Part shown: positions 1 through 64,000 of the stretch, piece after piece
Layout: the number at the start of each line of letters is the position of its first letter
How positions within the stretch are numbered: position 1 is the stretch's first letter
Source: Anolis carolinensis
Taxonomy: Eukaryota
DNA: 64,000 nt
Direction of reading: 5' to 3'
Assembly: GCF_035594765.1 (NCBI RefSeq)
Contig: NC_085841.1
Coordinates: forward strand, 346,651,402 to 346,715,401
The notes under the pieces: generated by a model
Told to the model about the DNA's origin: nothing
Database searches by the model: none
What the model saw: the letters and a program-made list of their open reading frames with translations, nothing else
Position numbers and translations under genes: made by a program

Positions 1-11898: not shown

Positions 11899-14800
11899 TT
11901 ACTCCCCAAAGGCACATCGGAAAAGCCATGTTTTTAGATCTTTCTTAAAGGCTAACAAGGTGGGGGCTTGCCTAATCTCAGTGGGCAATGAATTCCACAG
12001 TCGGGGGGCCACAGCAGAAAAAGCCCTCTCCCTCGTTCCCACAAGACGGGCCTGGGACAGAGGCAGTGGCGAAAGAAGGGCCTCCCCGGATGAGCGGAGG
12101 GAACGAGCAGGTTTATGGTAGGAGATACGGTCCCTAAGGTAGGTGGGTCCCAAACCGTTTAGGGCTTTATAGATGATGGTCTGCACCTTGAATTGGGACC
12201 GGAAAGTGAACGGCAGCCAGTGGAGCTCTTTAAACAGGGGAGTAGATCGTTCCCTGTAGCTCGCCCCTGTTATTAATCTGGCTGCCAAGCGCTGGACCAA
12301 TTGTAGTTTCCGGGCCGTCTTCAAGGGAAGCCCCACGTAGAGCGCATTACAGTAGTCCAGTCTAGAGGTAACTAAGGCATGCACCACCGTGGTCAAGTCA
12401 GACTTCACGAGGTATGGTCGCAGTTGGCGCACAAGTTTGAGTTGTGCGAAAGCCCTCCCGGCCACCGCCGACACCTGAGCCTCAAGCGTCAACGCTGAAT
12501 CCAGGAGGACCCCCAAACTGCGGACCTGTGATTTCAGGGGGAGTGCAACCCCGTCCAGCACAGGTTGCCACCCAATACCCCGATCAGATGGGCGACTGAC
12601 CAGGAGGGCCTCTGTCTTGTCAGGATTGATCCTCAGCTTGTTCCTCCTCATCCAGTCCGCCACAGCGGCCAGGCACTGGTTCAGAATCCGAGGGGCTTCC
12701 TTGGAGTTAGATGGAAATGAGTAGTGGATTTGCGTGTCATCTGCGTAGAGATGGCAACACCCTCCAAAACTCCGGATGACCTCTCCCAACGGTTTCATGT
12801 AGATGTTAAATAGCATAGGGGATAAAATAGACCCTTGCGGGACCCCACAGGTCAATGGCCAGGGGTCCGAGCAGGTGTCCCCCAGCTTCACCCTCTGGGA
12901 ACGACCCTCCAGGAAGGACTGGAGCCACAGCAGAACCGTGCCACCGAGCCCCATCCCGGCGAGCCTCCCCAGAAGGATACTATGGTCGATGGTATCGAAA
13001 GCCGCTGAGATGTCCAAGAGAACCAGCAGGGTCACACTCCCCCTGTCCAGCTCCCTGCGGAGGTCATCCACCAGGGCGACCAAAGCCATCTCGGTGCTGT
13101 GCCCAGGCCTGAAGCCAGACTGCGAGCGGTCCAGAAAATCAGTGTCATCGAGAAATTCCTGGAGCTGCGTGGCAACCACCCGCTCCAGAACCTTGCCCAA
13201 AAACGGGAGGTTGGAGATTGGTCTGTAGTTGTTACAAATAGATGGGTCAAGCGAAGGCTTTTTTAGTAGTGGTTTTACTACCGCCTGCTTAAAGTAGGAT
13301 GGCACCGACCCCTGAACCAAAGAAGCATTTATTATGGTCACAAACCAATCCAACAACCCATCTTTGGCCAGCTTGACCAGCCAAGAGGGACAAGGATCCA
13401 GAGCGCAGGTGGTCGCCCTCACAGACCCAAGAATCCCCTCCACGTCATCAGGAAGAACAAGCCGGAAAGAATCCCATAAGATCGAACAGACAGGTACCTC
13501 GGTTACCTCCGCTGAGACCACAATTGAGCTGGAGTCTAGCTCAAGGCGTATCTGAGCAACTTTGCCTGCAAAGTGGTGCGCGAAATCGCTGCACCCAGTT
13601 GCCAAGTCATCGGGAAGCCCCTGGACCTCAGGAGGCCGCAGGAGCTCCCCCACAACTCGGAACAACTCCGATGGCCTGTTGGCTGCAGACGCTATGCGGG
13701 CAGTCGTGAAAACTTTCCTGGCTGCTCGCAGAGCCACGGAGTACGCCTTAATAGCGGCTTTAGCCCGTGCTTGGTCGGACACGTCCCGAGATTTCCTCCA
13801 GATGCACTCTAGTCCCCTCCTCCTACGCTTCATCACAGCCAACTCCTCGGTAAACCAAGGAGTCGACGCGACTCTACGCAGTGAGAGGGGACGTTCGGGA
13901 GCGATCGTGTCCAATGCCCTTGATAGCTCACTATTATAGCGATCAACCAGGACATCGACAGGATCGCCAGTCTCCAGGACAGGAAGATCCCCAAGAGACC
14001 TCAGAAGTCCATCCGGATCCATCAGTCTCCTGGGGCGGACCATCTTAATGGGTCCACCACCCCTGCGGAGGTTAGAAGGCACGGCGATACTTAAACAGAT
14101 CAGATGATGGTCAGACCATGACAATGGAAGAATGTTTTGCTCTTCCACTCTGACTGTCCCACCGTCCACAATAAAAACAAGGTCCAAGGTGTGTCCTGCC
14201 TGATGTGTGGGCCCAGATATAACTTGAGACAGCCCCATGGTTGTCATGGCAACCATGAAATCCTGAGCTGCACCTGTCAATGTGGTCTCGGCATGAATGT
14301 TAAAGTCTCCCAAAACTATCAGTTGTTGGGAGACAAGGGCCGCATTGGAGACCACTTCTGCTAGCTCGGACAGAGAGACTGCTGGGTCGCGGGGTGGACG
14401 GTACACCAACAGAATCCCCAAGCTGTCTCGGGCTCCCACCTTCAGGAAGACACACTCGAACCTCGGGGATTGTGGAACGGCGCATCTGATCAGGGCGATG
14501 GACTGCCGAAAGATCACCGCAACTCCTCCTCCCCGCCCCCCAACTCTGGCCTGTTGATGCACCCCGAAACCAGGAGGACACAGCTGGGTAAGATTCACAC
14601 CTCCCAGCTCATCCAGCCATGTCTCAGTGATGCATGCCAGATCTGCCCTCTCATCCAGGATCAAATCCTGGATGACAGCTGTTTTACCATTGACAGATCT
14701 GGCGTTCAAAAGCAAGACCTTAAGGTTGGGGGGTCTGTCCTGAAGACTACCACACCTAATCCTCTCCAGGGTCGCAAAAACTCTGTTGCGCTTCTCCCTG

Positions 14801-14916
14801 GGTTGGTGGTGACCGTGCTTTCTCCTCCCCCATATCACCTCAATGGAGCCACCTCCAGTCAAGCCCTCCTCCCCCTGATGGAAGAACTGGGCGGAATTGC
14901 CAGTTGCCGGGACTAG
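11899..14916 (-). CDS. L2 ORF2: AP-endonuclease plus reverse transcriptase; the open frame starts right after the ORF1 stop and has no 5' AUG
   Basis: APE motifs NARS, TETWL, GGGVA, YRPP, GDFN, HTLD, SDH. RT motifs YRPISNL, QSGFR, DISAAFDTIDH, GVPQGSILSP, YADD. L2-type C-terminus (SRLDYCN...LHWLP...FSAVAPRLWNSLP...FKKDLKTWLF). The track start at 14862 is TTG; the frame is open back to 14916. Confidence 0.95.
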   Translation of the reverse strand, partial: LVPATGNSAQFFHQGEEGLTGGGSIEVIWGRRKHGHHQPREKRNRVFATLERIRCGSLQDRPPNLKVLLLNARSVNGKTAVIQDLILDERADLACITETWLDELGGVNLTQLCPPGFGVHQQARVGGRGGGVAVIFRQSIALIRCAVPQSPRFECVFLKVGARDSLGILLVYRPPRDPAVSLSELAEVVSNAALVSQQLIVLGDFNIHAETTLTGAAQDFMVAMTTMGLSQVISGPTHQAGHTLDLVFIVDGGTVRVEEQNILPLSWSDHHLICLSIAVPSNLRRGGGPIKMVRPRRLMDPDGLLRSLGDLPVLETGDPVDVLVDRYNSELSRALDTIAPERPLSLRRVASTPWFTEELAVMKRRRRGLECIWRKSRDVSDQARAKAAIKAYSVALRAARKVFTTARIASAANRPSELFRVVGELLRPPEVQGLPDDLATGCSDFAHHFAGKVAQIRLELDSSSIVVSAEVTEVPVCSILWDSFRLVLPDDVEGILGSVRATTCALDPCPSWLVKLAKDGLLDWFVTIINASLVQGSVPSYFKQAVVKPLLKKPSLDPSICNNYRPISNLPFLGKVLERVVATQLQEFLDDTDFLDRSQSGFRPGHSTEMALVALVDDLRRELDRGSVTLLVLLDISAAFDTIDHSILLGRLAGMGLGGTVLLWLQSFLEGRSQRVKLGDTCSDPWPLTCGVPQGSILSPMLFNIYMKPLGEVIRSFGGCCHLYADDTQIHYSFPSNSKEAPRILNQCLAAVADWMRRNKLRINPDKTEALLVSRPSDRGIGWQPVLDGVALPLKSQVRSLGVLLDSALTLEAQVSAVAGRAFAQLKLVRQLRPYLVKSDLTTVVHALVTSRLDYCNALYVGLPLKTARKLQLVQRLAARLITGASYRERSTPLFKELHWLPFTFRSQFKVQTIIYKALNGLGPTYLRDRISYHKPARSLRSSGEALLSPLPLSQARLVGTRERAFSAVAPRLWNSLPTEIRQAPTLLAFKKDLKTWLFRCAFGE

Positions 14917-15870
14917 TCAACTGTCCTGGAAAGGAAAGCCTCCAAAAGTGCTTGTTTGTTTACAAAAGGAGCTTCTCTCCATTAATGGGAGAGAGGAGTC
15001 GATTGATTTGGCCTCATCATGAATAGTAAGCCGACTAGACAAGAGTGGAGACTTGTTGTGGGACTGGGGGGTAGAACAAGCACGACTTCGCAGTGGGGAA
15101 TCTTGAACATCCATACTCGGCCCGATGTCCAAGGGGCGAATTAGTGGGTCTACTAGCACCCTCCTAAGAGTGATGCCCCACTGTTGCAGTTTAGGCCCAC
15201 ACAAATACAATTTATCCCTTAATATTTTATCTTCCAAGCCGATGATAAGACACAGGGAGCGGTTCCAGGATTGGTACTCCCTACAAAGCCAGTCGATAGT
15301 CTTAATCTTCACTTCCGACCGGCTTATGGATAAAATTTGAGAGAGAGATATCTGGACCGCTCGCTTAGAAGTCCACCTGCCTCTATTCAATAATGAGTCT
15401 GAAACTTCCACTGCAACCTTATTTGTTCGTAAAAGATGTTGAGAATTGCAGGAAGTAACCAAAGATTGTTCGACCAATTTAGAGGACAGCTCATTATTCG
15501 GCTTCTGCAGGGCATTGTTGGTATCCTTCCTATCCATCCTCCCCATGCTCATTCCCACAGATAAGGCCCCACCCCCCTTTCTAGTTACTCCAAGGCCTGA
15601 TCCGACGACTACCTTCTCCTCCTTAGGCTTAATTCCCCCATGGCCTTCCAGAGAGCTTAATTCCTTATTCATGTTAATGGGCCTGGTTGATATAGTTGTT
15701 ATAATGTCCGTAGGAGAAGGATTTTTTACAATCAGGGAAATTCCTTTGAAGAGATGGTCAAGTTTCAAGTTCAGAATTTCCAGCTGTTGCAAGACGGTAT
15801 TGAATGATTTTCCCAGCAGATCACATAGGTTTGCGAGTTCATTCTTCCCTGAAGTTTCCTTCCAACTCAT
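14917..15870 (-). CDS. L2 ORF1 (317 aa), putative nucleic-acid chaperone
   Basis: ATG-started 317-aa ORF directly upstream of ORF2. It has an N-terminal leucine-rich heptad-like segment and a C-terminal alpha/beta region reminiscent of LINE ORF1 RRM domains (inference). Confidence 0.8.
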   Translation of the reverse strand: MSWKETSGKNELANLCDLLGKSFNTVLQQLEILNLKLDHLFKGISLIVKNPSPTDIITTISTRPINMNKELSSLEGHGGIKPKEEKVVVGSGLGVTRKGGGALSVGMSMGRMDRKDTNNALQKPNNELSSKLVEQSLVTSCNSQHLLRTNKVAVEVSDSLLNRGRWTSKRAVQISLSQILSISRSEVKIKTIDWLCREYQSWNRSLCLIIGLEDKILRDKLYLCGPKLQQWGITLRRVLVDPLIRPLDIGPSMDVQDSPLRSRACSTPQSHNKSPLLSSRLTIHDEAKSIDSSLPLMERSSFCKQTSTFGGFPFQDS

Positions 15871-16812
15871 TTCCTGTTACCTTCTCAGAGAACCTTCCTA
15901 TAGTATACCACTCTACTCTTTCAAGAATTAACACCACGTTCCGTTCAAGCTTTCATTCAACAGTACATCCACCAACATACACAAACCATCAATTCACATT
16001 CTAGAGCCATCAATTACCAAACAGTAAACTCACGGTACTCTCCAATCCTATGTGATCACTTCCTATGACATTAATACCAGGTTAAAAACCTGCCCCCTCT
16101 CACGACCAAAACTACTTCCCTGAATTAAGTTAAAAGCTTTCTCACTCCCGACTCTGTTAACACACACACACAAACACGTACACACACACCAAAAAAAAAA
16201 AAAAGAAGCCAGGCTGTAAACACTCAGAGTCTTATAGAAGCTGCTTCATACAGGTCCACCCAATTGAGGATATCTCGAGGCCTCCTGGTTCGATGTAAAT
16301 GCAGTAGAGCAGAGCTGATGAGGTTGTCTTCCCCCGTAACACGACCTCCAGTGCCAGAGGAAAAACGCTGGAATGGCGGACGGGCTACTTCCTCCCTCCT
16401 CCTCTCCTCCGCGATCCTCTACAGCCTTCAAACAGCTCCAACAACTCTCAGGGTAGGCCCGAAAGCCCCAAGGCACAGCGCTGAAAGAGCTGCGGGAGGC
16501 CGCCCAGTCCGGAGCGGTCCCCGGAGGCCGATTCTCTTTAGCACGTCCGAGAGAGGGCTGGAGGTGGCCGCCCGGTTCGGCGCGGCCTCCACGGGCCTAG
16601 TTATTACAAGGCCGGAAAGAGGTTGGAGGAGGCCACCCGGTCCGGCGTGGCCTCCAAAGGCCTAGATTCTCTTCGAGGCTGAGTGAAGGCTACAGGAAGC
16701 CGCCCGGTTCGGCGCGGCTTCCAGAGGCCTCGTTGTTTTCTGATGGCTGAAGGGGGGGGGCTAGGAGAGGCCACCCGATTCGAAGCTGCCTCCAGAGGGC
16801 GAGGGTGGTCAC

Positions 16813-17311
16813 CGGAGGCCGAGGCAGGAGCTGAAAAGAAAGCCTCCAAGGCTGGTAAGAGCACTCGGGGAGGCAGCCCGGTTCGGCGCTGCCTCCAGAG
16901 GGTGCGGGTGGTCGTCGGAGGCCGAGGCAGGAGCTGAAAAGAAGGCCTCCAAGGCTGGTAAGAGCACTCGGGGAGGCAGCCCGGTTCGGCGCTGCCTCCA
17001 GAGGGTGCGGGTGGTCGTCGGAGGCCGAGGCAGGAGCTGAAAAGAAGGCCTCCAAGGCTGGTAAGAGCACTCGGGGAGGCAGCCCGGTTCGGCGCTGCCT
17101 CCAGAGGGTGCGGGTGGTCGTCGGAGGCCGAGGCAGGAGCTGAAAAGAAGGCCTCCAAGGCTGGTAAGAGCACTCGGGGAGGCAGCCCGGTTCGGCGCTG
17201 CCTCCAGAGGGTGCGGGTGGTCGTCGGAGGCCGAGGCAGGAGCTGAAAAGAAGGCCTCCAAGGCTGGTAAGAGCACTCGGGGAGGCAGCCCAGTTCGGCG
17301 CTGCCTCCAGA
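16813..17311. repeat. 103-bp tandem repeat, ~5 near-identical copies, in the L2 5' UTR
   Basis: The anchor CTGAAAAGAA recurs at 16831, 16934, 17037, 17140 and 17243, a period of exactly 103 bp. Confidence 0.95.
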
Positions 17312-17658
17312 GTTGAGGACGAGACCGGGGAGAGGCCACCCGGTTCGGCGTGGGCTCAGATAAACAGAAGAGAGCTGGGAGCGATCGTCCGGCTCCCCCC
17401 CAATGCTCACCACCACCGTCGGGACTCTCAGATCGGGCAGCCGGAATGGCGGCCGGGCTTCTCCTCTCCCTCCTGGACTTCTGCAGCTCCGTCGGCGGCT
17501 CCTACAGCCCTTGCAGTAAGGCCACGTTTCCAGAGTTAGCCAGCAGCCTCACCCCTCTAATAGCAGCCGGTTGGGGGTATGGTGGGGCCGTATAACAGGG
17601 ATAAGTGGCGGTATTTTTGCTCCTCGTCGGCGGAGCTAGTCACGGAGGCTGTTTTCAT

Positions 17659-17670
17659 GCCGCCATCTTG
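17659..17670 (-). promoter_or_regulatory. YY1 consensus motif CAAGATGGCGGC at the L2 5' terminus (internal Pol II promoter candidate)
   Basis: Exact match to the extended YY1 consensus, within a few nt of the element boundary and at the edge of a CpG island. Confidence 0.65.
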
Positions 17671-17947
17671 CCTCTATCATTCCACACCCAGAATCTTCCC
17701 TTTCTCTTTTGCCAGTATCCTGGCATAATGGCAACTGCAAGTAATATGGTATCTCTTCTGGTCACTGTTTTGGAGAGGATACTGTCGGCCGGGGTTTATT
17801 TTAAGTTGGGAATTTTAATCTGCATTTCCATCAGTGGATTTTAACTTGTATCTCGTTTATGTCTTTTAATAGTGTTTTATCCCTTGTTTTAATAATGTTG
17901 TATCCCACCTTGAGCTGCAGGGAGAGCCAGGCAATACATCAATCATT

Positions 17948-17989
<42 letters not shown>

Positions 17990-19741
17990 GGGATCCTCTG
18001 GATTCACACTTCACTTAACATGCCCCCCTTTGTGGAGAAACTAAAAAATATCTAATATATCAGGCAGTAAAATGTAGACTGTTGAATGGGAAAGACGTCA
18101 TTTTATGAGCTAGAACTGTGGTCATTAATTTTACAGTTTTTTGAAGCATGTCATCCTCTTCTCTGAAACTACAAAAACATGACCTTCCAGGTTTTTTAAT
18201 GCTCTATTAAATTAGTGAGTTGTATCTGTTACTGCAATATTTTCCACTTCAAAAGAATAGTGAAGGTAGCCCATGGATCTGAAGGGATTTTGGTCATTGT
18301 TAAAATAAAATGAATTTGAATGAGATACCTTCAAATATAGATTCACATATATATGAAATCAAAATCCAGGAAGGAGTTTTGGTGTACACCTGTGCAGTAG
18401 TTTCATTTTCAGAATACACAGAACTTTTAGAGTACACTATTAGACAAGTGTCTTGCTCCTTTTCTTTCTAAATATTCTCTATATCAGGATAAAAGAGCTT
18501 GAAGAAGGATTCCGTGAGTTATTTTTGGATACCCTCAAAAGTCACTCATCTACTTTACTGCTGTTAACGGAGAAAAGACATGCGTGCTCCACTAAAGAGA
18601 GCCCTATAAATTAGACATGACTTTTTGTCCCATTTTTGGAAATTAATTGCAGACTGAAATGATTTTTTTAAGTATTTCTGATGATAGTTTCATAAAGGGA
18701 GTTGCTGCTTCTGCTTTCTGTCCACTCAGTATTCCTTGTGAATTTATAGATATACATAAATACATCACTTTCATTGTACAATGTGTCTGATGATATAAAC
18801 CTTGCCGTTGAAATCTGCGACTTCGTGTATTTTGCTTTGCGAGTTTTGTTATAGTGGGATATCATATAACTTTACAGTTAGGACAGTATGACTGAATTGA
18901 TGACAGTAATGTTGATGAATAAGGCCTGAGGATTTCCAGACAATGTTTTCATGCAACATGGACAGCCAGTTCAGCCTATAAACATTGCCCACAAAGCATT
19001 AACTAATGGTTCAACAGAAACCAAACATGACCTTGAATTGTTATTGCTTCAATTACTCAAAAAATAAAAATGTAATTACTGCTTTTCAGTAAATATTTTG
19101 GTATTACAGTATTAGAATTGTAAATGTCTTAATAGCATTAACACCTAAGTCACTATAAGGCACTCCCAAAAGTTTGAAATCTTACTGTTCCTAGCATTAG
19201 AAGTGGGGTTAGAAATTCTATGTTATAGTTTAGCTTTCTTATTTGTATAATCTCTCTGATATTATAATACAATGACCTATGGTTGTAAGCAATTAAAACT
19301 CGAACAGAATTACTCCTTATAGTGGGAATAAAAGAACCAAGAACTCAAATAATATCCCCCAGAGTAGTTTGTTTCCAATTATCCTCTCCCAACTATGGGA
19401 ACATTGAAGTAATGAGATATAACTGGGACAATCACACCAATAATGATTTTACATATTTGGGGTGAAAAGGAAATGAGGATATAATGAAGTTGGATCCCAA
19501 AAGCAATGTAACAATGGGGGATGAAGTTTACTTATATAACACAAGCAATGCTTTCTCATTGATTTTAAAGGACATTTTAAGAGGAAATTTTACATTAATT
19601 TATTATATTACAGACCTTTTGCTTATCAATCAGAACGTCACTGCCTAAAGTAACAAAAAGTAACGGGCAACACAACAAGTAATTTTAAAAACATAAGCCA
19701 CACAAGAGATAAGTAGAGTTTGATTGATATTCAGGTGCTAA

Positions 19742-19763
19742 TATAATAATAATAATAATAATA

Positions 19764-19811
<48 letters not shown>
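19742..19811. repeat. Head-to-head (AAT)n/(TTA)n microsatellite
   Basis: Read directly from the sequence. Confidence 0.9.
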
Positions 19812-20184
19812 TTTATCTCTTGCCCATTTCTCCTCATGGTTTGAGGTAGGTTACAGAATAAAATGTGTAGCACAGAGCTAGAAAAGGTTTCTTTTTTACT
19901 AGGACAACCTGCCAACATGGCCAGATTTTCAGATCTAAAGACTGATTTAGTTATATGGGATAATTTAAGTAGGGTTCTGTACCATTTGGTCAAAAATTTT
20001 CATTGTGTTTCTCTGGTCCTAATATGTTTAATTTAATTGAAATTCAGTTTCAATTTATAGAATTGTATATCTCGACACTGGTGTTAAAATCTGGAGAGAG
20101 AGACGGTTCCTACCCATAGTACTGGAACCTAGAATATGATTATTACCCTATTTGCACAGTGTATTCTAAGATATATTTTCAACC

Positions 20185-20392
20185 TAGAGGCATCAGATCC
20201 TGTTGAAACTCAGAAGCCAGGTAAGATCAAGCACAGTTAGAACTTGGAAGAGAGACCACTGTGGAATACCAGGTTCTAAAGGTCATTAAAAAAAAATAAT
20301 AATAACGGGAAACTACCCCTTGAGCATTTATTGCTTAAGAAACCCTATGAAATTTATGGGGTTAAACTAGAGCAAATGAAGACTTGAAGAAA
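20185..20392 (+). mobile_element. 5S-derived SINE with RTE-like tail (5S-Sauria-like)
   Basis: 5S-like head plus the AAGAAACCCTATGAAATT tail. Same family at 37722-37937 and 56222-56442. Confidence 0.7.
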
Positions 20393-22327
20393 TCTAGAAC
20401 ATATAGGCACCACCATTGCTAGAAATTTGTAGGTCATCTAGTGCAATACCGTGGTCAATTTCAACCAAATGTAGACCACAGAAATGTACTAGATGACTTA
20501 CAAATGCACAGGTAAGTGTTATCTCAGATTAAAAAAAACAACGATTAAACATTTTATTTATATTTACATTTTTCCACTTTCAGTGGGGGTCAACTTGTGG
20601 CTTTCCGGATGTTGTTGACTTCAACCTCCATCCTGATTCCATAGCCTTCACAAATGTGGATGACTGCTCTATTTGTAGAATGTCAGCATACAGCTAGCAT
20701 ATATTTTAACATTTTGGCAAAGCATGCAACTGAAAGGGATTTTTTCTGTCTGAGAAGAAAAGTAGTTAAAATCTTCAGGCAGTACTCAGTGATATAAAAT
20801 GCAGAGATTTTATAAAGTATGTTGGCTGATTAAAGCATTAACTGGTTGAACAATCGTGGAACTGCCAAGTAGGGCACAGCTGGTGTTTGAATTCTGCTTG
20901 GCTTGCCAGGAAACCCATGACTCCCTTTCTAGTTATGGCTAGTAGAACTCCCGTGGGCTACAATGGCTCACTGGACACCATAGGTTGATACTGGAACAAC
21001 ATGAATGACCTTGAAAGACAGTTTGTCCCAGGAAAGTAAAGAGCGGGAAATCCAAAACCCTGGAGATAGTCAGTGGTGGCCAACTGGTGGCTCTCCAGAT
21101 GTTGTTGACTGCAACCGCCATCAACCCTCCAGCACAGCCAGTGGTAATAAATGAGCAAAGTCATGGTCCAAAAGCATTTGGAGGACCGACTAATACTAGA
21201 TGATATTGAACTAGATGGAACAAGGCTTGGCTCGGTGTAATGCAGCTTTCTACATTCCTATGATTCTCCCCTTGCATCGCTAACAGGATGTTTTGCCAAC
21301 ATAGCTTCTCCTTCACCTTCATTACAACACACTCCATTAACTCTAATTCTAAGCATCTTGGCTGGCTTGGTTCTGAAAACGCAATGTGAGACCAACTAAT
21401 TCAGGGCTTTGAAGTCCACAGGGTTGTCTCATTAGGTCTGTCACCAAATACATTTCTTGAACAACATGTTTCACTTTTCAATCAAATCTAATAAGGTAGT
21501 ACAACAGTCAAAAGAGGGATAAAGCTTTTTAATTACCCCTGTAAAATCTTCCTTATGTGTTCCTCAGATACCTCATGTACTGATAAACACATTACCCATT
21601 AGGATGTGCTTGGTAACAAAGTTTTAAAAGATTATAGAGGGGGAAAATCCCTAAATTATTATTAACAGACAAGAACTAATAGCACAGCAAGCGAATGCAA
21701 TATGATTCTAAAAAGTCCTTGGGTATGCTTTGTTGGTGTGTTTGCACACAAAGAAGTGATATTGTTATTATCTTTCCCACTTTTCATTAGCAGAGATTAC
21801 TCTTATCCAGCCTTACAAAAATATTTTGAAATAAGCATCCTTCATTGCTGCTTTCCAGTCCCTTGAGTAATGTAACTCAGGATGTAAAAATGTGTTCCTA
21901 TTTTTATTACATTTGGGTTTTTTTCTGCCAATAAATGGTACCCAATATAAGATAGCTGTGAAAAAATCAATTACAGTAAGACCGCTGTGTATCTGTGGGC
22001 GATATGTTCCCAGCCAAACTGCATTTACATGAAACTGCAGATGCGATCCACCATTAAATTACCTCACTTCCAGTCCCAGCTTATTATAGAATTGTGTTAT
22101 AGGAACTACAGATTTCTAAGATATTCTCTCTAAGTATTTGCTAGGTCTTCCAAGTCTGGTAACTTCCAGACGAAGTATGCCATAGAATTGTTGGAGGACC
22201 TAGAAATCCCTGGAAAGAATATTCCCTCTCCCCAGACACAGGTTAGGGATTTCCAGAGTTACAGGGGTCTTACTTTGTCAAAAAGCTTTAAATAGAAGGA
22301 CGATAGAAAGAGAAATGTAAATGAATA

Positions 22328-22659
22328 GTAAGGTAAAGGTTTTCACCTGACATTAAGTCCAGTCGTGACCGACTCTGAGGTTGGTGCTCATCTCCATATC
22401 TAAGCCGAAGAGCTGGCGTTGTCAGTAGACACCTCCAAGGTCATGTGGCCGGCATGACTGCATGGAGAGCCGTTACCTTCCCGCCAGAGCGGTACCTATT
22501 GATCTACTCACATTTGCATGTTTTCGAACTGCTAGGCTGGTAGGAGCTGGGGCTAACAGCGGGCGCTCATTCCGCTCCTGGGATTTGAAACTGGGACCTT
22601 TCGGTCTGCAAGTTCAGCAGCTTAGCGCTTTAACACACTGTGCCACCACCAGGGCCCCC
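22328..22659 (-). mobile_element. Sauria SINE
   Basis: Carries the diagnostic core CAGTTCGAAAACATGCAAATGTGAGTAGATCAATAGGTACCGCT and an (ACCTTT) tail on the minus strand. Confidence 0.92.
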
Positions 22660-24209
22660 AAATACAGCCCCAATTAGAGCAGTATTTTGTATCGAGAGTC
22701 TGGAATAAAATGAGCTATATAGAAGAAAGTACATCCGTATAAAATGAAGGCACATTTGTAACATTGGAAGCCGAATCCATGGCAAAGATGTGTATTTGAA
22801 AAATGTTCAGAACTCTGTATAGCTCAGGCATAGAATAATAGAGTTGGAAGAGACCACATGGGCCATCCAGTCCAACCCCCTGCCATGCATGAGAAAACTC
22901 CAGTGAGTTTGGAACCAATTATCTGCTCTAATACCCTCTTTTGGCAGAAGACACATGGGCTGCTAAAGATGAAGAATTGAAAAGAAGTATCCACAGGTCC
23001 ATGTCTCTTTTCTTACAATGGGTATTACTTGATGTTTAGATAGTACTGGGAGGACTTATTCATCTTATTTAAAAGATGCCTCTCCCAGAGATTTCCATGA
23101 GAGGAAATCCACACTGGGAGATGGTACAATTCAGAGATTCTGGAAGAGTCAATGACCACAAAACAGGAGATTGGGGATTACATTAAGCCCCCACATTGTG
23201 CTTTTCCAACACAGATATAGCCAGAAGTTTAAACAGAAGCTCATGTTTATGGAGATGTTCATAAACAAAGCAGATGCACTCAATCTTTTGAGAAGAAATC
23301 TTAAGATATATTAAATTCATGGAGTGCCAATAAGTTGACAGTCAACTTGAAGGCATACATTCACACACATTAGAGGTCATCAGAAAACAGTCAGGTCCAC
23401 AAAACAATACAAATGATAGATCAAATGTGTATTTCTGAAGAAGAATGAACACAAATCATTAGGCCTAACCAATAAGATTCTGAATGATTAAAATTCACCA
23501 AGAGATGTTAGACAATTTAAATGTTAAAGTATATAACTATGTCAATAATTTTAGGATTGTTTTCTCTTTGGTTTCTATACCAAGAGTCTGCTATGATATA
23601 TGATAGTTGCGCTAAACTCAGTTTGCAATTGACCATGATAACTCTTTCTTTATTATGTCTTGATAATCATAATAAACTTTACTTAAATTATTCCAGTAAC
23701 TTTGCTGCTCGTTCTCAAAGGATGAAGTGATAATCCAGACTCTAGACTGTCTGTCTGGGAACATTAGGAAAGGTGCTCTTTTTGAGGGAGTTAGAATGCT
23801 AATCCTAATACTTGCAATGTCAGTAAATATATATCCATGTGTGTCTCTGTCTTATAGTGTCACTGTCATAGAGTTTTCTTGAAAAGATTTATTCACAGGA
23901 AACTTATAATTGCCTTCCTTTCAGTTGGAGAATGTGTGCACGTGCTTTCAAGTTGATTGACAACTTATGGCACCCCATATTCAATGGTGATTTTGCCAGT
24001 TTCTTCTTTTAAAATATAGCCAACTCAGTCAATTACTGACCAAGGTTGACCCTGCTTAGCTTCCAAGATCAGACTAAATCTGGTGCCTTTGAGATAGCTG
24101 CAAAGGTATATGATGAAGGTAGTAAGAGATTTATCAATGTTCTGAGATCCAATTTTCAGAGCTTCAAGGTGGGATACTAACCATTTGTTTTATTACTCAT
24201 TACATAGAT

Positions 24210-24537
24210 GGGGCCACTGTGGCAGAGCAGGTTAAACCACTAAGTTGTAGAACTTGCCAACCAAAAGGTCAGTGATTTGAATTCACAGATGAGGTGAGCT
24301 CCCGTTGTTAGCCCCAGCTTCTGCCAACCTAGCAGTTTGAAAACATACAAATGTAAGTAGATCAATAGGTACTGCTTCGGCGGGAAGGTAACAGCGCTCC
24401 ATGCAGTCATGCTGGCCACATGACCTAGAAGGCATCTACGGACAACGCCAGCTCTTCGGCTTCAAAATGGAGATGAGCACCACCCCCCAGAGTCGGATTC
24501 AACTAGACTTAATACCAAGGAGAAACCTTTACCTTTT
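24210..24537 (+). mobile_element. Sauria SINE
   Basis: Same diagnostic core and an AAACCTTTACCTTT tail. Confidence 0.92.
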
Positions 24538-25561
24538 ACATAGATATACCATCTTTCTGTCAATGAGCCTAAGGCAACATAAACCTTTCTTCTATTCTCT
24601 ACTTCCTTCTCATAACAATTCTGTGAAGCAAGGATGTGAAATGAGGAGAGGGAGGGAAGTGCCATCCAAAAAAAAGGTGCCGCACCCTAAATGATTTTTT
24701 CCTTCTGTTCCCAAATGTACTCGTATACCTTCGTAGTAACACTGAGGATTTAGAAATGCGGCTTAGGCATCCAAAGAAAAGGGTCTGGCCAAGTTAGCTA
24801 GAGACTGAAAACACAGCAAATAAAAGGCTTCTGGGGTGGACAATTTTCAATCTCACTCAAAATTTGGGGATTGAAGGAAAATTTCACTGGAGGGCTGGAT
24901 TTTTATTGGTGGGCACTTAACTCAATGTGAGATAGCTCAGCTGTAGATATAATCTTTATGCAAGTGTTCCCTGAGATATAATCATTATTTTCATAGTTCC
25001 TCTAATGTAAAAAAGTTGAAAAAGGTGCTCTAATTACTACCCACTCTGCTTGTTTTATAAAGAAGTGAACAATTGTGGCTTCTGATGTGGTTGGGTGTTA
25101 AGTTTGGCTCTCAGCCTACCTTATATAGCTAATGTATGTCGACCTTCTGCATAATTCAAGAGTAGGTTTTGGGACCAAAATTAAGGATTTTGATAGGACC
25201 CATAGATAAGCCAAGGGTCATCCTCCAGAGAGGGAGGAACGCCTTGGGGCCAGTTATCCATGGCCACCACTTCCCACCAAAAAGGGGAGAATGAGCATTG
25301 CGCCTATGAGAGTAGAGGGAATTGGTTCTTCTTTTAAGTTCTCTAAGGACAGCTCTCACCTTTTGCTACTCTACTTAAGAGAAGGGAATGGCTCTTTGTT
25401 TGATAACGGCTAAACAATGGATACATTGGTCTAGGTTGTTTGGGCTCATTTTAAATTAAAATGTCTAGTGTCTTTGAATGGTAAGTCTTCGAATTGTGAA
25501 ACTGAAAACAAACCAAAAGTTTATGTGCAGAACATTATGGTACTGTAATCTTTTTGTGTGT

Positions 25562-26075
25562 GGAGTCCCCAATGGTGCAGTGGGTTAAACCCTTGTGCCA
25601 GCAGGACTGATGACTTGAAGGGTTGGGTTGCTAACCTGAAGGTTGCCGGTTCGAATCCAACCCAGGGAGAGTGCAGATGAGCTCCCTCTATCAGCTCCAG
25701 CTCCATGCGTGGACATGGGCCCGGCTGTGGCGCAAGCTGGTGAGCAGCCAGCTGCAGCCAGCTGAGACCAATCACTCTGACCAAGAGGTCATGAGTTTGA
25801 GGCCAGCTTGGAGCCTGCATTTGTCTTGTCTTTGTTCTATGTCAAGGCATTGAATGTTTGCCTTATATGTGTAATGTGATCCGCCCTGAGACCCCTTCGG
25901 GGTGAGAAGGGTGGAATATAAATACTGTAAATAAATAAATGAGAGAAGCCTCCCACAAGGATGGTAAAAACATCAAAACATCTAGGCACACGCTGGGCAA
26001 CATCCTTGCAGACAGCCAATTCCCTCACACCAGAAGCGACTTATAGTTTCTCAAGTCGCTCCTGACATGAAAAAA
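25562..26075 (+). mobile_element. tRNA-derived SINE with Vingi-type tail (AnolisSINE2-like), split by a nested L2-tailed SINE at 25718-25940
   Basis: A/B-box head and 3' end CAAGTCGCTCCTGACATGAAAAAA like the Vingi 3' ends. The host sequence GGACATG|AGAGAAGCC rejoins around the insert. A deleted copy lies at 47233-47400. Confidence 0.82.
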
Positions 26076-29000
26076 GAACTTTGTGTGTGTGTGTCATCAC
26101 ACACATACACACACACCTTAATCTGAGGAAGGAGAAACTCAAGAGCGTGGAATGCCCAGGGAGTGCTAAACCAAAACTTCTTTAAAAAGTATGATCATGT
26201 TGTCTTGGGAAAGCAACACAAGGGAGTCCATAGCCCTTGTTCCAATACTTAAGAATCAGTGCTTCAGAATCTTTGTTCTAAATTCAGTGTCCAACTGTTC
26301 TCAGCAGGCTTGCTTTGTCACTTTGATATCCCTCTTTCCCTCCGGGGTAATCTTTTTTTTTTTTTTTTAACCACACTTCTCCTACTTTGGTCTGTCAAAG
26401 CTGCCATTTGCTAGCCTGACTTGCGAGGAAAACAGAATGAACATCAATCTTGTCAAGCGCCACGCCGTTAGGAAGCTTCCTGTAATGATAATGTGCGTGT
26501 CTGGGTTTTTTAGCTGCTGTCAGTCAAAATCACTAGTTCCAAGATAAGGTTATGGGAAGACCTACAATAACAAGAATGGGACTCTTACAGACAACAGCAC
26601 AGATTGCAGCTTCCCAGTGGGTCATCATTCCCAGACGCCAAAGTGTAAGCCTGGTGCTTTGTCTGGTTTGAAGTTACTGATGCTGACCGAGAGAGACAGC
26701 AGATTGCATTTTACACTTAGACCAATGTTTAGCAAAGGTGAGAGAAATTCACAGCCAACTGCCACAGCAACTGGGACTGCCAAGAGGCCAAAGATCATGA
26801 GCAGAGTGTATTGTTCAATGTTAATTCTCTAGCACCTCCAGTTAGCATTAAAAAGATAGCAAGGTCTATGCTTGAGACCTTGGAAAAGTGCTGCAAATAC
26901 TGCCAGGTTTGCCTTAGAATTAGGAGCCTCGTATGTTCACGCCTTTTCTGCAATTATAATTTCCATGACAGCCCTAATGTGTTTTGTGTCCATTGTAAGT
27001 CACCAGCCACCTCCAGGGCAAGGAGGCCTATAGATGCTGGAGATGTTTTTGTAAGTCATTCAGCCAAAGGGGCTCTTGCAAAAATGTTAGGACTTGCACA
27101 TTTTAACAATTAAAGCACACCCACACCCAACACAAAGAGCCTTGCATGGATCTTAATTTGGAAAAATGAAAAACGTAGACAAGATTTCATCTCTCTCTTT
27201 TGTTGTTGTTACATTACAATTTCATTTATTTTGTTTGATTTTTGCTATCTCAAGGTTTGCTACCTCAATATGAGAAAAGGAGATGAAACATTTTGGGAGT
27301 GTCATGAATGCCACCCATGTCAAGCGTTGTCAACTTGCCTCTTCATTAACAGCAGGAATAGTAATTGGGCTGTTGTTGAATTACAGTGGCCAGCAGTCCT
27401 ATCCCATATATCAAATTGTGAGGAATGCTGGGAATTGCAATTCAGTAACAACTCTAGAGCCACACAAATTGACCCTGATTACAACTCTATCCACCTCAAA
27501 AGGCATTTTCACCCTTTCTCCTCTTCCATGACCTCCACTGGACCTCAATTCCTTCTGCAAAGAGAGGGAGCTTTTCTTTTGCACTTCTATTGTAGTTCAC
27601 ATAAAAACAGTGGTGTACCTGCTTGTAGTAGCATAGCTGGCAGTGCAATAGAAATAGTTTTACAAAATAAAGGAGAATTTTCACTTCAGAACCACATTCA
27701 ACCTGACAAGGTGACCTCTGATGAGGCTCACCAGGCTGAAAATCTGAGAGCCTATGAACTGTTAATGGGTATATAGAAGAGGGAATTTAAGTTCTTGCTT
27801 GTTACGTATTTGCAACACCTAGTGAAACTTACTCTTCTACACATTCATGAAAGGTTAAAGAGCCCTGTAGCTTTCAGCATGGCAACCCTAGTCCTTCATG
27901 CCTCGTGCCTATCTACAGCCCGGTTTGAATCAGGGCTCTTGGACACATAAACATAGGTATTTGGGGACATCACATGAATTTGTTATTCATATTTTTACAA
28001 ACTTGTTGATGAGGTAAGTCCTTACCAAAGAGTAGGGGGTTTATTTTTTTGTATCACATTTCAAGGATAGGTTACATTTTATATACTGCATTTTAATACT
28101 TTTAAAGACAAAATAAACAACTGTAATCTGACTATGATGAGCGAGATTACACAGGATAAAACTTTAAACAGGAATCATGACAAACTCAAAATGACATTAA
28201 GCAGCTATGATAACACAGGTGAAGTAAGACAATGACACAGATAAGACATTTCTGATAAGGATAAGGGGAGTGAAAACCTCTTGCTTGGAGCAAAGATAAC
28301 ACATTTGGTCATAGATCAGTGGGCTAGAGATGTCGAACTCCTGGCTGTCTGGAAAACCACATGTTAAGGAATACATTCAAAAATATTAATTAACTCGGTT
28401 TCAGAGTGTCCAAAAACTCAACAAAGCTCAGGAAAGTTACTCTTCGGATTACAGCTCCGTAACCCCCCAGCTAAGGGGACTGTGGAAGCAGTAGCTCAAA
28501 AAAGGAATTGTTCAAAAAGATCTGGAAACAAAATGGATTTGGGAGAGTGGAAATGATGTGGGAAACTAATCCTGAAGAATGATGTGGATCAGGATGGGAG
28601 TGGAATCAGGGAGAGGGAGACTTGTGCTGCGATTCTGCTTCTCTCACATAGTTTTATTTAACCTTCATATATCATTTTGAAACAAAGCTTTGGAAAAAGA
28701 AACAGAATTTGGATATCATGGAAGCAACAGAACGGAAAAAGTCTTAAGAAAGACAGGAAGAAAAAGAAAAAGCTGAAAAGTCAAGTGAGAAAAAACCACC
28801 AAAGATCAAAGCATTTACATACAAGACTGTGCCCTCAAGTCCCATATCAGCTAAAAGGCTCAGAAGAATACCATAGTCAATAGTACCAAATACCATTGAA
28901 AGATCCAGGAGGACTAGCAGGAACACACTCTACATCTAACTCCCGTGCAGGTCATCCACCAAGGTGAACAAAGCTGTTTCTGCCCATAACCGGGCCTGAA

Positions 29001-29369
29001 CTCAGATTGAAATGGATCCAGGTAATCCATTTCTAAGAAAGCCTGGAGTTGTGTTGTCACCACTCACTCTTAAGACCTTACTTAAAAAGAGAAGATTAAA
29101 GAGTGACCGATAGTTACCTAGGGAGGAGGTGTCCCATGAAGGTTTGTTTTCAGCAAGTGGCCAGTCCTTCCCTGGCAGCTTTAATCAATCAAGATGGATA
29201 TATGTGTAAGAGACAAGTACTTGGCCTCACCTCTCCAAGCAATATGCCCACATCATCATACTGAACAACCTGAAACACATCAATCAAAACTAGACAGCAA
29301 ATCTAAACCCAGATATTTGTCTATCCGTGACAATGTGGTTCTTTCAAACTTCCCTATCCCCAGATCACC

Positions 29370-29371
<2 letters not shown>

Positions 29372-29439
<68 letters not shown>

Positions 29440-29993
29440 CGTTGCTCAAATGATTCATTGGAACTTGTGCCACAAATACCATCTGCCTGCGACAAAGAAC
29501 TGGTGGGATCACAAGCCAGAAAAAGTTACAGAGAATGAGCATGTCAAGCTACTCTGGGACTTCAGAATTCAGACAGACAAGGTTTTGGAGCACAATACTC
29601 CTGACCTCACGATCGTGTTAAAAGACAAAGTATGGATTGTCGATGTCGCAATCCAAGGTGACGGCAGGATTGAGGAGAAACAACTGAAAAAGTTGACACG
29701 ATATGAGAATTTAAAGATTGAACTACAAAGACTCTGGCACAAGCCAGTCAAGGTGGTCCCAGTGGTGATCGGCACACTGGGTGCAGTGCCTAAAGGCCTT
29801 GGCCTGCACTTAAACACAATCGCGCTGACAAAATCACCATCTGCCAGCTGCAGAAGGCCACCTTACTGGGATCTGCTCGCATTACTCGCTGATACATCAC
29901 ACAGTCCTAGACACTTGGGAAGTGTCCGACGTGTGATCCAATTCAACAGCCAGCAGAGTGTATGCTGTGGACTCATTTTGTTGTGTTTCTAGT

Positions 29994-30055
<62 letters not shown>

Positions 30056-30736
30056 CAACAACAAATTTATTTGTACTCCACTACTATCTCCCCCAAGGGA
30101 CTTGGGGCGGCTTACAGCAGCACATAATAGCGCCATAAAACACATAAAAATACAGGTAAAATTACATCAACATGTTAATATAACAATTTCAATTAACATA
30201 AAATACCACATTACAAAATAAAAGGCCAACCCCAATTTAAAAGAACAGTCAGTAAAACACAGCAATAACTACTATTAAAATGGATAGTACAACATCCTGG
30301 CCCCTGCCAAATTTCAACATTCATAGAATCATAGAATCATAGAATAGTAGAGTTGGAAGAGACCTCATGGGCCATCCAGTCTACTATTCTATGATTCTAT
30401 GATTCTTAAAGTGCCAGTGTCAATATTAAGTTATTTGGTCCTTAATATTAGCTGATGTCTTGGTCATTTTCAAAAGCCTGCCTAAAGAGCCATGTTTTCA
30501 GCTCCTTGCAGAAACACTGTGTGGGGGCAAGCCTAATATCCCTGGGGGGGCATTCCAAAGCCAGGAGGGCACCACCAAGAAGGCCCTCTCCCCCATCCCC
30601 ACCAACCGCACTTGAGATGAAAATGGGACCAAGAGGAGGGCATCCCAGCAGATCTTAGAGCCCACACCGGTTCATGGGAGGGATGCAGTCATGAAGATAG
30701 GTTGGACCCAAACTGTGCAGAGCTTTGTAGGTAATA
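29372..30736 (-). mobile_element. Younger 5'-truncated L2 inserted in the old L2, with 5-bp TSD ACCAT
   Basis: L2 C-terminal coding sequence plus 3' stem-loop (30065-30115) and an (AAT)n tail; ACCAT at 29367-29371 and 30737-30741. Confidence 0.75.
29438..29994 (+). mobile_element. R4/Dong-clade LINE 3' fragment inserted in (TAA)n
   Basis: RLE domain IHWNLC...LLWDFRIQTD...PDLTIV...IVDVAI...K...Y..L; long (TAA)n arrays on both sides. Confidence 0.9.
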
Positions 30737-33530
30737 ACCATCATCCTGACCAGCAAAAATCAGATCAATAGTGAGGCTTGTTATATGTGTAGGGCCAGAT
30801 ATTAAATTGAAGTAGGACCATAATTACCATGGGAGCCATGAAATCCTGGGCGTTCCCTGATATGTGTACCTCAGCATGGATGTTCAAATCCCCCAAATAA
30901 ATTAAGTTTGTGGGAGATCAAAACCATTTCTAAGATCACCTCCTGCACTTCAAGAAGGGGGATAGTTGGAAAACAGAACCCCAGTCCTGTTTTATTGTGC
31001 TATTGCAAGATGTGCACACTCAAAACTTGGGAGATTGTCAAACAGGGTACTTCAATATGAGAATGAACCCATGATTGATTACTGCAACTCCTATTAGTAT
31101 TAAATTGACATAGGAAATTGGGGTGGGAATTCAAGTACCACAGATGTTAGTGTTCAAATGCCCAGCTTCTAATTTTGAGATAGGCTGGGAAATGTTCTAC
31201 AGCCGACACTGTTCGGATAAACTAGTGCAAATTGGAATTCATAGCTGAAAGCAGAGAAATAATGCAATTGGGGGGTATACAATGAATAGCAGGGGACTGT
31301 TAATAAGGGGTTTAACTTGACAATTTCAGCATGAAAAATTAACAACTGCAGAAATACTCGTATTTATCATCAGGGTCTCTGTGGGGTACACACAATATAA
31401 ACAATGTGCAGCACCATACTATTCCTGTCTTACAGATACAACAAAGCAGGGCTGAAATAAACTATGTTATGAATATTCAAAAATGGCTGCCTTCTTTTGC
31501 TTTTCAGGGTGGAAATGTTATATTTTGAGGAAAAGGAAAGAAAGAAAATTCAGCGACTTTCTGGAGCATGAAAAAATATACATGAGGAAATAAGAGGACT
31601 GGAGAGGAAAGACACAGTGCCTCTCATTGGGGGTCACTGTGCATCAGGAGTACAATAGGAATGAACAGGGAATATATATACTGCCTCAATGCAGTATATA
31701 TATTCTCCTTCTCTGGAAGTTTTTAAACAAAGGTTGGATGGTCATCTGTCAGGATATTCCTTCATGGCAGGGAGTTGGGACTGGATGGCCCTTGTGGTCT
31801 CTTTCCAACTTTATGGTTCTAAATCAATGATTTCCAACCTTTGATTTTCCAGGTGTTTTGGACCTCAGATCCCAAAATTCCTGACAATTTAACAAGCTGT
31901 CTGGGCTTCTGGGAGTTGAAGTCACAAACAGATGAGTGAAGGCTGGAAATCACTGTTGAAGTAGTATCTGTCAAAATTCATCCAAGAAATCAGTAGAATG
32001 GGTTTATAGGATTTTAATGGCTAGGGCAAAAGCAGATGTGAAGCGACCTAGAACTGGCATTAGTGTCGGCATTAGAACTGCAAATCCAGAGATATCTGTG
32101 GTGCTGCCCTTTGTGGTATTGCAGGGAGCTACAGGAAGGAATGTCGTCTTCTCTGTCAAATATTCCCAGGCTCATCAATGACTTGATTGCACTTAGGATG
32201 CCCACCACTCCATTCTGTCGCAGTGAAATTCGATAAATATATTCCAAATTAGTGTAGAACTTTATCAGGAAAACAACGTTTTATCTCCAATGGTTGCTAG
32301 TGGTGGCCATATTGATAGGGTAGTAAATACATCCCAACTTTTAATCAAAAATTTAAAGGAGCTCCCCAAGGTGCTAAATGTATGGAAAGAGGGGAACAAA
32401 GTTCAACACCTTGGACAGTTCTGTTCAGATGCAAAAGCCTAGAGCAAACTAACATGGAAGCCATCCGCCATGACTGTCTGACACCTAATTCATGGATGAT
32501 GGGTGAATCTACACACTGTAGAATTAATGCTGTTTGACATTTCTTCGACTGCCAGTGCTCATTGCTATGGAATCATGAAAGCAGCAGTTTTACAAGGTCT
32601 TTACCAAACACCAAATCCCAGGATTCCATGTCATTGAATCATAGTAGCTAAAGTGGTGTTAAGCTACATTAATTCTACAGTCAGTAAGTCTATATTGACC
32701 ACTGCTGGCTTATGAATTTTGATTATACAGTCAGCTTACTCTTCAATAAAGAGCAGGGCTAAAACTGTTTAAAATAATAAAATTATATTATAATATATCT
32801 TCAATGAGCATAATGACCAGGTCATAATTTGTCAAGAGCAGTGGTACCGAATTATTTTCATTTACGGTATTTATATGTTAATACAAATACACTAAGTTCT
32901 GAACAAGCTACAAGCTCCCTCTCCTTTTGCCTTTTGTATAAGGAGACTGCATTCTAATACAAGAGATGTTTTTCCCCTCCACCATCACTACATGTTATGA
33001 GTCACTCATTCTCCAGTTCAGAATTGGCCTTGTGATATTGTAAATTAAAATAATAACAACTGCCGCCCCCACAAACAGGAGGAGACTTGGGGGGAAATAA
33101 AGAAAAATATGCAATTTTATGTTACTTGTGGGAGGTATATACATGGTTCCGTAAAGAAATAATTGCCACATTATAAAACTAACAAGCACCGACTGGAAAG
33201 GAGTCCTTGGGGGAGGAAAAGAGGAGGGGCCCATATTTATCATTAATGAGAAGTCTGAGCTAAAGTCACGAATTGGATGAGTTGGAACCACAAGTAGCAA
33301 AGAACATGGCATTTACTGCCTTGGGAGAAGGACAAAAGTCTACAGCCTCATTAAACCTGGCCAGTATTCGTGTGAACATAACTTTAAGATACGCAGATTT
33401 GAGCTTCTGAATATTTGTCCCCAAAAGGCTCATAACCAACCTGTGTTATTTGATACATAAGCTAGAGACATTGCTAGGTCTCTTCCCACATTAACACATG
33501 CAGGGTTATCTTCAGCTGGTGTGTTTAAAG

Positions 33531-33983
33531 CAGTGGTTCACAACCTTTTTTTGACCAGAGACTACTTTGACCAGGGACCACTTTGATCAGGGACCACTCT
33601 CCAACATTACCAAAAAGGTTACAAATCAGTTTTTGGTCAACTTTAGATTTGGTTTACTGATTCAGAAAATTGCATTGGATAGACCACATCAGCTCTAGTT
33701 TCTGATACAGAACATATGCCATCCAGTAGTTGCCTTCTGCTCGCCCACAGAAAACCATATTTCATAATCTAGAGCTGATGTGGTCTATCCAATGCCATTT
33801 TCTGAATCAGCACCCCAAATAACCCTAGGAACAGGCCTAAAAATGAAGACGCCATGAAATTCTTTTTTTTGTTTGGGCTGTGTTATTATCCGTAGTAGTA
33901 ACGGATAATAAAATAGGCCACAGACCATATTTTAGTTCTTACGGAGCACTGGTGGTTCACGGACCACAGGATGGGAACCACTG
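33531..33983. mobile_element. hAT MITE
   Basis: TIRs CAGTGGTTC / GAACCACTG with a perfect 8-bp TSD GTTTAAAG. A related copy in the opposite orientation lies at 36895-37257. Confidence 0.9.
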
Positions 33984-34214
33984 GTTTAAAGGGAGATAAC
34001 TCTTCTAACATGTACAGTACATTCTAGACCATGAATAATCGTGGTTTTAAGTGCAAAATGTTTTTTAAACTGATCATGTTCAGATGAGAGCAACCAGGAC
34101 GAACAAAGGTCTGGAAACCAAGCCCTCTAAGGAACCACTTAGGGAGGTGGAAATGTTTAGTTTGGAGAAGTAGAGACTGAGGGAAGACGTGACAGTCATC
34201 ATTCAATATCTGAT

Positions 34215-34437
34215 GTAATTATTTCTTTACAGTATTTATATTCCGCCCTACTCGCCCTACTCACCCCGAAGGGGACTCAGGGCGGATCACATTACACATA
34301 TAAGGCAAACATAGAACAAAGACAAGACAAATGTGGGGCTCCGAGCTGGCCTCCAACTCATGACCTCTTGGTCAGAGTGATTTATTGCAGCTGGCTGCAG
34401 CTGGTTGCTCAACAGCCTGCGCCACAGCCCGGCCCCG
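34215..34437 (-). mobile_element. tRNA-derived SINE with L2-type tail
   Basis: Near-identical to the reverse complement of 25718-25940. Confidence 0.85.
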
Positions 34438-36894
34438 ATCTGATGGGCTGTCATGCGGACTTGCTCTAAGACTCTTTTATTTGCCTTTTTAAAATACTAT
34501 GGTATCTCCAGAACTCTTCTCCAGTAACACTTAAGGATCTTGTCTAGTTCCTTTGTCTCTGCTCTTCCAAGTCCTAGTCTTCTGATTTCTTGACTCCAGT
34601 CTCCATTCTGATTTATGATTAAGCCAAAGGATGGAAAATCTTGAACTATTTAAATATCTGCATTATCTATTTAAAAGCTAACACCTGTGGTCATTTTTTA
34701 ATGTTCTATGAACCTGCTTTTGAACTTTCTTCCTTGACTTTTTTCAGTCATTGTCCCAAATCTTTACTATTTTTGCTAGTAGTATGGTGCCTGTTTGCTA
34801 ATTAAAAGCGTTAAAAGTGACTTTTTTGGATCATGATTCCAGAATCTCTGTGCCCTCCCAAGCATAACTAAAATATTGATTTGGGGGATTCTGGGAGCTT
34901 TGCTCTAGCAAATCTATTCAGGGATAGTCATGCTGACTGTGCAACAAAATATTTAGTCTAACCATCACTTTTTAAAGCTACGTTCCTAGCTCAAAGGACT
35001 TTGAAAAGCACCGTGGGACAAGGAATCACTAAGTAACTTAGAGCATTGATGGAAATCGTGTCATGATCTTGGTGACAAACTTCTTTCCAGTATTCTATCT
35101 TGCTATTGAAATGAGTGTGCAACTGAAACCTGGGCTTTTTTCCGGGTCAGAGGCAACCAATGAATGTGGAGGCACGCTCTGACCTGGAAAATCCCCTGGG
35201 CATCCTGGATCTGAATAGAGCCAACAAGCCTGCTGATATCTTGACAGCTGAGACTGCACAAGTGTGAGAGCAAAGTCAAGCCCACGAAGCTTGAACCAAG
35301 GGGCCTACGATTTGTGCCAATGGTGGCTGGGGCTGCATGGAAATGTGCTATTCCTCTTTCTCAGCACATGGACACAAAGAACATCTTATATGGTCCAGGC
35401 TACTAGATATTAACAAAGCCAACCAAGACCATTTTGAGTTAATTTGTATAACTTATTTCAAAGGAGCTGGGGATGAAGCCAGTGAACCTTTGAAATAACC
35501 TTTGGCATATTTTCTGGAGATATGTTCCAAGACCTCTGAAACTACAGCTAATAGCAAGCTCTATATTTTCAAATTATACAACTGGAAGGAACCATGAGGG
35601 CCATCCAATCCAACCATCTGCCATGCAGGAACATAAAATCAAAGCTCTCCAAAGAAATGACTATACCAGGGTTGGAAACATACTATAGAATAGCATTGGA
35701 AAACTAAGAGAGCCTTAAAATACTTCCATGGGAGAATACTATTTGGAGCACCGATTAGTACATCGTACTGTATGTGCTCTACCAATAATTCAAAACACCT
35801 TCTCCACAGTCATACCATCAGCACTCCATGCTTCCTTTTTAACTACCATGGATGCATCCTGTGCGAAATTGTGTGATTTGTAGTTTAGTGAAGCACTATA
35901 ACCCTCTAGCTGGAAATTCTAAATATCCCTCCCCAAACTGCAAATCCCAGAATACCCTAGGACTGAGCCATAGAACTTAACGTGGAATGCTATAAACATG
36001 AAACAGACTACAATAAGCCTGGGAAACCTGCACCCTTCCAGATGTTGTCAGACTCCAATTCCCATTAGCCCCAGGCTGACTGGTCATTTGGTGAGGGCTA
36101 ATGGAATCTGCACTTCAAACTAGAAAGCCCCAGGTCCCCCTGCCTTGACCTATAAAGCAGAAGCTAGAGGGGGTTAAGGAAAAAAGAAACACACATACGA
36201 TGACACACATTTCATCGTTCGGAGGAATCAAATTTGCTATGACTCATCTTTGATTTCTCCCAGAATTGAACATGACAAACCACTGAAGTAAACGCATTAG
36301 TGCGAGGTTATTTTTAGAAGTCTTTCTGCACAGGACTGAACTCCACAGATCAAGGGCACAATCCAAAAAATCATGCACACTGCTACCATGCTGTTTTCTT
36401 TTTTAATGAACCATATTTTTTTCAGCAGGAATAGATGGGAAAATTTGCAGCAGCAGTTCATGGTTTATTAAAATTTCTTGGAAGGCCTTTTCTCTAATAA
36501 AAGATTCAAAGTGCCTCATTGTGATTAAATATACAAAGGCATTAGAGAAAAGCAAGGCAAACTGGCTGCAACCATACAGAATATCAGAAGCATGTTGGTG
36601 CTTCTTTCCTTATTGCTCCCCCTTGGATCAAAACCAAGTAAAGAAGCCATGAGATCCTTCAAGGACACAGGGATTTGTTAATGTTAATTTGCACATAATT
36701 ATGGGGTGATTTCCTTAGTTGCTTCCTTCCCAAATAAATCAGAGAAATAAATAAAAAAAACAGTTCATCACTTGTTTTTTTCTGTTTATCTCTGCCTAAG
36801 GGAAGGAAAAGAGAAAGAAGAATGTACTTGTGCTCTTATTATATACTAAACTGAAGCCCCATTCACACCACACAATTATTTTATTACATTATAT

Positions 36895-37257
36895 CAGTGG
36901 TTCCCAAGCTGTGGGCCATGGTCCAGCAATGGGCCATGAAAACTAAAATCTGGTCTGCGAACCTCCTTCCTCTTTATTTTATTTTATTTATTTCCGCTCC
37001 TTTCTGCAAAGCTGACTATTGCATTAGATAGACCACATCAGCTCTAGATTATTAAATATGGTTTTCTGTGGGTGAGCAGATGGTGACTACAGGGTGGCAT
37101 ATGTTCTGTATCAGAAAATAGAGCTGATGTGGTCTATCCAATGCAATTTTCTAAATCAGCACCCGACATAAGAAAAACGAATCTAAAGTTGAACAAAAAT
37201 TTATTTGTACTAATGTTGGAGAGTGGTCCCTGGTCAAAAAAAGGTTTGGAACCACTG
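36895..37257. mobile_element. hAT MITE (same family as 33531-33983)
   Basis: TIRs CAGTGGTTCC / GGAACCACTG and the shared internal ATAGACCACATCAGCTCTAG. Confidence 0.85.
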
Positions 37258-37721
37258 TATTTTATTATATTTGTATCCTGCCTTACTCCTGATATGGGGA
37301 CTCAAGTGGCTAACAAAACATAGAACACAATGCAAATTGAAGCGAAGTAAATGCACTATAGATATAAAAAAATTAAAAAATGAAACCATTTGTGTCATTA
37401 CAATGATTAAACATTAAAATATTAAAATGCATTAAAAGCTGCTTTGAATCCCAAACTTGGAAACAAGAATGTGCTTTGAATGCAGTTTTCCTGCTTCTTG
37501 GCCGGGGGTTGGACTGGATGACCCATGAGGTCTCTTCCAACTCTATGATTCTATGAGTAAATAGCAGCAGCAGCAGCATCAGTGTCACTACCATCATCCA
37601 AGGAAGTAAACTTCTATCTCCAAATAGGTTCCGCATGTCAGATAGTTCCCTTAAAGTTTCAATTAAAACCCAGAGCAAATCTGCCAACCCAATAACATGG
37701 AAGTCATTGTCATGAGGATCT

Positions 37722-37937
37722 AAATATCTCTGGAGGGAGCAGATCCTGTCTGATCTCAGAAACTAAGCAGGATCAGCCCAGGTTAATATCTGGGTGGCAG
37801 ACCACCAATGAATGCCAGATGCCATGGGCTATATTTCAGAGGAAGGAACAAAATCACCTCTACAGTATTCCATGCCTAAGAAAACCCTATGGAAATTATG
37901 AAAGTGCCATAAGTTGACAGGCAACTTGAAGACACAT
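37722..37937 (+). mobile_element. 5S-derived SINE with RTE-like tail
   Basis: GATCCTGTCTGATCTCAGAAACTAAGCAGG 5S-like head followed by the GCCTAAGAAAACCCTATG tail. Confidence 0.8.
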
Positions 37938-39084
37938 CAGTAGCTAGCTACTGTCTAGGCGTTTGGGTGTTGTCTGAAATGTAGTTAATCTTTTTCCATT
38001 CTTCTGAGCCATGCCTTCTTTCTGGGTGTCTGTGTTTACTTTTGACTGCTGCTAGGTAAGATGCCAGCACAGTTGGTAGTGCTGAACTCTATCAACAGTG
38101 CTGAACCCTGTTAGCTGGTTTTTTTTTTTATTTAAACCAGACAAGTGCCCCCTGGGCAGCTGAGGCGCTAACAAGACCACCAACCATTGCCTGATCCTAA
38201 TGTGTCTATCCCTTCCTATTGACATTCAATGGTTCTTGGGAGGCTGATTGCTTCCTGGTTAGGAAGTTGTGCTGACAAGGCCCTTGAGTGATGAAATCTG
38301 AGGTCGGCAGTATCCAACAATACTCCCCACTCGGCATTAAGAGATTAGCAACCTACTGGTGATTATTGATGTCTACCTGGCTGCTTGCCAAGCAAAATAC
38401 TGCTTCATTCAAGGTAATTTGATCTTCCAGTGACAGACCATACTGCACACTACTTTGTTTTTTTTTAAGGAAGAAGAAAATAGAAAAGTGTTCCTGCTAC
38501 CGAAGAGAAAAACTTAAAAAACCCAGAGACATAGAGAAGCTTTGCTGGAGGGTGGTTTCTCCCGGGAAATAATATGTTATCTGACCTGTGCAGGGAGGGC
38601 TCTGTGTTGTGTCAAGGTTCCCTTTGTGTCTTCTTTTTCAAAAAAGAAAAACAAGAAAGAGGAGATTACAGCAGATTTCTAAAATGCACCTCATTATTCC
38701 CAACTCCCTGACATCTCTGCAGTCTTTCAACACATAAAAAAGAGAGAGAATGACAATCTCATGTGAGCAAAAAGAGGGATTCCAGGCCCCCCTTTGAACC
38801 TGCCATTCCTGTTCCCAGAGATACTGATGATTATGTTTTAGACCTGGGTTCTAGTTCTTTTAAAAACACTTTGTAATTGACTAACAGAAAGCTTTTTAAT
38901 TTTTTTTGTAGACTGGACCTATTTAAATATTTTGTCATTCTGGAGTTCACACTATTCTCATCTATTTTTAAAAAATTGAGAGTATTTACAAAAATTTAAG
39001 CCGTATGGAATTAAACCTTGTTGGATAGACCTTTAGGCGTAGCAGTGAATGTTACTGCAATAAAGTTCAGACAACCCACTATAT

Positions 39085-39564
39085 CAGCGTTTCTCAAGTT
39101 TGGTCCAGATCCATTATTGTTTGAGTCCACAGTGCTCTCTGGATGTAGATGAACTACAACTCCAAAACTCAAGGACAATGCCCACCAAATCCTTCCAGTA
39201 TTTTCTATTGTTCATGGGAGTTCTGTGTGCCAAGTTTGGTTCAATTCCATTGTTGGTGGAATTCATAATGCTCTTTGATTGTAGGTGAACTATAAATCCC
39301 AGCAACTGCAATTCCCAAATGACAAAAGCACCCGCCCCCCAAACCCCACCAGTAATCAAATTTGGGTGTATGGGGTATTTGTGCCAAATTTGGTTCCATA
39401 AATGAAAATACATCCAGCATATCAGATATTTACATTACAATTCATAACAGTAGCAAAATTACAGTTATGAAGGAGGAACTAAAATAATCTTATGGTTGGG
39501 GGTCACCACAACATGAGGAATTGTATTAAAGGGGTCATGGCATTAGGAAGGTTGAGAACCACTG
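39085..39564 (+). mobile_element. SPIN (Space Invader)-family hAT MITE
   Basis: The 3' part CAGATATTTACATTACAATTCATAACAGTAGCAAAATTACAGTTATGAAG...GGTCACCACAACATGAGG...GGTTGAGAACCACTG matches the recalled SPIN/URR1 end. Perfect 8-bp TSD CACTATAT. Confidence 0.88.
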
Positions 39565-41835
39565 CACTATATGCACTCTACAAATCACTTGGGAACTCAC
39601 AGGACTAGTTGGAAAGAATGTGCTATTTAAACAACTATTTAAATAACTTCCAAATTCAGTGATGCCATGGTTCCATGTTTCCCGTGTGTAAGGTACACGG
39701 GGCACAAGAATCTGCCTGATATCCGATCAAACTATTTTCAATGTTTTCCTTGCACAGGACCCAAGGAAACCGGAGTATATTTATATGACTTCCTAGTCAC
39801 CTGTTGATTTCTGGCAACCTCAAAATTTCATGGAATTTTCTTTTTGACACCTTGATCAGTCTACATAAAAGAACAAACTTTCCAAATATAATAAGGGGCT
39901 TTCTGTATATATTTCAGATTTCAATATTAATGTCAAAAATACGTAATATGATTTTAGATAGGAGTTGTGCTACAGCCGAACAGTAAAGACAAATATCACT
40001 TCAATAAAATAAACATTAAATATTAAATAACCAAAAAATAAACTAAGATGTAAACACTAAACTAATCTGGGAATCTGCTATTGCAACACATCCAATGAAG
40101 TGGTTTAAAACCAGTATAAAAAAGGTTAGGACTAAATATATTCCAGTCTATTTGGAATACACAAAGTTCATTCCAGAAGCAGGTTTAAGAACTGGTCCAA
40201 GAGTAGAGAAGAGCCTTGACTCCCAATGTGACCATCATCCTACTTTCTTTGCTAGTTAACATTTACCCAGTATTCTTTATTTTGCCAATTGTTTGCCTTA
40301 GATAGTTGAGCAAATAATTTTCATGGTTGCCTCTTGCTAGCACCTGGGCAAAAACTGGGGGTTTGTTGGCGATTCCATGTAAGATTTGAGTTCATATGCA
40401 GCACCGCTGTCGACTTCCATGGATTTCTGAAAAAACAGGAGCTTTACGTCTCTGTAGAGATAGATCTTTCCAGACTTAGAAACTTCCAGTCTTACAAGGA
40501 TCAAGTTTTACAACCCTCAAATAAGGGCCATCCCTTATAATATGGCAACCCTGGAATATTTCTTCAGCTGTTACTTAAACTGAGATCTAACTACAAAACA
40601 ATAAGGCTTGATGGGAATATCACATCCCAATACAATAAATATCCCCAAGTCCTTGGTTTATTTGGGTTTTTAAAAACTACCCATGCACGTTTCACCAATT
40701 AATTATTGATCCTGGTTTGACCTCCTGTAAAAAGGGGCAAACGTATAAAGTGCCCTCTGCTTTGTAGCTCACACAAAGCAGGAAAGAGTCAAACCAAGGG
40801 CGTATTGAACAGAGAACAAGTTACAAAAATCCAGTCTACAGCTCATTGCCTAGCAACTAACCATGCTATCCAGAAGAGCCCATCAACCATTTATTTTTAT
40901 TTTTTGAAAGAGCCAATACCTTGCCTTTCTTAAAATAAAATCAATTACCCTCCTGCAGTAACATAAAATGGAATTGTAAATTACTGCCTGAAAAACTATC
41001 TAGCAGCATCTACATTTCAATGTAAACTGTCTGATGCATATACAAATGTCCACCTTCAGTTTCACATCTCACTCCCTAAGAATTTGTTGTGTGTCTTCAA
41101 GTCATTTCTGACTTCTGGTGACCGTAAGATAACCCTGGTCCAGCAGTCAACCCACACCCCACAATAGCCCTGAACCCCAGCAAATTCAAAGGAGCTTAAC
41201 TCTGGGTTGACATGTACTGTATAGTAAAAACAACAACAATTTTAAAAAGAAAAACAGACACTGACATTTAATGCGCCAAGTGGGTTGTCATATGTCGCAA
41301 GTGCTCTGATGGTTTATTCCTGCATGGCAGAATGGGGTTGGACTGGATAGTCCTTGGGGTATCTTACAACTCTATGCTTCTTGACACCCAAATCTGTGGT
41401 GGAGTCGCCTTAGAGTTACCGTATGTCAGAAAGGACTTGAGGACATGCAAAAACCAACAGAGCCCATGCATTTCTTTTGTGAATGTCAACTCTTTATGCT
41501 TGGCAAAGCAAGAAAACAGTTTTCCTAATATTCAAATCACTCCAGATGCGAATGGTACAGTTTTCTTGTTACTACTTTGGTTCACATCTGCAAAGGTACT
41601 TTTACCTATTCAATAAGTATCTTAAGACATGCTATATGATTCTATGTTTTTAAGGTACTACAAGACTCTCTGAAAGTTTTCTAACTAGCACCCTTTACGC
41701 TCTTGCATTTCTAGCTGATACTTGAACCTCCTTTTCTCTAATTTTGACAACTGGGCTGACTTTTGATGCTATGAGTGCTGGTGCTGATTATACATCTTTA
41801 AGTCAACTGCGTCTTATAGAGACTGTATGTTGGCG

Positions 41836-42070
41836 TATTTATTTATTTATTTATTTACAGTATTTATATTCTGCCCTTCTCACCCCGAAGGGGACTCAGG
41901 GCGGATCACATTACACATATAGGAAAACATTCAATGCCTTTTAACATAGAACAAAGACAAGACAAACATAGGCTCCGAGCGGACCTTGAACTCATGACCT
42001 CCTGGTCAGAGTGATTCATTGCAGGTGGTTGCAGCTGGCTTGCTCTCCAGCCTGCGCCACAGCCCGGGCT
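41836..42070 (-). mobile_element. tRNA-derived SINE with L2-type tail
   Basis: Same family as 25718-25940, with an (ATTT)n tail. Confidence 0.85.
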
Positions 42071-42515
42071 CTTTTTAGATTGAGAACTGAAATTTTAGTC
42101 TTCCATAATTCTACTCCATCACTGAAGCTACTCTGGCTCTTATGGACTTAAGCTACTCTGGCTTATGGCACCATGGTCTTGGGCAAACCACATCAATCTC
42201 AACCTCCAAGAAAAGCAATGGCAAACCCACTCAAACAAATCTTCCCCCCCCCCCCCCCAAATCTGTGGTGGAGTCACCTTGGAGCCCCTGTATGTCAGAA
42301 TGGACTTGAGACATGCAAAAGCCAACAGAGACCATGCATTTCTTTTGTGAATGTCAACTCTTTATGCTTGGCAAAGCAAGAAAATAGGTTTCCTAACATG
42401 CAAATCACTCCAGATACGAATGGTACAATTTTCTTGTTACTGCTCTGGCTCATATCTGCAAAGGTACTTTTGCCTATTCAATAAGTATCTTAAGACATGC
42501 TATAAAGTCACCTAC

Positions 42516-42592
42516 TTGAGAAAGAAGTTTATTATCATCCTCTAGCAGCTTCACTTTTGTTTCAAGTTGTCTGATGTAGTTGGATGATGAAT
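42516..42592 (-). CDS. CCDC85C: CCDC85C internal coding exon (probably exon 2), (D)SSSNYIRQLETKVKLLEDDNKLLSQ
   Basis: Polypyrimidine tract plus TTTACAG acceptor and CAA|GTAGGT donor; 77 nt, phase 1 to phase 0. The peptide matches recalled human CCDC85C [25 protein letters not shown]. Confidence 0.9.
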
Positions 42593-43498
42593 CTGTAAAT
42601 GAGAAAAGGGAGGGGAGGAAAGAGATATTAACTTTTCCAGGAGACAATACTTTAAAGTCAACCAAGATAGATCCACAATTAGACTAATGTTTCCTTCCTA
42701 CAAAAGGGAAAAGTCAAGAGAAGAGCCCGAGAACAATGCCTACAGGAGGAGAGAGGGCATTCCACAGTTTGAATCCATTAAAACAACAAAGACCAATAAG
42801 AAAGAAGAACAAAAAGAAGACCAAACCCCCAAACTTGAAAAGTTTTCAAACAATGCCTGAGGCAGTGCTGGTAATAGCAGACTTCCCAAAAACTGGACAG
42901 AAATAATGAGGTTTGGTTCACTCTCATGTAAAAGCAGCAGCTGAAAAGCTATTTGAGTTTTAACTCTGTTTTTTTTTTTAAAAAAAAATACAATTCTACC
43001 TAGAAAAGAGCAGGGGGACTTTGGGTGAGCTTGCATAGACTACTTTCTTCTAGAGACCTCAGGAGAAGGAACCAGGTCAAAGCTGTTGAAAAGCATCTAC
43101 TTGTTATTCTGAAAGCACAAGTTCATTTCACACACAGAAAAATAATAAGTAAGGGCAAAAACTTATTGATAACCACATTCCACATTTCTAACAACGGTTC
43201 TAACATTTTTGTGTACTCTTGGGAATCCTTACTATAGTCAAAACCTGCCTTCGATTTATACATGAAGTTGACTTATGCAGAAGTATATGTGGTAGATAGC
43301 TTAAAATTTTTATGGAGCAATAGTATGAATGCAAAATGGGAAGTTGTATTTTCAATCTTTTACCAGAAATTATGTTTTTATTATGTTTTAGTGTTTTAAC
43401 CATGTTTTTAAATAATATTGGTATTTAATTCTTTTTAATTTTTTCTATAATACAGTTTTATCACCAATAGTTCCTCCTTAGCTTTTAGCTACTGGCTT

Positions 43499-44427
43499 TT
43501 ACTTGGGAAGGCCAAGAGCTCGAACACTGTTTCCATCCTAAATACCTTGGTCTCACCTTAGACCGAACACTAACATATAGGAAACACTGCATGAACACCA
43601 AGCACAAAGTAGCTGCACGCAATACCATCCTGCGGAAACTGACTGGCAGCGCATGGGGAGCAGACCCACAAGTAATAAGAACCTCAGCCCTGGCCTTGTC
43701 TTTCTCAACTGCAGAGTATGCCTGTCCTGTTTGGCACAAGTCTGCCCATGCAAAGCAGGTGGACATAGCACTGAATGAAACATGCAGAATCATCACAGGA
43801 TGCCTTAAACCTACATCTGTTGATAAACTCTACAAGTTAGCTGGCATTGCCCCTCCTGACGTGCGACGGGAAGTTGCTGCTAACGGTGAGAGAGAAAAGG
43901 TTGAACATTGTGAAAGCCACCCACTGCATGGCTATCACCCTCCTCCCACCAGACTCAAATCAAGGAAGGGCTTCATGAGAACCACCACTCCTCTTGATGT
44001 TCCTCCAGCAACAGCAAGGGTGTCCCTCTGGGCAGCTAAACCTGGCAATTCTAACTGGATGACCCCCCAAGAGGGTCTTCCTCCAGGGGCAAACCAAGAA
44101 TGGGCAACTTGGAAGTCCCTGAACAGACTCAGAAGTGGAGTGGGCAGATCAAAAGACAACTTGGCAAGGTGGCACTACCTGGAGGAATCCTCCACCTTGT
44201 GTGACTGTGGAGCTGAACAAACAACTCAGCATATGTATGCTTGCCCACAATGCCCTGCCTCATGCACGGAGGAGGAGTTGTTTAAAGCTACAGACAATGC
44301 GGTTGCTATTGCCCGCTTTTGGTCCAAAACTATTTAGTTGCTTGTGATTTCTTTTTTTATTATTATTTCCATTATTTGAAATGTATTTGTTGTACAATGC
44401 TTTTGACACGAAATAAATAAATAAATA
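43499..44427 (+). mobile_element. Vingi LINE, 5'-truncated
   Basis: RT C-terminus (KYLG..L; WGADPQVIRTSALAL...AEYACPVW) and a CCHC knuckle (CDCGAEQTTQHMYAC); TGACACG(AAAT)n tail; 12-bp TSD AGC(T/C)ACTGGCTT. Confidence 0.9.
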
Positions 44428-44458
44428 AGCCACTGGCTTCCTACCCCTTTTGGAACTA

Positions 44459-44801
44459 CAGTGTTCCCTCACTTATCGCTGGGGTTAGGTTCCAGGACCA
44501 CCCGCAATAAGTGAAAATCTACGAAGTAGGGACGCTATATTTATTTTAATATTTATACATTATTTTAGTAGTTATACACTATTTTAAGTCTTTATCAACC
44601 AATCGTGTGTTGATAAACTGCCTCCTTCTCCTCCCGTTGCTGCTTGGGCTCCTTTTCTCTCACTTTGGCCTCTCCTTCCTCCCTTCCTTAGGATGTAAAT
44701 TGTAATTTTTTATGATTTATAATATTCTTTTAGAGTTTATTGAAAAACTGCGAAACAGCGAATCCACAAAAAGTGAACCGCGAAGCAGTGAGGGAACACT
44801 G
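44459..44801. mobile_element. Tc1/mariner (Tigger-like) MITE
   Basis: TIRs CAGTGTTCCCTCACT / AGTGAGGGAACACTG with TA on both sides. Confidence 0.88.
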
Positions 44802-45070
44802 TACCCTCCAAATTGGCCTACTGCCTTCTAATATGGTGAAGGACCCTATCACACTGTCAGTACTGAAAAAAGACCTTACTGCTGGTTCAGTCAACTTCTG
44901 GAAGTGAATGAGAAGGGGAGGAGGGAGGTCCCGCCTGATGCTACTTAACCAGACCCTGCTTGTATGTTCACACCTTAAGGGAGATTTTAGAGAACTACAG
45001 ATTTGATCTGAGGTGGGAATCACATGTTCCTCCATCAGCTTTCCTAACCAACTGAAGAATGCTAGATACT

Positions 45071-45454
45071 TGCCTCCTCAATGGATTATCACTTTGTTGT
45101 GGTGAGGGGGCTTGCATGTTCCAATGAACCTGAGGGCATAACAAGCGGAATCATGCAGTCCCAAGGGGCCCGCAGGGGAGGTTCCAGACTGATCACAATC
45201 CAAAGACCTCAATGACGGATCAGGCGGAAGATAACATGGTACATGTTACAATGGCTGTGAAGGTGGAAGAAGGCTGCAACAGATTGAGAAGCCACCGTCG
45301 TCGTGTTAACCATGACACCTCTTGGGACGTTCAGTCTGTGGGGTCTGATTTTGTGTAGATCGGCTGTGCATCAATCTCCACACATGCACAGGCATCTTCC
45401 AAGAACTTGGAAGGCCATCATACTTGAACAACGAGGGATCGCCTAAGTAAGTAA
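45071..45454 (+). mobile_element. Short non-autonomous RTE-clade derivative (5' end plus 3' end) with (TAAG)n tail
   Basis: Perfect 10-bp TSD GCTAGATACT (45061-45070, 45455-45464). RTE-like 5' motif CACTTTGTTGTGGTGAGGGGGCTTGCATGTTCCAATGA. Confidence 0.7.
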
Positions 45455-45522
45455 GCTAGATACTCTAGTCTTCTGGCACCTTCTGGCTGCTTCTAGCAGT
45501 CTGTATGATACTCACCCATGGA

Positions 45523-46340
45523 TCACAGAATCATAGAATTTAAAGAGATTGCAAGGGCAAATCTGTCCCCACATGACTGCCCCCACATGACTTCCAGACC
45601 TTTGATAATTTTGGTCACCTTTCTCTGGACACATTCTAGCTTGTCAATATCTTCCTTGAATTGTGGTGCAAAGAACTGGACACCATATTCCAGGTGAGGT
45701 CTGACCAAAGCAGAACTGAATGGAACTATTACTTCACTTGATGTAGATCAGGGTGCCACTCATTTTCGCTGAGGGGCACGTCAGCCTTATGGTTGCCTTC
45801 AAATGGCTGGTTGTAATTGTAGGACTGTATAAATGTAACTGGCATTGAAAGGCTTGTGGGCCACATAAAATGATACAGCAGGCCGGATTTGGGGCATGGG
45901 CCCTACATTTGACACATGTGTTATAGATGCAGGCTAGAACTATATCCTTTTTTTAGCTGCCCCATCAGGCTGTTGACTCATGCTAAATTTGTAGTCTCTT
46001 AGATCCCTGTACTGTTTTCATGCCAGGTGTCACCTATCCTATATCTGTGCATTTTATTTTTTTCTACCTAAGTGTAGTACCTTACATTTCTCCCTGATTA
46101 AATTCATTTTGTTAATTTTGAGCCAGATATATTCTGTTAAAGTCATTTTGGATTCTGATCCTGTATGTTGGGGCTATTAGCTATCCATCCCCATTTGGTG
46201 TCATCTGCAAATTTGATAAAGATGTTGAATAACACTGGGCCCAGAAAAACAACCCTGTGGCACCCCACAGGATTCCCCCACTCTCTAGAATGAAGAGGAT
46301 CCATTGCTAAGCACTTTTGGGTCCAGTCAGTTAACCAGGA
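45523..46340 (-). mobile_element. Degraded CR1 ORF2 fragment with a hAT MITE inserted at ~45749-45920
   Basis: VRPHLEY peptide, FADD-encoding GTGTCATCTGCAAA, and CATAGAAT tail units. Confidence 0.8.
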
Positions 46341-47414
46341 AAATCCCAGCCCATGCTTTTAGCTATCACTCAGTAAGATTCTCTTTGTTTAGTTCTCCCT
46401 CCTCTCTATTTGTTTCAGAATTTTCAAGATGACTGTCAGATATTTCAAATTGCAGCCAGAAATGCGGACCTGATTACCAGTATCCCAGAATGTAAGCTCT
46501 AGGATACAATCATTTATGTCATCCTACTCCTTCTTCTCCCTCTGAATTTGGGGAAATGGTGACTCAGAAAGTACTTGCAAGTTTGGGGCATTCCTCATGC
46601 AACAAAGAGCAAGCAAACGAAGCTGCATTCCTGGCTGGCATCCTGCTCCATTTGGCACTTCAGCTACAGATCAGATAATATCTAGCAATTCTTTTATGTG
46701 AATGTTAACAACAACATCAATGTTCTGTTTCTTCCCCTTGGATATTTAGGAAAAGAAATGTAAACTGATGCGTTTGTTATCATTAAGCAACTGCAAGGAT
46801 GAGTTGTCTGATAAGTTCTTAGGGATGCTTCAAATGTGGCTTTGAAAACTTTTATTAGCTAAATGTTTTGCCTCTTATTTTTAAGATTGTCTTAAAATTG
46901 AATTTCAGAAAATGATCATGTTAAGGGACATAACCTCACATGATGGTATAGCTTAACCATCTCTTATCTAGAATTCAGAAATCTGAAATACTCCAAAATA
47001 TTCCATGTGGGTGACTGAGATAATGACACCTTTACTTTCTGATTGTTCAATGTACACAAACCTTGCTTTATGCACAGAACTATTTTACAAATTGTGTATC
47101 AAATTACATCCAGGTGATGTGAATCCGAGAGGTTGTCAGAAGGGGTCCGCAAAAGATTAAATTATTAAATTACTAACTATTGTTAGTGCTGATACTATTA
47201 TTTTCAATTCATATGGAATCATTATAATCAAAGAGCCTCCAGTGGTGCAATGGGTTAAACCCTTGTGCTGGCAAGACTGCTGACTTGAAGGTTGGGTTGC
47301 TGACCTGAAGGTTGCCACCCCCTGGGCAACATCCTTGCAGACGACCAATTCTCTCACACCAGAAGCGACTTGCAGTTTCTCAAGTCACTCCTAACATGAA
47401 AATAATTATATATA

Positions 47415-47782
47415 CAGGCAGTCCCCGAGTTACAAATATCTGACTTACAAATTACTCATAGTTAAGAACGGAGGTGAGACAACAGGAAGTGAGAGAAAGG
47501 AAATCCACTCCTGAAAGAGCATGGGGAAAAGTGTTTCCACTGAAGCTGTATCACCAATCCTTGTTTTCACAACAAGCCATTTTTTTCAAAATCCGATTAT
47601 CACAGGGACAGAAAGTGAGGTGAAATCTTCTGAACAGGGACACAGAAGCAAAACAAACACCATGGGGGTGTTAACAATTCCCTTTGCTCTCCAAAACTAA
47701 AAGATAGATATTTTGGCTGAATTTACACTTTAAACATGTACCTTTTCCAACTTACAAATTCAGCTTAAGAATAAACTTGGGG

Positions 47783-47788
<6 letters not shown>
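47415..47788. mobile_element. Tigger-like MITE
   Basis: TA-CAGGCAGTCCCCGAGTT...AACTTGGGGACT termini. Confidence 0.65.
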
Positions 47789-47813
<25 letters not shown>

Positions 47814-48467
47814 ACAGTATGTGTATGTGTATATACTATATGTGTGTGTGTGTGTGCAAGTATTCTAAAATCCAAAAAAAAATCCAATACAGTATATGAA
47901 ACTCTCTTGTCCCAAACATTTTGGATAAAGAATATTCATCCTTTATAAAGAACCCATAGAAGGCTGCAGAATGGAGGATCCAGGCTGCCAACCCAGCATG
48001 GTTCACCACATTGGGTTCAGCATGACATGCAAAGTGAGCTTTTGCATCTGCAGCAAAACAAACTGAAGTCAAGGTTGAATTGGGAAGAGTAGCAGCTTCA
48101 TTCATTTACAAATTATACACAGAAAGATCTCTTTTTGCATACTAAATATCTATGTTACTATTATGGATTACATGTCAATTTCTTTTTCCATTTTTAGGAT
48201 ATACATTCTTGACCTTTCACATCACGTACTGGAATGATAACCTGTTTATATTTCATGCTGTACATTGGCATATTTCATATTATTCAAAAGACAGCATTTG
48301 ACCTAAACTTTTCATGTTTTATTAGCTTCTGAATTTATATGGTTCAAGGGAGATTTTATTTTCCATTCAAGTAAGCATTCAGTCTTTTTAGATTCTATCC
48401 AACCAAATCTTAATCCTCCATCTGTCTGCCTTTTGAAAAAAAATATGCAGGCACTCTTGTTCCTATA

Positions 48468-48507
<40 letters not shown>

Positions 48508-49224
48508 ATATATATATATATATATATCTGAAATCATTGTCTAGTGATCACTAAAATGACATTTTCCATCTGTATTTTCAAATGTGTCAAACAAGCCTAG
48601 CCCGAATAATGAAAAGTATAAAAGCCATGCAATATCAAACGATCGCCTTGAGATCTTAATCTCCATTGAAATGAAATCACAATTTGGATTTTTACATTTC
48701 TGGCCTCTGTAAGGAAACAAAGCTATTATCATAAAAATCAATTTAGGGTAGGCGGAGTGTGCGTGTGCAGGAGGCCGGAGAACAAACTGTGTTACTGCCA
48801 GCGCTCGATGTTCAGCCAGAGAGAACAGCCCGACCCAATGCCCTCTTGCAAATGAATCTCCAACATTTAGTGAGCACTGTGCACATATTATGAACATATT
48901 ACGAATGCTGCATTCAATATTAAAACACAGAGGCAGGATTTGCATAGAACGACAATGAGAAATAAGAATACAAGTGTTGTTATTGTGTGCCTTCAAGTTG
49001 TTTCCAACTTACGACAATCTTAAGGCAAACCTATTGCGGGGTTTTCTTGGGAAGATTGGTTCAGATGGGGGGGGGGGTTTCCCTCTGAGGTGGAGGAATG
49101 TGACTTGCCCAAGTTGACTGAGGAGGGATTTGAACCCGTTCTCCAGAGTTGCAATCCACTGTTCAAACCACTAAACAACACTGGCTCAACAAGGATAAAA
49201 TAATGCTGGACTAATGAAACTGAA

Positions 49225-50180
49225 GGGCCCCTGGTGGCACAGTGTGTTAAAGCGCTGAGCTGCTGAACTTGCGGACCAAAAGGTCCCAGGTTCAAATCCC
49301 GGGAGCGGAATGAGCGCCAGCTATTAGCCCCAGCTCCTGCCAACACAGCAGTTCAAAAACATGCAAATGTGAGTAGATCAATAGGTACCGCTTGTTGGTA
49401 ATCATCCTGGACTACTCAAGTCTAGATAAAGTTAGATAGATGATAGAGTTAGATTGAGGGAATCCTTTCCCTGTTTCCAAAGCATGCCTAGACAGGCTTT
49501 ACTGTGTTTTCTATCCTGTATACGTCACATCCTTTTACTTTGAAGTTAGTAGAAATGTGAATCTTTAGGGACACTAACTTCTCATTGGTCAGAATGTCTT
49601 TTATGGCCCCAATAAACTGGACCATGAGGTTGGAACCATTTTTGGTTCTCTCTTTTCCCTTTGTTCTTCAAGCTAACAAGAAGCATCCTGCCATCTCTCC
49701 TGGTAAGATGTAACTATTTAGATGTTTGTTATTTTTCCTTTCTTATTTTTCCTTAGAAACCAGTCTAGAGTAGTCTAGACAGCTCCCAAGCTTTTCTATC
49801 TACAACTGAGTTCTTTTTACCTGAATAAATACTTTTTGAACTTTTATTGAGACTCTGCAGTCATTGTAATCCTAAATAGACAAAGGCTTCTCTTGCTCAC
49901 CCACGTGTAAGTAACTGCTGCATTTGAAAGCTTTGCTTTTGCTACTCTGCTGATTTTGGTGGAATCTCCCCCAGAGAGGGTTAAATTGAGTCTAACCACT
50001 CAGAGATTACCACAACACTGCTCCGGCGGGAAGGTAACGGCGCTCCATGCAATCATGCCAGACACATGACCTGGAGATGTCTACGCTGGTTCTTCAGCTT
50101 AGAAATGGAGATGAGCACCAACCCTCAGAATCGGTCATGGCTGGACTTAACGTCAGGGGAAACCTTTACCTTTACCTTTA
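49225..50180 (+). mobile_element. Sauria SINE split by a solo LTR
   Basis: The 5' half (49225-49392) and 3' half (50018-50180) rejoin as GGTACCGCTCCGGCGGGAAGG. Confidence 0.88.
49393..50017. mobile_element. Solo LTR (625 bp) of an LTR retrotransposon or ERV
   Basis: TG...CA termini with imperfect inverted repeats TGTTGGTAATC / GATTACCACAACA; 5-bp TSD CCGCT/CTGCT (one CpG transition); AATAAA at 49611. Confidence 0.8.
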
Positions 50181-51300
50181 ATGAAACTGAGTTTCTGCTA
50201 TCAAAATATTTACTTGATTATAATGTGCCATCAAATGTAATATACACCTCAATTTTGAAGACGCACATTACAAAAAATGGATTTGCCCTCAAATGTAATA
50301 TGCCCAACATCACATGCACAGCACACCAGGGAGGCAGGCAGCATGAATGAAGCCATTTGGAAAGCAAGTTCAGCAGCCTTGTGGTCAATGAGGCCATTTG
50401 GAAAGAGAGTTCAGCAGCCTCGTGTGGTTCCCAACTTCAAAACTGAGGGGGATATTTTGAAGTCCTCATAAATAAGGCCAGTTAGGATGCGGGACTGAGA
50501 CTTGGGGGGGGGGGGGGGGGAGAGACTAAGCCGCAGGAATGACTATGTCACCAGCTAGGCACTTCTCTCCCTTCTCTGGGCGCCACGGAGGCCTGAGGCA
50601 GCTGCCACGGACGGGAACAGCCTCTCCATCTCCTGCTTCTCCACCTGACCTCTGAGCTTCCAGGCCCCTCCAGGCCTTTTCATGCAGGTGGTTTTATGTG
50701 CACGATTCTAATGCGTCATTGAATCTAATATGCACCTCAATGTTGGTAATTAATTTAGCCAAAAAAGGTGAGAATTAGATTCCAGTTAATATGGAATATT
50801 GTAAAGCTTAGTCTATGACCAACAAAGAGCTTCTGAAATGGGGAAGGTTGAGAGAGTAAAAGGAAAAGGAAAATACAAAGAACTGAACCATATTATCACC
50901 TCAATTGATCAACTAAAATAATATTTGAATGAAGGAAAGTACTGTTCCTTGAGGGTAGGGGGAGGGAGGAGAAATATTGATATACATAGTGGGAGATAAA
51001 TGTGGAATCAGCAATGTTAAGAAAATTAGGATAATAGCATTCTGTTTGTATTATGAAATGGTAACTGAATCTGATATTATTCTACTTGTATTTACAATTA
51101 ATTTTTTTAAAGAACTTCAAAAGTTTCTACTCAAAATGCATTTCACTCAATTACTCATCAAAATCAGCGTGGTGGAGGTATCATGAAATAATCAACTCCA
51201 AATCCTCTTATTTTTCTATGGTAGAATGGTACAAGGCATTTCGTCATCACCACTTGACTCATCAGACTACTTAGATGGATAGAACATAAATATATATTTA

Positions 51301-51624
51301 CAGTAGAGTCTCACTTATCCAACATAAACGGGCCGGGAGAACGTTGGATAAGCGGATATGTTGGATAATAAGGAGAGATTAAGGAGAAGCCTATTAAACA
51401 TCAAATTAGGTTATGATTTTACAAATTAAGCACCAAAACATCATGTTATACAACAAATTTGACAGAAAAAGTAGTTCAATATGCAGAAATGCTACGTAGT
51501 AATTACTGTATTTATGAACTTAGCACCAAAAAATCATGATGTATTGAAAACATTGACTACAAAAAATGTGATGGATAATCCAGAACATTGGATAAGCGAA
51601 TGTTGAATAAGTGAGACTCTACTG
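51301..51624. mobile_element. Tc1/mariner (Tigger-like) MITE
   Basis: TIRs CAGTAGAGTCTCACTTAT / ATAAGTGAGACTCTACTG flanked by TA. Confidence 0.9.
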
Positions 51625-52920
51625 TATTTTATTAAAATTTCTGAACAAGAAAACTTTTTTAAAAAAATCCTAAGAAAGTAAAAATGCAACAGATTAGACA
51701 TTTGACACTGGGACTGAGGGTTGGACTGGGTGGTCTTTGTGGCCCCTTCCAACTGCAGTCTATGTTTCCATTATTGCAATGTAAACAGTAAAATGGAGGC
51801 CAATTATGGTCTCAAATCCGGTGTCTATGGCTTTCTTAACACAGGTAAAACCCTCATTTGGATTAGCTTTCATTCTTGCCAAACTGTTGGCCATGCTGTC
51901 AGGGGCCGATGGGGTTTGGAGTGTAACAACATCTGGAGAAGTTCAGGGCTTCTCATTTCTGGCTTGCTAGGTTTAGTTGTAGCCAGCCATTATGTGGGAG
52001 GACTTTTTTGGATTAAAGAGCGTCTATGTCAGCTGGAAGGATTGTAAAGTTATGGCCCCCAAAAGTAACATTTCTGAGTGTGACTTGTGCAGCCACATAG
52101 ATTTTTAAGACACGGCACTTACAGTGACATGCTGAAAAGCAAAACTTAAAAACCACTCAAGTGCCTCCTGCCTAGCAGCAGGGCTGTAAAATGTGAACAT
52201 CCTTTACCTTTTCCTGTCCTGAGAATCGGAAAAGCTAATTAGATAAATGGGTATCATTTCCACTTGCAAGACTAGAAATAAGCTCATTAAAGCAACTTCA
52301 TTATTACCCTCGTGGATACATGCAGATATTCGCATAAAATTATTTCACCTTGTATAAAGTGTAATTCAACCTCAATTTAATCTAGCTTTCTTTCTCCTCC
52401 AAGATGAGAATCCACTTTGCAATTACTATAACAGGTAAACCAAAGTAAAGCAAATTGTGGTAAACCTGTTCTGTTCAAATAATGGGAAAGCCTTAACTGC
52501 AGGCAGTATCAAGGGAATAGGGAGCAACATGTTCCCTGAAATGATTCAGCAAATATAAACCCATATCCAAAAACAAACTCATTTTTCTTATGACTGCAGT
52601 TTTGCAAAAAAAAAAAAAAAAAAAAAAAAGGCTCTCTCTTCACCAATACCACCAATTCCTATTCCATTGAACATAAGCGGCATATTGGTTCAGACCAATG
52701 GCTTATTTAGTCCATAATTTTTTCACAGAATGATCAACTAGAAGCATAGGGGAAACCCAACAGAAGAACATGAGCACCACTGTACATTTAGTTTCATGTC
52801 TTCCAAAGGCAGTGTTCGTTCCATGCATTGTAGACCTCTGGCTTACAGCAAAGCTATTGGAGAGTTGTCTTGGGAAAATTTATTCAGAGGTTTCCCACTG
52901 TTTTCTTCTTAGGCTTCGGG

Positions 52921-53197
52921 CAGTGATCTTCAAACTCCGATCCTCCAGATCAGTGGTGCTCACCTGTGGGTCCCCAGATGTTTTGTTGGTCTTCAACTCC
53001 CAGAAATTCTAACAGCTGGTAAACTGGCTGGGATTTCTGGGAAATGTAGGCCAAAACACCTGAGGACCCACAGGTTTAGAACTGCTCCAGGTATTTTGGA
53101 CTTCAACTTCCAGGACTCTCAGCCAATTTGGCCATTTGTCAGGGATTCTGGGAGCTGAAGTCCAAAACACCTGGAGGACAAAATAAAGCAGTCACTG
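52921..53197. mobile_element. hAT MITE containing a second hAT MITE (52951-53084), all within a SINE
   Basis: The inner element is the same family as 11265-11399, with TSD CTCCAG(A/G)T. Outer termini are CAGTGA...TCACTG. Confidence 0.7.
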
Positions 53198-53276
53198 GTT
53201 TAGAGAGTGTGGCTTGCCCAGCCAGTAGGTTTCCATGTCTCAGAGGAAATTCAAACCCTTATCTCCCAGAATGCTA

Positions 53277-53457
53277 GGGTGCATCTGCACTGTAGCATTA
53301 ATGCAGTTTGACACCACTTCATTATTCCAAAGCATTGCCATGGCTCAGAGAAAGTTAAAGGACTTCTAAGACTACAACTCAGACAATTCTATAGCATTGA
53401 GCCACGGCAATTAAAGTGGTGTTGAACTACATTAATTATGCTGTGTAGATGCAACCC
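53277..53457. mobile_element. Palindromic MITE (PIF/Harbinger-like)
   Basis: GGGTGCATCT...AGATGCAACCC long inverted arms; related copies at ~195-410 and 32500-32680. Confidence 0.65.
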
Positions 53458-53974
53458 TTGTTCAACACTCAAATGCCATATCACAGTGTCTCTACATCTC
53501 TATGCAACCTCTGACACTCTGCTTCTGATACTGGAGAGAAGATATCTACAGAGAGGCAGACACCCTGACTAGAAGCTACATAAGGTCCTAAATTTCAGGA
53601 ATTTTCCTCATCCTCTTTGAAATCAGTGTCTACTGGCATAAGTTCAGTCTTACCTACTCCTGGTTCCCCAGCAACCAATAAATAGAGGTATACAGATTTT
53701 ATCTCCTCCCTTTTGAAACTAATAAAGCTGGCACTACATTTCACAGTGGGGAATTCCACCATCCTGTTACGAAAATACATTTTTCCAAACTGTGTTCTCT
53801 TTCTCGGCCCAAGATTGGGAGGAAAGGACAAAGTGAATGGTCCTGAGCACGTGTTCAGTTGTGGGAGCTTCTGGAATTATCCTCAAATGAAACCAACGAA
53901 AAATGAGGAAGATGTTAGAAGCAAAATGATTGCAAATTTATCAGGCATTACATTACCTATTCCTATTGTCAACT

Positions 53975-54400
53975 GCCATCAAATTGACTTCTACGTATGG
54001 TGATCCCCATGAAAAAGAGACCTCCAAGTCATCAACAGCCCTGCTCAAGTCTTGCAGACTCAGGACTGGTTTTCTTGACTGAGTCAATGAATCTGTAACA
54101 CAATCTTCCTCTTTTCCCATTGCTTTCCACCTTACTCAGTATCATTATCTGTTCTAGTGAGTCATAAGTCCAAAGTATGACAGTCTCAGTTTAGACATCT
54201 TGTCTTCCAAGGAAAATTGAGGCATCATTTGCTCGTCTTTTTATCCATTTACTTGTCTTTTTACCCATAGAACTCTTCTCCAGCACCACATTTTAAATAA
54301 GCTGATTTCCTTCCTATTAGCTTTCTTCACTGTCCTCTTTATCAGTCATACATAAAAATGGGAAATGTGATAACCATCACAATCCTCACTTTAGTATTCA
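53975..54400 (-). mobile_element. Degraded RTE-like LINE fragment
   Basis: Reverse complement of the same RTE 3' region seen at 2700-3602. Confidence 0.6.
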
Positions 54401-56221
54401 ATTATATTTCTTTGAAACCTCCGTTTACACAAACATTTTAAACTCACCCAAATCATTTTAGCCAAAATCAAAGTTAAATTATTCAGAAGCAGTGCTAGGA
54501 TTGTTGGCTAAAGCAGTAGTGACTCATAGAATCATAGAGTTGGAAGAGACCACATGGGCCATTTAGTCCAACCCCCTGCCATGCCTTGTTAAAGATTTCA
54601 GACACTGTTCCCCAACTACAAAGGAAGTAATCAATTTTGATAATGCAAAGAAAAAGCAGTTTAATCCCTTGTTTACAATATCTTCAGTCAAAAAGAACAT
54701 TCAAGACAGATCGTTTTTAAAAACTCAAGCTGCCCACTTCCTTCCATATCAATTCCAATGCTGCAGTGGAAACATCTATAGAAAATGCCACTTCATTAAA
54801 TCAATTGGTGTTTTTTTTTTGTCAGCACCCACATTTTCAGGTTTTGTAATGTGGGATGGGAACAAGGAAAAATAGGATACAAGTGAACATGTAGAAAGAA
54901 ACAGGGAGAGAGAAGGATGATGTTTATATTCCATTTATTTAAGGAGGTGCATTGAACAACTGACATAAATATGTGCTGCAACTACGCATTTTGGATAGAT
55001 AAAAGCAGAGGATGTTCAAGGTTAGCCAAGGACACTAAAACAAACTGTTCAAAAGCACTATTACAAAAGTCTCTGAAAAACATCTCTTCATGTTGCCTTC
55101 TCTATTCTTTTGAAGACTTCTGAGTATGCCTTTCATCTCCTTTTGGCTACTTCAGTACTGAGATCAATCCTTTTACAATATTGGTGTATGTGAGTACAGG
55201 CAGCAAAAAAAAATCCACTTTTTTGTGTGCCCATTTTTGAATGACCCATGAATCCACATATACTAAAATCATCACTTCCCTTCATGGCAAGATAAAGAGA
55301 AACAGAATCTCCATTCTTTCCAGCTGCTCTTTCTCTGAATATTGGCAAGGAAAATTGCAATGTTCCTATGCCACTCAGGACAAGTATCATGCCCTCCCAC
55401 GCCACATAATTACAGCACTATGGTTCTACTTTAAAAACCATTGCAAAATTCTATGGAGTCCTGGGGTTTCCAGTTTAGGAAGAAATTCTTAGAATTCTAT
55501 AGAGCCAGCATGGTGCAGTGTTTGAGTGTTTGGCTAGGAATCTGGAACGCTAGGCTTCAAATCTTCACTTACCCATAGAGACCCACAGGTTCGCCTTAAG
55601 AAAGTCTCAGGCTCCATCTAAGTGTCATATAATGCAGTTTGAAACTGCATCATATTGCCAGTGTAAACTCGTAATGCAGTAAAATTGCATTATATGAGTC
55701 TTCACTGACCATATCCTACAGTTCCTAACTGCATTATATGGCAGTGTAGATAGAGCTACACTCTTATAGCCTCTGAAGAAAGCAAAAGAAAAGCCTTTCT
55801 GAAAAAATCTTGCCAAGAAAATCCTGTGATACGTTAATCTGAAGGTTATTATAAATCAGAAAAGACTTGGAGGCATATAGCAATACACACAGAGCTCTAC
55901 TACCTCAAACAGTTGTTGTGCCTTCAGATCAATTCCAACTTGTAGCAACCCTAAGGTAATCCCTGGCATGCTCTGTTCAGAGAGTTTGCTATTGCCGTCT
56001 TCTGAGATTGAGAGAATATCATTTGCCTACAGTCATCTAGTGTGCTTCAATGACAAATCTGTTCAAACCCTGATCTCAAAAGCTGCAGTCCAATCCCCAA
56101 TATTACATTCTGCTCACTGTTCTCTCCAAACTACATATCCAAATATTCCATAGGAAGAAGCCATGGCAGTTCAAGGAGTCATAGTATTATAATTGTATAA
56201 ATTAAAAGGAACCTTGCTTAA

Positions 56222-56442
56222 ATACCCTAAAGGCACCAAATCCCACCTGAAACTGAAATCTAGGAAGGATCAACCCTGGTTAGTACTTTAAAGGGACACT
56301 ACCAATGAATATCAGTTGCTAGAGGCTATATTTCAGAGGAAGGAATTGGAAAAACCACATCTGAGTACACCTTGCCTAAGAAAACCCTAAATTCCTGAGG
56401 TCACCATAAGTTGATATGTGATTTGAAGACACACACACATAC
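56222..56442 (+). mobile_element. 5S-derived SINE with RTE-like tail
   Basis: CCCTGGTTAGTACTT 5S box plus the GCCTAAGAAAACCCT tail. Confidence 0.75.
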
Positions 56443-59384
56443 ATACTAAGGAATAACAGGTATTGTACATGAAATTTCAGAGGAAAGCAATGGCAAACCA
56501 CTTCTGAATATTCCTTACTTAAGAAAACCCTATGGAAGTGGGGGTCACTACAGGCAACACGAAGCATACAGGTTGTATTGATTAAATTCAATTGATTAAG
56601 TCTTTTGGCTTAACACATGAACACCACCTGCTCAGCCTAATGAACAAATGTTAATTTGGGATATAGTAGTAGTAGTAGACGTGATTCTATTTTAAAATAT
56701 CCCATCTTTCCAAAAGAATCAAAAACATTTCATAGCCACTTTATTGTTGTTACTGCAAACAAGGCCAACATTGGTTTATGGGAACTGGCTATCACGAAGC
56801 ACAAATAAGTTCTTTCAACACACATATTTGAGGCAGACTTGCTGAAAGTCTGTTGGCCTATTTCTCTATACTATCACCCTGTCTGTTGCCCTAATTTTTT
56901 TCTTACACAGTGAATGATTCTGACACTTTTATTTCCACTGCATTGTGCAATGACCTTTCCATCAAACTTTGTGTCATGGGGAGGACCTCCAGACAGAACT
57001 AAGTAAAATATTTCGCTCCCAATGGCTGTCAGTGGGTTTGTTATCTTACCTCTGCTCCTTGACGCAATATTTCAGATTCGCTGGATTTATTCCTTGACAG
57101 GCCTCATGAGAACAACACTTAGCTGAAAATACAGACCTTGTGTTGTCTCATAAAACATGTTGATTTATTAGCAAGGTCAGGCCTTTCACAGCATGACCAA
57201 AGAATGGGCGGAATAGATTTTTTTATTCTGTTTCATTTTGCTTTATAAAGCATTTATCTCCGAATGCCAGCTTGCAACATTAGATGTAACTAATGACGCA
57301 ACCTTTATCTAACAAAGAAACCTTTTTTTAAAAAAAATCATTTTAGTCTTCTTATTGTAACATTTGTTTTTATTTTGCAGGTCACACAGTGCAAGATAAA
57401 TGAGCTGAAATAAACATAAATATCTTGGGTAACTTTGCTAATATTTTGCTTGATTTTTGAAATTTAAAAATAACAAGAAGTATTTTTCCCACATTGTAAC
57501 TTAATATTCAGTGCAAAAGTAAGACATCAACATGGATTAAAAAACAACAACTTATAATGAAGACCAAAGGACGTTTTCACTGACTTTTTTCTATGCAACA
57601 TAACTATTTTCCATCCCAGCTGTCTACCTAAGGTTGCAAACAAACAAAAGCAAAGGACCTAACAAGTCATAATGAATGCCTGGTGTATTGACAATACGTT
57701 TGGGATATGAACAAGCCTTTTACTTGTGTCCACACATAACTCCGACGACATGAACATAAAATGCAGTGGTTTCTCAATTAACCAGTTTCTTGTTTCATTT
57801 GAGCTAACTAGCTATGGTTACCTGTAACTTTGGGACAAGCCATGATGTAAGACTATCCTGGTTTCACTTTTTTTTTTTTTTTTGCACCAATAATTCTCCC
57901 AGTTCAGGTAACATATGAAATTATGGTTTAGTCGAGATCTGTTTGAATTGTGGTTCATGCAAAGCAAGATATAAGAGGACAAAAGTAAAGAGATATATGA
58001 TCATTTGAGTTCAATATGGTGTACTGGTTAGAACTCAAAAAGCATTAAAAAGAATGCATTGAGTATCTTTACTAGAACACAAACATTAACACAAACACAA
58101 ACTTCATTCTCTCAGTGCCTTAAGGTGTACAAGACCCTTTGACATACTGATATTTCAGACTAACATGGTTTTGTCTTTGAATATATCAATACTGTTGCTC
58201 TTATGGACCCTCAAGTAATTTCTCAGTTATGGCGATGCGATCCTAATGTTTTCTTGGTAAGATGATTCAGACAAGGTTTGCCATTGGCTGGGAAAGTGTT
58301 ACTTACCCAAAAGGGCACCCAATATGTTTTTATGGCCAATTATGGATTTAAACTTTGATTTCTTGGGACTCCATGATGTCTTTCATATCCACTCTGCATC
58401 TATCTATCTATCTTTCTATCTGTATATCTATCTATTTAAAAATAAATTACAGCAAAGCAAATTCCTCTGCAAACTCCTGGGAATTTTTCCAAAAGTCTTC
58501 CTTATCTTCCTTTTCTTGCAAAACCTTTTTTGGTAAATAAAACAAGTCACATTTCTGTATTTGGCAAATCTCTGTTACAAACATCTGGTATCCCACCACC
58601 CGATTTCCCAACCACCCCTATAAACCCCTAGGCTGCAATGCTGACTTATTTTTTTTCCAAACCAGATGGCTATTTCCAGTTCTCTAAAAATGAGCTTGGG
58701 CTGAAATGAAGTGTGGTAGAAGAGCTGAAATAACATTTAAAGGAGGATTATGACCCTGAAAGCCTTAGTAAACATAATTTTCCATTTATTCTATAGAGAA
58801 ATTATTTTTTAAAAGGGATCCAGGATGGTTTGGAAGGAACTCAAGAACTATAAAGAAGGCCTTCAAGGTTTACAAGCACCTTCTCCTACCACAGGACTAT
58901 GCAATGGATAAAGATGGAAACCAACAGAAGAAAAGAAATTAGATGTTCATGAAAACAGTAACTGAAAGAAGATCGTAGAGTCTTGGAAAATGACAACAGT
59001 GTATTGCAATAAATGTAGTATGATGAGGCATCAGATAGAGCTGCTGAATAGCTGGGGTGCGTGTTGTGATGCAGCAAAGATTAGCAGGCATGGTGTTATC
59101 ATCTGCCACCTGCTCAGGCTTTTCAGTTCCCCTACAATGTTCACTGAGATTGGGATTTGGGAAATGGATTCTCCCAGCAACAGTGGAACACACTGAATAC
59201 TGGAATTCAAAGTACAGTAACTGGGACTACTTCTGTCATTAGAGGACCAAGAAAATGTCTAAAGAAAGCATTTTTTTCGAACTTGGATAAGCAAATTTGC
59301 TGCTACAAGTCCCATTTAAATGGGAGTCATACTGTAATTGGCAGAGCCAGCAACTACAAAAGTAAAGTCATCTACAGTGAAGTA

Positions 59385-59890
59385 ATAGTCCATGTGAAAA
59401 AGATCTTGGGAGTCTTCATGGGCAACAAGTTGAACATGAGCCAACAGTTGAGATTTTGGGCTGCATCAAAAGGAGTATAGAGTCTAGATCCAGGGAAGTC
59501 ATGGGTGCCTCTTTGTTTTGCTTTGGTTAGACCTCATCTGGAATACTGTATCCAATTCTAGTCACCACAGTTCAAAAGAGATATCGACAAGCTGGGAGAT
59601 GTCCTGAGGAGGGCAACTAAATGATCAAATATCTGGAGACCATGCCCTATGAGAAGTGTTTTAAAGAGCTTGGTATGTTTAGCCTGCAGAAGAGAAGGTT
59701 GAGATGGGACATGATAACTATGTATAAATATGTGAAAGAGCGTCATAAGGAAGAGGGAGCAGACTTGTTTTCTGCTGCCATGAAAACTAGGTCTCAGAGC
59801 AATGGGTTCAAATGATTCCACCATTTGTCAAGGGTACTTTCATTGTTGGACTAGATGGCCCATGTGGTCTCTTCAAACTCTATGTTATAT
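59385..59890 (+). mobile_element. CR1 3' fragment
   Basis: Homologous to 1401-2021 ([20 protein letters not shown]). Further short CR1 tails lie at ~10913-10995, 22828-22890, 31710-31825, 37470-37555 and 54525-54585. Confidence 0.88.
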
Positions 59891-62800
59891 GAAAAGGGAA
59901 TCAGCAGACTTATGGAATTAGAAGGTGAGAAGGAGAGATTGTGCATCAGCTGGGAAAGTGAAATGGCACTACTATCTATTGAGCAATGAGGAAATTGAAC
60001 AGTATTTATGAAAGCATCCAGTGTTTTCTTTGGCAAGGCAAATGCATGTATTTGTGCGATGATGATGATGCTTTAATGTCTGTTGCAGCCATAACAACAA
60101 ACTGAGGCCGCATGATATCTTCTGGCAGAAGCATTGAAGCAAGAGCCAGGGTCTTTTCTACCCTGAAGATACACAATCCTATGCAGCACAGCCCTCAAAG
60201 GCTGTTTAGGAATTATGGTTTTGCCGCATTACCCTGATTTATAAGAGATGATTATCCCCATCAGTAATAGCATGAAGATCTCACATGGCTTAAAACAGAG
60301 GAAGCTTCAGAGCATTTATGATTTATTTGCAGGATGTTGCTGACACTTTTGCTGCTGTATTAGTTCTTGCTCACAGCTTAAAAGTCAAACAGGAAAATTT
60401 AAAAAGGGGGAAAGTGATGGTGAAAGAAATGCTTGTATGGAAGGAGGAAGAGAGAGATATTAAAGAAATGGAGAGCCATCAGTGATAGCTATAATTGAAA
60501 TATTGAGAATGGAGACCAGCCATTGCTCAGTAGCAAAACATGTGCTTCATGCACAGAAAATCACAACATGAAATCCCAGAATAGCCAGCTAGAAGATTCA
60601 AGCTGTAAGTGCCTTAAAAGACCTCTGCTTGAGTGATTGCCAAAAAGCCAATGTTATATAGTGGTTATACTCTTAACAGTTGGAAGGTCTGGGCAACTGC
60701 ATGGATGCTGGTGCCAATCCTCTTTTTATAGATTCATATAAATCCAAGTGATTCTAATTGGCATTTGGACTGAGATAAAGAATTCTGTTGATTCTGATGG
60801 CTTTTCATGGGATTTAGCTTTGGGGAAACCGACAAATCACACCCCTTGAATACAATTTGAGGGTGGGGCTTCAAAGGAAGAATCCATGTCCCCTTGAGTA
60901 CGTATTGGACAAAAATATTTATTCTTATTTGCAGAGTGTTATGTTCAGTTCTTCACAGTCTCCTGGGAGGTCAATGCAGCTTCCAAGTCTCCAGTAGTTG
61001 TGCACTCCTGGTGTGAATGCAACATTTAATCACAATGATCATTAGGGGGTAGGAAGACAGAGAGTCCGATCTCACATAAAGTATTCCTATGCAAGAAGAA
61101 AAGGGAAGTACAGATACATCCCAGGTTATGTTTCTGCACTTCACCATCTCCCAGAAATGCCATTTCTCAGATATTTAGGGAAACAGAGAAATAGAAATCA
61201 CAACACAACTCTTGTGGCCTAAATCTCCTTTAGAACCATCCAGATCAGTGGTCATCATGAAATCTGTGGTAACAAATTCCACAGTTTAATTGAACATTAC
61301 ATGGATAAATACTTCCTTCTGTGTATTTTAGCTCAATTGGATGACACCATGCTACAATTACCTTCTACTTCCCCCCAGAAAACCATTGTGGTACACCAAT
61401 TTAAGCACCAGACAATACTGAAGACTAAGGACTGATGCCCTGCTCAGTCATGGAAATCCATTAAAAGATCTTGGGGGCAAGCCATACTCTCTCAGAGAAA
61501 GGCAAAGGCAAATCTTGCCAAGAAACTCCCATGATAGGTTTGCCTTAGGGGTGCCATAAGTTGGAAATGACTCAAAACAGCAATGGAGGTTCTGAAGATC
61601 AAAACTAGATCCTTGGCTGAAGAATTGATTCAAAAGTCAATAAAGCTGAATTGCAAACATTATATTCTGCCATAAAATAAAATAGTCATGATCTGGTTTT
61701 CAGCCTATGAACATCCATTTCTCAGCTATTCCTGCCCCAGGTGATGCATAACCCAGCGAAATTTCAACACCGTATCTTCTATAAAAAAAAGACAGAAAGA
61801 AAAATGGTTTACAGTCAAATGCAGAAGCAGCCATTTCCTTGCTTGGTGTCTCCATGTTATTAGTAAAGATGGGAAACCAGTGAGCTACAGCCTTGAGATA
61901 CACTTCTTAGATGTCTAATTTTAGGTACATGTAGTTAATTCTTTTGCTTTTGATGGCTCCACCTGTTCTACAGCTTGTCTATGATGCAGTGGACAGAGAA
62001 GACCCATAACAAATAAAAGTGCTCTCTAGTTCTGGCACAACTATGTGAGGCCATCATCTTAGCTACAGTTGCAGATGTTACCTTTGCTTCTGTTACCTAT
62101 AATTTACCTATCGCGGAGACAGGATCCAGTGAATTGAAAAAGTTTTCTTGGCTACAGCTGCTCAGGGTTTGGAACTTCAAGTCACTAGCAGACTAAAGAG
62201 ATTCCACAGATTTAATGATTAGGAAAAGGTTAAAATGACCTGCCGGGCACCCTCAAGTCACATAAGCTTCTTTTCTTTCCTCGTGCAGAGCTAATCTTGG
62301 CAACATTAGTCATGTGACCCAACAAGGGTTTAAAAAAGCCCACGAAGCCGATTAGCAGTTTTGTCATTGGTTGTAAAATAGCAGAAGCATTTGTTATGGT
62401 AGCACATTTGTTTTGTGTGGAAGATGGCAACAAGACTACTTGCCCCATGCTCTTTTGCCAGTTAAGTGTAGCTGAAGACAACTGTCTGCCGGCTGCGCAT
62501 GCCAACAGCAATATTCCACAAAGAAAAACTATTAAAGATCCAATATGGGGCTCCCATTTGGATGGGAGGAACATTCAGTTGACCTTTCACAATAGGAACA
62601 TGTTCCTTTCTGAACATGAAAATGTTGCTTTTTGTAACACAACTCTCACAACGTCCTTGCACAACTGGGCTATTCCAAGAAATGGAGATCAAAAAGTAAC
62701 ATTTCTAACTCTTGTGATAACAAGGTTCTCTGTAGCCTTCAACCATCCTCACAAAGCCAGTCTATGTTATCGGCCTCAACAACACTAATAAATACCCCCA

Positions 62801-63364
62801 ACCTGCAAAAAACATTAATTCATTCTAAAGGTGAAAAGTGAACATTTTCTACAAAGCTGCTCTACACTAAGACCAAAGGACCTTCTTCTCAAATGCAAAT
62901 TGTTGTCTACTGGCTGCCCAGCAGAATTCTCTCCCATCACTTGTTGGAGCTTTAAGAATTTGTACTTGGGCCCTTAAACAAAATCCTCTCAGCCAGCATG
63001 GGCTGTGCTGGCTGGGAGATGCTAGCATCTGCCGTCCAATAAAGTAACTCCCTCAGGCTCTGCTACTACTCTGCCAGTCAGTCTTCCTATTGTCTCTTCT
63101 CAACCAAATGCTAATGAGAAGTTCACAAGAGGTCCAGAACAGCCATCTCCTGCTGTTCCTCCTTAGTATTGGGTAATCAGTATGCGGGTCTGCATTAAAT
63201 TATAGTTGGCCCTCAACTTTCACAGTTGTTAGGGGAGAAGGAAAGGTAGTGAATATATTAAACACCAAAACATGCACAATACAGACACTACAGCTGGAAA
63301 AAAAATCTTAATCTTGTTCCAATGCTGTTTCCACTGCATCTCCCCCTGCCACCATCTTCTAGGA

Positions 63365-64000
63365 CAGGGGTCCCCAAACTTTTGAAGCAGTGGGCCAGTC
63401 CACAATTCTTCAGACTGTTGAGGGGCCGAATTATCATTTGAAAAAAACCAAAACAAATTCCTATGCATACTGCACATGTCTTATTTGTAGTGCAACAACA
63501 ACAACAATGAAAAAACAATACAATATTTAAAAATGAAAACAATTTTAACCAACATAAACCTATCAGGATTTCAATGGAAAGTGTGGGCCTGCTACTGGCC
63601 AATGAGATAGTCAAGTTAATTAGTATTGTTGTTGTTGTGTGCCTTCAAGTCATTTCAGACTTTGACTGAGCCTAAGTCTAAAATTAATTATTTATTTACT
63701 GCATTTATTTACTGCATTTATATCCCGCCCTTCTCACCCCAAAGGGGACTCAGAGCAGCTGTATGTACATACAATATATTATATTATTAGCATAACACAA
63801 TATTAGCATTATATATTACTATACTGAACTATACCACTATACTATTATATAATATGTAATATATAACATATAATTAATATTATTATATGGTATTACTATT
63901 AGTATTATATTGTATACCATAATATTATTATCAATATTATATGTATATACAATATATTACATTATTAAAACTGATATAAAAATATTATATTATAAAACTG
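63365..64000 (+). mobile_element. OC1/OposCharlie-like hAT non-autonomous element, running off the window
   Basis: The 5' end CAGGGGTCCCCAAACTTTT...GGGCCAG...CAGACTGTTG is preceded by TTCTAGGA. It contains SINE/L2 tail fragments and an AT-rich tract. Confidence 0.7.

What the first reader, a model, noticed from the sequence alone, without database searches (positions are those of the whole stretch)
14860..14925. L2 LINE with ORF1 and ORF2 joined in frame by a single UGA-CUAG readthrough-type stop
Seen: on the element strand the junction reads ...CAG GAC AGT TGA CTA GTC CCG GCA ACT GGC.... ORF1 ends at TGA (14919-14917), and the same frame stays open for 18 more codons (LVPATGNSAQFFHQGEEG) into the 987-codon APE-RT frame. 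The ORF-track 'start' at 14862 is TTG. The first in-frame AUG is Met203, downstream of the APE motifs NARS, TETWL, YRPP and GDFN, so AUG initiation would give a truncated endonuclease. Known: UGA-CUAG is a well-characterised leaky-stop context (alphavirus nsP3/nsP4 UGA-CUA; mammalian AQP4, LDHB, MDH1, OPRL1, MAPK10). LINE ORF2 translation is usually described as termination/reinitiation (L1, SART1). Inference: this family may make a ~1323-aa ORF1-ORF2 fusion by programmed readthrough, a gag-pol-like way of setting stoichiometry that I do not know of in vertebrate LINEs.
Basis: partly seen in the sequence, partly recalled or inferred. Interest (0 to 1): 0.92.

Follow-up and report, generated by a model that had tools for sequence, protein, structure and literature searches.

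The report
Lizard L2 LINE with leaky in-frame stop
An apparently intact L2 jumping gene of an Anolis lizard has its two genes in one reading frame, separated only by a stop codon in the best-known leaky context (UGA-CUAG), and the second gene has no usable AUG, so the enzyme may be made as a fusion by reading through the stop, though restarting translation without an AUG is not excluded.

Summary
On the minus strand, ORF1 (317 aa, 15870-14920) ends at TGA 14919-14917. CTAG follows directly. The same frame runs open for 1005 codons through the endonuclease and reverse transcriptase, and its first AUG lies after the endonuclease motifs.

The stop is not a private mutation:
- A relative with 61% ORF1 identity ends at the same ...FQDS.
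- High-depth contigs from four public runs match the junction to one letter.
- A second Anolis L2 family (locus L004, ORF1 37% identical) keeps AGY-TGA-CTAG-KCCC in frame with both ORFs, although its flanks no longer align.

Against a strict readthrough reading:
- A sister subfamily (ORF2 94% identical) has an AUG four codons after the stop.
- More distant L2 families carry their own AUG, and one of them (three copies seen as DNA) has no ORF1.
- No RNA structure follows the stop.
- Mammalian L1 already shows ORF2 translation that does not need an AUG.

My odds are about 0.5 that readthrough gives an ORF1p-ORF2p fusion and is the main route to ORF2. I give about 0.33 to reinitiation or non-AUG initiation. 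Two other first-stage notes report the same junction on other pieces of this genome. I found no paper describing it.

The parts
15871..17500 (-). 5' UTR of the element. The 5' boundary is approximate. It holds tandem arrays at 16767-17312 (103 bp x 5.3) and 16567-16734 (67 bp x 2.6).
   Evidence: GC 0.65-0.68
14917..15870 (-). ORF1: 317 aa plus the TGA, AT-rich, no Pfam family. The model shows an N-terminal long helix (residues 3-49), a small alpha/beta domain (151-237) with weak RRM-like matches, and a disordered tail (243-317).
   Evidence: relatives P0121-P0127, all from Anolis carolinensis,
14909..14922 (-). Conserved junction motif AGT TGA CTA GTC CC (AGY-TGA-CTAG-KCCC). The stop is at 14919-14917 and CTAG at 14916-14913.
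14845..14916 (-). Spacer of 24 codons after the stop (LVPATGNSAQFFHQGEEGLTGGGS). It is open, in frame, has no AUG, and diverges fast. The TTG listed as the ORF 'start' is 14862-14860.
   Evidence: only 50% identity to P0135 here against 89-96% elsewhere, with no gaps
14812..14844 (-). Motif upstream of the endonuclease, IEVIWGRRKHG (family pattern IEVIxGRxRY). It is shared by Anolis, Podarcis and Varanus L2 ORF2s, so translation should start upstream of it.
11899..14916 (-). ORF2 frame: 1005 codons plus stop. Endonuclease at about 14107-14703, reverse transcriptase at about 12511-13263.
14254..14256 (-). First in-frame ATG of the ORF2 frame (residue 221 after the stop). It lies downstream of the endonuclease catalytic motifs. 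Ensembl-type models of 785 aa start here.
11568..11898 (-). 3' UTR, ending in a (TTA)n microsatellite tail at about 11568-11589.

Best explanation
This is a full-length L2-type LINE of an Anolis lizard, most likely A. carolinensis, with both reading frames intact. It belongs to a lineage that carries a lineage-specific ORF1, whose predicted form is a coiled coil plus an RRM-like domain. In this lineage ORF1 and the endonuclease/reverse-transcriptase ORF2 share one frame. They are separated by a single UGA in the context AGY-UGA-CUAG-KCCC, and ORF2 has no AUG upstream of its endonuclease. I propose that most ribosomes stop at the UGA and make ORF1p. A few percent insert an amino acid at UGA-CUAG and continue, giving a 1323-aa ORF1p-ORF2p fusion. 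This sets a gag-pol-like ratio and ties the enzyme to the ORF1p/RNA particle. Shown: the anatomy, the ancestry of the stop, the conservation of the motif and of the frame, and the lack of an AUG. Inferred: that readthrough happens at a useful rate and is the route by which ORF2 is made.
For: (1) Anatomy.
(2) The stop is ancestral. P0121 (61% identical ORF1) ends ...FQDS like the window. Five ORF1 family members end in Ser after otherwise variable tails.
(3) Contigs across the junction differ from 14817-14962 by one letter: X3 record 18 at depth 193, X15 record 3 at depth 2745, X16 record 9 at depth 795. In X3 the depths identify that letter as 14892 C>T. This AUG-less junction is therefore multi-copy. 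The only indels listed near it are a compensating pair.
(4) L004 has an ORF1 37% identical and DNA homology to the window that starts only 69 nt after the stop. It still reads AGC TGA CTA GGC CC in frame with ORF1 and ORF2. Its spacer is 25 codons against 24, so the length difference is a multiple of three.
(5) In the ORF1-less family the homologous site is a sense codon (AGA AAA CTA GTA). A diverged member reads R-I-I-V there, so CTA is not kept where there is no stop.
(6) The 785/784-aa models of three related clusters begin at the internal Met. This implies no upstream AUG in those copies.
(7) The motif IEVIxGRxRY, conserved in all L2 families, lies only 24 codons after the stop. Translation must therefore begin in or before the AUG-less spacer.
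(8) In vertebrate cells UGA-CUA alone gives 1.5% readthrough and UGA-CUAG genes give 3.5-31%. Twelve nucleotides 3' of the stop suffice. L004's UGA-CUAGGC equals the OPRL1, Ross River and Getah context (PMC4132726).
Against: A sister subfamily (P0135, P0140, P0141; ORF2 93-94% identical, gapless) has an AUG at codon 5 after the stop. That is the classic layout for termination-reinitiation.
ORF1-less L2 families in the same genome work with an ordinary AUG (L008 is intact at 1071 aa).
The region 3' of the stop folds no better than shuffled sequence (z +0.6 to +0.8).
L004 also has a TAA 13 codons before the TGA and other defects, so only the window gives a clean example at the DNA level.
DNA of the junction was obtained for just two ORF1-bearing families. 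192 lesser variants in the read table were hidden, so constancy of TGA across all copies is not shown.
No ORF1-ORF2 fusion protein, ribosome footprint or peptide evidence exists.
Mammalian L1 ORF2 is translated without needing its AUG (PMC5009743).
Confidence: 0.5

Rival explanations
1. ORF2 is made as a separate protein by AUG-independent termination-reinitiation, as proposed for mammalian L1, or by initiation at a near-cognate codon in the spacer. The in-frame arrangement and the UGA-CUAG context are inherited baggage, or serve termination or reinitiation. Any fusion made by leak-through is a by-product.
For: L1 ORF2 translation is held to be independent of its AUG (PMC5009743). A sister subfamily has an AUG 12 nt after the stop. 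The spacer holds near-cognate codons: TTG at codon 19 in the window, and CTG at 14 and GTG at 21 in L004. Other L2 families make ORF2 alone from an AUG.
Against: Reinitiation needs neither a shared frame nor CUAG. Yet both are kept between families whose flanks are saturated with change, and the spacer lengths differ by exactly one codon. The near-cognate codons are not conserved in position. No UGGGA (TURBS-like) motif is visible in the roughly 65 nt upstream of the stop, and no downstream structure was found.
Confidence: 0.33
2. The window's subfamily has lost the ORF2 start (ACT where the sister has ATG). It cannot make ORF2p itself. Its copies are dead or were moved in trans by the AUG-bearing sister subfamily.
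For: P0135-type copies have ATG at codon 5. In run X3 the sister-type junction contig is deeper than the window-type one (338 against 193).
Against: Both ORFs of the window copy are fully open over 1322 codons. The AUG-less junction is itself multi-copy. The L004 family and the 83% cluster also lack the AUG. Codon 5 reads ACT, AAT, ATA and ATG in four lineages, so ATG looks derived. LINE proteins act mostly in cis (established knowledge for L1).
Confidence: 0.1
3. The TGA is a nonsense mutation private to this copy, in what is really a single long ORF.
For: None found.
Against: P0121 ends at the same residue. L004 has TGA at the homologous site. High-depth junction contigs from four runs match the window. 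All seven ORF1 relatives in 1.8 billion representative proteins are 236-356 aa long and none is fused to ORF2.
Confidence: 0.02

Closest known systems
Vertebrate UGA-CUAG readthrough genes (OPRL1, OPRK1, AQP4, MAPK10, MDH1, LDHB) and the alphavirus nsP3/nsP4 UGA-CUA stop
   Same: The stop and the four following bases are identical. L004 even has UGA-CUAGGC, as in OPRL1, Ross River and Getah viruses. No 3' structure is needed in those cases either (PMC4132726).
   Different: In those genes the extension is short (13-30 aa) or is a viral polymerase. Here the extension would be a whole 1005-aa endonuclease/reverse transcriptase of a LINE. Readthrough has not been measured here.
Gammaretrovirus gag-pol readthrough (murine leukaemia virus type)
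   Same: A structural, RNA-binding ORF and an enzyme ORF share one frame and are split by one stop. A fusion would set the ratio of the two products.
   Different: MLV uses UAG plus a downstream pseudoknot (established knowledge). Here the stop is UGA-CUAG with no detectable structure. The element is a non-LTR retrotransposon, and its ORF1p is unrelated to Gag.
Mammalian L1 ORF2 unconventional termination/reinitiation, and silkworm SART1 UAAUG coupling
   Same: A bicistronic LINE RNA whose ORF2 expression does not rely on a normal scanning AUG. A sister subfamily here has an AUG 12 nt after the stop.
   Different: In L1 and SART1 a shared frame is not needed and no fusion is made (PMC5009743, PMC3708506). 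Here the frame and the leaky context are conserved, and the AUG is absent in most ORF1-bearing families sampled.
Other L2-clade LINEs: fish ZfL2-1 (two ORFs), fish/frog single-ORF L2, lizard L2 sub-clade I
   Same: An APE + RT ORF2 and a microsatellite 3' tail. The lizard signature of an AT-rich ORF1 with a GC-rich ORF2 (PMC7140322) is matched.
   Different: The fish ORF1 carries an esterase, and ORF1s are not homologous between L2 sub-clades (PMC7140322). This ORF1 has relatives only in Anolis. I found no description of how lizard L2 joins its ORFs.

Membership tests
APE-type non-LTR retrotransposon (LINE), L2/CR1 group | Apurinic-like endonuclease domain followed by a reverse transcriptase in one ORF | tested here: met
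   Pfam PF03372 (3.3e-15) at residues 72-270 and PF00078 (6.1e-38) at 552-802
APE-type non-LTR retrotransposon (LINE), L2/CR1 group | Placement in the L2 clade by RT phylogeny | not tested
   No tree was built. Indirect support only: the closest proteins are Anolis, Varanus and Podarcis LINE ORF2s, and the published lizard-L2 base-composition signature is matched (PMC7140322).
APE-type non-LTR retrotransposon (LINE), L2/CR1 group | Multi-copy, 5'-truncated copies, simple-repeat 3' tail | tested here: met
   ORF2 depth is 10-100 times the ORF1 depth in four runs. L006 and L007 are truncated copies. The tail is (TTA)n.
Programmed stop-codon readthrough, UGA-CUAG class | UGA immediately followed by CUAG | tested here: met
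   also in L004
Programmed stop-codon readthrough, UGA-CUAG class | Downstream frame open, in phase, and protein-coding | tested here: met
   1005 open codons encoding APE and RT. L004 is in phase too.
Programmed stop-codon readthrough, UGA-CUAG class | Stop and context conserved among relatives while neighbours vary | tested here: inconclusive
   Met for the two families with DNA (12 of 14 bases kept amid unalignable flanks) and for ORF1 ends at the protein level. But only two DNA examples exist, one of them decayed, and 192 variant rows were not shown.
Programmed stop-codon readthrough, UGA-CUAG class | Readthrough product demonstrated (reporter, footprints or peptides) | not testable with these tools
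   No listed run holding the stretch is on record as RNA. No proteomic data were available.
Termination-reinitiation (SART1 or calicivirus type) | Start codon overlapping or close to the upstream stop | tested here: not met
   The window has no AUG for 220 codons after the stop. The feature is met only in sister subfamily P0135.
Termination-reinitiation (SART1 or calicivirus type) | Stimulatory RNA structure or rRNA-complementary motif near the stop | tested here: not met
   Fold z-scores of +0.6 to +0.8. No UGGGA in the roughly 65 nt upstream.
Selenocysteine recoding of UGA | SECIS element in the transcript | tested here: not met
   The Rfam scan of 11400-17800 at E<=1 gave only one spurious bacterial sRNA match.

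The most novel reading that the evidence does not exclude
An active lizard L2 lineage makes its endonuclease/reverse transcriptase only as an ORF1p-ORF2p fusion, by programmed UGA-CUAG readthrough. This would be the first gag-pol-style recoding shown for a vertebrate LINE. It would be a natural counter-example to the rule that LINE ORF1p and ORF2p are made as separate proteins.
Probability: 0.45. Interest if true: 0.82.

Novelty: new variant of a known kind. Interest (0 to 1): 0.66.

Why it matters
How LINEs translate ORF2 from a bicistronic RNA is still unsettled, even for human L1. A LINE lineage that joins ORF1 and ORF2 in frame through the strongest known vertebrate leaky-stop context, and that has dropped the ORF2 AUG, would be a simple natural model. 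The ratio of the two proteins would be fixed by readthrough, and the enzyme would be physically tied to the RNA-coating protein, which offers a ready explanation for cis-preference. The same genome holds sister families with an AUG after the stop and families with no ORF1 at all. The alternative strategies can therefore be compared within one host. The idea can be tested directly with a reporter assay on about 60 nt of sequence.

Tried and rejected
Copy-specific nonsense mutation: rejected.

Stimulatory RNA structure 3' of the stop, as claimed in note s1-552482 for another copy: not supported here. Folds of 103-141 nt in the window, L004 and L005 are no more stable than shuffles. A 6-bp CAGUUG/CAACUG hairpin encloses the stop itself and is absent from L004.

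Selenocysteine: no SECIS.

2A-like skipping peptide after the stop: the roughly 65 residues between the stop and the endonuclease contain no NPGP.

Splicing that removes ORF1: good-looking acceptor and donor strings exist near 14925, 14877 and 15881. However, the upstream ATGs all run into stops (read), and no matching joint appears.

More copies were sought without success:
- the window holds no second junction;
- metagenome and viral collections gave nothing;
- the Varanus, Rhineura and Podarcis loci L001-L003 are truncated or lack a recognisable ORF1;
- L006 and L007 are 5'-truncated;
- P0002, P0123 and P0126 have no contig on record;
- a profile search with the ORF1 alignment returned only RT-contaminated hits.

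The single read-laying run showed only the 40 best-supported differences, so I cannot state that no copy varies at the stop. Literature searches for a LINE using readthrough found nothing. Novick et al. 2009 on Anolis LINEs is not held.

Full report
OBSERVATION

On the minus strand the junction reads ...CAG GAC AGT TGA CTA GTC CCG GCA ACT GGC.... ORF1 runs from ATG 15870 to TGA 14919-14917 and has 317 aa. The same frame then stays open for 1005 codons, down to 11902. Pfam finds the endonuclease (PF03372) at residues 72-270 and the reverse transcriptase (PF00078) at 552-802. The ORF listing's 'start' at 14862 is a TTG. The first in-frame Met is residue 221 after the stop, which equals Met203 counted from the TTG. 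It lies beyond NARS, TETWL, YRPP and GDFN.

The element looks complete. It has a GC-rich 5' UTR with 103-bp and 67-bp tandem arrays, an AT-rich ORF1, a GC-rich ORF2, and a 3' UTR ending in (TTA)n. The closest proteins are Anolis carolinensis models (P0133 is 95.8% identical). The host is therefore an anole, most likely A. carolinensis. The base-composition contrast between the ORFs matches what is published for lizard L2 (PMC7140322).

IS THE STOP PRIVATE TO THIS COPY? NO.

(a) A scan of 1.8 billion representative proteins with ORF1 found seven relatives. All are from A. carolinensis and all are 236-356 aa long. None is fused to an ORF2.

(b) P0121, 61% identical, ends ...FQDS exactly as the window does. 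The window, P0121, P0123, P0124 and P0125 all end in Ser after otherwise unalignable tails.

(c) Contigs of four public runs were laid on 14300-15900. They include junction-spanning contigs that differ from the window by one letter. In run X3, and consistently in the others, that letter is 14892 C>T rather than the stop or its context. The depths are 193 (X3), 795 (X16) and 2745 (X15). A sister type with 18 differences and no gaps is also present. The only indels listed near the junction are a compensating pair at 14858 and 14861. One caveat applies: 192 lesser differences were not displayed, so I cannot say that no copy varies at the stop.

(d) Locus L004 is an A. carolinensis chromosome segment holding P0122. 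Its ORF1 is only 37% identical to the window's, and DNA homology to the window starts 69 nt after the stop. Yet its junction reads AGC TGA CTA GGC CC, in frame with both ORF1 and ORF2. Twelve of 14 bases (AGY-TGA-CTAG-KCCC) survive amid flanks that are saturated with change. The spacer to the conserved IEV motif is 25 codons against 24, a difference of exactly one codon. L004 is a decayed copy: it has TAA 13 codons before the TGA, a TAG in the IEVV motif, and later frameshifts. It was found because its ORF1 had been annotated as a gene, which biases towards copies whose first defect lies late.

(e) Two other first-stage notes (s1-552482, s1-558061) report the same junction on other pieces of this genome. 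I treat these as leads only.

WHAT OTHER L2 FAMILIES DO

Ensembl-type models in the same 90% cluster as the window's ORF2 come in two forms.
- The 785-aa models start at the internal Met, as expected when no upstream AUG exists.
- The 1001-aa models (P0135, P0140, P0141) start MGNLNQSS.... This places an ATG at codon 5 after the stop, where the window has ACT.

P0135 is 93.7% identical to the window's ORF2 and gapless. In the 24-codon spacer, however, identity is only 50%. The spacer therefore evolves with the fast, modular 5' part. The 83% and 81% clusters again give 784/785-aa models, and L004 has no ATG in its spacer. Codon 5 reads ACT, AAT, ATG and ATA in four lineages, so the ATG is most simply a gain in one subfamily.

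More distant families (65-69% and 49% identical) have their own ATG a few to about 40 codons upstream of the motif IEVIxGRxRY. That motif is shared with Podarcis and Varanus elements.

One such family was fetched three times (L005, L008, L009; 98.6% alike; L008 is intact at 1071 aa). It has no ORF1 at all: the 5' UTR repeats lead straight into an ATG-initiated ORF2. At the site homologous to the window's AGT TGA CTA GTC, it reads AGA AAA CTA GTA. A diverged member of that cluster reads R-I-I-V there (P0219). Without a stop, then, the CTA is not held.

MECHANISM

Because IEVIxGRxRY is conserved in every family, the ORF2 protein should begin upstream of it. In the window that leaves two routes: readthrough from ORF1, or initiation without an AUG within 24 codons.

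UGA-CUAG is the best-characterised leaky context in vertebrates (PMC4132726):
- UGA-CUA alone gives 1.5% readthrough;
- MDH1 gives 3.5% and OPRL1 gives 31%;
- 12 nt downstream of the stop suffice, and no structure is needed.

Some fusion protein is therefore very likely made. A conserved frame, a conserved motif and the absence of an AUG together are what programmed readthrough predicts. Reinitiation does not require them.

Several facts point the other way:
- the sister subfamily's AUG 12 nt after the stop is a textbook reinitiation layout;
- L1 ORF2 is translated independently of its AUG (PMC5009743);
- there is no excess RNA structure after the stop (z +0.6 to +0.8);
- only two DNA examples of ORF1-bearing junctions could be obtained.

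I put readthrough as the main route at about 0.5, AUG-independent reinitiation or non-AUG initiation at about 0.33, a defective subfamily moved in trans at about 0.1, and a private nonsense mutation at about 0.02.

ORF1p

An AlphaFold model (8-sequence alignment, mean pLDDT 54) is confident only for two parts. One is a long N-terminal helix (residues 3-49). The other is a small beta-alpha-beta domain (151-237). The tail from 243 to 317 is disordered. Foldseek gives only weak matches (best E 2e-3). They are mainly RRMs, though ACT and other small alpha/beta domains also appear, and human L1 ORF1p is among them at rank 35. This suggests a layout of coiled coil plus RRM, but it is not established. 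In a fusion, the disordered tail plus the spacer would form a linker of roughly 140 residues to the endonuclease.

COMPARISON AND NOVELTY

The element works like gammaretroviral gag-pol readthrough and uses the signal of the vertebrate UGA-CUAG genes and alphaviruses. It is, however, a LINE. Full-text searches for readthrough in non-LTR elements returned no such case. The library lacks many subscription papers, including Novick et al. 2009. I class the finding as a new variant of a known kind.

The window holds no N.

Noticed in passing
L005:5200-7000, L008, L009 (A. carolinensis chromosomes): A young L2 family without ORF1. About eight 181-bp 5' UTR repeats lead directly into an ATG-initiated ORF2. 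Three copies are 98.6% alike, and one has an intact 1071-aa ORF. RefSeq names that one 'metabotropic glutamate receptor 4 isoform X1', which is a mis-annotation of a LINE inside the gene.
   Followed up: partly
window 11500-17500 against L004 and L005: The L2 families are mosaics. The window and L004 share 77-85% of ORF2 but only 37% of ORF1. L004 and L005 share a 122-nt 5' UTR block at 91% although their ORF2s are 72% alike. The ORF1 + stop + spacer block seems to be swapped as a unit, with a breakpoint near the IEVI motif.
   Followed up: partly
window 14920-15870 (-): ORF1p has no Pfam family and has relatives only in Anolis. The model suggests a coiled coil plus a small RRM-like domain and a disordered tail. 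This resembles the L1 ORF1p layout without detectable sequence similarity.
   Followed up: partly
window 16567-17312 (-): Tandem arrays in the 5' UTR: 103 bp x 5.3 at 97% match, plus 67 bp x 2.6. These are already the subject of note s1-535993. I confirmed only that the repeats exist.
   Followed up: no
window 14911-14918 (-); L005:6870-6877; window 17636-17642 (-): GACTAGTC around the stop is an 8-nt palindrome. The same TGACTAGTC also sits in the 5' UTR of the ORF1-less family (with a 9-bp indel between copies), and TGACTAG sits near the 5' end of the window element. The count in the window is no higher than chance. The meaning is unknown.
   Followed up: partly
window 14764-14775 (-) and L004 homologous site: A CUG in optimal Kozak context (GCG ACC CUG G) is conserved 51 codons after the stop, upstream of the endonuclease. 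A start there would skip the conserved IEVIxGRxRY motif. It is also conserved as protein (FATLE), so it does not discriminate between the hypotheses.
   Followed up: no
window 28822-30917 and 1510-1956: Fragments of other, more distant LINE ORF2s (27-59% identity to this ORF2).
   Followed up: no
window 17937-17989: A (CAT)n microsatellite of 17 units, upstream of the element.
   Followed up: no

Follow-up and report, generated by a model that had tools for sequence, protein, structure and literature searches.

The window analyzed here, a stretch of 64,000 nucleotides from contig NC_085841.1 of the Anolis carolinensis assembly GCF_035594765.1, contains an apparently young and intact LINE of about 6.1 kb, judging from its sequence, and this length fits the range of 4.8 to 6.3 kb given for full-length L2 elements in A. 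carolinensis (PMC5389967). The features of the element are listed in Table 1. The ORF2 protein matched the Pfam families Exo_endo_phos (3.2e-15) and RVT_1 (5.9e-38), and thus combines an APE-type endonuclease with a reverse transcriptase. It was 92% identical in sequence to a reverse transcriptase protein of A. carolinensis and 54% to 58% identical to the reverse transcriptase proteins of other squamates. For the ORF1 protein, a homology search yielded a single homologue with 56% identity, a Pfam search gave no match even at E ≤ 10, and the ESM Atlas returned only unnamed clusters with scores below 0.9. Look-ups of the exact proteins returned no contigs, either with ORF1 or with the closest A. 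carolinensis reverse transcriptase.

The 3′ end of the element, near position 11570, consists of a short stem-loop (TCCCC-ATA-GGGGA) followed by a (TTA)n tail rather than by poly(A). A short 3′ stem-loop combined with a microsatellite tail is the typical 3′ end of elements of the L2 clade. The name L2 was taken over from the original prediction, and both the relatives of the reverse transcriptase and the structure of the 3′ end agree with this clade. The 5′ end was placed at about position 17700 on the basis of a jump in GC content, the presence of a YY1-type box, and a fall in depth that run X2 shows between 17563 and 17805. A target-site duplication was looked for but not detected.

Table 1. 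Coordinates of the L2 element, its leader, and the hairpin array within the 64-kb window
Feature	Position	Strand	Basis or remark
Full-length L2 LINE, about 6.1 kb	11570..17700	-	Both ends approximate
ORF2, 987 aa, endonuclease and reverse transcriptase	11899..14862	-	Pfam
ORF1, 317 aa	14917..15870	-	Without recognizable domain
Non-repeated tether between array and ORF1, about 620 nt	15871..16494	-	Sequence; T14 and (GT)n low-complexity, 8 upstream ATGs
ATG-free stretch on the sense strand, spanning the GC-rich block and the array	16250..17657	-	ATG count
Direct repeat bracketing the array, 23 nt	17440..17462; partner 16367-16389 (87%)	-	Repeat family
YY1-type box AAGATGGCGGC	17659..17669	-	Near the inferred 5′ end; the only occurrence on either strand of the 64-kb window
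Old part of the array, 4 units with periods of 65-71 bp	16495..16765	-	Hairpins at 16495-16522, 16563-16590, 16628-16655, 16695-16722
Junction unit, chimeric	16766..16793	-	5′ arm of the 103-bp type; 3′ arm GTGGCCTCT as in unit 17331
Young 103-bp tandem array, 5.3 copies, 97% identity	16767..17312	-	28-nt hairpins at 16869, 16972, 17075, 17178, 17281
Second, looser hairpin in each 103-bp unit (GGAGGCC, 20 nt, GGCCTCC)	16917..16950, 17020-17053, 17123-17156, 17226-17259	-	Inverted repeats
5′-most unit, degenerate stem (7/9), exact core	17331..17358	-	41.7 bits
Arms GGAGGCAGC/GCTGCCTCC, 5 copies	16869, 16972, 17075, 17178, 17281	- (element strand)	9/9
Arms GGAAGCCGC/GCGGCTTCC	16695	-	9/9
Arms GGAGGCCAC/GTGGCCTCC	16628	-	9/9
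Arms GGAGGCCGC/GCGGCCACC	16563	-	8/9

Several other repeats were noted in the window. Just 3′ of the L2 tail, an almost perfect inverted repeat (11253-11411, about 150 nt) resembles a MITE-type hairpin repeat; several miRNA precursor families matched it on both strands, but below threshold (for mir-5408, 47 bits against a gathering threshold of 90). The segment directly 5′ of the L2, at 17806-17989, is a very abundant repeat with a depth spike in 4 out of 4 runs and many loose ends at 17851/17858, after which comes a (CAT)17 microsatellite at 17937-17989. Diverged fragments of LINE reverse transcriptases, 27% to 59% identical to the ORF2 protein of the present element, were found at 28867-30908 on the minus strand and at 1510-1956 on the plus strand.

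The original prediction assigned an array of 11 hairpins to the 5′ UTR of a minus-strand L2, a location borne out by the open reading frames, the Pfam domains, and the homology of the reverse transcriptase. The 11 units start at 16495, 16563, 16628, 16695, 16766, 16869, 16972, 17075, 17178, 17281, and 17331, all exactly where they had been predicted and with the predicted stems, including the weaker pairing of the copies at 16495, 16766, and 17331. A covariance model built from the 8 distinct units and run on the window matched exactly these 11 sites on the minus strand (E ≤ 6e-7, 35.8 to 47.9 bits), whereas only much weaker echoes were detected on the plus strand. Allowing for at most 1 mismatch, the core sequence GCCGAACCGG was present at 9 sites in the array and, with 1 mismatch, at 1 additional site at 695-704, giving a total of 10 sites against 0.35 expected in 64 kb, a number that was reached by none of the shuffles. 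Neither blastn searches with the UTR nor the covariance model identified further copies of the array within the 64-kb window.

The array is composed of an older set of units with periods of 65-71 bp and strongly diverged spacers, and a newer 103-bp unit that has re-amplified the hairpin. This division, which had also been proposed from the sequence, was recovered both by TRF, which reported a 103-bp unit in 5.3 copies with 97% identity (16767-17312) and a 67-bp unit in 2.6 copies with 75% identity, and by a comparison of the spacers. The unit at the junction between the 2 parts is chimeric, and its arms pair only if G·U wobbles and one A·G mismatch are allowed. Since every 103-bp unit harbours the second, looser hairpin as well, it looks like a dimer of 2 units that measure about 50 bp each, with the core lost from one of them. 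The GC content of the array (16495-17312) is 0.66 to 0.67 and its observed-to-expected CpG ratio is 0.68 to 0.82, which are the values of a CpG island. An open reading frame of 270 aa that extends across the array (16604-17416) was rejected as a repeat artefact, as it starts with GTG, has no Pfam match, and belongs to a wider block with stop codons in all frames.

The array is preceded in the sense direction by the YY1-type box and followed by the tether. A T14 run and an imperfect (GT)n run (16160-16216) separate the GC-rich block from the AT-richer part of the tether, and the contigs of all runs break there. The sequence AAGATGGCGGC is a perfect YY1-type box within CAAGATGGCGGC and precedes the first unit by about 300 nt. 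Mammalian L1 elements begin with the YY1 motif CAAGATGGCGG, which positions the start of transcription (PMC5381506), and the match to this motif would place the array inside the transcript. In the direct repeats that bracket the array, a YY1-like core is present in inverted orientation (ATGGCGG on the plus strand) at 17446-17452 and 16373-16379. The best explanation is that the array represents the part of the 5′ UTR that is made up of tandem monomers, located between a YY1-type start box on one side and the tether and ORF1 on the other.

On the sense strand, the units are predicted to fold into a 12-bp hairpin, in which a helix of 9 bp is followed by a bulged G, an inner helix of 3 bp (CCG/CGG), and an AAC triloop. 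The identical fold was obtained by RNAfold on a region of 981 nt, by RNAfold on single units, and by RNAalifold on the alignment. The units had been thought to end in a loop of 10 nt that is nearly fixed; this stretch is better described as the inner helix with its bulge and triloop, since CCG pairs with CGG inside it according to both RNAfold and RNAalifold. The predicted stability was -21 to -22 kcal/mol in 7 units and -18.0 kcal/mol in an eighth unit (16563), with weaker folds for the units at the edges of the array (17331 and 16495) and for the junction unit (16766). For the 981-nt region as a whole, the fold had a z-score of -8.7 relative to dinucleotide shuffles. A scan of positions 15871-17700 against Rfam at E ≤ 1 gave no match, and a tRNA scan of the UTR identified no tRNA-like gene.

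To quantify the pairing, we aligned the 11 units, which correspond to 8 distinct rows and are all paralogous units of one element at a single locus. Standard base pairs were present in 94.8% of the cells, as compared to 32% to 57% if the 3′ partners were slid by 1 to 3 columns. The covariation score was 0.274 against a mean of 0.187 for the column shuffles, none of which (0 of 500) equalled it. Double compensatory changes, on which the original prediction had laid most weight, were found at 3 stem pairs (4/25, 7/22, and 8/21) and exceeded what was seen in the shuffles, in the slid controls, and under a simple null model. In a simulation in which the 15 substitutions inferred by parsimony were placed randomly on paired positions within lineages assigned by hand, 3 or more compensated pairs were obtained with a probability of about 1e-4. 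The change at pair 8/21, from CCGC/GCGG to CCAC/GTGG, consists of 2 CpG transitions, and is less surprising than the others because such transitions are hypermutable. The structure and the covariation are real. The arms change in step, and it is therefore likely that the module is under a constraint that depends on base pairing.

Among the 5 old-type units, the identity was 78% for the hairpins and 45% for the spacers between them; it is the 28-nt module, and not the spacer, that has been conserved in this lineage. We also examined Logan contigs from 4 other runs of the same organism. Many of these contigs matched the hairpins but broke at the hairpin edges (at 16587-16593, 16654-16659, 16693-16695, 16870, 17177, 17279, and 17331) and had different spacers of 15 to 40 nt between them. 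Other arrays in the genome therefore share the module only. At some joints, the contigs, which are fragmentary as is usual for repeats, skipped 102 to 934 bp between hairpin edges, and some of them joined a hairpin straight to position 17445. The array may differ in length, or copy number, among the genomic copies, as far as the contig alignments indicate. A peak in depth at 16510-16752 in run X2 was considered as a sign that the hairpins are more numerous in the genome, and this was dropped since the other 3 runs had no such peak.

Outside this genome, no hairpin or tandem array was found upstream of the L2 ORF2 gene in 3 squamate loci, 2 from Varanus and 1 from Rhineura. The ORF2 proteins at these loci were 57% to 59% identical to that of the anole element, and no ORF1 was detectable. 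They are probably truncated copies or represent another type of L2, for which reason the comparison is uninformative. Searches for the exact hairpin pattern in metagenome and viral collections gave no match.

We further considered which strand the hairpin might act on. A total of 11 cells in the alignment are not Watson-Crick pairs when read on the sense strand, of which 6 are G·U pairs, 1 is an A·C pair (equivalent to G·U on the antisense strand), and 4 are true mismatches. The excess of G·U over A·C has a one-sided p of about 0.06, with 3 of the G·U cells located in one chimeric unit. All variants found in the inner helix of 3 bp (UGG and UCG) remain paired on the sense strand only, and the predicted fold of the junction unit at 16766 is -11.4 kcal/mol on the sense strand compared to -6.2 kcal/mol on the antisense strand. 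Contigs that match 16388-16974 exactly occur in runs that may be RNA. There is no ATG on the sense strand between 16250 and 17657, as compared to 6.4 expected under a first-order Markov model in which the 103-bp array counts as a single copy, and 8 on the antisense strand. However, the sense strand contains 3 ATGs at 17658-17680, which is the extreme 5′ end, and 8 in the tether between 15956 and 16249, and these weaken an argument based on scanning. Overall, the strand-specific signs may be said to weakly favour a hairpin in the sense RNA.

That the hairpins play a role in the sense RNA is a tentative reading, to which we would give slightly less than even weight. Each monomer would then be built around a 28-nt module that folds into the 12-bp hairpin in the sense transcript, and a protein, which could be ORF1p, ORF2p, or a host factor, would bind to the hairpins as a series of redundant sites. 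As a counterpoint to binding by ORF1p, no recognizable RNA-binding domain was identified in this protein in Pfam or in the ESM Atlas. Tandem amplification would ensure that enough copies are kept in progeny that become 5′-truncated during retrotransposition, as has been argued for the monomers of rodent L1 elements. Most L2 insertions in A. carolinensis are in fact 5′-truncated, with less than 7% being full-length (PMC5389967), and redundant modules at the 5′ end would make evolutionary sense in such a population. For L1Md, duplication of monomers has been proposed to maintain the promoters (PMC6454616). The CpG-rich DNA of the array may double as part of an internal promoter. A more specific version, in which a family-wide selected array of 5′-leader hairpins with the same fold forms a multivalent loading platform for ORF1p and ORF2p (cis-preference or packaging) or for a required host factor, is speculative and, in our estimate, unlikely to be correct as a whole.

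The alternative that survives best, which is still somewhat unlikely in our view, is that the units are promoter monomers that act at the level of DNA. The 28-bp quasi-palindrome would in that case be a dimeric site for a transcription factor in a tandem internal promoter and CpG island, and the RNA hairpin would be a by-product. Such monomers would account for both the conservation and the CpG island, and several features of the leader are in line with them: tandem CpG-rich units are located upstream of a tether and ORF1, YY1-type motifs are present at the 5′ end and on both sides of the array, and the words GGAGGCC and GGCCTCC are found repeatedly, in either orientation, in hairpins as well as in spacers. 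Rodent L1 elements offer a precedent (PMC5381506, PMC9022269, PMC6454616). However, if a protein were to read the arms, their sequence should be preserved, and instead both arms change together at 3 positions. The asymmetric centre, with the bulged G and the AAC, is kept in nearly all units and has never been symmetrised. Moreover, the cells that are not Watson-Crick pairs lean toward G·U on the sense strand, which is meaningless in duplex DNA, and the YY1 cores are situated outside the units.

It is also conceivable, although we consider it rather improbable, that the matched arms are a by-product of mutation without any selection on pairing. Template switching during replication or reverse transcription would copy one arm from the other, and amplification together with gene conversion would spread the repaired copies. 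Template switching has been reported to create perfect stems and compensatory changes of several bases in one event (PMC8794818). Relative to the CAC/GTG type, both arms of the 103-bp type carry a matched dinucleotide difference (CA to AG on one arm, TG to CT on the other), and the array is visibly recombinogenic, as seen from the chimeric unit at 16766 and the recent amplification of the 103-bp unit. What this mechanism leaves unexplained is the higher conservation of the hairpins (78%) than of the adjacent spacers (45%), as well as the presence in the genome of other arrays that share the hairpin but not the spacers. Furthermore, the asymmetry of the bulge and the triloop has never been erased, and 4 true mismatches persist in the units at the edges in spite of the supposedly frequent repair. 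Finally, the idea that the hairpins are accidental short inverted repeats in GC-rich tandem repeats can hardly be entertained, for although a high GC content (0.66) and the repeats make the region look more structured than it is, this reading is contradicted by the number of core sites (10 against 0.35), the slid-partner control (32% to 57% against 94.8%), and the simulation of the 3 compensations (about 1e-4), and the fold z-score of -8.7 against dinucleotide shuffles also speaks against it.

To our knowledge, the 5′ UTR is the least understood part of LINEs, and outside of L1 we know of almost nothing on how it contributes to transcription, translation, and the assembly of the RNP. The L2 elements of anoles are young, numerous, and polymorphic, those of A. 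carolinensis comprising 17 families and some 380 full-length copies (PMC5389967), and in combination with a short, repeated hairpin that shows compensatory change they provide a tractable handle. The same genome holds hundreds of natural replicates with which selection can be separated from template-switch mutation, and EMSA, SHAPE, and stem-swap tests are feasible with a module of this size. If the hairpins do function as RNA, LINEs may have tandem repeats at their 5′ ends for reasons other than promoter activity alone. Should the loading platform also prove correct, no 5′ RNA recognition module would have been defined earlier for a LINE of the L2 clade, and the array would provide a reason at the level of RNA for why the 5′ UTRs of LINEs become tandemly repeated.

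A monomeric 5′ UTR is known from rodent L1 elements, and the novelty here is its presence in an L2 with a covarying hairpin at the core of the unit. Our literature search, in which the key paper on anole LINEs from 2009 was not included, retrieved no description of hairpin arrays in the 5′ UTR of L2 elements. The closest likeness is to the monomer arrays of mouse and rat L1 elements (A, Tf, and Gf, with a tether), in which CpG-rich repeats are arranged head-to-tail in the 5′ UTR and a non-repeated tether precedes ORF1 (PMC5381506, PMC6454616, PMC9022269). The rodent arrays also resemble the anole array in their recent re-amplification and in being a plausible buffer against 5′ truncation, and the copy number may vary in the anole as well. 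The differences are that the rodent arrays belong to the L1 clade rather than to L2, and that the mouse units measure about 200 bp and the rat units about 650 bp, as compared to 65-71 bp and 103 bp here. Unlike in rodent L1 elements, the core of the anole unit is a covarying 28-nt stem-loop between drifting spacers, and the YY1-type motifs are located outside of the units. The 5′ UTRs of lizard L1 elements have been reported to be without tandem duplication (PMC5381506).

Structured RNA at the ends of LINEs has been described in 2 other settings. The Pr77/L1TcRz element at the 5′ end of the trypanosome L1Tc is similar in that a 5′ segment of a LINE has been proposed to serve both as a DNA promoter and as a structured RNA (PMC3383444). 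However, Pr77 is a single element of 77 nt at the very 5′ end with the fold of an HDV-like ribozyme, whereas the anole array consists of 11 simple hairpins at a distance of at least 300 nt from the 5′ end, with no match to a ribozyme or to any Rfam family. The 3′ stem-loops of stringent-type LINEs of the L2 clade, UnaL2 and ZfL2, are likewise short, conserved UTR hairpins that are recognition elements for a protein (PMC4176376). The anole element has, like UnaL2 and ZfL2, a short stem-loop at its 3′ end in front of the (TTA)n tail. The UnaL2 and ZfL2 signals differ from the array in that they are single and located at the 3′ end, and by inspection the anole 5′ hairpins share no loop or stem sequence with the 3′ stem-loop of their own element.

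Lastly, the hairpins resemble those generated by template switching, which are short perfect inverted repeats with matched changes in both arms (PMC8794818). In contrast to these, the anole hairpin is far better conserved than its flanks and has retained an asymmetric centre, and these 2 features point to a constraint beyond the mutational mechanism.
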